From Schmidtea polychroa (lineage: Eukaryota), in NCBI GenBank assembly GCA_044892525.1, contig CM097886.1, positions 19,282,001 through 19,346,000 on the forward strand: a DNA stretch of 64,000 nt, given 5' to 3'. A model generated the notes under the pieces. That model saw only the letters and a list, made by a program, of their open reading frames with translations. It was not told where the DNA came from and made no database searches. The position numbers were made by a program, and so were the translations under genes. This document shows, piece after piece, positions 1 to 64,000 of the stretch. Position 1 is the first letter of the stretch; each line of letters opens with the position of its first letter.

Positions 1-21
1 TGGATAATAAAATCAATTTAC

Positions 22-183
22 CTTTTGATATATTTCCGACTTTCGATGCCATATTTCCTTGAAATAACTGGGCGGTAACTGTTCGAGTTTCTAAATAATA
101 ATAAAATAACTAAATATTAAGATAAAAATCATTTTACCATTTTCTCCAAGAGCTATCGTTGCCATACTATCGTTCTTATTCAT
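22..183 (-). CDS. Probable first two coding exons (183-138, 90-22) of an unknown host gene running off the left edge
   Basis: ATG at 183-181; 47-nt GT..AG intron (137-91); the frame stays open across it: MNKNDSMATIALGEN|ETRTVTAQLFQGNMASKVGNISK; next GT donor at 21-20; CCAAT box at 281-285 upstream. No family recognised. Confidence 0.5.
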
Positions 184-2343
184 TTTATTAAATTGGTTTA
201 AAGTTGTACTTGTAATTGAAAATTGTGACGATAAATGTTAATGCAAATGTTTATAAAGAGAAATAGATTTTGAAGATTATCCAATCAGAATTAGGCAACA
301 TACATGATTTACACACTTAATTGCAACATGCCAGAATTTCACGTTTAGATCGCCTAAAGAATCTAAGAACTAACCGTTTCATAGTGTTGCTTGTGTGTTA
401 CAAAGCTGTTAAACGGATTTAGTTAATAAAGTGTCCAGTTCATATTAGTTAATATTAGTTCATATTCAATTCAAAATAAATAAAAAAAATCATGCAATTA
501 AGGGCTAATTATTGTTATACACGAGTTGGTGAGAGATATTTATTAAGTATGTGTGTAAGTTCCTTGTTAATCATGTATGAATGTTCCTTGTTAATCAAGT
601 ATGTGTGTAAAATAAGTTCATTTTTCTTTGTTAATCATGCAATGCAACGGCTTATGGTTACTTGTCATATAAAATAATGATAAAATACACCCTATCATTC
701 ACTCTCTTTGTTAACCATGCATGGTAACAGTGCACAAAGTTCATTTCCTATTAAAATAATAAATTAAAAATTCAATATATAAACATTTATTATTTATTAC
801 ACATTAACTATGCTAAACAGTAATGTCCACAATAATTAGTCAAGGTATTTTGAAACATTGTTTTATTATATACAATAGGTTTTCTCATTGTCTGTACTGT
901 TGGGGCGCTGCTAGGTCGAATTCAACTTTTAATACTTGCTTCTCAGGAGTCTGATCATGGTGGGCAGGAAATAAATTATTCTCGGCTATGGGGATGTTTA
1001 CGATCTTCTTGGTCACTGTTGCCTGTACACATAATTTATGTAGATCATCCGAATGCTCTTTGATAAGGAGACGCTGTGATCGACTTTCTTCTATTAAACT
1101 ATCCCGGCAATGGTCACTCCGAAATAGTTTCTTTTGTGTTTCTTTCATTTGTGCAGGGATAAACCAAGTACCCTTCAAATCGTCAATCTTTCGTTTCAAA
1201 GCCCCGATTGGGTTTGTAGACCTTTGATAGCCGCGTTTTTATCGGCGAACGAAAAACAGGTTTGGATTGTAGACTTGGGAGCAGAATTGGTGATCATGAC
1301 CTATGAAAATAAGAGACAATAATTCGTGATAAAGATTTTAGAGTTCGAAATAAAATTCTAAGAACGGGACTAATAATTCGGTGACACTTATCCATGGAAT
1401 TCTACAAGTATATTACCAAAAGAGATCTAATCCAGACTTTCTAACAGGTTAGAGCAAATAGACGGAAGTTAACGAGTAGGAAATCCACCCCAGACGATCT
1501 AATTTAGTTTTAGTATATTGACTGAGCCCTGGTTTAGATGTTTTCTTGTTAAAATCAATTATTACCGGTAAGGTCAGAGTTTAGTATTGTTAATTTGGAA
1601 TTGACTATAAAGTGGAAACAAATTCACTTCTTACTAAATTGAAACTAAGTACTTAAACGAGAATGAAATCTGTTATTTACACTAATCACAAACAATGGAA
1701 AATAAATTTTAAATTGTTATTACTTCAGGAGTTACTAAATAAGTTCAGAATTAAATATTATTGTTTTAAACTCAAATATTAAACTGTGGATAATTACAAA
1801 TATTGTTAATTTAAAAAAAAATTTAAAACGAGAATTGAATTAACTATTGTTGGGCTGAAAACCTGAAAGGCCAGAAGTTTTATTTTTAACATATTTTAAA
1901 TAGAAATTCTTTGTATAGTAGTAACTTGGGGAAATCAGTCAAAGTAAACAAAAAAAGAGAATAAGGGAAAGAAAAATAATGAATAGAATAAAATAATAAG
2001 TAAAATCAGTAAAACAAAAAATATAGCAAATAATCGCTAATTAAGCAAAAATATACAACAATAACCAAGAGGAAAAATAAGATAATTAAAGAAACATGAA
2101 ATTAAAACATCAAGAGCAAAATAACAATAATAAAACAAGCAAAAGAAATAATTAATAAAAATGATTTTCAGGAAAATAAACCGAATAAAATATAAAATTA
2201 AAAACAGCATAACCAACAGGATCCAACAAAAAAAAGAGCAGAATAAGAATAACAAAATCATTAAATAAATTACAAAATAAAATAAATAAATAACTGTAAA
2301 AGTATTTAAAAAGAATAAAAATAGAAAAATAGGACTCAAAACT

Positions 2344-2830
2344 CTAACAACCTTGCACATTCATGTAATTCCCTGCTATTCTTCGGATATTCATGATAGA
2401 TAACGCATAGTTTATCAATAAATTATTTAAACCTGTGTATTCCTGATGTTTTAAAAGTACCAGTAATTTACAGACTTCACTCTTTCGTCTTAGCATTACC
2501 GCTGTACCATCCCATGTTACACTCACCAAGTATGAGCTCAATATTTTTTTCATTATTCCATATGATTGTAAACATTCTAGTAAACTTGAATATTCCATTT
2601 GCGCTAGTGCTCTGGAGTTCTATCAAATCTAAATAATGATTAACGAGAGAACTCATTCCATGGTTAACAACGCACACTCGAATGTAAATTATTAGTGTTG
2701 ATTTTTTGCTTAGAATTGTAGACTCGTCGATAATTATTGATATTTTACTCATTGAACTAATTATTTTGGCCGCTAAAGATTTTCTCATTTCGGAGCTAAT
2801 ATGCGGAATGCAAAATTCTACCCGTATTTA
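2344..2830 (-). pseudogene. Decayed hAT transposase fragment (DUF4371/ZNF862-like region)
   Basis: Frameshifted ORFs give ISIIIDESTILSKKSTLIIYIR...LDLIELQSTSANGIF and LVSVTWDGTAVMLRRKSEVCKLL, matching the first catalytic-D region and the DGA(A/S)VM motif of hAT transposases. Confidence 0.7.
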
Positions 2831-3229
2831 TAACGTAGAGTTCTTGTAAATCTATTTCCGTTTCAAAATTATGAAAAGATTGATTTTCTTTTGCAATGTT
2901 GTATGCAGTTCGAAAAAGAATATTTCATTATCAAGAACCAGGTTTTTGTATAGAATATTTAGAAGAGTTCCACAACTAACTTGCACGATGCTTTGTGACC
3001 GAGATTTATTCTCAAGATTTATGAATTCGATACTGTCGCTTTTCTCAAATTCCTCAATTCTATCCTCATTCTTTTTCATTAATTTAGGTGTTGCCTCATT
3101 TGTTGTTTCTAGATATTGACAATTTATTCAGGTTAATTATCTTGATTTCATAAGACGAGATGTTAATCAAAATATCCGCTCCTATGTATTCTATTAAGTG
3201 TTTGTTTCAGTTGATTTCCTTAACCATAT

Positions 3230-3880
3230 AATTGTTAAAAGTGTTACTGCCATCATCAATGTTTTTTTGTGATCGTAGTCCATATTTATGAGGTATTATC
3301 CATATCGGATTTTTATAACTATGACACTTGACATTGTGTTGTTTATTCTTACCTTTCTTTTCCATTTAACCATTTCTTTAAAGAATGGTGATGCACTAAT
3401 TTTACTAATTCTAACATGATCATCTAATTTATATTTCGATTTTTTATTTTTTTCAACTTTAGAAAGCAATGATTTAACTAAACTTTAAGATAAAATGTCC
3501 ATAGGTCGTATGGTCCTTTATGTTTAATGTCCACCGGTATCAATCCATTTAGACCTCGGTGTGATGAAAAATTATACATATTTATAATTTTGGGCAAAAC
3601 ATATCCATATTTTATTACCTTTTTAATACAAAATATTTCTTCAACCTAACTCTCAATGTCCGGTTAAATCTCTCAACATGGGAGGCTTTGTATTGAGAAT
3701 GTAGCGAGTAATGATTTATTTCAACACGATCCATGATTTCCTTAACTTTACTATTGAAAAATTCCTTACCTATTACAATAATAATAATAATAATCGTTAA
3801 AAATATTTATACCCCTTGTTAATTTCGAATACGGTAAAATCTGTAATGATAACTACTTCTGGGTTTCTTTTTTTCGATTT
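3230..3880 (-). pseudogene. Maverick/Polinton-type retroviral-like integrase remnant
   Basis: Manual minus-strand translation gives EINKGYKYF, GKEFFNSKVKEIMDRVEINHYSLHSQYKASHVERFNRTLRVRLKKYF, LPKIINMYNFSSHRGL and KYKLDDHVRISK. These are typical c-integrase blocks, broken by stops and frameshifts. Confidence 0.7.
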
Positions 3881-5408
3881 CTGAACTCTTCTTTAATTTT
3901 ACCACTCCACCGAAAGACTCTTTGTCAAATTCTTCTCCATTACAACAATAAAGTTTTTATTTTTGTTTTAACATTGGGTAATAAATGGTTAGCACCCATG
4001 GTTTATGATCGGCTTCCTATTGCTCCACCTAATAATGATAATACTAATGGTATCGATGTACCAATAAATCCACTTTGTTTTTTATATATAATTTCCTGTA
4101 AGGTATAAAAACTTGTTACCATCTTATGTACGTTATAATTCACAATGACCAAGAAAAATTCAAACTGTGAAAAACTAACAATTTGTGCAACTTCTCCAGA
4201 TGTTTTACAACTACAAAATGTATTTTTTGAAAGAAAAAATCAATATATGAAATTGGTATACCCTATCAAACTTCACCAAACTCTGTTTATTCATTTATCA
4301 ATAAATCTTAAACTTCATTATATTTATTTGAAATAAAATAATAAAGAAATTTAAACATTTATTAAAATTTATGATAAAGATTATTACAAATATACAAAAA
4401 TAATAATCCAGAGGACTGTTTGAAAATGTTTTTATATATCTGAATTCTAATCATTGCCACCGGAGTAGTCCATCTATCCATAGAACAATTTTCGAATAAA
4501 CAATCTAATTAAGAGTAATAATAAATTTAAAACAAAAAATAATATCTTACAGATCATTTGAAATAATTTATATAGTCTGAACTGGATTTCATGATAATAT
4601 TTTACTTATACAAACCCGATGATTATTCGAGTTCATTTAATTCGATTATTGAACAATAGATCAAATATTGATCTGAAGGATTTTTTTCTTTTGGTTCAAT
4701 GTTTCCAAATTTAAAAATAATTGATATTCCAAGGGTGTGGTTTCTATTATCTTCTCTGTACGATTGACCTAGTATTGAAGGCTTTTGATGATTTCATTGT
4801 TTTGGTTATTACTGATCAGCTCGTTTAATAAATTAATGTAAAATCTTGTTTGCGATATTTTTATGATCAAGTTATGTATTGTTGGATTATTTATAACAAT
4901 GCATAATTAACAATTACATGATAAATAAAATTTGTTGATTTAGAGTATACCTGTGCACACGGTTATATAAATTTGTAATCGCCCAAAAGAGTTGATCGCC
5001 CAAAATAACCTTTCAAAATGACCCTTGCGATACCCTTGCAATACCTTGGATCATCACAAGAAACATTTTGGTAATCTGATGAAAACCCTTCGAAATGAGT
5101 TATAGATCGCCGAAATACCATCTCAAGAACTCTCAATAATCAATTTTGAGTTATCAAGCCCCTAATTTAAAAGTCGATTTGACCTCTATAATTTTTATCA
5201 AAATGTTAGATTCTTAATAGTTAATTAAATTTCCCTTATTTATTGCTCATTACACACATCCATGTGTACAGTCAGTTTTTCTACCTCAAAAGTATGTATG
5301 ACTTGTATATATTTTATATAAAAACTATATAGTATTTATTTGGTCTGATCCAGTGGTGGCCAATCCATCTATTCGCGCGAATTGTGGTGTCGGCGTTAAA
5401 AAAGTTAA

Positions 5409-5630
5409 TTACAAATAAAATATTAGACGATTGCTTTTGAATGCATTTAAAGTAGCACGTTGATATAACAAATTAGTTATAATAAAGGTAAGACATGTAC
5501 CGTGATTTTGTATTAAAAGCGTGGGGCTTGTATTTACATTTGTATTTTTTGCGATTGCTGAAATTGATTTCTTTTCAATTTCTCTTAAAATGCTTCTTTT
5601 ATATTCCATAGAATAACTTTCTATTTTCAT
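5409..5630 (-). pseudogene. Possible N-terminal HTH fragment of a pogo-like transposase
   Basis: SYSMEYKRSILREIEKKSISAIAKNTNV resembles the psq/Brinker-type HTH start; no further domains; next to an assembly gap. Confidence 0.3.
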
Positions 5631-5756
5631 TGGAGTTCATGAAATATATATTTTAAAGCTAATTTTTTTTATTGATTTTAATTATAATTTTAACAAAAAA
5701 TATTATAGGGTTTCAAATCTTTCTAAAATTTTGCAAAAATGTGTTCTATGATAAAA

Positions 5757-5976
5757 NNNNNNNNNNNNNNNNNNNNNNNNNNNNNNNNNNNNNNNNNNNN
5801 NNNNNNNNNNNNNNNNNNNNNNNNNNNNNNNNNNNNNNNNNNNNNNNNNNNNNNNNNNNNNNNNNNNNNNNNNNNNNNNNNNNNNNNNNNNNNNNNNNNN
5901 NNNNNNNNNNNNNNNNNNNNNNNNNNNNNNNNNNNNNNNNNNNNNNNNNNNNNNNNNNNNNNNNNNNNNNNNNNNN
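5757..5976. other. Assembly gap (220 N)
   Basis: Run of N. Confidence 1.
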
Positions 5977-7317
5977 GTTACAGTAAAATTATAACATTGT
6001 TAGGTTCGTTTGTGGAATAACTCCTTTCACAGATTAAACTTTATAATTTATCTGACTCCAAAGATAATCTCGAGGAATATAGAGCGTGAAGATATAACAT
6101 ATATTTATTACTGCGACTGAATGAATAAGACTAAAAGTGATTAATGTTATCTTAATAAACACAATAGTAAAATAAAAGCAACTTTATATAATACCAAAAA
6201 AATTCTCGTGACTTTCTAGCAGAAAGATAATCGGTTGTGTCAACCGTCATCAGGAGCTTGAAGCCCCAAAACCTGGGAGTCTGGTTTACAACAGCTCTGG
6301 TCAACGTTGAGTGGAAACAACCTTTTAAAAACGCGAGCGAAATAAAATGTATCTAAGGTTTATTTATATCAAAATTATTTTTAGATTTCCAATTTTTTTA
6401 AAATTGTTTATAAAAATTACCATTAACAATTTTATATTATTTATTGTTATAATTATCTTTTCGTACGCATAATTAATGTTAATGATAAATTATATAATAA
6501 TTCAAGATAAAATTACAAAAATACATTTTATAACAAAATATGAATATAGTAACTGAAATTTCAATAACTTTTATAATATTTAATGGTTTTTTTTTCCATT
6601 GGAACTATATTTATTGAAACAATGTCAAGATTATTTTTTCGCTTTACGACAGAGATACGGAATCATTATATAATTCATTTTTAAGAAAAAAATTGTTTAC
6701 ATCTTTATGTGCTTTGATATAATGACATAATTTTCTATACGTTATTTAGCACTCATGTATTCCTGTTGGTTCAAAATGTTATAAGATTTGTATTGAGATA
6801 ATTCCAGAAATTTAACAGAAAATCAACATTTTCATTTAATATTTAAAATAGTAAAAATAAAAAAGGAAATCAAAAGAAATTTCCATAAAAATCATTTAAA
6901 ATAAAGCAAATAGAATGAAATTAATAAAAACATTGAACAACCCATCAAATACATCGTGATCGCCAAACGACTCAATAAAATTCGCCAAAATAAATATTTA
7001 ATCTTAAAATAGCAAAAATTATAAAAAGAATTAATAAACAAATAAATAAAATTTAGAATTTCAGGCTAAATAGTATAGAATGTTCTGGAAGTGACCATAT
7101 CCATCATAGTGGCAAATTTAATAACCAATAAATCAAAAATTATATTTAGAAAATAAAAATAACGCTAATTAAAATAAATATTTGGATATGACTTTTAAAA
7201 TAAATGTTACAAAACTTAATTTAATAATAAATAATAAACTTACTAATTCAGGTTTTCAAAAGAATTCATATCTAAAAGATAAAAGCATTTATTTTGATGT
7301 AAAATACTAGTTTATAG

Positions 7318-9998
7318 CAGGGCTGTGGAGTCGTATCAAAATGGACCAACCCCGACTCCGACTCCGACCTAGGTCTAACATGTATAAGATCTTTTTTTTT
7401 ATTTAATACTATTAAATTTAGGTTTTTAAAAAATGAGCAAAAAATAAGTTAAATACAAAACAAATCTTTTTTAAAATATTATATTGTTTTATTCTTTGAT
7501 CATAATTTTTTAATTTTTAAAATATATTTCTTAAAAATAAAATTGCTTCAATCAAATCTTCTTTAAGCGATGCACGCAGGTCTGACTTAATTATTTTCAG
7601 AGCAGAGAACAATCTTTCGACACTGACTTGCATTGGCGGTAAAGCGGTTACAATTCTAGCTACATTTTGAATAATTTTTGGGTACACATCGATAGCTTCT
7701 TGGACGTTAAATTTCGATGATCGATCATATTTTTCAACTTCCTCCAAAGCGGTAAAAAACTCATTTTTAAACTTCTGCTCTTCTGTATCTGGTTCCTTTT
7801 CATTATATCGCTTTCGTTTTATAAGATCCAATTGATTTAAATATTTTTCAAAATCCACATCTTCATTTGAACTGGAAGAAACTGATTCCTGACTGGAGGT
7901 GATGTTAAAATGCTCGATCTGTGTTTCACGATTTAGTGCCGGAAAACATTTGATGCGAACGGTGATTTGATAGAGCGTTTCTTTGGCTTTTGCAATATGA
8001 AGGTCATTTAGTAATATTCGGCTCATTGGATCAATATAAATAGCGGCTAATAAAATTTCATTTTGCAAAAGCAGTAGTTCCCTTTTATTCATGGAAGATA
8101 TAATAGCACTGGAAATCGGTTTATCAGTGCGGGACAACTGATAAATTAAGTTTTTCCACTCAAAAAAGAAGGTCCCAGGAGTTATATCTTCAGTTTGTAA
8201 TTTTTTCGTCAGAATATATGGACGTAATAAAATATTTTCTAATCTTGCGGCTTGTTCCCGTTCGGTTTCATTTAGACAAAGATTTGAATTATCCATATCT
8301 GCAAAAATCCTTTTAATTCAAGCAAACGCTTTAAGTGCTTCCCCAACGTGTAGCTTGATCTAAAATCGCACCTTTCCCAGCGCGCCTCTTTAAGATAGCA
8401 TCTATTTTAGGATTTCTCGCTGTGACAGCCATTTGTCTCAACTTCATAGTAATATCTGCTGCATCATGGTTTTTTAAGCCATCTCGTATTGCTAATTGCA
8501 ATGTATGCACAGCGCATCTCATATGTTGAATATAAAATGATTTGGATACTTCTTCACAGAGATCATCCAAGTCTTCATTATTTTGCTCTACTGAGAGTTC
8601 AGTTACATCAAAATTGTCCTCCGTAACCGACACCTCTTCATTTTCCTGATTTAATTTCTCCATAACACTTAGCATATTTGAAGCGTTATCCGTTACTATG
8701 CATAAAATCTGCTCTTTTTTAATTTTAAAGTCCTTTAGAATTTCTTCCAATATATTTTTTAGGTATTCACTTGTGTGATGAGCTTGAGTATCTTTCACTG
8801 CCAAGGTCTGAGTTATAGTTTCTTTGTTATTATTAAAGCGGACATTAATTGCAATATAGTTTACTCTATGCCGAGTACATCCATCCATTTTAATAAAAAC
8901 AAAATTGCCTTCTAATTTTTTTATAAGATAACTTCTTTGTTTTTCAGCCTCATCTAATATTATTTTTCTAATACTTTCTCTTCCTAAAGAAACTTTAAGT
9001 TTACTAGCCATTTCACCATTTAATTCTAAAAATGCTGGCTGTGAAAAAAATGATATCGATATACTGTTTTGAACCACCATTTTTATTAAGGCAGTTTTGA
9101 AGCCTTCTGCTGTCATTGTCACAGTAATTTTATCGCTAATGTAGAATTTGGATAATCTGGGTTCCGATAAGTTTGATGCGGAGGACGATGGTGTAGCGGT
9201 CTTCGGTTTAGTATTTGCCTTATCTACTTCTAGTACTTTCGGATGATAACGCTGCAAATGTCGTTTTAAATTTGATATTCTGCCAGTTGCTAATTGTACT
9301 TTGCACATTTGTTCTTCATCACCTTCTATATGATGACATAGGCATTCATAGAATTTCCCATCTGATGTAATTGAAAAATGCTTAAGTAATGCCGATTTTA
9401 ATTTTTTATCCATGCTGAGGCCTTTGAAAATACTAAATTTTTAACTGCAAATATTAAAAACAATACTATTAAACTCGAAACTTATTAAAGTAATTGCAAA
9501 TAAATAATTTAAACACAACATACGTTTTTAATGCACACAAAAAAAACTTTATTTAACTTCCCTACAACAAAAAATTTCACGATGTAGTTTGGTATTTATT
9601 AATAATTTCAGTTGTTGTCTAGTTTATTTTAAAAATTTTACTAATGCTCTTTAATTAAGATCAGCATGTATTTATACCAAAATTAAACTAGGATAATAAT
9701 AAATTTATATGGGTTTTAGAATTATTTGTAATTTTCTTATATTTACCTGTCTGACAACCGTTTTTTAAAAATATTCTTAGAGATTCTTAGAAAAGCAAAA
9801 GGTAAAAATTGTTTATTAAATAATTCTGAAAAAGATAATTTAATTGCTATACAAAATCATAAAAATGTTGAAAATTCCTCTTAAAATTTTAAATTTTACT
9901 CGGAGTCGGAGTCGCTTCTGTTAACTCGACTCCGACTCCCAAAAATGCACGACTACGCGACTCCGGACTCCGACTCCAGCTCCGACTCCACAGCACTG
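7318..9998 (-). mobile_element. Full-length hAT DNA transposon (hAT-A)
   Basis: TIRs CAGGGCTGTGGAGTCG / CGACTCCACAGCACTG (1 mismatch in 16); perfect 8-bp TSD GTTTATAG (7310-7317, 9999-10006); clustered CCGACT subterminal repeats at both ends. Confidence 0.95.
7517..9413 (-). pseudogene. hAT transposase of hAT-A, disrupted near 8300-8335
   Basis: BED-like C/H finger, MDGCT, VTDNASNM, CAVHTLQL, TRWGS and SVERLFS motifs. Split into 360-aa and 259-aa ORFs by a small deletion/frameshift right after RWGST. Confidence 0.9.
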
Positions 9999-10054
9999 GT
10001 TTATAGTAATAATTATAGTTATCTTTTAGTTTCACCTTTAACCTTTTTTTAATT

Positions 10055-10194
10055 CAATAATTTTCATATTAATGTTTGTAAAACTATTGATCAAAACAAC
10101 TTAAAATATACACTCGATAAAGGCTGTGCTAAAATAATGCGCGCGCCTTATATATTTTGATCTAGCCTTACAAAAATTAATATGAAAATTATTG
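10055..10194. mobile_element. Small foldback/MITE-like element, copy 1
   Basis: 27-bp inverted arms (10055-10081 vs 10168-10194, 1 mismatch); core related to 60998-61118 in the opposite orientation. Confidence 0.6.
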
Positions 10195-10984
10195 TTTATA
10201 ATGATGATTATTAATATTTACAACACGTTTCTTCTGAATATTCAAATAAATATATTATTGAATAATAATATTATATATCCTTTGTAAACCAAGGAATCTT
10301 TTTCGGTTTAATGTTTCGGTTTGCACGAACTGACTTCTTTGAATCATTTGGTAAATTCTGTAATATTTTATCATTTTCTGAATTTTTACTTAGCTTTACT
10401 AAGAATACTTATTTCTGCATCATTTAACACGTTGCGACAAATTACTGTTATAAGTGTCATACATGAATCCTTAATTAAAAAAGAATTTCCTTATTAGACA
10501 TGAAACAAATGCAATTACTTGTCAATCTATGGCAATAGTAGATAATAATGTGCACACTGGCGCATATTTTGGTACCTCATTACTACTTACTAAATAATAG
10601 TAATCGATGAATTTTAAATTGTTTATTTATTTATTTAATTCTTACTTAATTTTTAATTACTTTTAATTTATATTTTCATCTAAATTAATTTTATTTATAT
10701 AAATTATTTTATTTTCCAATTTCTTTATAATAAATAATATTACTTATTATTTTATGTATTTTATATTTATAATATTCATAACATTTACATAATGGCTTGT
10801 CAATTTATATACCATAATTATTATTTAAAATTATAACAATAATAATAACAAAGACAAATGTCTCAGCATACATTTATTAAAACAATATGACATAAACAAT
10901 GAAAAACATAATGATGTCAATGATTTTATAAACAGTTTGATGATTATTCTGAAGATTTCCGACTGCTCGATATCATATAATGAC

Positions 10985-11980
10985 CATGTCATTCTTTCCA
11001 ACTAAACACCTTCTATTATCATTATTTGTAAGCGTGACTTTAGTAGTTAGAAAACTAGACAATCGTAGTGGCTGGTACCTATTCTAAATTGTGACACCCT
11101 AGGTACTTGTAATCCATTGTAACATTCCAGATAACACTGTTTGTATCTTTCAATGTTACACCTTTCGGTTTTGTCGTATTCGTATTACCTAGTAAATTAT
11201 AAGATTTTGGTTACAGAAATATCCACTTTTTATAACCAATACCCTTACTTTCAACTTTAAATTTTTCGATGACGGAGTCTAATGTTTTGCTGTACAAGGA
11301 GTGAGTTAAATCATTGTTAGATGTATCCAAAAGATCATCATTGATCAATGCAGGTAAGAGTCAAGTTTACAATTTATAATTTCTTATAAGAAATCCATGT
11401 CACCTGCATCAATTTTGATACTGAAATTGAATTGATTTCGATATTTAGCTAATTTCACACAATGAACCTAATACATCTGCAGTCTAGATTAATTATTAGA
11501 TTAATTATCCAGTATGGTTGCAATTAAATCATTCACAATTTTTAGACATTTTAAGAAAGTTGACTTTGAATCATATGTAATCTTTTTCTCTTGGTTATTA
11601 CACAATCTTAAGTTCACCTATTTCTTTAAAATTTCTACAGCTTTTCTGTAAAGGCTATTTTTGAGCAGCTTGTAATAATTTTTATCCAAACTATTTGTTG
11701 ATTCAGCTTTGAGTTTGGTGTTAGTATCGATATACTTTTTGAAAATATGATCTTGCTTCCATCTACTAGCCCGATGAATATTGATAACTTACGCCCCTAA
11801 CGATAGATATCTTTTCAGTAATCGCCAGTGCACTACATAATTCTGCTTTGGATAATGTGTCAACAATAATTTCCTTATTTGTGGACACACTTTTCTAGAG
11901 CTATTGGAAAATCATCCAATAAATCATGAAGTCTATTCGGTATTTCCGAATCAACTTCTACAGTGCATCCATACAAAAGC
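10985..11980 (-). pseudogene. Maverick/Polinton protein-primed DNA polymerase B remnant (C-terminal half)
   Basis: Collinear blocks YGCTVEVDSEIPNRLHDLLDDFPIALEK, KNYYKLLKNSLYRKAVEILKK*VNLRL, LYSKTLDSVIEKFKVE...L*PKSY, KPKGV, KVTLTNNDNRR and HGHY follow the pPolB order EVDLEYP..LHD...PLAPE / KLMNNSVYGK / KFKDE...LRPKMY / KAKGV / DDKR / GHY. Confidence 0.8.
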
Positions 11981-13252
11981 GATTCTAATTCCTAATTCTT
12001 GCCATCTTCCAAAATACTGTCAAGGTTGTCACGAATCAAACTGAAATAATTAATTGAATTAGAATTTGTTTAAATTAATTATTCTCTATTATTTACAATT
12101 TTTTATAAAATTTCATATATATACTAAAATTTATTCATTTAACGAAAATTTAACAATATAAAAATACTTATATCGGTCATTTATCATCACAGTTGATATA
12201 TTTGAAAGATAATAAAATGTTTCAGCGTCATCATTAATTGATTCATTGGTATACAATCTTCATCAGCTGTATCGACAAAACCGCCGCACCCAGACAAAAG
12301 TTTAAATAGTTATATTATAGAAAATTAAAAATAGGTTTTCAACTAAAAATGTAATATAAAAACTACAATATACAAAAAAATGTAAGTAAAATAATACAGA
12401 CAAAAATATATACAATTTAAATTTCCATATTACGTGACACCCTTCTTAAATATTCTATTTTACTTATATTATCACTATCATATAAAGGCATTAAAACTCG
12501 TAGCCTCATTTAACTTAACGTATTTACACTTTGAAGCACTAGGTTGCCTGAAGCCTTCATCATACCTTCACATGATGCTAAATGGGGAGTTTATTGACGA
12601 ATATAAATGATTATTATTATAATAGCATGAAACTGAAATTATAGCATTAAAAATTGTTCTTTAAAGTATTTTATAACGATTTATTATGTTTATATTACTT
12701 TTCAAACAAATAAATTAAAATCGAATTAATCAGCATTCCTACAAACTGTATAAAACATTTTTTTAAAATTAATTTTAGTTTCCGGCGGTATTGTCGCAAC
12801 AGCATTGTCGGCGTTTAACAGTGGTGGTAAAGTCGGGGCGCCCTTCATCATTATTCGTTCCATAAGTTGCTCCATCAACAGAATTCTCCACATCCATATT
12901 TAAGTAACCTAAATTAATAATAATTATTACTCTAAATAAAATAAATATTAACATTTCTATATATATTTTTTTCAATACTCAATCTTCCAATTAAATTGAG
13001 AACATTCAAATTACCTTCAAGTAATAATTAAACACATATAATTTAAATTTTAATTTGACTGGTCTTCTAGCCTGTCCTAGAACATTCAAAAGATGTCTTC
13101 AGATTGAGTTCATTTTAAAAGTTGGGTTGTTGACGTTAACAATATTAAAATGAAAGCCTTTTGCTTATATAAGTGATTACAAACACCAATCAATTAAAAT
13201 TGAGTAAGCCTTAGGAAAAAATATTTAGAATCAAACAAATACACATGTATTA

Positions 13253-13468
13253 CCGTATTTTAGCGCATATAACGCGCACGGTATCTGATTACAATAAACA
13301 ATAAAACCGATGGTAGGGTTACTGTCACATCATAAAAATATTTCCACTGGCAATGCCGCCACGTGTAAAATATAAATCATAAAGCGCGCACCCACAGATA
13401 CCGCGCATGGGGGGTGCATGGTTTGTAAAAATGCGTATAACGTGCGCGTTATATGCGCTAAAATACGG
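13253..13468. mobile_element. pogo/Tigger-type MITE (216 bp)
   Basis: Perfect 28-bp TIRs CCGTATTTTAGCGCATATAACGCGCACG, flanked by TA on both sides; no coding capacity. Confidence 0.9.
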
Positions 13469-13635
13469 TAGTATATTAGTCACATACATACATGTTTTAT
13501 TGCTTATACAGGTCATGGCCCCACAACAACCAATCAAAATCATGTATTGATAGTGCACTTATAGTTTATATATGAATAATAACACTAAATTTATTAACTC
13601 AATAACCCTTCTATTACTTTATTTTAAACTATATA

Positions 13636-15748
13636 CAGTGAAGTCTCTCACATCCGCCAAAAATGGGACTTCGAAAAAACGTGGCGGATATTAGAAAATA
13701 GCGGATATTAGAATCCGAAAAAACATTTTTAAAAATGTTTAGATAACAAAATCGAATCAAAATTCAAAAGTTTATTTAATAATATCAATTGCTTTATTTA
13801 TTCATCTGGGAAAAACCAATCGATTTTATGAATAACGTATTTTATTTTTACAAAAAATGCGTGATTGTTATGAAATAATTATGTACATTTTTATAAAAAT
13901 AAGTGTTAACTGTGCAATATTTATTTTCTAATCACCCAATTTCTTAAATTGCATTTTTCGTCCTTTTTCAAGGCCTTGCTTATTTCATTTAATCCAATAA
14001 CACCATTAACGTCAAATTTTCCTGGTTGATTGAAAAAATCTTTGATTACTTGAAAAGCTTGATAAGCTTCTTTTTTAGTGATATTTTTTGGATTACCAGT
14101 GTCTTTATCTTCCGCTAAATCATCAACCTCATCTTTATCAGCACAGACACTTGTAATATTACCCTCCTCAAAATTGTTTATTTCTTCTAATAAGACATCA
14201 TTTTCATTAAATTCTATTTGAAGAAACTCATCTTCCCCTATAGGATCAGTTACATTAGCTATGGAAATGAACTCATCGTAATTTTCAATATGACAATCCT
14301 CAGCTAAACTTGAATTTTCAATTATCTCTGACATGTACCAATTTGCATGTCTAAAACAATTGATGATACACATTTCGGTAACTTCCTTCCATGAAAAATA
14401 AATAAAAAGTATAGCATCTTTGATGGATAGCTTTTTATAGGCATTAAAAGTGTCCACTCCACTTTCGACTTTTTCTATAATGTCACATAACTTTTTAGAT
14501 AAGAACAGAGTTTTAAAAGATTTAATTATACCTTGATCCAATGGTTGAATTTTAGCAGTTGCATTAGGAGGTAAAAAAATAACCTCTATCGATTTTAATT
14601 CAACGTCTATTCTATGAGCAGGACAATTGTCAATTATCAATAAAACCTTTTTAGATATTTTTCCTAATTTGAAATCCCATTCTAAAAGCCAGTTGTTAAA
14701 AATTTTAGCTGTCATCCAGGATCTGATAGAATGTTTATAATTTACAAAAAATGAAGGATCAAAGTTTTTGAAACAACGAGGTTTCTCAAATCTTCCAATG
14801 ACTAAAGGCTGGTGTTTGTGGGCGCCAGTCATGTTGACACAGAATTGCACTGAAAGTCGATCTTTCAATAATTTAAAACCTGTTCGGATGTTTTTACACA
14901 CTGTTTTCGATGGAATTAATTTATAAAAAAGACCCGTTTCATCTGCATTGTAAACATTTTCTTTACCATATTCACTAATTTTTTTTGAAAGGAAATCGAG
15001 AAAATTGTTATAATCAGATGAAACCTGACCATATGATTCTCCATGTAATCTTCTGAGTTTCAAACTGTGACGTGCTTTAAATTTTCTTAGCCAACCTTTT
15101 GATGCTTTGAATTCTGTTATTTTCAGATCGTTGGCAATTTTTAATGCTTTATTAGTCAATAAATCGTCATTTAAAATTGCACCCACTTTCCCTAATTCAT
15201 TTATCCATTCTGACGCCTGTCAATGGACTCATACTTTAAGATAGGCATTTTATGATTATTTACATATTCTGAATTTATATCTGATAAAAATTTTTTTTCA
15301 TTTCTTTTAATGTCATTAATTGTGCGCCGAGAAATAGTTTTTTTAAACTTGATCGAAAATATCTCTGCAACTTTACTATCAGATATCTGTTTATTCATGT
15401 TTAGATATCGCAGAACATCAATTTTCTCTTTTATCGACAACCTTGTACATTTTCTTTTTGTCATCTTTAGGCTAAAATGAAAAAAATTAATGTAAATAAT
15501 AATAGATGGAAACAACAATGTTAAAATTAAATATTTAAATTTAAATTATGCAATTAACAAGGAAATTAATAATATTATAACAAAAAGAATGAAAATTCCA
15601 TCCATTTAAATTAATTTAAGAAATTTTATGTTAAAAATACGAGAGAAGTGTGGCGATTATTAGAAACAGGTGGATATCAGAATTTTCTCATATAAAATTT
15701 TTTCATGTGGCGGTTATTAGAGCGTGGCGGATACGAGAGACCACACTG
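13636..15748 (-). mobile_element. Full-length pogo/Tigger DNA transposon
   Basis: Imperfect 24-bp TIRs (CAGTGAAGTCTCTCACATCCGCCA vs CAGTGTGGTCTCTCGTATCCGCCA); TA TSDs at 13634-35 and 15749-50. Confidence 0.93.
13921..15464 (-). pseudogene. Tigger transposase (HTH + CENP-B-type HTH + DDE_1) with one frameshift near 15210
   Basis: MTKRKCTRLSIKEKID start at 15464; ASKGWLRKFKARH, YNADETGLFYK, IIDNCPAH and QPLDQGIIKSFK. The frame shifts between YESID and EWINELGK. Confidence 0.9.
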
Positions 15749-17672
15749 TACTTAACACTAAATGAAATTATAGCCAAATAATAAATTATTTAATCAATTG
15801 GCATCAAATTAATAAATTATTAAATTAAATTGCAACAGAGTAATGAAATATTTAAGCAAGTTACATCAAAATAATAATTGATTTCACCAAATTGCAACAA
15901 AGTTAAAAAATAATGCATTGAATTGCATAAAAAATACACTTGATCAAACTGCAACAAAGTAATAAATTATTACAACCATTTTCAATTGCCAATGAAACAA
16001 ATTTATAAAGAATTAAATTTCATATAGACATTGTTACATTAAAATAACTCAATAAAATTAATTGATCTGTGAAAAATACAATTTTTACAAGAAAAAATGC
16101 ATGTAGCACACAGAAAATTTTTATCTAATGAACTTATAGAGAATTAAATTTCATCTAAATATTGCTACAGTCAAAATTCGAAAAACTCATTTCAACTAGT
16201 TGGAGAATGAAAAATAAACACACAACATCATTTAAATTTTAGGGAACTTAGATGAAATGATTTTTTATAATTGAGATTTTGAATATAAATGAGGATTGAA
16301 TGTATCATTGTTAAAGAGTAGAAATTAACTAAGGAAATTGTATTTTAATTTATTTAATAATTTCCGTTGTCTGTCTGTCCAAATATCACGCTATTAAAAA
16401 AATTAAATTGATAAATACTTTTTTATATTATAAGTAGAATAAATATTAAAAAAATTATTTTAGTTAGAGACATTATATCAGGGACAATTAATTAATAACT
16501 CGAAAACATTTACTAAAAAATATTGACATTAAAGAGCTTTTAATTAAATAAGGTTTTTTTATTGTTATGTTTTGAATACTATTAAATATAAATTTTCAGT
16601 CGGGATATTAATATATCGAAACTAAAAAATTGCTCCGTCATTTTTGACGGGCAACAACTTGTAATTTATTATATTTGGTTTATTATTTTAAAGAAAAATT
16701 ATCTCTTAAAACTTTTATGGGCACGGATTTAAGTTTTCGGGTAATTTGAAGGAAAATGCTGGAATAGGTATTGTATGTTTTTGTATATTAAATTTAGAAT
16801 ATAATGAAGAGTATTTCAAGAGTATTTTTTTAAGTTTAAATAGGTTAAACAAGTTAAGTAGGTTTTGAAAAAAACAATTATTTTCCTAGAAAACTATTGG
16901 GAAATATACTTAAAAGACAATGTATGAAAATAATTATTGATCTTGCTTCTGATACATTTTTAAATGTTGTTATATTTTAATAATTTCACGACAAACCGAC
17001 ATTGGTGCGTCGCGATGCATATTTTGGTAATCACTGATTTATAGTAATATACCAATATATCATACTTGGATGCACTGGCCATGATTTAATGAATTTCTTG
17101 AGAACGCTTAAATAATAAACAGTGTGAGGCAACGTGCTAACAGATAGCTCACATTTTCGACTTCAAAAACATCTTTCTTCAATATAGACTTTTTAAATCT
17201 GATTTCAACCTCTGTTTTTTATCTTTTTTACATCAAGTTTATCCATTTATTTTAAATATTTATAATTGTAAACAAACCTACACATTTAACTAATTACAGG
17301 TTTTAGAATGGATAGCACTGTTAATTCATTAGAATATTCACTTCTGTTTTATATTTTGTCTTGTTGACATTGATTCGGGTGGATTTTTGGCAAATGACGA
17401 GAATTGCTAAATAAAACAACTATTGACTTTTTTCTGAAAATAAGAAAAAATGAACTCTAAAAGCTATTATTAAGTTGGCAATTGCTTCCACATATTTACA
17501 TTTTAATTTAACGTTAAGTTTCTCGAAAAACTTTCATAACTACAAAAGTATGCAAAATTTTTAATTGGGTAAAAATTATAATTTAAGTTAAAAAGAAACG
17601 ATATTGTCGTCAATTTGATTAATTAGTTGATCGTAGTCCTGAAGTCGTGTATTAAAACATTAAAATGATTAG

Positions 17673-18089
17673 TGTTGGGCCACGTCGACAATCACGAGAA
17701 GTAGCTTCTTAAGTAGATGTAGCACACTATTTCTTTTTCTTAATAAGGACATCTGCATAGGAGAATCAACCAAGAAAAAAAAAGAAAAGTAAATTAAAAT
17801 GCTAAGGAAAATAATTAATAAGATTAGGGAAAACGAGGCAAAACAAATTATAATTAAAGTAGATAACAATTAATTTAAATAAATAAAATATAGGTACTAA
17901 ATTAAAAAAATGGAAATAAAGCGAGTTAGGAACATAAATAATAGCTACTATGTGCAGCACCAACATGGTCATCACCATGGGCACATAAGTAGTATAAAGA
18001 CACTTTGGCGTCTAGGAAGGAGTCGGGTTGAGTAAACCGCAGTTACCCATACTACATTTTCGAAAATGACACACCCCTAGTCGCCAACA
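17673..18089. mobile_element. Candidate solo LTR (417 bp)
   Basis: Ends TGTTGG...CCAACA with a 4-bp direct repeat TTAG on both sides; no internal coding sequence. Confidence 0.55.
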
Positions 18090-19096
18090 TTAGCAATATC
18101 AACTAAAATGCCAAGTTGCATAAGCAATCTGGATTTTTATAATTATTCTTTAATAATATTTTATAAGTAATTTTTCTGAATCAATAATAATTTTTCAATA
18201 ATTAATAGCTAACTAATTTTTCACAATAAAAAACAAAAATTCAAAACAAAATTCTAGTACTTGCTCAAAACTAAATACTTTCCTTAAATAAAAAGCTTAA
18301 AAATAAATTTTCGGTAGAAAAGCCTAAAAATAATTTTCAAATGAAAATATAAAGCCTAAAATGATAAAACTAAATATTTTTTATGATTAAAAATCAAAGT
18401 AGTTTTTCTGAATCAATAAGTTTTAATAATAATGAAGCTTATTTTGGTTTCAGTAAATTCTATAGGTTTTATAAATTCAGTTTAGTTTCAAAAATATTTG
18501 TACATAATTTTAGTGCCAGTATTTTTTGTAGATAAATATAATTTCACGATTTTTAGGTTGAATAGGACTGTATGAACTGATTATATAATATTCCATTACT
18601 ATTGTAAACTTTATAAAACAATTCAAATTCATTGCACATTTGTGATAAATTAAATAAATAAAATTTAGTGAATTTTATTGAAGCAATCTAAGCATAATGC
18701 TAGCATAATTGCAAAAAGTTGTGACTCTTCGCTTTTTAATGCTTCATTATTTTGGAATTGTTTGTCGCATTCAACACTTCTGTTGCGTGTTGTTCTATTT
18801 CGGTTGTCTTTTGTGGGATACGTTTTATAAAATGTTGTTTAGCTGATTGTGCGTGTTGCACATCATTATCATCTACTGTACTACTATAGTCAGATGGATT
18901 ATATTCATTTGAATCTGAAGATTTGAAGTCGACCTCTTAGTTTTCACTGCCAGAGTCAGATGATAATTTAATAATAGTAACTTTTTGACGTTACGCATAA
19001 AATACTTTTGGTTAAATACTTGCTATAACTATGTTGACGGCGGACTCGCCCAGGGAGCAATTTTGTTAGCCATATTGAGGCATAGGGTCATAATTA

Positions 19097-19883
19097 TGTT
19101 ATAGTATTCGTTGGTTTATATTTGTTTTTTTTTATATTTGATTAATTGATGTATGATTGCGTATGTAATAGAGATTTGAAGATCCCAGCCGAGTCGCCAG
19201 TAAATAAACTGTCTCGGGACAGCTGGGTGAATGTATGTAAGTTACAAAATATTACAATAATCAAATGAGTGTAAAGAACAATACTTTAAAATTACAACTT
19301 CTATTAAAAAAACAATAAAATAGATACGCACTTTATATTGTTGAAGAAGAGATCGATGTTATAAATGTTTCGGATCTCTTCGACTTCTTTATTTCTGTTT
19401 TTCTTTGGTTTCTTATTATGGTAAAACACGGTGTGGTTCTTAAATACCACTTCCAGGTGATTTCGTCAATGTTTATATGCTTCGACCTTTTTTGTGGGAC
19501 TGATTTAATCCTAAATAGTCTGGAAATAGTTGAGGTATGGTATTTGTTGTTTTCTTTTATAGTTGATTTTCAGTTTTCGTCTTTGGTAGATATATAAATC
19601 GTCGGAGAATAATTATTACTTTCAATTTATAAATCGTCGTAGTTTCGTTGTTTCTGAAATCTCCTGTTTTAAATTCTCAAATTAACTTTTAGTTTCTTCA
19701 GCTGTATATTTATTAATCAATTTTATTTGTTTTTTAATTTGTCATTTTACTATAGCGATAATTTACCATTGTAAATTATCGCTATATAGTTTTTTAATCA
19801 AATTTCCCCAACTCTACGGGAACGCTTATGTTCGAAAAAGAAAACGAAGCCTAATTTGGTTATAGTCAAAAATAATCATAACA
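19097..19883 (-). mobile_element. LTR family X, copy A
   Basis: TGTT...AACA ends; shares the GATCCCAGC..GAGTC..CTGTCTCGGGACAGCTGGG block and the GTAAATTATCGCTATATAG block with 33322-34213, 40641-41521 and 59981-60510. Orientation taken from the PBS of copy B. No TSD found. Confidence 0.7.
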
Positions 19884-20197
19884 TCAAAAATACATCAATG
19901 TTTATATGCTTCGTCAATGTTTATATGCTTCGACAAATGTTTATATGCATCGTCAATGTTTATATGCTTCGACCTTTTTTGTGGGACTGATTTAATCCTA
20001 AATAGTCTGGAAATAGTTGAGGTATGGTATATGTTGTTTTCTTTTATAGTTGATTTTCAGTTTTCGTCTTTGGTAGATATATAAATCGCCGGAGAATAAT
20101 TATTACTTTCTGTAGTCAAACCAATTAAATCAATATAAATATTAAATTAATATTTATATTAATAATAACATATTTAAAAACTTACTTATTAATAATA

Positions 20198-20980
20198 ATG
20201 CAAATCAACGTAGAAGACAACATTGGTGTCAGAAGTGTGACTCAAGAAAGTAGTCACATTCAAATGAAAATTCCAACATTTTTCGACAATGTCGCAGTCT
20301 GGTTTCAACAATTGGACGCAGCACTGGAACTGGCCTCAATCAGAAACGAAAAAACCAAATATTTTCACTTGTTAACCAGCTTACCATCTCGCGTTCTCGA
20401 AGAGTACTCGGATTTAATGGATCCACATATCAAGCAGCCATATTCAGCACTTAAAGAAGCAATTATTAATGACTCAAAAGGATCAACAACGGAGGCAGCA
20501 AACAAACTTTTACAGAAACAGGAACTTGGGGATCGGAAACAAGGCCAACTCCTTAGAGAATTAAAAAGAAACTATAAAATAGTGGAACCCAATGGTGACC
20601 CAGAAACGAGCAAAATTCTCAGACATCAGTTCATTAACTCCATGCCAGTTCACATTCAATACCTTCTAATATCGAGCAATGTTGGCATTGATGAGTTGGC
20701 CAACATCGCCAACTTGCACGTAAGCATCAATGATCAGCATATCTCACCGGTGGGAAGTCAAAATATTGCCGGAAACTTCCATCAGCTTGCAATAGAGAAC
20801 CTGCAAGATCAAATCAATGTCATAAGGGCAAACGAAAGCTCTACTCGAAAGGAACGTCATTCGAGTGAAGAAACAATATGTTATTTTCACAGACGATTCG
20901 GAATAAAAGCTAGGAAATGCCAAAAACCGTGTTGCTGGTCTGATTCAGTTAAGTCGGGAAAAGGCCAAGGATCTCGTTAA
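20198..20980 (+). CDS. gag: Gag of Gypsy-A (260 aa)
   Basis: KIPTFF..VAVWFQQLDA N-terminal block and C-terminal CYFHRRFGIKARKCQKPC (CHCC) motif typical of CsRn1-clade Gag. Confidence 0.9.
   Translation: MQINVEDNIGVRSVTQESSHIQMKIPTFFDNVAVWFQQLDAALELASIRNEKTKYFHLLTSLPSRVLEEYSDLMDPHIKQPYSALKEAIINDSKGSTTEAANKLLQKQELGDRKQGQLLRELKRNYKIVEPNGDPETSKILRHQFINSMPVHIQYLLISSNVGIDELANIANLHVSINDQHISPVGSQNIAGNFHQLAIENLQDQINVIRANESSTRKERHSSEETICYFHRRFGIKARKCQKPCCWSDSVKSGKGQGSR
20224..20237 (+). promoter_or_regulatory. Primer binding site, tRNA-Leu type
   Basis: TGGTGTCAGAAGTG, 1 nt after the 5' LTR; complementary to the conserved tRNA-Leu(CAA) 3' end ...CACTTCTGACACCA. Confidence 0.85.
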
Positions 20981-23833
20981 TGTCGACGACAGAGATCCAA
21001 TGCTCAACTCAACAGTCGACAAAGATTAATGCAATCTTCACTGTTCCAGTCCTCTATGACAATAAATATGATTTTCTCATTGATTCTGGGGCAGATGTCA
21101 GCGTTATCCCAACAAAAATATTTAAACCCGATTCCAGAATTGCACCGATCAGACTCATAGCGGCTAACAACTGTAGCATAAAAGTACATGGCTCAAAAGT
21201 TCTACACTTTACGATTGAAGGTCAAAAGCAGCATTTCAAATGGGAATTTATCGTAGCAGATGTTTCTCGCCCAATTCTTGGGGCAGAATTTCTATTATAT
21301 TATGGATTTCTAGTGGATTGCAAAAATGCTAAAATCTTCATAGGAAATACAGCTATCACAAATGTTAATAAAAGAAGCAATTCAGTCAGCTCTGAGCATG
21401 CAATGGCAATCGAAACAACTGGGCCACCAATTGCGCAGTCAGTAAGACGCCTGGGTGGACGCATGCTTGAAGCCGTTCAATCTGAATTCGATACCTTGAT
21501 CAAAAAGGGAATCCTAAGGGAAAGTAAGAGTGACTGGGCGTCACCATTGGTAATAGTTAAGAAGAAAGATGGACCAATACGCCCATGCGGTGACTACAGA
21601 CTCCTGAACTCAGTCACGAAAGTCGACAGATATCTTCTGCCCAGAATAAGCGACATCTTAGATCAACTCGCGGGAAGCAAAATATTTTCAACGATCGACC
21701 TGGAAAAGGCATATCATCAAATCCCAATTGAAGCAAACGACATCCCAAAAACAGCAATAATTACACCTTTTGGACTATACGAATACCTCAAAATGCCTTT
21801 TGGACTGAGGAACGCATCACAAACTTTCCAAAGATTCATGGACAAGCTTCTACGTCCATACAGGATGTTCTCCAGAGCGTACATTGATGACATAATCATT
21901 TTCTCTAAATCGAATGAAGATCATGAAAAACATTTGCAAACAATCGAAAAAGTTCTAAAAGATGCACATTTATCAATAAATAAAGATAAAAGCTGCTTGG
22001 CTAAAAATCAGGTTAACTTTCTTGGATTTCACATTTCAGACTCAGGAATCTCACCCAAAACCGATAAGATTCAAGCAATCACCTCCTGTTCAAGGCCAGA
22101 CGATGTTAAGGCACTGAGACGATTTATTGGAATGGTAACATTCTATCACTGGCTAATTCCGAATTTGGCGGATATAATGGCTCCGTTACATGAACTGACA
22201 TCAAACGGAGCAAAAGACAAACGTAAATATATCTGGAAAGATCAACACTCGCAAGCATTTGAAACGGCAAAGAAAAAACTGCAAGAAATCACTGAAATGA
22301 TCCCTCCAGATTCGCAACGCACATTCATCATATGCACGGATGCATCGGACATTGGAATTGGTGCAAGCCTTAATCACAGAACGGCAGAAGGTAAACTTAC
22401 ACCAATCAGTTTTTTCTCTAGAAAGCTCAACAAAACTGAACAAAAATATTCAACATTTGACGGAGAATTATTAGCTGCCTATTTAGCCATCAAAAATTTC
22501 AAACATCACCTGGATGGCAATACATTCGAATTACTAACCGATCACAAGCCATTGGTATACATAAATACAATGAAAGACCCATCCAATAGACAATGGCGAT
22601 GGATCCAGTTCATAAACGAATTTGATGCAAAGATAATTCACATCAAAGGGAAAGACAACATTGTCGCAGATTTCCTATCAAGACAACCTAATTCAGACAA
22701 CAATACTCTCAATATTGTTGAGACTGTGCCGATGACAAAAAATGAAATAATTAATCAACAAAGACAACAATCATTCGCCCAAACCTTGAAGCCAAATCAC
22801 TCATTTAAAATAAGTATAGATGATGACGGAATCCTAGTGGATATGTCTACTGGCTCCCCTCGAATAATACTGCCAGAACCATTCCAATTCAGGGAATTCC
22901 AGCGGCTTCATAATTTATGCCACCCAGGAGCAAATGGGACAATAAAATTGATATCGTCAAAATATGCGTGGCCCTGTATGCGAGCACAAATTAGGGAGTG
23001 GTGTAGAATGTGTGAAAAGTGTCAAAGAAATAAAGTGACGAGACACATAAAGTCAAGCTTGAAGGAACTTCCAGAAGCAGGAAAATTCAAAGTCATTCAT
23101 ATCGACATTGTCGGCCCACTCCCATTAGTAAATAATAAAAGATTCATGCTTACTATAATTGATAGACACACCTCATGGCCAGAAGCAATTCCTATCTCTG
23201 ATATCACAAGCAGTTTAGTAACCAAAACAGCAGAAAACGAGTGGATAGCTCGATACGGAACCCCCGAGATAATCATCACAGACAATGGTAAGCAATTCAT
23301 TTCATCCACATTTAGAGAATTCTGTGAAAAGCACAACACCATACCATCCCCAATGCAATGGCAAAGTTGAAAGATTTCACAGAACTCTCAAGACGGCTTT
23401 GAGAACACATTCAGAAGATGCAAATAGAAATTGGGCCAATGATCTACCATTGGTATTACTGGGGCTTCGAAATGTCGTTTCAGAAGACAATAATCAATCA
23501 CCAAGCCAAGCGGTCTTTGGAATCAATGGGAAACTACCTGGAGACACTACAATTAAAAGAACTAGAAAACAAAATTGGAAAACATTCTTTCCAGAGGATT
23601 TGAAGACATGCACTCATGTATGGCTTAAAGTGGAAACAAGAACAACTTTAAGGGCTCTGTATGATGGACCATTCCAAATTATTAGTCGAAGCCCAGACCT
23701 CAAAACTTTCGAAATTCAACTTCCGACAAGAAACCTTCGTGTTTCGGTAGACAAGTTAAAACCCGCGTACATTTCAACCAATAACAAATCACTCCTTGAT
23801 CTAGGTGGAGGGCTATGTAGTCAAACCAATTAA
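20980..23833 (+). pseudogene. pol: Pol of Gypsy-A (PR-RT-RNaseH-IN), frameshifted in the integrase core near 23335
   Basis: LIDSGADVS, WASPLV, CGDYRLLN, YIDDII, TDASDIGIG, VADFLSR, H-H-C-C finger, HIDIVGPLP, TDNGKQF. The segment TPYHPQCNGKVERFHRTLK...YDGPF lies in a different frame. Confidence 0.93.
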
Positions 23834-24338
23834 ATCAATATAAATATTAAATTAATATTTATATTAATAATAGCATATTTAAAAACTTTGTTTTAATATG
23901 TTATTAATTTGATAAAAATAGAATTTGAAAAAGTCGTCTTACTTATTAATAATAATGCAAATCAACGTAGAAGACAACACTTTCAATTTATAAATCGTCG
24001 TAGTTTCGTTGTTTCTGAAATCTCCTGTTTTAAATTCTCAAATTAACTTTTAGTTTCTTCAGCTGTATATTTATTAATCAATTTTATTTGTTTTTTAATT
24101 TGTCATTTTACTATAGCGATAATTTACCATTGTAAATTATCGCTATATAGTTTTTTAATCAAATTTCCACAACTCTACGGGAACGCTTATGTTCGAAAAA
24201 GAAAACGAAGCCTAATTTGGTTATAGTCAAAAATAACCATAACATCAAAAATACAACAATCTACTACAATTATAATAATAATAAGTATAAATAATTACTA
24301 TTAATAAAAAATACTATATTAAGTAATTTATAAAATAA

Positions 24339-24342
<4 letters not shown>

Positions 24343-24413
<71 letters not shown>
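24343..24413. repeat. (TA)n microsatellite
   Basis: Direct reading. Confidence 0.97.
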
Positions 24414-24417
<4 letters not shown>

Positions 24418-26139
24418 TTATAATTAGATGTAATACAAAAATAATTAGTATAAATAAGGTTGAATTGTTTGGAAAAATTTTTTGGGTGTATTACATATTG
24501 TGAATATTGAATAAATCTTTAAAAAATATCTTATCTTCGTTAATTTATATATTTATTTATACTACATGTACATATATATCTTTACATATTTATATATCTT
24601 TGGAGTCAGATATATCAGTCTGTGTTATGAAGTATCTATTTCACCAGATCAGAACCTAACAACTATGTAGAAGGGCACAATTTTTCACTATAAAACCATA
24701 CATAAACCAATTATCAACTATAAACCAAATCTAAATCATTATAAAATTAACGATCATTAAATTCAGAATTAAAAAAACACGAATTGAACTCTATACGCAA
24801 AACAAGCTGTGTACCGCGCGTTTACATGTCATATAAAAACGGCATTTCGTAGTTGCACTGTATACTACTGGTACCACTACATCGTATAAATTTAGTATTC
24901 ACAAAAATGGCGGCAGTCAACGTGTTAATGCAACATATTTTAAAGAAACGATCTCATCTGAGAAATTGAAGTAAATAAGTAATAATTTTAAAATAATTAA
25001 AGTAAGATAATAATGTTAAAAAGTTATGTATTTAATGTAATATATTTTTAAGAAACGATGTCGCCTGAGAAATTAAAAAATAATTAAGATAACTAAATTT
25101 TAAATTAAAAAAATTAAAGTTTAGCTCAAAATTGTAAATAATAATATAAATAAATTAACCAACTAGTATCAATAAATAACACATAAAGAATAACAGAAGA
25201 AAAAGAAACACAGAATCAATAATATACTTTATTCTTCATCACTTATTTGTGTGATATATCAATAAGAAAGATGTAAATATTTTGAATGATGAATATTTGA
25301 ATAGAAAAATTAAGGTAATATATTTACATAAGTAAATTTGGTTCTCAGTCTATTTGTACAGGTTTTTCTGGTTTCATTAAAACACATGTAATTTATTTTA
25401 AAAGAGAATTTTGGTCATAGAATATCGTTTATAGAAAAATGTGATCGATTGATATTTTTGTACACATTTTTCAACTGACAAATTTTCCCACTATCAAAAG
25501 CAGGTATATTTAATTTTATTAGAGAATTTTGGTGACTGAAATGTATGAATAAAGAAATTAAAATATAAGTAAATTTAGTTAAATAAAAATTTCTTGTCTC
25601 AAAATATATTCAAATAAAGCTAGTAAATGTAAATTTCAATAAGATTTCAATGCTAAGATTTTTATCAAAAAGTCTAATAAAAATCGACCTGAAATTAAAT
25701 AATAATGAAATTTTTAAAATTAAAAGAAGTAGAATAAAGTTTATCAAATTCTAATTATAATTTGTTCAGCAAATTTTTTCTAAATGGAAATAATTATTAA
25801 ATGTTTCAATAAAATAATATGAAATTGTGGATAAAACTTGAAATAAATTTGAATGTTCAATAACACTGCTTTAAAATGCATAACTATTTAAAATGTAGTC
25901 AAATAAGTGAAAAGCATAATTTTGATGATAATATTTTTAAAAATCTACAAAAAAGTTATAATAATTAAAAATTTTCTAATAAAATAACTAAGGTTTCATA
26001 ACGTAAACAATCGACCTAAAATGAAATAAAAATTAAATTTTTAAAATTTTCTAACAAAATATCCCTGAAAAAATATTTTTATGGCAGGGTTTAAAATTTT
26101 TTCAAGCAAAATATTCAAGCACTTTATTACAAAACAATA

Positions 26140-26550
26140 TTCACGAAGCTCAGTGCCAACCTCATCTTGATTTTTATGGTAAGATTTTCGTCATCACAAT
26201 AGTCTGTGGACAGATTAGAATCTAGAACTTTTCTCCACAGAGTTCAGCTAAGTTGGAGAATTTGATAAATAAAATTTGGAGACCCGAAAATAGCCTATTT
26301 AAAATGTCTTTCTATAATAGTTTGACGTCGGTTATTGACTCGATCATTCATAATTTGTCGATTTTCAGCATATTTTCTGTGCCTTTTATGTAATATCTTA
26401 TCCCGACTTTGTAAATATTTTCCGTGGCTTTGTTGCAAAATGGTTTCACGATTTGCTGCATAATTTAATCTTTTTTGAACATTTATTTTTTTACAATTTC
26501 TCGATAAGGTTTCATATATTCTTTTCGATTTTATTGTTTATCTGCCATTT
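26140..26550 (-). pseudogene. Possible Helitron-like N-terminal ORF fossil
   Basis: RKEYMKPYR...NYAANRETILQQSHGKYLQSRDKIL...ERHFK*AIFGSPNFI resembles the basic repeats and F..AI..GP...C block near Helitron/Helentron N-termini; no Rep or helicase motif seen. Confidence 0.25.
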
Positions 26551-27617
26551 TATTTTAAGATTTTAATAAATTAATAAATTAAAGGTTCCCGAAGAAAAAC
26601 ATTTATACAATATAGATAATACATTTTGTATGGGCATTTACATATGAAATTTAGGAAAAAATCCATGCATCGCTAAATGAACTAATACAGTCGAAATGTT
26701 TATGAATCATTCAGAAAAAAGTTAAAACATAAAATAAATACAATAAAATGTGTAAAATAATCACTGTGTAGTTTATAACGGCGAACTCAGATATCCTTCA
26801 AAACGAACACTGAAACTTAATCGGTTAAAATATTAAAAATTTTCCATGCACACTAGTACATTTCTCGAGGCACGCAAGTTGGGAATCACTGGCGCACTGT
26901 AATATAACACATATTAATCATTCACAAATTGCAAATATTACCTTTGCTCTCAGAAATGAGATCTACAGAAAAATTTCTAAGTCATAATTACTATTTGTGA
27001 ATTATATTGTTTAAATTTTTGCCGATTTGTCTATTAAATGATAACGAATGATTCTTTGATTATTTAAACCACTTATTTACAACCGAAAATCTACCGGCCC
27101 AATAATATTAATAATTTAATGTGAAGTGAGTTGCAATCAAAATTTTTGCAATGACTTTTCTATTTCCAGGAAACGGGAAATTAAGGAAAAAATTTCCTGG
27201 GAATTACTGGAATATTCTTAAATTTTTTGATTCATTTATATCTGGAACTAAACAGTTTCTAGCTTCAGAGGAATCTTTTTCGTTAAGTATATCTTCATCA
27301 ACATAAATGCATTGATTTTCTTTTTTTGAATAACCTTATAAATATTTCGTTAGAACTGCGAATAATTGTAGCCAGTGATGATGATGACAAGTCTGATGTA
27401 GATTGTAAATCTAGTGTTTGAAGATGCTTAATCAAAGTTACAAGATCTTGATTTTTCCGTTCTTTAATACGAATTATTAAAAAACAATATTGGTGATTAT
27501 TTAGACGCTTTACTTGCCATACATGATAATGACAGAAATGACAACAACACAAAATCTGAAGCTAAATCTTTGGCACTGAAGCTTGATTACGAATTTGTTT
27601 GTTCGCTGATAATTTGG

Positions 27618-30600
27618 TAGTGGGCTGCCGAACTTTGATTTGAACTTCGATTCGGACCAAAGTTCAAACACTTCGGACTTCGGCAATAGACCCTGTACGA
27701 TCCAAATAGTGAAATTTTGCTTGAGCGATAATAAATTATTATTGTTCCGTGATTATTTACATTAAAATTAATGGCGACACGCAAACAATGAAAGTAAATA
27801 AAATCTTAGTTGTTGTTCATTTTTCTTTACTATCGATTTTCCTTTCTACGGCTATGTCATACGAACACTGACAAGTCTAGCCTAGCCGTGGCTGTGTCGC
27901 TGTGTACACAATAGCCGTTCATGTTCATGCATCTCTATTCTCTACACTATAGCAGCCCTATACGTCAATCTCCGACTATTCTTAGCATAATCTCGATTGA
28001 TTCGAGCCACGATATCGTGGGGCAGGCGCTTGAATAGGCATGGCTTGCGAGGCTGAGGCTACTGTAATACCACAATCAATTACCGATCGCAATCTAATAG
28101 GCCTAATAATAATTTTACTCTGTCCGAAATTTATTGCTTGGGCACTATTAGACTTGACTACTGTCGAGAGAAATACCACATAATCTACACATTTAAATTA
28201 ATGTTGAGCACATTTAAATTTATTATGTCATCTATCGTCTCTGTATGTCGACTCTCCAATCTTATTGCATGCCTGATGGAAGCAGCACAAGATGCCACGC
28301 GCGTGTATGCAGTTCAACCGAGTGCATATGTCAATGTCATGCACGATGATGTTCGTATACCGTACCTATCGACTTTATCGACAATAATACTTATTATAAA
28401 ATTATATAGAAATAATTGTGTCATTTTTCTGTCATAAAATTGTGTGTCATAAATGAATGATTTATTCATTAGGTAAAATATTAGACTGAGCAGAACTGCC
28501 AGTTGAGCATCCGATTCACTTTCCACATCATCACATGCGAAAATCTCCATAGCTCCATACCCCTCCCCAGTGTACATAATATATATAAAAGCCCATCAAA
28601 TTTGAAATCGAAAATTTTAAATATATTTCTTCAACAAAATTAATAAATTAGATTTAAATATTAAAAATAATTGAAATTAAATAAATATGGCTAATGCTAT
28701 GAGAAGTAAAATTTGGAATTTCTTTGAAATCAACGCTGTGGATGAATCTTTTGCTAACTGTGGGACATGTAGAATGAAAATGAAACGTGGTGGCAAGGAT
28801 CCAAGATCATACGGAACAACAACATTAATCAACCACCTACGTTCTAAACATCCGGACAAGTACAAAGAATATTCACAGGCGTGTGATTCTGCAAAGAAAC
28901 GACAAGCTGAAGAGGAAGAAAATCAACTCAATGCCGCAGCTAAGAAGCCAAAGCTACAAACTCTGGATGCATGTATTGAACGTACACGTCCATTTGAATC
29001 GGGCCATCCTCGTCAGATCCTCATAACGAAACTAATTGGTGAGATGATAGCCTTGGATAGTCAGCCATTTTTGATTGTCAGTGACGAAGGATTTCGACGT
29101 GTTCTGCATCAATTGGTGCCCAGATACGTCATTCCAGACGAGACTTATTTCTCAAGAACAATCATACCGGACATGTTTGCTGCAGTGAAGTCGAAAGTCA
29201 AGAATCTCATCGGAGATGCTAAACTTCTGTGCTTCACGAGTGATGTGTGGACAACCACCAACAGCCTAAATGGATTCCTCTCTTTGACAGCACACTGGAT
29301 CGACAACAATTGGGAACGCAAATTTGTGGTGCTGGCACTTCGAGGAATCAACGGACATCACACCGGTAAGGTGATTGGAGATACCATATTGGAATTGTTG
29401 AATGAATGGGACATTGATGCAGGCAGACGTGGAACCTTCGTTCGCGATAACGGGTCAAGCATGATGAAGGCCGCTAGTGTTGCAGGCTTATCAGATCTAG
29501 GCTGCTACATACACACGATTCAGTTAGTGGTGGGTGCAGGATTAAAGAAGACGCAAAAGGCTGTCATTGATGCAGTTGCAGCTTCCCGCAACATTGTAAC
29601 CCACTTCCGGCATTCACCATTAGCCAATGATCGACTGGAAAAGATTCAAAAATCTTTTCAGCCGGATGCTGCCGGAAACTCATATCCCGTCCACCGCCTG
29701 ATACAAGATGTACAGACAAGGTGGAACTCCACGTTTTATATGTTGGAAGGTTTGATCGAACAGAGAAAAGCAATAGCTCTCTACATCCAAGACAACGAAG
29801 TCACCAATCTGACAAACAATCAGGGGAACTTAATCGAAAGGGTCGTGTCGACATTGCGTCCATTTGAGGAGGAAACGCGGAATGCTAGTTTGTCAACTGC
29901 AACAAGCGGAATGATTATTCCAAGTGTGCGTGTACTTCAAGCAGTTTTGACGAGACCAGCAAAGGAGGGTGACGACCTCTGCATTCAAACAATGCGTGCT
30001 GAAATGCTTGCGAATCTCAGCCGCAGGTATGCTAACGTTGAAAATAATAAGTTGTGCGTGTTATCTACTGCTTTGGATCCAGTGTACAAGCTTCGTCTCT
30101 TTAACGCGGAAACTGCTGCCACTGCAAAACAATGGCTTCTGGATGCAATGAATGCTGTAACGTCGACGGACAACTCGCGTGATGAAGTGCCAGCAGACCC
30201 AACACCTTCCACATCATCTTCATCAGCCACATCTGCTTTGGATAGCTACTACGACGACATGCTTGGAGCTACACAATCCAACTCTACAGATTCCGGTAAT
30301 CTCCAACAACAGCTCGATGCATATTTAACGGAAGCGTGCAACCAACGACACTCGCCTCCAAAAGATCCAATAGAATATTGGAAATCAAGGCAATACACCT
30401 ATCCTCAACTTGCACTGGTCGCCAAACAATTATGTGCTTCTCCTCCTTCCAGCGTGGATAGTGAAAGAACCTTCAGTTTGGCTGGTCTTATATGCGATGA
30501 CCGTCGATCAAACTTAACACCAGCCAAAACTGAGATGCTTCTATTTTTAATGAAAAATCTCGATGTGGTCCGTTTTGACTACTAATAAACTAATGAATTC

Positions 30601-31071
30601 TATTAACTCATCGGACAAGATGTATATATTTATATAAACACATGTATTTTTTTATTTTTTCGTTTCACGTTACTTTGCTTATTGCGAACAGATCTATGTT
30701 ATATAATTTACATCCATGTTTCAAAAGACAACAAAATGAACACTTCTCAATATCACCCATTGTATAATTTTTTCAGTTTTATTGATATGATTCATAAAAA
30801 TAATATCAAAATTATCAATAATGTTACATTTTTTAAATAACTGTTGATAATAAAAGGTAGTTATTACAATTTATTATAATTTTGGTTAGCGTTGATTCCT
30901 TTCTTGGTATAATATGCGTCTTGAATCGCCGTAGGTCATTGCAGTAGGTACAGGTCCCTAAATTATTTTCGCGCACCAGACATTTGATTCGACTTCGGCT
31001 TCGGCCAAATAGTAATTTAAAAATTTGAACTTCGAACTTCGGCAAAAAAGTCACTTCGGCAAGCCCCTCTA
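27618..31071 (+). mobile_element. Full-length hAT (Ac/ZBED-type) element, hAT-B
   Basis: Termini TAGTGGGCTGCCGAA / TTCGGCAAGCCCCTCTA; TTCGG and GAACTTCG subterminal repeats at both ends; flanking duplication (TA)ATTTGG; interrupts another transposase cleanly. Confidence 0.92.
28687..30585 (+). CDS. Intact 632-aa hAT transposase
   Basis: BED finger (W..F...CGTC...TTTLINHLRSKH), FTSDVWT, VRDNGSSM, CYIHTIQL, DVQTRWNSTFYML and SSVDSERTFS dimerisation motif; no stops. TATA-like TATATAAAAG at 28582-28591. Confidence 0.95.
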   Translation: MANAMRSKIWNFFEINAVDESFANCGTCRMKMKRGGKDPRSYGTTTLINHLRSKHPDKYKEYSQACDSAKKRQAEEEENQLNAAAKKPKLQTLDACIERTRPFESGHPRQILITKLIGEMIALDSQPFLIVSDEGFRRVLHQLVPRYVIPDETYFSRTIIPDMFAAVKSKVKNLIGDAKLLCFTSDVWTTTNSLNGFLSLTAHWIDNNWERKFVVLALRGINGHHTGKVIGDTILELLNEWDIDAGRRGTFVRDNGSSMMKAASVAGLSDLGCYIHTIQLVVGAGLKKTQKAVIDAVAASRNIVTHFRHSPLANDRLEKIQKSFQPDAAGNSYPVHRLIQDVQTRWNSTFYMLEGLIEQRKAIALYIQDNEVTNLTNNQGNLIERVVSTLRPFEEETRNASLSTATSGMIIPSVRVLQAVLTRPAKEGDDLCIQTMRAEMLANLSRRYANVENNKLCVLSTALDPVYKLRLFNAETAATAKQWLLDAMNAVTSTDNSRDEVPADPTPSTSSSSATSALDSYYDDMLGATQSNSTDSGNLQQQLDAYLTEACNQRHSPPKDPIEYWKSRQYTYPQLALVAKQLCASPPSSVDSERTFSLAGLICDDRRSNLTPAKTEMLLFLMKNLDVVRFDY

Positions 31072-31927
31072 ATTTGGCACGACATTTTAAGCAGGATTAA
31101 TGTTGTGAGCAAGATGTTGCAATCTTCAAGTACCAACCTAAATGAATCAACAAATAGTTTAAATAATTTAATAACCTTTTTTAAAGAATTTTGTTTAGAT
31201 GAAAATTTTAATAATATACTTAAAAAAAGCTACAATTTTGGCACATGATATTGACATAGCTCCTCAATTTAAAGAAAATCCATTACGTAGGCGTAAAATA
31301 GTATGGTTAACTACGAATGTCGAGATGAAAGACCGACAGACCCGGGAAGAAACTATAAAATTTCATTTTTTCTTCAAATTGTTGACAGTGCAATTAACTC
31401 AATAGTCGAAAGATTTGAACTTATGAATAGTCATGCCGAAAAGTTTCAATTTCTCTTAAATTTTAATGTAATTTATAATTTGGATAATGAGATACTAAGA
31501 AATAAATGTACAGATTTACATGTGTTAACTGATGGTGAAGATATAGATATAAGTTCTTCAGAATTATGTAACGAACTGTATATTTAAAGACACCATAACT
31601 CAACTTAATAGTTTTGATCCATTAGATATATTGCAGTATATTTATTCAAATGATTTATTTGATATATTTCCAAATATAGTTGTACCTTTGAGAATATTAT
31701 TAACACTACCAGTCTCAGTAGCAGCTGGCGAAAAATCATTTTCCAGACTTAAACTAATTAAGAATTATTTACGCTCAACCATTTCTCAAGAAAGACTAGT
31801 TGGCCTGTCTTTGATTGCTATTGAAAGCGATATCTGTGACAAAATCAAAATTAATGATGTATTGGATGAATTTGCTTCCATAAAAACAAGAAAAATAAAA
31901 TTTTAAATGACACATTGTGGTTTTCTA

Positions 31928-31930
<3 letters not shown>

Positions 31931-31968
<38 letters not shown>
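31931..31968. repeat. (TA)n microsatellite
   Basis: Direct reading. Confidence 0.95.
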
Positions 31969-31970
<2 letters not shown>

Positions 31971-32872
31971 ATTTCTGTTTATTTTTTTTATGAATTAATG
32001 TTTAATTATACAGAAAAACTTTTTAATAATAAAATTATAATACTGTGAAATTTGAGTTTTATTTCTGAAATAATTTCCTATAAAAAGGCTTAACAGAAAG
32101 TTGTATCGGGGCGCCAGCACCGCTAGAGCCGGGCCTGTCTACACTATTGTATAAATTATCCATATACAAATGATGTCAATTGTTAAAATAATTATTCATT
32201 AAATCAATTACTATGTTTTCTAATTTTTGTCCTATACCAGAATACAAAGAACCAAATAGTCTTTGTGAAATCACATCATTCTACATTTAAAGATATATTA
32301 TAAAGTACAAATACAGAATTTCTTTTATTTCTTCTAAAAAAATGAATCAAGAAATATAATCTTGTTTATTCTTTTAATACTGTCATCATATAAAGACCAC
32401 CATTATCCCATATGAGATGCCCATGAAAACATCCATAAAGCACTTTTTAAATGATTCTTTGATTTCCATTTGTATTGATAAAATACATCATAAGTGGATA
32501 CATTTTTTGGTTCCAGGGTAACTAGTTGATAGAAAGATCTATGACGGTAGACTGATATTGAAATGAAAAATTTCCTGATAGGACAATAATAAAGACTATT
32601 TTTATCGTGCATATTCAACTGTGTGTATTTTAACAACGGATATTATATACATACAAAAAAATGAAATAAACAATAAAAGAAATCACATTAAAGACAAAGA
32701 AAATTTTTTATAATATTTGAAATCTAAAAAGTTCATTGCAGCAAATTTTTACTTTTTTTGTGTTGTTCTGTGAAGTTTTGAAATATTTATTACTGTTAGC
32801 TGCTATTTATAAATTTTATAAAAAGTTTTGTTTTTATTTTTGGAGCCCAATTAAATAATTATCTAGCAAATA

Positions 32873-33060
32873 ATGTTGAGGACATCAATAACCGTAGCGT
32901 TAACTGAGTGTACTTCTTCACGGTTAAAATTAATTAAGAATTACCTTCGATCTGCTGTAAGTCAATCTCTGGTTATTTTGCCTATCGAAACTGAGATTGC
33001 AAATTCTGTAAATTTTGATGACGCAATTAGCGATTTTGCAAAAAAAAAGTCGGGAAATTA
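32873..33060 (+). pseudogene. Isolated hAT C-terminal dimerisation-domain fragment
   Basis: TVALTECTSSRLKLIKNYLRSAVSQ...NFDDAISDFAKKK. Confidence 0.6.
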
Positions 33061-33085
33061 TTTAGTAATATATTATGATCCTTTA

Positions 33086-33150
33086 CAGTGGCGTCACTAG
33101 TGTTGGTGTGTCACCCAGTGTGGTAACTCATGGTGTCACCTCCTCCGAGT
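33086..33150 (+). mobile_element. Orphan hAT-type terminus
   Basis: CAGTGGCGTCACTAG followed by GTGTCACC repeats; similar to the TIR at 37199; no partner end found. Confidence 0.45.
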
Positions 33151-33217
33151 CCGCCAGAGCCAAATAATGGAAACATACAGAATCATTAGTAACGTCTATA
33201 AATATAGGTCATATATA

Positions 33218-33306
33218 AACAACATAAAAAATTACAAACTGCCAACGAGCACAAGAGAGTTGAGAAGATTTCTAGGAATGGTAAACTTTTACCATTCTTA
33301 CATCCC
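33218..33306 (+). pseudogene. Gypsy RT thumb/connection fragment
   Basis: IKNYKLPTSTRELRRFLGMVNFYHSYIP. Confidence 0.75.
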
Positions 33307-33319
33307 ACTTCTGACACCA
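33302..33319 (-). promoter_or_regulatory. 18-nt tRNA-Leu primer binding site of LTR family X
   Basis: Minus strand TGGTGTCAGAAGTGGGAT, 2 nt from the LTR end; full complement of the last 18 nt of a typical tRNA-Leu(CAA). Confidence 0.85.
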
Positions 33320-33321
33320 GT

Positions 33322-34213
33322 TGTTATGTTGTGGTTTACGAGAGTATATGCGTACTACTAATAACTAAAGTATAATTTGTAATTGAATGCTTGTATATAA
33401 TTATATGTATATATTATATTTATATTTGTAGATGCATCTATGTTAAGGAGATTTGAAGATCCCAGCTTACTCACCAGTAAATAAACTGTCTCGGGACAGC
33501 TGGGGTGAAGGTGTTTAATGTGAAATACAGACCAATTAAAAATAAGGATAAAAAAATATAACTATCAATTAATTTAATTTACAACTTACCAAAAAATGAA
33601 ATAGGGATCGGATTGTTTAAGATTTTCGGCTTTCGAATTATCTTTTCCACAGCNNNNNNNNNNNNNNNNNNNNNNNNNNNNNNNNNNNNNNNNNNNNNNN
33701 NNNNNNNNNNNNNNNNNNNNNNNNNNNNNNNNNNNNNNNNNNNNNNNNNNNNNNNNNNNNNNNNNNNNNNNNNNNNNNNNNNNNNNNNNNNNNNNNNNNN
33801 NNNNNNNNNNNNNNNNNNNNGATATAGATTCGATTAGAATAGTATTCCTCGAATGGATCAGGAATTTGCTAGAAGAGGGAAACTTTATTTTCTTTTAGTT
33901 TTATAGCTTCTGATTTTCTTCTTCCCAGTGGTTTGATTTTCTATTGTTTTGAAGTTCAGGAGAATGGAAAATTTCGGTAATTTAGTTTCTAATAAATTTG
34001 GTTTTGATTTGGTTTTGCTTCTTTGACCAATTTTAATTTTTTAACCTTGCTTTAATTTTTACTTCGATTTTTTTTCGATTTTATTTTTTCTTATTTACTA
34101 TAGTAAATTATCGCTATATAGTTTTTTTGAAATTTCCTTTCCGGGACGCTGCAGGGACGGTAATAAATAAAAAACACAAAACCTAATTTGAATATTGTTT
34201 ACAATTATTTACA
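33322..34213 (-). mobile_element. LTR family X, copy B (contains an assembly gap)
   Basis: TGTT...TACA ends, adjacent PBS, and both conserved family blocks (33448-33505, 34097-34123). Confidence 0.8.
33654..33820. other. Assembly gap (167 N)
   Basis: Run of N. Confidence 1.
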
Positions 34214-34750
34214 GCAATCTACTACACTGATTGAGTGCTTGGCGAATAATTTCACTTTTCCATATTCCTTGGGTTGAAAATCCACCAACAGCTGTAATTT
34301 TTACCAAAATTTCTGCCATTGATTGCTTTCTATTAAAGAATGATATTCGGTCAAGTCGGTTCTTAGATTTTGTTGAAAGTTTTTCAACGTTTCTTGTGTT
34401 GGCGTCGCCACTCGGTCGACACTAGATGGAATTAAATGCACCATTATGGCGAAACATGATGGAACAGGTGAGCCATGCCTGAAGACTACTCTTTCATCAT
34501 GATCCGACTTACTTCTACTTACTGACTAAAAATCCTAAAATCTAAAATAGTCTATTTTTTGAAAATTAAAACAAAATTTGTTTCTCAGTAAAAGGGGAAA
34601 AAGAGAATTCTCTAACAATGACAAAATAAAAATTCAATATTAAAGTCAAATGTTAGGTTTAATAAAATTACAAATCAAATAATTTTACATGTAACTATCA
34701 TTAAATGTCTTATTATGTTATGCAATGTGATACATTTAAAAATTAAATTA

Positions 34751-35300
34751 CAGTAGAACTTCGATTATCCGGACCAATTGGGGGTGGGGACAGTTCAGAT
34801 AAAGAATAATCCGTATTATCGAAAAGCCCTTAATTGACAGTAAAAGACTTATAATATGAAATTTTATATTTACATAAATATACATATAGTTTCAATATTA
34901 AATTATTTTTTATTAAAAATCAAATATTAATTTTGCCTAAAGCTAGTTGTTCTTTTTGAAGCTTATAAATCGTGAATATTTTTAAGACATATAAGTTTTC
35001 CTGTGTTACTCTACTATTGGTACTCAAACCACTTCATGGCGACTTCTAAACATCGAAAAGCTTCAGAGTGTGTGAGTCCAACATATTTTTCTTGCTAGGT
35101 CTCGTCTCCATCATCTCGATCTTGTTCATCTGAGGCTGCTTTCTTCCATTATTTATTCTTCCATATAATTATCCGTGTTCAGAGCAATATAATTTTACTC
35201 ATGAGTTTTTCATCTTTTATAATATTTTCGCCCTTAAACAAATGATGTAGTATTGCTGAATAAATCTTGTTTTCTTGTTTTATACAAACACAAACTTGCT
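34751..35300 (-). mobile_element. 3' end of a decayed Tigger-like element
   Basis: TA|CAGTAGAACTTCGATTATCCG terminus; minus-strand THSEAFRCLEVAMKWFEYQ and LICLKNIHDL*ASKR, typical of Tigger C-terminal helices. Confidence 0.65.
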
Positions 35301-35537
35301 ATAAAAATTTTAAGAACAAAATAAAAAATATCACTTTGTCTGCCAAGCTTTTGTTTAATAAAATATAAATTTTTGTTATGTATACTCGTATATCAATTTA
35401 AAAAATCAATTTAGATTATTAAAATCGATAAATTATGATTTTATTTGAATAAATATTAAGAGCGTTCCAACAATATAACCAGAATTCATAGGTATCAAAT
35501 TTGAATTTTGCATTCGAAATTTTTCGTAAAATATTAA

Positions 35538-35771
35538 CCCTTTGCGGCGCTATGTCGAGTCTGACTAGATATCCACTTTTTCCACACAGGTCCTATGTCG
35601 AGTCTAACTCGACATTCCAATAATTGCTAATTAGAAGTTTCAGATTTCTTTGTATGTATTCTTTTTGCATTTCGTGTTAAGAACATATATATGTAGAATG
35701 TAGATTATTTAAGTTGGGTTTTGACCAGTTGCGAACCTGGTGGGTAACTTTTTTTTACGGACCGCAAAGGG
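35538..35771. mobile_element. piggyBac-type MITE (234 bp)
   Basis: TTAA|CCCTTTGCGG...CCGCAAAGGG|TTAA; internal direct repeat TATGTCGAGTCT x2. Confidence 0.88.
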
Positions 35772-37198
35772 TTAATAGTTGGAGTTAAAAGTGTATTATT
35801 TAAAAATATTATATATTTTTAACAATGGACGATTTATGGTTACAAATTTTATTTAATCAGTTTTTAGGTATATGAAAATAAACAACTGGTTTCATTTTTT
35901 AGCCGATAATGAGAAATTTGCATGCTGGCATGAGGAATTGCATTTAGTTGTGCTACTTTTTTCTGAAATACGTTTTGTTGAACAGCCAGGCTAGTTTTAA
36001 GTAATCGTATTTTTGCTTTTTTTCACTACTTAGTTGATACAACATATAAACGACATAGATGAAGACTTATCTTCTTCAGAATCGGAATCTTATACAAATT
36101 TGGATGACTTACGCGAAAGCCAGAATGAAATTGAAGTTGAGAATAATGAAATCGAACTTTCCGATAGTGAAGATGAGAATATATGATAAATTAGTCACAA
36201 CAGAAAAAGGTTGTGTATTCTTTCTGACACTGAACTCGGAGTTGATATCAAAGTTTTCGATACACCTCATGATATTAATTTATTTATGTTTTAACTTTAC
36301 ATGCTGAAGTTCCATCAATGTAGGGTCGCCGCCACTTAATTGGTATTGGGTTGCAATTAGTTTCTATTCTGTGCTTTAAAATATCTGTTTTGCCTATATC
36401 CCATTTATTATACATAAAAATATCTGAGAATTCAACAACTATTTCATATATTGGATTGCATTTTTCTATTTTCAATATTTCATTCATAAATTTATTTTTA
36501 TTATTTACTTTTAAATTATTACCAAATTTTGCTTGCAAACTGACGATATTTTCATTACAAAATTCAACTAACTTAATATTTAAAGAATTCAATATTCAAT
36601 ATATCTATAACTTAGAGAAACTTTCCCTAAAATCCCTAACATACTACCGTTTGCGCAAGATATCTTTCTATTTCCTTCATTAAAAAAATTTTCATTCAAA
36701 TTTTCAGTAATCGATTTGGATAAAACACTTATTTTTGCTCCTTGTCAAAAAATGAATTAAAAGTCACATTATTTAATTTAACATTATTAAATGGTCTACC
36801 ATCTACATTACAATATCCTATATCATATATATATCTTTAATAACATTAACACAGTAATTTTAATTTTTTATTAGATATATTTAAAAAACAATCATTTTTA
36901 TCACAATCACTCACAAATATACAGTCATTCTCATTTTGTTTAGTATTAAAATTATTAATTAAATAAAACTCAGAATCAAATTTTTGATTGGGGAAAAAAT
37001 CAACATTAAGATTATCAAGCAAACCGTCAACCAAACAATCATTACATTCAGCATTTAGGGTCCTTAAAAAATTATCATTGCTTACATGTGATTTATCGCT
37101 CCTAACATATCCTCTCTGTTTGGAGCTTTGGCATTTCCCTATATTTCTGATTGTCCATCAAAGTCGTTCGGTTTGTCATCATATACAGCAGCTACGTT

Positions 37199-39221
37199 CA
37201 GTGGCGTATCTAGGGTTCACGGCGCCCGGGGCAAAACTTAAAATTGCGCCCCTCTCCACGTGAATTTTTTCTTTTCCTTATTATTGGTATATTATTTTTG
37301 CACTAAAGTGACATTTCTTTTTTAAGAAAAAAAAATTATTATTTAAAAAAAATCAAAAATTTTCACTCTTTAAAATTGATTTGCAGCAGTTTTAAAAAAA
37401 ATTAATTTTATTTTGCAACAAGTTAGTTTTAAACTTTATTTATTGTAATAATTTACAAACAAATTTTTCGTGCTTTAACACTTGCGAACTTGTCAATGAC
37501 ATCATCAAAGTTAATTTTGTTCACAGTGTTTTTCTCAATACTTAATAATGCCAAATTATTTAAACGTTCTTCACTCATTGTTGCTCGAAGATATGACAAA
37601 ATTAATTTTAATTTGCTAAAGGAACGCTCGCATGTTGAAACAGAAACACCAATTGTCAAAAGAATTTGCAATGAAATTCTTAAATTTGGGAAAACATCTT
37701 CACCATAAGATATTAAAAATTTTAAAAGATCTATAGGTGATTTTGGAATTTCATCTTTTCGAGCATTAAGAAGCATTTTACAGTCAGTAACTTCATTGCA
37801 TAGTTCGTTTTCATCAATATCTGAATTGTAAAATTTTCCCAAATTTGAACATTTTTCTTTTAATTTAGCAGGATCATGGCAATTTAGAAAATTTTCAGTG
37901 TCAAGGAAATATCCAAAATTTTCGTTCAATGAATTAAGGCGAGTAAATCGAGTTTTTAATTCTTGAATTAATCAATCAACTGAGCATTTCAACACACGAT
38001 CTAACTCTTGTTCAGCAGTCAAACCAGAATCAGTCATTTTTTCACCTAATCTAATTTTTATACGTCGCACTCTTTTCTTTATTTCAACGCCCCATTCAAA
38101 ACACTTTTTTTTACCTGCTTCAATTGATTGAATGCATAGATCTTCAAGAAATTGCTGCATATGTATGCTTAATCCTTGTAAATCATCGGAGGCATCTTTA
38201 AAATTAATTTTTGGATCTTGCATTCGTTTTTGTACACGATCAATTTTCTCGAGAACGTGATGCCAAAAATTTATCAAAACCAGAAAATTAAAATTCAATA
38301 TATTTTGCAATAAATTGTATGATTCGCTTCTTGTGTCAGATGTTTGATTGAAATCATCAGAAAGATCTTCAATTAATTTCACAAGATTATCGATTCCAAT
38401 AAAAATTGCTTTTACAGCTTCTGCTCGTGCACTCCATCGTGTTGTTGATTCACGTTTTACAGTCAAAGGAACGATTGGTTGATCTTGAAAAAAATAAATA
38501 AATTTGTTCAATTACACCAAAAAAAGTTAGCATTATGGGATTAGTTTGAACAGAATGTAATCCTGCAAGATTTAAACTATGATTATCGCAGTTAATAAAC
38601 ACTGCGCGAGGGTTCAATTTGGTAATTCTTTGTTGCAATCCAGAAACATGACCAGCCATAACTGCCGCATTATCATAACATTGCGATCGACAGTCCGAGA
38701 GTTGTAATCCATCGGTTTGTAATAATTTGAGTATAGTATTTTTCAGAGCTTCGGCATCTTTTTCAGCTAGCTCAATAAATCCCAGAAATGATTCCTTAAT
38801 TTCCACTGTTTTTTTATCAAAATCTATTTCAACGTGACGAATAACTTCTGAAAATTGTTCACGATGTTGTAAATCTGGAGTAGAATCAAATATCATGCCA
38901 AAGTATTTGCTTTTTTAATATTTTCAATCAAAACATTTCGAACTATTGAAGCTAAAAGGTGAATAAACTCATTTTGTATGCCTGGTGATAAATAAGATGT
39001 TGTTCCTGGATGTAAACGAGAATGTTCCATGTGACTTGCCAAAAGTGGATCATATTGCGCAATCAATTGTAAGAGACCCAGAAAATTACCTGGATTGCCT
39101 TCTGTATTCAACAAATTTTCATTATAACCACGTAATGCTAAATTATGAAATGCTAAGAATTTTATGCATGAAAGAAATCTTTTTAAAATTTCTCTCCATC
39201 GATCTTTTTCCAACAATATTT
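37199..39221 (-). mobile_element. 5'-deleted hAT element (hAT-C; DUF4371 plus dimerisation domain), frameshifted
   Basis: TIR CAGTGGCGTATCTAG at 37199; motifs LALRG, IFDSTPD, QCYDNAAVM, CDNHSLNL, TTRWSAR and CERSFSKLKLI spread over four ORFs; other end missing. Confidence 0.9.
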
Positions 39222-40994
39222 GAACGTAGCCTACGTTTTCTACATTGTTTTGATCATTTACATGATTAGAATTTCTATTGTATCGATAGAAATTCCCATG
39301 GTTTTGATTCGAAGTTCTTTGCAATCTCATCTCGTACTGATTCTGTTTTTGAAAACACTGAAAACTTAAATGACCTGCTTTACCACAACACGAACATCGA
39401 ATATTTGGGCATTCCCGACGAATATGACTAATTTCACGGAATGCTTAACATTGCATTTTTGAATATTGATCTGAACTTCGATTTTGATACCAGTTTCTAT
39501 TTTGATGTCTTTCACTGAAATTTATATTGACATTTCTTTGATAATCTGCTCGTCCTTCTTGGAATTGATTTCTTTGCAATTTTGAATATTCATTTTTGTT
39601 ATCACTTTGATTTCGCTGATTTCCATAATTATTTCTTTTCTCATTATTATTGTATCGACCGTTTTTCACAATTGATTTCGTATGAGGTATTTCCAACGGC
39701 TAAAACTTGTTGTATCTTCATCCATTTTCTGTAAAATTCTTTTAATATATTTATTTGCCATTGGATCTTTTTGTACTGGCTCTTCATCATTTCTTAAATC
39801 TTCTTTCGATAATTTACTTTCAGCAAATCTTCCGTAATTTCATATATTTTTATTTCACGCTTTTCTTCTTCATTATCAAGGCAATGTTTTAAGAAGAACG
39901 TTGTCAAATTTGACATTGTTAGCTTGTGCTTCAAGATTTTCTGAACACCTTTCTCAATCTTACTAATGTAAGTTTCTGCATCATCTTCTTTTTATCGATA
40001 ATTTAGCAACTTTTCCAAATCCTTAGCTAAATCCAACTTGTCTTCGAATGCTAATCTAAGCCTTTTCGCATAATCTTCTTTATCTGGAATTTTGTCATAT
40101 TTGTTGCGGCAATTTTCGTCCAAATAAGATTGAACAATTATATTTTTTTAATATTGTCTAGCTGAATAATTGAAAAGTATGATTCAATCTTCTCAATAAT
40201 TTCTTCCAAATCATATCCAATTGAATAGATTTTCGGTTGTGGGAGAATCCGTAATAATTCCTGGGTTGAAAACGTGGTCATGTAAAGAATAATTGATAAA
40301 TTCCAAAACATTTTATTTAAGAAATTGTCGACAGCAACACAATCAGCAATAGCTTTTTGGGAAATAATAATCAGTGACATAATTTGAGTACCCATACAAT
40401 CAAAAATAATAAATCACACATGCAGGTATTACATAATATAGGGTAAAGGTTAGGGAAATAAAATATCCCATTATAATTACATCACAGTAATAAAGGCAAT
40501 AATCATTAATCATTATAGATATAATATAGGTAATAATAATAATATCGATAATCCTAGAAATTCCTAAGTTATGGATGATAGCGAAAATTGTGATTATGCT
40601 ACTGCAAACAATGATAATAAATGATAATTATAATGATAATTGTTGTAAAGTTCGGTGGTTTATTCTTATCTAATTGAATTATAGTATTTATGTAACGTAT
40701 GGTTGCGTGTGTAATTGGAATGTAATTAGTATTTGTATGACGAGTGATACTATGTTATAAGAAGTTTGATGAACCCGATAGAGTCACCATTAAAAATTGT
40801 GAGGGGACAATCGGGTGCGTGTATGTATGAGTGCTTACAAAACTCAGATAAAAATGATTAATAACCAACAATATAATTAACAAACGTTTTATTAAATAAT
40901 AAAATTTATTCGACCTTTAATTTTCTTTTGTCCTGATTGATCGTTTGGTTGTTGGAGTTTACAAATGGTTTTATCTTGATTGTTGACTTTTTAT

Positions 40995-41348
40995 CTGAAA
41001 GTAGACTTTGGATATATCTTTTTATTCTTGTTATGATTGAATTGAATTAAATGGAAAACTGAAAGTAGACTTTCGAGATATCTTTATATTCTTGTTATGA
41101 TTGAATTGAATTAAATGTAAAACTGAAAGTTGACCTTTTAGATATCTTTATATTCTTGTTATGATTGAATTGAATTAAATGTAAAACTGAAAGTTGACCT
41201 TTTAGATATCTTTATATTCTTGTTATGATTGAATTGAATTAAATGGATAATTGAAAGTTGACTTCCGAAATTTCTTTATATTCTTGTTATGATTGAATTG
41301 AATTAAATGGATAATTGAAAGTAGAATTTGGGGATATCTTTATATTCT
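40995..41348. repeat. 64-bp minisatellite, about 5.5 copies, inside LTR X copy C
   Basis: Unit starts at 40995, 41059, 41123, 41187, 41251 and 41315 (CTGAAAGTAGAC...TTGTTATGATTGAATTGAATTAAATG...). Confidence 0.95.
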
Positions 41349-41632
41349 CTCTTAATTTTTTTTCGATTTGTCATTTTTGCTATAGTAAATTATCGCTATA
41401 TAGTTTTTTAAGACTTTTTATTTCAGGGCGTTGAGGGCGCCAAAACAGGAGTAAAAATAAAACTTAATCGAAGTTATGTTTTGGCTCATAATTATGATTA
41501 AAAATGTAAAATTCTACTACAATAATAAATAATAGAAATAGTAATTATAGAATTTACGAAAATAATAATAAGCAGGAAAATTATATCAATGAGCATAGCC
41601 ATAATAGTAGTAGTAAGGTAATACTACTACTA

Positions 41633-41710
41633 CTAATAATAATAATAATAATAATAATTATAATTATAATTATAATTATAATTATAATTATAAGAATTAT
41701 AATAATAATG
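41633..41710. repeat. Compound (AAT)n/(TAATTA)n microsatellite
   Basis: Direct reading. Confidence 0.85.
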
Positions 41711-44700
41711 ATATTGAAAATAACCCTAATATTATTTACATTAGTAATATTGGCTGTGAAGATAACAATAACACTACAATCATAAGAGTAATAATAATCC
41801 AAAAAGTGATGATATTCTCGTTAATATTCGAAAATTTATAAATAAACCTGACCAAAATTATAAATAGTGTTGGGGTTCAATAGGGACTAAGATAAGGAAA
41901 TAAAGAGATGTTAGGAAAGAAACAAAGATAAATTAAAAATAGTATTAAAAAATTACTTAAAGTAGAAAATAATTACTATAGTTAGAATTAAAATATAAAT
42001 AGCAATAAACAATTACTATATTTTGATTATTAATAAAAAATAGTAGTTAAATAAAAATACTTAGTAAAAATAGTAATTAAATAATTACTATTTATAGAAT
42101 AGATTAAATATAAATAATATAAATACTGTTACAAATTTTAAAAAGAGGAGACGAATAAAGATACGAAAAGAAAAGCGGTCAAGAAGGCTCACAATTAATC
42201 AATCAGATCAAATCTAAATATAACTGGACAAATAATGATAGCTTTAATTTTTATTGGAATATATTAGCTTGACAGTTATTTATCGACAATTAAAGAAACT
42301 GTTTGGAATTTTTTCAGTCGGAATAACCATTTCGTTTTATTTTATTTTCATCAATATTAATAAGAGATAAAAGAGGGGTAATCTTAGTTAGTTTACTAAT
42401 TTTTTATAGTTAAAATATTTATTCGATTTTAAATTATATATATATAAAGGGTCAAAGCGTCAGTACGCCTTTTGTTACTGTTGTTGTAAATCAAGTCTTA
42501 TCCGTTTCTGGGATTTAGACTATCGCGTTAAATTTACGGGTTCACTCCCATCTTTATCCTTGCACCTATATCGGACTGTTGACGCATTTAGGGCCAGATT
42601 TGATACTTAAAAATAACCTTTTGGACGGTTTGAAGAACCGTTATTTTAACTTTAGCGCAGCCAGTATTATTTGTTCTTTTTTCTAACAATATTGTGTAAT
42701 TTATTTAGATAAATAAGTATTTGGAAAAACTATATTATTACAAAACAAGATTTATAATTCCAGCTTCATAACATAACTTAGTCACATTCAAATTGTTAAT
42801 AATCACAATATAATAATTTTAATTAATCACATAGATACATGTATATTTATTCTGTATTTATTTGTTCCTATTACGTAATATTTAAGTTTCAAAATCTTCA
42901 GTGTTATTCCATCTTCTAATATATCATCTCTTTCTAATATTTAACCATAGATACATGATGCTGCTTCACGATGTTTAAAATTTTCAATTGTAGATTATCG
43001 AACTACTCTCGAAAATGCGAGAAGACTAGGAGAAGGCCGAACATCAAGTGGAGGCTTTTCAACGTAGAGTCACCAAGTTCAAGAGGCGGTGCCGGGAACT
43101 GGAAGGTACCTGGTTTAGCCATAGTAAGAAGAGAATCCAGCTCATTCAGCAACTGAACTACAGGCTACGCAGGATCAAATCAAGATCCGTGACCTCAAAA
43201 TACGTGTCCGGAAACTGGAAACGGACGTACACCAGAAAGATTTAGATTACGATGCGGCTGAACGGATCTGCACCGTGGGACAAAAGAAAACGATCGGGCC
43301 GGAATGCACGGAACCTTTTATAGGTGCTCCATCAGACGTCCCAGTGACTTACTGATAAGTTGGATACTGTAACTACTCAGGAAGCTCGAGACGGGTGAAT
43401 AGATCAACGTTTGTCCTGGAACTGACGGAATGTATTAAGTTTTACTGTGGTAAATTAAATATAGAAATGGATTAAGGCTTTTATCTTAAGCATTTTGGGT
43501 TAGTTCTTTTTATGCTGCGACTGTAGCAGTGAAGTTAGGAAAGGTTGACTCAAGAAAAATGATGATCAACATGAATGGTAGTAATAAGCTGAGGCATTGA
43601 AGGTGTACAAGGAACGAGATGAGTTATCGGGAGCACAATCTGACGACAGAGACCATGTAAAGCAGACACAAACCTTCTATCGGTAGTCCGTGGACCCAAG
43701 GAAGTGCTTGCCAATTATAGTGCGGGGATTCGTGCTCATATTTTGCTGGCACTCACCATCTTAACACATTACCAACGTTGATCGCTCAACGGGTATCAAG
43801 TGTAGCAAAAGACATTAAATTCTGGGTTACGCTAAAACAGCACGACAAGGTAAAATGTTTGGTTACCTGTAACCCACCAATAATGGGAATAATAATGATG
43901 ATGATACCAACAATGATACTGATGCCAATGATGATACTAAGTGCTAATAGTAAGATAAATGGTAATAAGGTAATATTGCTGATAGGTCCCTACATTTCAT
44001 TTTCACTCATTTGTAACGCAGAATATTGATTTTTCTAGAAGCCAGTGTGTTCATGCGTCAACTAAATTCTTCGCAGTCGTGTTGGTATCCCCACATCCAC
44101 GTATGAGTCTAAAAATATTAATTGAGTTCGACCGATGAACGTTAATGAGTGATGTTCGATGTTTGTTTTGGCACCACCTCTTGCTCTGATAAAAAATGTG
44201 ACATTGACTGTTCTGGCATTGAAAAGGAGGTGACGATGAGGACTCTGTTATTTTAGATGAAAAATTCATTTTCGTCTATTAAAATGTTTTGCTAGATCTT
44301 TTGTAAAAGTTGGGGTTACGCGGACTTGGTGCAAATGTTATTGTGAGAGACAGTGATGTTGCCCGTTTTCCTTTTAATTAAAGTTGGGTTTTTGGGTTTG
44401 TGAAATTGGGGAAATAAAATTATAACAAAATAATAATTAAACATTTCTAATATATAAATTTATTACATTCTTATATATAAATTTTAAAAAAGAAAAATGA
44501 ATGAATGCCTAAAGGACAATTATAGATGTAATTTTAACTTTTTTTACAGAAAAAAGAACATTTTCCTTTTGTCAGTTCTGACACTAATTGTAAAGAACCG
44601 AAACTACTTTGCATAAAAATTTTATTGAATACGACATTGAAAGCAATCATGGAAATATTTCCTCTAGCAGTCAATGTTCCCATTAAAGCATGGCCACTCG

Positions 44701-45727
44701 ATCTGGCGATTGTACTGAAATTGTTGATGAACTTGCATTTGGTATGTAGACTCTAGTTTCGTCCGATGTGAAAGTATTGGAATCTTTATCTGGAATAACT
44801 TTGCTTATTAACTCCTTTTGACTGAAAACGGATGGGTCAGACCTGTTTTCGTAACGAACTTTATCAGAAGAATCGCTAGAATCGCGAAATAGTATTTTAT
44901 GGAAAATTTCCTTGGTTGAATAGCTGTTGATGATCAAGCTCATCAACAAAGAGATCACAGCTAGGAAAACAAAGAATTCAGCTTATTGAATGCGTGATTC
45001 CCACATCCCGAATATACTTCTCGAGACAGACTTTCGCCTTACCACCTTGTGAGTTATTTCCAATGAAAACTTGACGCAATTGTAAAATTTGGCTTTTTCC
45101 TACTAAACAAATTCTAGCGAAGTCATACATGGAGTGTCATCCGTCTGGCCGAGCTGACAGTCATCCAGGTTTTCCACTGGTCGGGCTTTAGGTGTACCGA
45201 ACGGTCGTATCGGTTCCACCCGGATTCCGACTATTGAAAAACTTTAGGCTATCCTGTGGCCGTCAAATAGTGAGCAGCCTGTCGAAAACTATACTGTTGC
45301 ATGGTACAAGGGGCTGCCTGTACACAACCCTTATTTCTGCCATACTGATTTTCTAAAAGGCCACCATCACCATCCAATTTGGTAAATTTCAGAACCCGAA
45401 AAAGAAACTGCTTTAGGCATTCCCGCTGGTCTATTCGTTAGTCAGTTGGCAACTTTTATTTTTGGGCTTTCTCATAAAATCACGTAAAAATATCTGAATT
45501 GCAATAATATAAAGAATTATCTTCAAAGAAAAATTTATTTAAATGCTAAATTACTAAGAATCGATACATGATTGGATAACAATTACTTCAATGACATCAA
45601 AATAAAAATATAACCAATGTTACCTGTGAATGATTAAACAAAGTAATAATCATTGAATAATTTGTGTATATTTAACAAAGGATAAAGTTTTTGGTTTGGT
45701 TGTTCGTTTTTTAGGTTATTGAATGGC

Positions 45728-46146
45728 TGTTGGACCAGCCTATATATTTTTTTCCTCGACCAATCAGGTAAGGGCACGGCCTCATTGGCTCATGGCGAGT
45801 TTTGTTAATTCGATAAAACAATTTTGTCATTTATTTAATTTAATTTGTTTTATTTAATTTATCTAACTTTTATATAAGATTTTTAAATTAATTAATATGT
45901 GCTATTTTTAATTCTTTGTTTCTTTTTTACAATATGTTTCTATTTGTGACTTCTTACGTTATTAATTTTAATTATTTATGTTTTATTTTTTTATTAATTG
46001 TATGTTTAATTTATTGTTTAATTGGTGTTCTATTTATGATTTTTACTAGACTTTTTTGGGTATTTGTGATGTGTTGGCTTACTCCAATCAGTCTTAATTA
46101 TAATTTAATTAACCTAATTATTAATTAATGGCCTTCTGGCCCAACA
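45728..46146. mobile_element. Possible solo LTR with CCAAT/TATA-like boxes
   Basis: TGTTGG...CCAACA ends as at 17673-18089; several CCAAT/ATTGG boxes; no TSD found. Confidence 0.3.
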
Positions 46147-47175
46147 AAACATATTTTTTAAGTAGAGTTTTTTATTTTTAGCCCAACACTCAGCTTCCGT
46201 TGCAATCATAATATCACTTTAAAATTCTTCATTCCCTTTCTATCTAAATAAATATGATTTCTACTACTTATTCTAAAATTCAAATTGATTTATTATTTAG
46301 GTAATTATTTTTTTAATCGTCTATTTTTCGTTTTGTTCTTATCAGTTATTTTATTAACACCTTTTTATTAACTTGATGTCAGTCTTCTCTCGCACTCCTT
46401 TTTAGATAAATTTCGAAATCTTTGTACCTTAATGGATTGTGACCTACGATATGCTTAGGCGTACATATAATAATCTCGCATAAAGTCTGCAAATACAACG
46501 GGATCACCACCGTACTTTTTTCGAAATCAATGATCTGGGTATTATCCCGGACCATTTTAGATTACGTTTTCGGCTTCTCAGATTGTACTTTTTCATTTCT
46601 AAATCTCAAAAGATATATAAAAACGTATAAAAAGATATATAAAAATATCTATTCTGACTATCTGATTGGCTTTGCTGTGTCAGCTTTGGTTTTTTCACGT
46701 TTTACAATAATAATCACACCTTTTTCTTTATTCTTTAACAACTTGATCCTTTTATAATTATTTTAATTCTTTTCCTGTTTGAATAAAGATTATAATGAAT
46801 AATAAGTGTTCTGTTTTAGACAAGTCAGCAGTAACTGTATATTTTTTTCAGGATTTATAATCAATGTTTGCATTTTCTTAAAATTTTAATATTACCATAA
46901 TTTGATTCAGTTTACATTTTTTATTTTACAATTATTTTTAATTTAATATAGAACATTAAACAGTAATTACTCACTATTTTACAAACTCTTGATGGAAACT
47001 TTTACAATTATATATTTTAATTCATTTTTGCATTTTGTTTATTTGAATTCTTTCCTTTATATTGTAATATGAAAGTATTTCAAATTTATTAAAAATTAAT
47101 TAGTAATATAAAATTTTAATTTTTTCAATATTTGTTAATTTTGTAAAATTATATAAATTTGACCAGATTTTTTTA

Positions 47176-49850
47176 ATGATGTTTGCTAAAGTGGCACCCA
47201 CCGAAAATTCAAACTATATAGAAATACCGACAAACGAAGACGGTTCAATAAGAATCAGCGAATTGCGGAAACATTTTGCTAACTGTGTAGGAATACGATA
47301 TCGATGTAAATCCACTGGAAATTTGAGAGGCACTCACGTGTTTGATGACCAATTACAATTGCCATTGGGGGTTACTTGGCGCGATAATGTGTTTCATTGT
47401 GTATATGAAGGTGACATTCTTTCATTGTAATGTATACTGAATTGTTATCAAGAAACACGAAGAAAATTAGAAGAACCAAATTCTAAAATGAAATATAGTT
47501 TAAATGAAAAGTTCCAATTGAAAACATTCGATATGATCGCTCTCGGATTACCAGATGATATTACCGATGAATCTTTCTATCGTTATTTCTCCAAATTCGG
47601 TAAATTAAAAATGTGCGAGGTAAAATAAAAATTGACACTTTAACAGGCAATTGTAACAAAAAAAAATCATATTTTACAGCTTAGAAAAAACTTGAAGAAA
47701 CCCAAATCGAAAGGTTACGGATTCCTGAGATATGAAAATTTTGACGACCAAAACGAGTGCATTAAAACTGATCATACAATTGGATATACAAATGTTTGTT
47801 TACGACTTCCAACAGCTAAAGTAAATCTTTTTTATTTGTTAGAAATCGGGTGAGTTAGATTTAGATGGACAATTCAACATGTAAACGGAAAGTATTTGTC
47901 ACTAACATCACTCCGTCTGTCACTCAGGAAGATATTCTCGAATATTTTAGTGTATTTGGAAAGGTTCTATTTTAAGCTTTTTGCTTTTGATTCGTGTAGC
48001 GAATGACGTGTGCTGATTGGTTTGATTGTTTGATCAATTGTCTCGATACCAGTTGAATCGGTTGTCGTTGTGTAATCAGATGAGTAGTCGTGTTTGTGTG
48101 TATGCGTGCGTGCTAACATTTCTGCATTGCTCTCCACGATGAGTAAATTATAATTGCATCGTCAAATTTCAATCGATTAATTTCAGTAATCATCTTATGT
48201 ACTTGTTACATATAGTTATTTGTATATTCAAAATGGTTGCTAATGAAGTTTTATTTGGCTAATTCATAATTTTTTATTTGCCATTATTATTGAAATGAGT
48301 TTCGCTTTAGATTGTCGAAATTTTCATGCCTCCAGCATCCAATATACACGCGTTTCTTACATTCGACTCGGAAGATTCGGTTCTACGAATTTTTAGATTT
48401 GGAGATTCTCATAGAGTGTTTGGTGGATATGTGAGTTTTATTATTATCAGTTTTTTATTGGGTCTTTGAATACTATTTTTGATTGTGCTAATTTAATATT
48501 ACAATGCATTTTGGAGGTAAAACTTGAATGATTGGGTAAATTAAGATTAAAAAATATCTCCCTCGTTTGTGCTAATACTCCAATTTCAGAATCCCATCTA
48601 TTTTAAAGTTAAATTTCAAAGCAGAACCCTGGTCAACGGTATTCGAATGTGTGATCATTCCTTTGTTTTGAAAATGTTTGAGTTTTTTTTAATTATTTAT
48701 TACTAGGTTGTAGTAGAAAGGGTCTATACCAAGCAAGAAATGTTACGATTGGGCACGTCAAAAACGGAAAATAACGAACGAGATTATTCAAATAACGTCT
48801 ATCATAATAATCAATTCGATAGTGAACAAAGCTTTGATGAATGCATCACAAAGCCGCCCTTTGGACAGTCGGAGTATGAAACATCGGTTGATCGACGAAA
48901 TGAACAGCAAAATAATTTTGATTATTCTTTGGCTCAACAGAGTGAAACTGATCAGTCAGCAGATCAGCATAATTATTATTATCCTCAACAATATCAACAC
49001 GAAGAGTACAATTACGACAAGCACAATTTTGAGAAACAAAGTAAAGATCAATTTTCGTACGATGCATATCAATCTCAAACAGTACATCCTGATCAAGTGT
49101 ATTACAAGCATTTGCAATCGCAATATCTCGATGATCATTATAAACAGTCTTATCCAGATTATCAACATCTTGATTTTTACAATCCAGATTACACGGATTC
49201 ATTTCAAAAAGCTGATTTCAACTACTCAACCGAACATCAACAGTTTCCTCTCAATTCGCTTCAAAATCAGTCATTTACAAATGAGCAATTTCCGCTTAAG
49301 TTATATGAAAACCATCCTATTCAAAATTATCAAACACAGAGTCCAATATATTCTTTTACTAACCCTAATTTATCAAATCATCAATATATACAACAACCAA
49401 TTCCACAAAATCCAAGTACGATCATCTGCCAATAACTCATAACGAATATGATTTTAGATACAATGTCATATCAGAATTTGACATATCCCGATAATTCTAT
49501 TCACCATGTTCCTTTGAGTGAGGCGAATAACTCTCACGTATGAGCGTTGTTAAATCTACTCATTTAATTTATTTTCTTAGACTGGTGGTTTGTCGTTGCA
49601 GATTATATCTGAGATCGTATATCGAGTCCTCGAACAAGCGTCATCACCAAATGAGAAAGATTTACTCATCAAATTATTGGTTGAGCAGTTATTGTCTACG
49701 AAAATAAATACCGACTTGGACTCCCCGTGTGAAAATGAAGCAATCAATGTGGAAAAACTAATTAAACTTCTGCAAAATCAAAATGTTCTAGATTCAATAA
49801 TTCAAGTGCAGGAGAACAAGCTTAGTAATGTATTTAACAAGAATAAATGA
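47176..49850 (+). CDS. TARDBP: TDP-43/TARDBP-like RNA-binding protein, 8 exons, 606 aa
   Basis: Exons 47176-47410, 47453-47619, 47680-47820, 47865-47963, 48311-48430, 48707-49415, 49458-49537, 49581-49850; all GT-AG and phase-consistent (1821 nt). TDP-43 NTD (IEIPTNEDGSI...GIRYR...LRG...W), RRM1 (KTFDMIALGLP, SKGYGFLRY), RRM2 (RKVFVTNI, HAFLTF), then a Q/Y/N/H-rich tail. Orthology versus paralogy not established. Confidence 0.9.
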
Positions 49851-49991
49851 AAGGATCAAAGAACAATAATTAGTAACTACTCATCTAGTGTTTATATTTT
49901 TTCATATTATCAAGTCTAATCTATTTATTCTTTAAATTTCTACATATTTCCTGGTTACTGTCTGGATGTTATCGTTCATGTAACAAAACTT

Positions 49992-50404
49992 ATTTCGTCC
50001 TCGAAAATTGATTTGGTTTGAATAATAAACATTTATCGACAATCTCTGATATGGCTCGTTGGTAAATCCTCATACAAATTTGAAATGTAGTTGAGATGTG
50101 CATTCGAACATTGTCGAACTACTTGATAAGTTTTCATAAATTTCCATAAAGTGTGATATAGGATCACTAGAGTTCAGAACGATATCCAAGGAACGACCTG
50201 AAGCGTAGAAAAAAGAACTGCTTGAATTTAAACATACATCATTGTTATTCTCGTAAACATTTTCATTGTCATAATCGTAAACATTTGAATTTTCATACTC
50301 GTCAAAAATTTCATTGGTGCATTAAATGTCTCCAATATAATTTGAGTAATATATCATCTGTCAGCTTTGGGAATATTGAAAAGAACTTCTCTATCAGATG
50401 CGAC
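49992..50404 (-). pseudogene. Actin pseudogene fragment
   Basis: NIPKADR*YITQIILETFNAP, MYV*IQAVL and YASGRSLDIVLNSSDPISHFMEIYE align in order with actin [29 protein letters not shown] and [25 protein letters not shown] (15/25 identical in the last block). Has stops, frameshifts and a small internal duplication. Confidence 0.75.
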
Positions 50405-50429
50405 AGATTAACCATAAACACTTATGAAT

Positions 50430-52992
50430 TCATATGATTACTTTATATAGTCCATCATATCTGTCCTGGCTTTTATTGCGTGTTTCTAATTTTACTAACG
50501 TTAAATTTCCTCCTTTGTTCCTCTTGCTCTTCCTTTACCTGGTTTTCCTTTGACCTGTACCATTTTTCCCTGATAAACTTTATTCCAAAAACTATCTCTG
50601 CCGGGCTTTTTCCTGTAGTTTTTTGTTTGGTTGCATTTACGGTAAATTCAACTTCTCTTATCTCTGCCCAATCCGTCTTCATTCTGTCTCGTAAAGTAGC
50701 ATTTATCAGCTCTCGTATTGTCTTGAATTGCCTTTCTATCTGTCCATTTGTTTGGTGATGGTATGGACTCGAAAAACATAACTTAATATCAAGTTTCTTT
50801 GTGAATTCTCTCATCATTCCTGATTCAAACGCCTTCCTACAATCAACTCTTATCTCCTTTGGGCATCCAAATCTTAAAATTCATTTTTCTAAAATCGTTT
50901 TCTTTATTGTTTCCTCGGCTTGTCTTGCTATAGCTGTCAACACTTGATAATTACTATATTGATCTATTATACCCAATATATACTTCTCACGTCCTTTTGT
51001 TTCTTGCATTTGTCGAAATATAATAACTAACATTTCGGTTGATTCTAGTTTTTTTACTGGTTCCTTCGTTTTCCCTTTTTTCCATACCGAGATTAACGGC
51101 GTGTTCCTTGGGGAGTTGCATTTCCGTATAATCCCGTTTGTTTCCAAATTTAATGATTGACGATATGGTTTTATATTTATCGGTTCACCTCTTGTAATTA
51201 TCTTATGTTTTACTAAATGCGTTCGACCAACAACCCATTTTACCGCCATAAACACGTTTCCACTGTTCATTATTATTTCCTTTAATTTACTATTCTCAAT
51301 AATCTTTAGATGTTCCAACGCTAGGGTCAATCTTTCTCCATCTTTTATTTGTCTGCCGAATTTTGCTTCAATGTTACAAATATAGTTCTTGTCTTTTTCA
51401 CTAGATTCGATATCTTTCTTTTATTTCCAGCCTATATCCAAATGCTTCTTGTAATTCTACTCCAATCACCTCTGGTGTTACTTTCTCCGCCACAATGAAT
51501 CTAACTTACTTTGAAATATCTCCGATAGTTACTTTAACCTTTGTTCTTCCAATTTTCTCTATTGAACATTCGTTTGCACAACTTATCGTCGCTTCTCATC
51601 AATCTTTGTCCTCGTAACTTGTTAAAACAGTTCACACTCATTACGTTTATTCGTGCGCCGGTGTCTAATAAACAGTCGAAAATTTCCCCATTCATCATTA
51701 CTGTTACATTAGGTCTTCCCTGTAGCCTGTTATATACAATTTCTACCTCCTGCCCGTTTCAATTGTTCCAATTCTTTCGACTTCCTCTTCAAACTTTTCT
51801 TTCCTTAGGAACCTGTATACTTTCTTAATTACCTTCCTACATTCTCCCACTTTTCTACCCTTTGAGGATATCCCATCCACTTTTCTGTTAGTATATGGCT
51901 CCAACCAACTCCTCTACTGGTGGAGCCCTGTTGTTTGGGTACGTCCTACTAAAATTATCTTCATTTGTCTCTACGCACGATTCTATTTCCTCTTCTTCTT
52001 CGATTCCATTAATCCGGCTGTATCTGTTTCCTGTCGGTCTTTATTTCTCTATCGATTTCTTGTAACTCGACTTTGTATAAAATTCTTCTGATCTATGACC
52101 ATTTCTGTTGCATTTTTTACACCGTATTTCTTGACATAACCTTCTTGATATGACGTTCTTTTCCACAACCAAAACATCTTGGCACTTTTTTATCTGGACA
52201 ATTCCAACTTATACGTCCGCTTCTGTGACATATCCAGCACTTTATCTTACTTCTTATTGGACATTCTATTTTCGCGTGGCCTATTTTGTGGCATAGCCAG
52301 GACTCTGGTTCTTCTCGTCGCCTGCCTTCTTCTCTTTCATCTTTCTGCTTGTGCTGTCCTCTTCTCTGTGGATCAGATAGACGACTTTTGTATAACCTTT
52401 CATTGCGTTTATCTGATCTCCCTGACTGTCCACTTTATTCATCAGAATTAATGTTTTCTTTATCTCCTCTGTGCTTTATATCCTCCGCAATATTACTTCT
52501 TTTCCAACTTCTTTTTTTCTCAGCACATACTATCAACATCTTTGCTGTTATTTTCTCTTTGGTGAATTATTTATTCTCAAACAACCTGTCAACAAGGTCC
52601 TCCACTTTTTTAAAATATATTTCAATCTCTTCGCCTCTTTTTTTATAATTCAATAAACTTTCCATATCCTTTATTACGTCTCTTTAGTAATCAAATGTCA
52701 TTCGTAACCTGGCTTGAAATCCTCCTGCTTTTTTAACTGTCTTCGCATATTTCTCCAATAGATCCTCGTCGATCATGCATGCAGTCAATCTTTCCTGTTC
52801 TTTTTTATTGATGCCTTTAGCATCGAAATAAATCTCGCATCTTCTAATGAATTTTTCCAAGTCATCACCTTGACATAACACCTTTGGCAATAATCTTTCG
52901 GTAATCGCGTCAGTGTTTACCGCTGCCACCATATTAAGATTCTCATCCGTTAGAACATTAATATCTGTTTTCAAATCACTAAATAATTCCAT
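50430..52992 (-). mobile_element. Decayed, internally deleted Gypsy element (Gypsy-C)
   Basis: Gag (PKVLCQGDDLEKFIRRCEIYF...APPVEELVGAIY*), protease LLDTGARINV, RT start (HLVKHKIITRGEPINIKPYR..NSPRNTPL) jumping straight to integrase (YILGIIDQYS, SSPYHHQTNGQIER, DRYDGLYKVI); RT core and RNase H absent; LTRs not located. Confidence 0.85.
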
Positions 52993-53855
52993 AAATTTTA
53001 TTTAATAAATTATACACTCAAAACACTTTTCTTCCCTTTTTTTGTTAATTAAACAAATTTCTATTTCCCTTTAAAATATTTTTTAAGAATGCTAAATTTC
53101 ATTCTTCTTTTTAAAATATTTTTCAATAAAAATATTTTTTTAAATTTAACAAAATTTCTAATTAAATCTTTAAGAATCAATCTATCAACTTCCTCATAGT
53201 AAGTATGTATGTTTCTATAATGTTAGATTAATGCTTTTATTCATATATTATAGGAAGCGTATCTGGGTGGTGTATTCTGAGTTGACCTAGATATTTTCTA
53301 GGGAGGGTGGTTGATCCAGCGGTGACATTTCCATCTACTGTTGTCATAATTTTCTCCGGAATATATTGATTTTTCGTTTCAAATGAAATTAATAAATTTT
53401 TATTAATTAATTAAATTAAATATTTATTTCCAAAGGAGTTAATTAATTTAATTTATCAGAATTAAAAGTTTTCAGCTTAGTGTGCATCAATTACTGCTTT
53501 TGTAATGATACATTTGCAGAATAAAGCTTTTAAGTTCTTCAAAAATTTCTTAAAATGTTGTCAATAATTTATATATTAAATAACTGTAGAATGTAGAAAG
53601 AATTTATTTTTTGTAGGCTCTTTAAAAATATTTTGACAACACTATATGTAACTTATACAGAATTGAAAAATAAATAGAAATTACAATGAACTGTGAAAAT
53701 AATATGGCTTTCCCAATGAACTGAAAAGAAAAAAGTAATAAAAATAATTATATTAATATCACATATAGATTGGTAGACAACCTCTGATCGAGAAAAGAAT
53801 AGTTTGACAAAACATATTGCATAAATCATATAAGTATGCATAAAAATGTAGACAG

Positions 53856-53914
53856 AATAATAATAAATAATAATAATAATAAATAATAATAATAGTAATA
53901 ATAATAATAATAAT
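53856..53914. repeat. Imperfect (AAT)n microsatellite
   Basis: Direct reading. Confidence 0.85.
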
Positions 53915-55012
53915 TAATGAAAGAAATAATAATAATAAAACATTCATAATACCGACACGTACATCCATTGTCCCAAACCTGCTAAGCATTCCTCAATATC
54001 ATTTAATGATAAATAAACAATTTGTTAATAATAATCTTTACATACCGCTTGACATGGAATGTTGTGTAAAATACGGGACACAATATTAATTGGAAAATAA
54101 ATAAATATAGATAAATAATCTAGATATATCCACATTATAACCAGCCAATAAATATCGAGACGAAAGCACAAATTTAACAGAAAAATAAAAACTCCAATTT
54201 CCCGCGATGAATGAATGTGACAGATTTGAAAATTTGAAACGTTACATCACAACCGAATTTTTTTTAAAACGGAGGTTTCATTAGTGCTGATAAAAGACTG
54301 TTGGAAAGTTATGCTCGATCTGTTGACAGCATTGAGAACTTTGTGAGAACACAATAGGCAATTTGATCGTACTAAACCAAATAATTTTAATCGGTTTGTG
54401 TGAATGTCGATAAATTTAACAAGCGTTTACCATAAAGAGCATCACCACATTTATTAATTTCTACATTTGTATTCACATGATAATATGACGTAACGGGTTG
54501 TCTCCTTATAGGGGGTGGTACAAAATCCTGGGGAATAATACCCAAACTATCTGCAGAAATTCATGAAAGTATTATCGGAATGATTTTTACAAAAATATAT
54601 TTCATTTACCAAATATATAATTTTGTCATTTTATAATCTCACCTGTCCGTAATTTCTACACGCAATGACATTGGATTGTGAAATCCATGCATTTGTCAGA
54701 TACATACAATTTGAAAGGGTTAATCAAAAATGAATATCGTTTTTAATAATAAATAAATTAATATATATAAAAAAACAGTAATTTTATTTCCGTCTGCAGC
54801 ATTATAGTAACATGAGAATTCGGTGCAGTAATCATTTATTTAAATTTATATTACATTTAAGTGAGTAGAGGCACATTTATAACAATCACATAGTCATATC
54901 TACTTTCAAAGCATTCCGTAAATTTTTGATCAAAGTTTGCTTTTGCCCCACATATCAATGTCAAAATTATATAAAAATATCATTTTATGTTAAAAATAAA
55001 ACTATTAAATTA

Positions 55013-56051
55013 CAGTAAAACTCGTTTAATGTGACCTCGGATAAATAAGCAACCCCTCAAATTGAACATATATAAGTTCAATTGTTTGGTTTAAGCAATT
55101 TTAATATATAAATTAATTGCTCAATTGAACAATCTTTTAAATGAACAACTCTGATTAATGAACTCCAATTAAGGCCATTGTTTGTTTTACAAACTTTTAA
55201 TTGAACATTAATTTTTTTTATTGGATATCATTATTTTACATAATTATAAATACTTAAATCCAATCCAAAAATTATATATTATTATAAATTATATATCTAT
55301 TAAATAATTTTTGTCAAATTAAAATGTCTAAACGAAAAGCAGCAACATTAGAAGAAAAATACGAAATAATCAAGCGAATCGAATAAGAAAGTTTCCCAAA
55401 TCCGAATTTCTACTGAAACAGGAGTTCCACGAAGCACAATAGCAAGATGGTGCAGGCTTGAAAAAGATAAAATTATAGAGGTATATGAAGCAAACAATTA
55501 AAGTTCTGCAAGAAAGCGTCTCAGAGGTTTAAAATATGAAAATATCGATGAGTGCCTTTTTGAATGGTTCAAAGAAAAAAGAAAAGTTAATATTACAATA
55601 AATGATCCTATTCTTCAAGCAAAAGCAGAAAATTTTGCAAAACGTCTTGGACAAGACTTCAAACCATGTAATAGATGGCTTGACCGATGGAAAACAAGAT
55701 ATAATGTATCCTTCCAAATTCTTAATGGAGAATCGACCAAAGTTAATGAATCAACGGCAGAAGAATGGTTAAGTAAACTGTCAAACATTATAAAAGATTT
55801 GAAGTTTGAAGACATTTATAATGCAGATGAGACAGGGCTATTTTAGAAATGTTTGTCAAAAAAATATTTAATATAAAAGGCGAAAAGTGCTTTAATGGTG
55901 AAAAGTTAAAAGAAAGGATTACAATACTTTTAATACTTTTAATAATTAATTAAATAATTTTTTTCTTAATTTAACTCTTTTAATTGAACACCCTGCTATA
56001 TGAACATAACTTTTGTGCCCCATTGAAAGTTCATTTAAACGAGTTTTACTG
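55013..56051 (+). mobile_element. Internally deleted Tigger/pogo element (1039 bp)
   Basis: Perfect 17-bp TIR CAGTAAAACTCGTTTAA with TA TSDs; decayed 5' half of the transposase from ATG 55324 (MSKRKAATLEEKYEII, FEWFKEKR, RWLDRWKTRY, IYNADETGLF); rest of the DDE domain deleted. Confidence 0.92.
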
Positions 56052-58012
56052 TATTATATTTATATGGCAATATTAGGGTCTTTAGGGCTTTCCAATAGAG
56101 TTTGGTTGGATATACACATTCTTTTATTTTAGTTAACAAATGATGATAATCAAAAGTAATTGAGAGAAACAATACTACAATAGGATGCTGCAACACAATA
56201 CAGATCATGTACATGCCGTGGAATTTGGATTCCTGTTCCTTGTAGCTAGAATCCTCGAGTTATATGTGATTTCTTTTTACGTAAACAGTTAACGCGATTG
56301 AACAAATTGAAGAATAAGATTTGTGACAAAATATCAGTGATTTCAGAGCTGACTTTTAAGAATATACAGGACATTTGTTTGATAGAATCATATCATTTTA
56401 TAACTGTCAATATAAATACATAATATAAATTCAAATAAATGTCACTCAAATAACGAGAGACATAAAGAATCTATATATAAATTTTTGATTAACCCTTTAT
56501 TATGAAGCATGGTTGAAAATTTTGTAACTTTTGCATTTATTATAAGTGTATAAAATGGAATCAGTGGCTATGTTTATTTGATTAAATATAGAATCTATGA
56601 AGTCGTGCGAAAAAATATCAAAATCACAATAAAAGTTGAGAAAGAAATAAAACCACGCGTGAAAGGTGTTATACCTTAAAAACACTAAAGATGAGATAAA
56701 TAATCTTTTTGAGGCATTAACACAACAGGATTATCGAAATCAAAAAAAGGAAACATTTTTCATTCTTTCGATAATTTCAAGTATTACTTTATCGGGATAT
56801 AGTTAATGAAAACGGTTTAATAATGAGTATATTAATGAGTATATTGAGTTCTATCCCTTCCCCCGGAATTTGTAAATAAATTCATAATAAGAAATGGATG
56901 GAAACTCTTTAATTAAATTAGAAATGAGAAAAAGTTTTATAGTTAATTTACAAACTCTAAAGGTCGTCAGAAGATTTATGGAAACTGCCTATCCTGGTGA
57001 AATGAAATGAATGTCAAACAATCAGCATGAACGGAGATGGAATCAGTGAATGGCAGCTCAATAAACCAATGGTTAAAAGGTGTGGAATTCCTAAAAGGAA
57101 ATGGAAATTCAAAAACCCTCTAGCCATTTGGTATGGTGATTGTTCAACCATAAATAAAACGATTGCGTAAAATTTAAGCAAAAATCAATATCAACGCAGA
57201 ATACGCGGCGAAAATCAGCTTCAAATAGTTATCAAGCGCAATAGCCTGTTGCTAGTTACATTAATCTATTGTTAATAACAGGCCGATTATTCTTACGCTA
57301 AAAAGAGTCGTCAAAAAGAGAAGTACTCGATTGTCTAGATAAAGAACCATTCACAATCGATGATAGATTATCCCATTCATCACTGTCCCAATTCATGCTA
57401 AACGGTACCATATGAACGCCATTCGAATTCTCTTTAAAAGTTTTTAAATCAAATTTTTGGACTTGGCCTTGGAACAATCGAAAAATCAAATTGGCCTAAG
57501 ATGGTTGTAAATATCACATTAGAAAAGATATAGAAATTATACAAATCCAATATGAAAAGTATTCTATGAATCACCATCAAAACATACCGAATACGATTTG
57601 AAAATCCTGTAGGTCAGATTCTTTGTGTTTGGGTCTGAAATAAAATAGGAATAAATTTGTAATCAATCTTAACATATTTATATTAGCAAGTGATTGAACA
57701 ATAACTCCATTTCTATTAACCCTGTAAAATTCGTTCCAGTTTTCGTTCGCAAATCAACTAAATTTCCAATTATTACAGTTGAGGTAAATTGTCAATATTT
57801 TCAATTATTCCATTAGCTTTTATTAATAAAATCGCACTTTTATCTTCATTGTCATTGACCTTTTTCAATATCCCTTACCCACATTTCCCTTTTTAGATAA
57901 TTGATTAATATTTTATTCCATATTTCATGTTAAATATAAAACAAATATTGATCAATAGTCTAAAAACAATGAAGCCAAATGATTTATTTTAAAATGACAA
58001 TAAATGTATAAG

Positions 58013-58061
<49 letters not shown>
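58013..58061. repeat. (TAA)n microsatellite
   Basis: Direct reading. Confidence 0.95.
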
Positions 58062-58064
<3 letters not shown>

Positions 58065-58490
58065 CTCCAACATACGGGTTCTACAGAAAACCAGCTCACA
58101 AAGAAATATTTATCCACCAAAGATCAGCGCTTCAATACTTACAGAAAGTACATGTCAAAAAAACGAGAAACAAAGGATAGCAAATCGATACACTGAAGAA
58201 AACAAGAACTTTTAACATGAATCAAATTTCAATAAAATCCTACACAGAAACGGATATCAAGGTGAGGACATTGAAAGAATGAATTCTACCCGAAAAAATC
58301 TAGGAAATTAACACAAAAGAATAAATATTTCTATCTTAATATCTTAATAAATCAGTGACATACTCGATTTCAAGATCCTGAAAGAACTTAAACGCACCGG
58401 TCTTCCAATTCGGATAGCACATAAATCTTGGACATTGAGAAAAGCTCTCAGAAAACAACACAAATAGAGAAAACAATTGCACAATGAAAA
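58062..58490 (+). pseudogene. Penelope-like retroelement fragment (RT thumb and linker)
   Basis: FYRKPAHKEIFIHQRSAL, ILHRNGY and ELKRTGLPIRIAHKSWTLRKAL match PLE YRKPT..YLH..S, L..NGY and linker motifs. Confidence 0.6.
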
Positions 58491-59980
58491 ACTGACAGAT
58501 ATATAAATAGTTATTGGAAGCTTTATTTTATAAATATTTTATTAAAATAGGCTTCTAGGGGTTGATTATAGAAGCTTTAAAAATTTTAAAATTTTGGTTG
58601 GTGTTTCATTTTGAATTTTAAAGGATATTTATTTTAATTTTAAATAAAATTTCTTAAAAATTCAGAAATAGAAAGTATATCATTATATTATATTTTTAAC
58701 CAATAAGAAGTGAGAAAAAGGAAATAAAAGAAAGATCGAGATGTATGTTCGGGAAGAAGATTGCTAAATTCCAGGAGATTGACAAGGACTGACTATCTTA
58801 TAATGTTTTCATTAAATACATTATTCGCAACAAAAGGCTTAAATTATCACTTTATTGTTTTAAATAATAATAATAGATAATAAACTTTGTCAAATTATTT
58901 ATTTATTATTGAAAATATTATATACAATTATACAAATATACAAGTCTCCTATGTACCTAAATCATTTCGGTGCTTCATGAATATAATTTGAAACGGCGTT
59001 ATCCAAAATCATATAATTTGATTTATAGAATCACATAGTTTCAATTAAAAGAAATTTATGTTTTGACTAAATTATGTCACAGGTAATTATTTATCAGGTA
59101 TTTTGATATATTTCTCCTCGATATATATTTCTCCCCTCATGTCGATATCCAAGGGTATAATGTAATAGAAGTTTATTTAAATTACGAAACTCACCTAGGA
59201 TTTCAACAATAAATCGATCTGGCTTTTTGGTGAAACATCTTCTGACATTGACAAAATCAACAAACCACTAAAATAAAACCATAATTCATTAAAACAAAAA
59301 AACATTTATAAGTTGAAATTATGAAGTGTATGCAATATGATCAATGTAAGCACTAATAAATTTATAATTGTATAGAGAGGAAAGGTCAATGGATCATAGA
59401 AATATATCATTTTGGGGGTTTTAGTAAGCATCTTACAATATATACCAATTGCATATTTTAAAAGTTATTGGACTCTAAAAAACAAATTAGCGGGATTTTC
59501 AACTTTTTCATTTACACATTTCATTTACAATTTTGTTTATCGTCATTTATTTCAGATTTGTTCAATATTTTTTTAGCATAGCGAATAAAACATTGGTCTA
59601 TAATAATTATGATAAACGAAATGAATTAATTTGTCAAGTTATTTATATGTAAATATAAAAGGATTTTTTTATTCTCTGTCGTATTACATATGGCATAATT
59701 TTATCGCCAAATACATTTAGTATGCAAATAAAATAATAGGTACCATTAAATAAGTGTTTCTTACAATTTCCATACTTTCGAAGCCCTTAAAATTAGGAAC
59801 CCAAAGTTGTATTCACAAAAATGCTTCTATATTTCTGAAAATTGTTAAATGTTTTTGATTACAATATACAATTTAAAGATTCTTTTTAGAAGAATAATGA
59901 TTAAGAATGATTAAACTACTTTTAAAGTTTTTGCACTTCTTGCAGGATATTTCATTTGAAACAAAATATTTTTAGTTTGC

Positions 59981-60510
59981 TGTAATAATATTGTAATGTA
60001 TTGTTATACTATATTTTTTTCGTGAGTTATTACAATTTGTAACGAAAAAAAATTAATAAAACTATATAGCCATAGTAAATTATCGCTATAGAAAAAATGC
60101 AAAAACAAAAAAATAAAATAAATAAATCGATAAATTAAAGTAAGAAGCCAGAAATATTAAATTATCAGAAACTTCAAGAGAAAATTTTACGGCTGAAAAC
60201 CACAAGAGAATTTCGAGAAAAATCAAAGAATATTTAATTCAACTTATCTATTTGGGACTTTTGTCGTGCATTGTACTATTGGAATATTGTAAGCGATTTC
60301 TTTAGTTTGAGTTAATTAAGCAATTTATTCTTCTTATTGTTATTTATTTTCACATTATATATCAAACAAACAAGCTCCCCAACTGTCCCGAGGCAGCCAT
60401 TTTTACAGGCGACTCGGTTGGGCTCAAAAAATTTCTAACAATAACAAGTTAACAAAGTAACTAGTTTATAAGTTAATAAGAACATATTATAGATAAGATC
60501 ATACGTAACA
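59981..60510 (+). mobile_element. LTR family X, copy D (opposite orientation, shorter)
   Basis: Both family blocks are present in reverse relative to copies A-C (60061-60091, 60378-60422); starts TGTAATAAT like the reverse complement of copy B's end; right boundary approximate. Confidence 0.65.
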
Positions 60511-60997
60511 AATATATTAAAATAACAACTTAAGAAACGTTAATATCTGATTTCCTTCTAGCAATGCTTTAAAAAATTTTCATTACTAAAATAGTAAAAA
60601 TTAATGACTTGGTCGATCCTGCTTCTGATAACAAAGTTCCTGATTGTTTGAAATTAGAGATGTTATTCGAAATCTTAAATCCAAGCCTATTTTGAATCCA
60701 TTTCAGAACTTTGTTATGGTTACTAAATAAAGAGAATGATTCTTAACTGGGTATTACAGAAGGAATTTTGATTTTTTATAAAAAACTCGAAACCTGTCAT
60801 TCAAAACTCTGAATTGTTTATTTCGCTAGAATAGGTCAAGGAACATTATATAGTTTATAAAAAAACCACTTTGAGAAACCCTACCATATATACCAGAAAA
60901 CATATTTTACTTTAAGAACAACTTTTATTGACAACGTGAATTATAGTTAACTTACTATTTTATTCTGAAATAAATAACAAATAATAAAAAAAATAAT

Positions 60998-61118
60998 AAT
61001 TCAATAATTTTCATATTAATATTTGTAAGACTATAGATCAAAACAATATATAAGGTACACGATATTTCGGCACAGTCTTTATCAAGTATATATATAATAA
61101 TGTGAAAATTATTGAATT
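60998..61118. mobile_element. Small foldback/MITE-like element, copy 2
   Basis: Perfect 16-bp arms AATTCAATAATTTTCA / TGAAAATTATTGAATT; the reverse complement of the core resembles 10100-10155. Confidence 0.55.
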
Positions 61119-64000
61119 AATAAAAAGATAACTAATAATAATAATAATAATACTTTCAAATCAACAACTTAAACAAACCCATTATTATCTAGATTTTAGA
61201 AAACAAAAATTATGGGAAACAATTCCATTAGGCGCTACTGTGTCAACTATAAGGAACAAATATGGTATTTGATGGTGTACCAACTAAATATACAATTCAT
61301 AATATTTAATAACAAAACAGCCCAGAAACTGAAAACTTTGACACAGTGAGATTGACATAATATACAAGAAATGATTTAGTATACGAAGGAAATGTTTGGA
61401 AGGACAACACTGAAATTCTTGAGAAAATACTTAAGGTTTAGCACATACAGTATGACAAGTCAAGAGTGGAAATAATTTTAGCAAAAATCACTATGAACAA
61501 AATTAATGATATTAACTGATGGGTTTTCTCGTACTTTTCTCGAAACTATACCAGAATTTCCAAAACGTTTTGGCTAACTGAATCATAAGCAAAGTTAATT
61601 TTCTCAGCATCACTCAGGAAAACTCTATATAATAACTCTATTAATCTCAATAAATAATAAAATGTGTCTATTTTCGTAACATTTGAATTACTAGATGTTA
61701 GTTTGGAAATCAAAGAAATTATAAAGCTTTTATTAAAATGAAATAACAAAAATAAAATTTCACACAAACATATTGGAATGTCACTTTATTTAGTAATCAA
61801 TATCAATCAAATTAATCAATTAAAATTAATCATTAATGAGAAGTATAACCTGGCATTGTACAACCAACTCGCCCATATTTACTATATTTAAATCTTCGCG
61901 GTCGGTTCCCCGTTTCAATAAAAAGAATTGTGATAACTTATGAAGGAAATGAATAAATTGAAAGAGTGCAACTACATACACTATAAAATTCGTGCTAAGG
62001 TGCATTTTATACCGTCTTGTATTTTATACAGATTGAGTGTAATTTGTATTTATCAACGAATACTTCCGTGAAAAATAAAACGAATATACGTACCATACGG
62101 TTTAAGTGAATAATTGCAGCAACAATGGACAGCATTTAATGTCTGTATAATCAAGATGCTTGATAAACAAATGTTCAAATTATGAACTATTTAGCGTCTA
62201 TTTGCTCTACAGAAGTAAAACTTTTCAAACAGTTTTCCAGCGCTATCCATTCAAAAGCACCTTAAAAACTGGTAAATAATTTAATAAATGAAACGAGTTA
62301 TTTAGAATGGCATATTTGCAGTATAGCTTTTATATCCAAAATTAGATATATGTGTAAAATCTTATGAATAAAAAAAGAAATGCTAGAAAATTTCAGCCGA
62401 ATTAGACGTATAAAAATATTCCATATCAAATACGTTCATCCTAAAAAAATCCCTTGAATACTGCTAGGAAGGATTATTTGTTTCAGTTGGCAAAAGAATT
62501 TGCTATTGATTATACAGATTCAACCGAATCAGAAAATTTGAATTAGCTGTTGGAATATGCAGTTAAAAGTTCTGGAATAAGCAAAAAATGTCAAATAGGC
62601 TTATGCAATAAAAATAAAAGTCAGGTTATCTGTAATAGTTCCAAAAATACATTTGTGCATCATATACGAAGAGAAAATTAATAAAAAATGCTTTACGTTA
62701 AAATATCGAGAATAAAATAATAATAATAAAATAATAACTTATGTATAATATTAATTTCGTATGTGAAATAAATATCACTATTAATTCAATGAATTTAAAT
62801 ATAAAATTATTCTTTATTTGATGTTCGTATTTTCTACTTTAACTTCATAATAAGTCAATTTATATTGTTTCCAATTAAATACCCAAAGAGGTCATTTTGA
62901 CTCCTTTGGTAGAAATAGGTATATGTCAACTCATGGTAAACCTAATGGTAAGCCATCAAATTCGGATTACAAGTCACACCCGTATATAAACAGGCCTGCT
63001 ATATAAGTGTATGTTTTAATCATTCATATATCGAAATTTAAAACACGTATGCTTCCAAATATTTCCAATCATTGCATATTCACTCGGAACAATGGAGAAG
63101 AAACAACTAGATCCTAAGTAATATAAAAACAAATAAACAAACAGAGAACAATTGAGCAAGACGGTCAAGAACCATTGAGGCTTCCATGCATGAAAGTGTT
63201 AAGAGTGATTGATCTAGGAAACGAAAACGCATTAGAAAATTACCGTTTCCAAATATCAGTTTTGCCAGGTAATTGTTGACCAACAATATAAGTACAGTTT
63301 TCGTTTCTTTGAATATTAATAAATGTTTTGCTGATATAACAGAAAAATTCCTCCATCTGAACATTCATATGGCTCTCTCAATGTGATTTGTTCAATTTCA
63401 TAAAATATATTTGTAAGCGTCATCCATGGCTTAAATTAAATTTATTATTTGATCACAATAAGCGCCAATAGGAATATTTCAAGTGAAGCGTAAAATGAAC
63501 TCTACCAGCCAATCGCATCAACATTAAATGGATTATAAACTAGCTAATGGAAAGAAAATGATTCCCAAAGCTCATATATGATGGTATTAGATAGCACATA
63601 ATAACAATGATATAAAGTAAAATGAAAATTAAAAATACAAGACACATTCCAGAAGCGTCAATCACCACACCACTATGAAATTAATCGGGACTACCTGATT
63701 ATGCTACAACTAATTACAATATTCTTTCTGGCAAAAATCGACGTAAAATGGTTAATAAAAAATAAATATACTTACATCGGTATTATCCGAAGAGAATGTG
63801 AGACCACTTTTATCGATTTTTAGTGATCCACTGCACTTTGTGACGTCATCCGTGACCTTGAACTGTGACGTATCAGGCTCTTATTAATAAAAAAGAATTG
63901 TTAATTGTTTATAATCAAATAAATTGGGAAATAGATTATAAACTATGTCAATAGTTATGGTCATATAATGAACATACAAAATATTTATTGTCTTAAAAGT

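Follow-up and report, generated by a model that had tools for sequence, protein, structure and literature searches.

The window analyzed here, a 64,000-nt stretch of the Schmidtea polychroa genome (contig CM097886.1), carries four copies of a 45-base stem-loop motif that is real, far above chance, and that occurs in thousands of copies elsewhere. Judged from its pattern of sequence change, the motif is under selection as a structured cis-element within long terminal repeats (LTRs) that can otherwise hardly be aligned, and it is hosted by a Ty3/Gypsy LTR retrotransposon that uses tRNA-Leu as its primer. Its surroundings place it very likely in U5 of the transcribed leader, and it is likely an undescribed, selected U5 RNA motif in a known kind of element. 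The function we favor, at a probability of about 0.42, is that of a U5 leader domain that would bind a protein and serve packaging and the start of reverse transcription.

To count the motif we searched 781 Mb in four large chromosomes with the core pattern TGTCCCNNNACA-N6-13-GGNGACTC, which gave 2,177 exact matches genome-wide (1118 + 1059), against 0 + 0 for the reversed pattern. The sequence-only reading of the window had proposed gathering genomic copies and building a covariance model, and with both in hand the motif was found genome-wide: the model made seven matches, six of them at E < 1e-4, across 60 evenly spaced 10-kb stretches, which implies several thousand copies in the genome, and no match in the two 10-kb flanks of the window. 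The same reading had recognized no known motif, in agreement with an Rfam covariance-model search of the window and four loci that returned no relevant match (only chance matches elsewhere in the sequences), and no description of the motif was found in the open-licence literature. A pattern scan of viral contigs yielded one match, without stem support, and a scan of metagenomes at least 119 matches that look like chance; among the matches listed, five of the six stem pairs were present in 10 of 119 and the full flank context in 0. The motif is also present, with different flanks, on a contig filed under a second species label (depth 5), which is a weak hint only. At locus L167 (G000:C1:135.55 Mb) a 3' LTR is mirrored on itself across an (AT)n run, so that two motif copies stand in inverted orientation 190 bp apart. 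A young repeat family (L191-L210) with a look-alike 3' half was left out, scoring E of about 1 against the profile; it is very young (40 of 40 scored copies are 98-100% identical) and carries, for example at L194:1230-1640, a G+C-rich block of ~370 nt between an AATAAA-bearing repeat end and an ORF that looks like a structured leader.

All four window copies lie exactly where the sequence-only reading had put them and have the arm sequences it gave. Its description of their LTRs as poorly alignable stands apart from the pair A and B, which agree at 86% over 80 nt, and of the LTR ends that it took to abut the primer binding site (PBS), only that of copy B does so in the window, C and D residing in solo LTRs with 5-bp target duplications. 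Two details that it had reported, the GGTGAGTAAG of copy B and the sixth pair in ACCCGA/TCGGGT of copy C, turned out to be private decay, each differing in the relatives of that copy. LTR A is interrupted by a 487-bp tandem duplication and by a nested compact Gypsy element, and in LTR C the inferred R region contains a 64-bp tandem array. The nested Gypsy (window 20111-23979) has LTRs of ~112 nt, the target duplication CTTTC and a PBS for tRNA-Leu as in the motif-bearing lineage, but lacks the motif, and its RT region has 46% protein identity to that lineage. Remnants of hAT and Tc5/pogo-type DNA transposases (7517-9440, 13921-15219, 28681-30585 and 37453-39444) occupy much of the remaining window.

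Table 1. Motif copies and associated LTR features in the window (positions counted from its first letter; scores from the covariance model).
Feature	Positions	Strand	Remarks
Motif copy A	19184..19227	-	closing stem, invariant core, U-rich linker; 72.3 bits
Conserved CA-rich flanks of motif copy A	19176-19234		
Motif copy B	33461..33504	-	3' core decayed; 66.7 bits
Motif copy C	40773..40816	-	67.2 bits
Motif copy D	60378..60422	+	66.6 bits
LTR with copy A	19097..24268	-	start approximate
5' LTR with copy B	33322..34226	-	start at either 34203 or 34226; N-masked in part
Solo LTR with copy C	40641..41521	-	target duplication ATTAT
Solo LTR with copy D	59992..60510	+	TG...CA ends; target duplication AATAT
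18-nt primer binding site	33302..33319	-	complements tRNA-Leu(CAA) 3' end; belongs to LTR B
AATAAA poly(A) signal upstream of copy C	40888..40893	-	
Conserved TATA-like box CTATATAG, LTR A	19775..19791	-	inferred promoter
TATA-like box, LTR B	34107..34123	-	
TATA-like box, LTR C	41389..41405	-	
TATA-like box, LTR D	60060..60076	+	

The host is assigned to Ty3/Gypsy by its LTR pairs, target duplication, polypurine tract and the order RT-RNase H-integrase. In intact copies the two TG...CA LTRs are identical or nearly so, and a 5-bp target duplication, a PBS and a polypurine tract accompany them (one such LTR pair, with all three accompanying features, is identical at 558/558 positions); these copies encode gag followed by PR-RT-RH-IN. 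Copies terminate in ...ACA, and some then continue into TGGTGTCAGAAG and gag-pol. The PBS matches the genome's intron-bearing tRNA-Leu(CAA), mostly over 12 nt and in two cases over 18 nt. The lineage is very active, all 150 of the 150 RT matches scored having an identity of at least 98%, and the motif is retained in elements whose RT DNA is just 65-70% identical (5 of the 16 loci compared); no RT relatives were found in viral contigs. A single LTR subfamily can be found with either of two leader types, and a single leader type with different LTRs, which suggests that LTR and leader types are exchanged modularly among subfamilies. This shuffling in turn suggests that subfamilies are packaged together and exchange parts, which a common signal would permit.

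Several observations concern the leaders and a tRNA array. Loci L234 and L260 share an LTR subfamily and differ in leader type, and the motifs of L396 and L400 are similar though their RTs are only 70% identical. Behind the PBS (L234:1612-1800 and others) the leader has covarying hairpins of its own, one with arms ATACTT/AAGTAT or ATAGTT/AACTAT and another with TGGCT/AGCCA or TGGCC/GGCCA enclosing the loop GAACACAGTA; these are a candidate packaging or dimer domain, one leader type could fold as an H-type pseudoknot, and contigs under the second species label also cover this domain. A tandem tRNA array at G000:C2:73.95-74.09 Mb (L438-L447) has a unit of ~733 bp containing tRNA-Gly, tRNA-Gln and an intron-bearing tRNA-Leu, with 2,272 pattern matches genome-wide.

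To examine covariation, 205 copies with the core pattern were sorted by their flanks alone into 82 groups, the flanks not clustering at 82% identity, and an alignment of 44 rows was assembled from the four window copies and 40 hand-picked members of 40 of the 82 groups; gathering by the core pattern and picking by hand favor intact cores, so core conservation is inflated in this sample. The 5-bp closing stem (P1) is paired in 99.5% of its cells in the 44-row alignment, with double changes at pairs 1, 4 and 5. In the covariation test 95.9% of 484 cells were paired and four pairs had double changes, against 24-47% for slid controls. The claim that double substitutions in P1 preserve pairing, made from four copies, was thus borne out at three covarying positions across 82 LTR groups, and the covariation that it had predicted for a large alignment was found, its score being reached by none of 500 shuffles. 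An unbiased listing of 2,086 matches gives the same picture: counted by hand over its first 100, Watson-Crick pairing holds at both pair 4 and pair 5 in 97 (GA/TC in 64, AG/CT in 29 and AA/TT in 4), the remaining three of that hundred comprising two wobbles and one mismatch. Pair 1 is flipped from C-G to G-C in one subfamily, and a loose sixth stem pair is paired in 60 of the 82 groups. The compensatory changes may represent just three to four independent events, inherited by many copies.

The placement in U5 depends on the position of the motif downstream of AATAAA and within a stretch depleted of upstream AUGs. All six intact LTRs have a TATA-like box 109-122 nt from their start. In 31 LTRs the observed/expected ratio of ATG is 0.93 before this box and 0.15-0.17 from 30 nt past it to the LTR end; eight whole leaders contain 11 ATGs against 92 expected, a ninth leader with no match to the box being omitted. 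An AATAAA lies 55-115 nt upstream of the core in 51 of 82 groups, compared with 9.1 (maximum 18) in shuffles; of the 24 LTRs with a PBS, 16 have it at -79 to -102, and a U/GU-rich tract follows it. This conserved hexamer stands about 65-110 nt from the motif (5-95%: 67-108 nt). In the window the exact AATAAA is absent at the corresponding place upstream of copies A, B and D. From motif to PBS there are 49-182 nt, and from motif to TATA-like box 245-760 nt without fixed spacing. We infer that transcription would start just past the TATA-like box, ~110-120 nt into the LTR, and that R would span some hundreds of bases up to AATAAA; the contigs covered revealed no transcript start, end or poly(A) joint. 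The sequence-only reading had called the site likely R/U5, which the upstream AATAAA and the loss of ATG after the TATA-like box narrow to very likely U5. A role as splice donor or acceptor was rejected, the required GT or AG not being conserved. The TATA-like box itself sits inside a palindrome of ~38 bp, often perfect (window 19751-19795; L234:1160-1200), which is preceded by a short, subfamily-specific G+C-rich word.

Inside the closing stem the core words TGTCCC, ACA, GG and GACTC are nearly invariant, whereas variation is free at the three loop positions, at the base that follows GG and in a U-rich linker of 7-13 nt. The base between GG and GAC is T in 49, A in 31 and C in 2 of the 82 groups, as expected of a bulge. 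The sequence-only reading had drawn an inner hairpin, P2, here; it is left unproven, since the inner TGT/ACA shows no compensatory change. The third T of TGT is altered in 29 copies genome-wide and compensated in none, and the A of ACA is altered in 30, with ordinary transition bias. The outer P2 pair (C-G versus T-A) is intact in only 48 of 82 groups, and in 60 of 82 that outer base has a partner on the P1 side. RNAalifold and partition folding both choose a bulged helix, GUC-CC with GG-N-GAC, over P2: in partition folding, 11 of 16 LTRs give it a probability of 0.64 or more and 13 of 16 give the closing stem 0.68 or more, whereas 15 of 16 give the 3-bp P2 hairpin no more than 0.16. A- and D-type LTRs support the bulged helix only weakly (0.01-0.25 in L017, L073 and L385). 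The core is thus predicted to fold around one free bulged base, and the predicted helix would close a loop of NNN-ACA and the U-rich run; because the core does not covary, this fold is only a prediction, and it offers no explanation for the invariant ACA. An alternative model is a pseudoknot in which a UGU/ACA hairpin pairs its loop CC with GG; 96% of its cells are pairable, yet neither P3 nor CC/GG has a double change. A different pseudoknot from the loop to the 3' side, CCGAG/CTCGG, was rejected, as it fits A- and D-type copies only and is lost in C-type. The wobble asymmetry once read as a marker of the sense strand disappeared in the larger sample, with 22 sense and 34 antisense G-U pairs in 1025 cells, and folding z-scores in eight copies are modest on both strands (sense -1.0 to -3.3, other strand -0.9 to -2.7). 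No stable pairing between motif and leader was predicted, with fewer than 2 bp in 16 of 16 LTRs.

The motif looks like a protein-binding domain by virtue of its covarying outer stem, invariant core and CA-rich single strands. If it lies in U5, the mature genomic RNA would carry one copy, near the 5' end and before the PBS, and the closing stem with its near-invariant core would form a protein-bound domain of the genomic RNA leader. The binding partner would most likely be the element's Gag, and the bound motif would mark genomic RNA for packaging and for the start of reverse transcription. This reading is favored by the U5 site, the stem-core form and the shuffling of LTRs and leaders; retroviral U5 structures serve both packaging and priming, as described in relevant sections of PMC12789967 and PMC1865047. 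The earlier suggestion of a selected cis-acting RNA element therefore survives as to selection, structure and residence in LTRs, but not as to the ribozyme that it had allowed for, the tests for HDV-like features having failed at P1, L3 and J4/2.

The main rival reading, which we consider rather unlikely, is that the motif acts in nascent RNA as a downstream element of the LTR poly(A) site; it would either promote 3'-end cleavage or transcript termination in the 3' LTR or, together with leader-bound factors, help to silence the strong 5'-LTR poly(A) signal. Spacing suits this role better, since the motif comes after the U/GU-rich tract and its spacing from AATAAA is fairly constant (67-108 nt, 5-95%), tighter than that from the PBS (49-182 nt). 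An AATAAA within a long R also means that the 5' signal needs suppression (as set out in part of PMC12789967), and the U-rich linker is able to pair over 4-8 bp with the hexamer region. That pairing, however, is predicted at 0.0 in 14 of 14 LTRs with a hexamer found, and linkers scored no better with their own poly(A) context than with permuted ones (cognate 5.48, permuted 5.68, p = 0.97, n = 49). A U5 element is, moreover, transcribed in both LTRs and so cannot distinguish them alone. As to suppression by a poly(A) hairpin or U1, we found neither a stem-held hexamer nor a conserved 5' splice-site word, and the GT of a possible U1 site is absent in 33 of 82 groups. Pairing with free arms of tRNA-Leu, in the manner of a primer activation signal that compensates for the mostly 12-nt PBS, seems improbable. 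The U5 position would fit, HIV-1 provides a precedent in its PAS, which lies in U5, pairs with the T-arm and is hidden within a stem (PMC1865047, in part), and split primer sites are described for Drosophila gypsy and yeast Ty3 in sections of PMC1635307. Some subfamilies do have 7-nt complements of the variable arm or D arm, but many lack them, and the duplex energy with tRNA-Leu(CAA) beats shuffles at p < 0.05 in just 2 of 26 groups (range 0.02-0.65). Separately from the motif, L234:1640-1655 and related leaders have CACGC and CATTCG 15-25 nt past the 12-nt PBS, complementing the T-arm and variable arm of tRNA-Leu in order, a possible split primer site; a shuffle test of the whole leader-tRNA duplex was mostly not significant (3-51 of 100).

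Conservation of the core without covariation, a minus strand that folds about equally well and wobbles without sense-strand bias would all suit a DNA-level element (factor sites or a hairpin in minus-strand DNA) in place of an RNA fold. We nevertheless attach little credence to it: a covarying 5-bp inverted repeat with variable spacing is unlike double-stranded factor sites, the TATA-like box is 245-760 nt away without fixed spacing, and the central base of the core word, which we take to be AP-1-like, varies freely. A translation element in the long leader (600-1000 nt) before gag is very unlikely, despite the position of the motif within the inferred 5' UTR and the IRESs of the Drosophila gypsy leader (PMC1635307, in part); the gag start lies some 250-380 nt away from the motif, and the strong loss of upstream AUGs points to ordinary scanning, for which no IRES is needed. 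Slighter still is the chance of a self-cleaving RNA of HDV-like topology, in which the U-rich strand would take some A-rich stretch as its partner to form P1. The succession of closing stem, hairpin of 3 bp, CC in the loop, linker, GG and short joiner resembles the HDV-like P2-P3-L3-P1'-P1.1-J4/2. In HDV-like ribozymes the C of J4/2 is followed by a conserved A, and L3 is conserved. The motif has a near-invariant C four bases ahead of the closing stem (kept in 77 of 78 groups), but its joiner is C-U-C rather than C-N-A, its last three loop bases are variable and its linker ranges from 7 to 13 nt. No conserved P1 partner exists upstream or downstream (p 0.83-0.97), the 3-bp hairpin has the low probability given above, no Rfam ribozyme matched up to E of 5 or 10, and cleavage in the leader would uncap genomic RNA. 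Plant retrozyme LTRs do carry ribozymes (PMC4918200, in part); membership in the HDV-like class was rejected for our motif on P1 (G1, abutting P1.1), L3 and J4/2. Equally remote is a new catalytic or switch RNA, a P1-less HDV-like pseudoknot capturing AAUAAA or the poly(A) tail by its U-rich strand; were it true, the motif would mask or cut the LTR poly(A) signal and decide which LTR ends the transcript.

A Gag-bound packaging or priming domain, if that is all the motif is, would be an expected kind of element. It is nonetheless a short, sharply defined, thousand-copy candidate signal in a very active lineage, and few cis-acting RNA signals have been mapped in animal Ty3/Gypsy elements beyond the yeast and Drosophila cases. 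A 60-nt RNA makes two questions testable, namely what marks the RNA for packaging and how the strong 5'-LTR poly(A) signal is skipped, and the motif also serves as a sensitive tag for solo LTRs of its lineage.

Among known systems, minimal HDV-like (theta) ribozymes lack P4 and have their catalytic C first in J4/2, according to the portion of bioRxiv 10.1101/2023.06.13.544163 used here; the motif resembles them in the helix order of the pseudoknot model, the missing P4 and the conserved C of the last joiner, but has no P1/G1 cleavage-site helix, differs in loop and joiner sequence and does not lie beside tRNA genes. Like plant retrozymes (as presented in parts of PMC4918200 and PMC6765202), it is a structured RNA inside a Ty3/Gypsy-type LTR, although retrozymes carry hammerheads and are non-autonomous, whereas here there is no hammerhead match and gag-pol is encoded. 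Echinococcus ta-TRIM and lennie are likewise flatworm LTR elements with a short tRNA-Leu PBS; in the sections of PMC4558846 that describe them their LTRs are short, a canonical AATAAA is lacking and nothing like the motif is reported. The HIV-1 poly(A) hairpin and U1 suppression (PMC12789967, in part) offer a parallel in that the poly(A) signal belongs to R, so that both LTRs have it, and a structured element lies close by; here, however, the stem does not include the hexamer, and the donor-like GT lacks conservation. A structured, conserved U5 element ahead of the PBS also recalls the HIV-1 PAS/PBS stem and the packaging pairings of retroviral U5 described in portions of PMC1865047 and PMC12789967; unlike these, the motif has no significant tRNA complementarity or predicted leader pairing, and its distance to the PBS is variable (49-182 nt). 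The layout is the usual one of animal Metaviridae, whose LTRs, in the relevant part of PMC3601003, comprise SIRs, TATA, AATAAA and a GT-rich tract: our elements share the TG...CA ends, TATA-like box, AATAAA and U/GU-rich tract, then U5, and their 5' LTR end fits the Mag C word TGTNATRT. What distinguishes them from animal Metaviridae as described there is the conserved, covarying stem-loop in U5.
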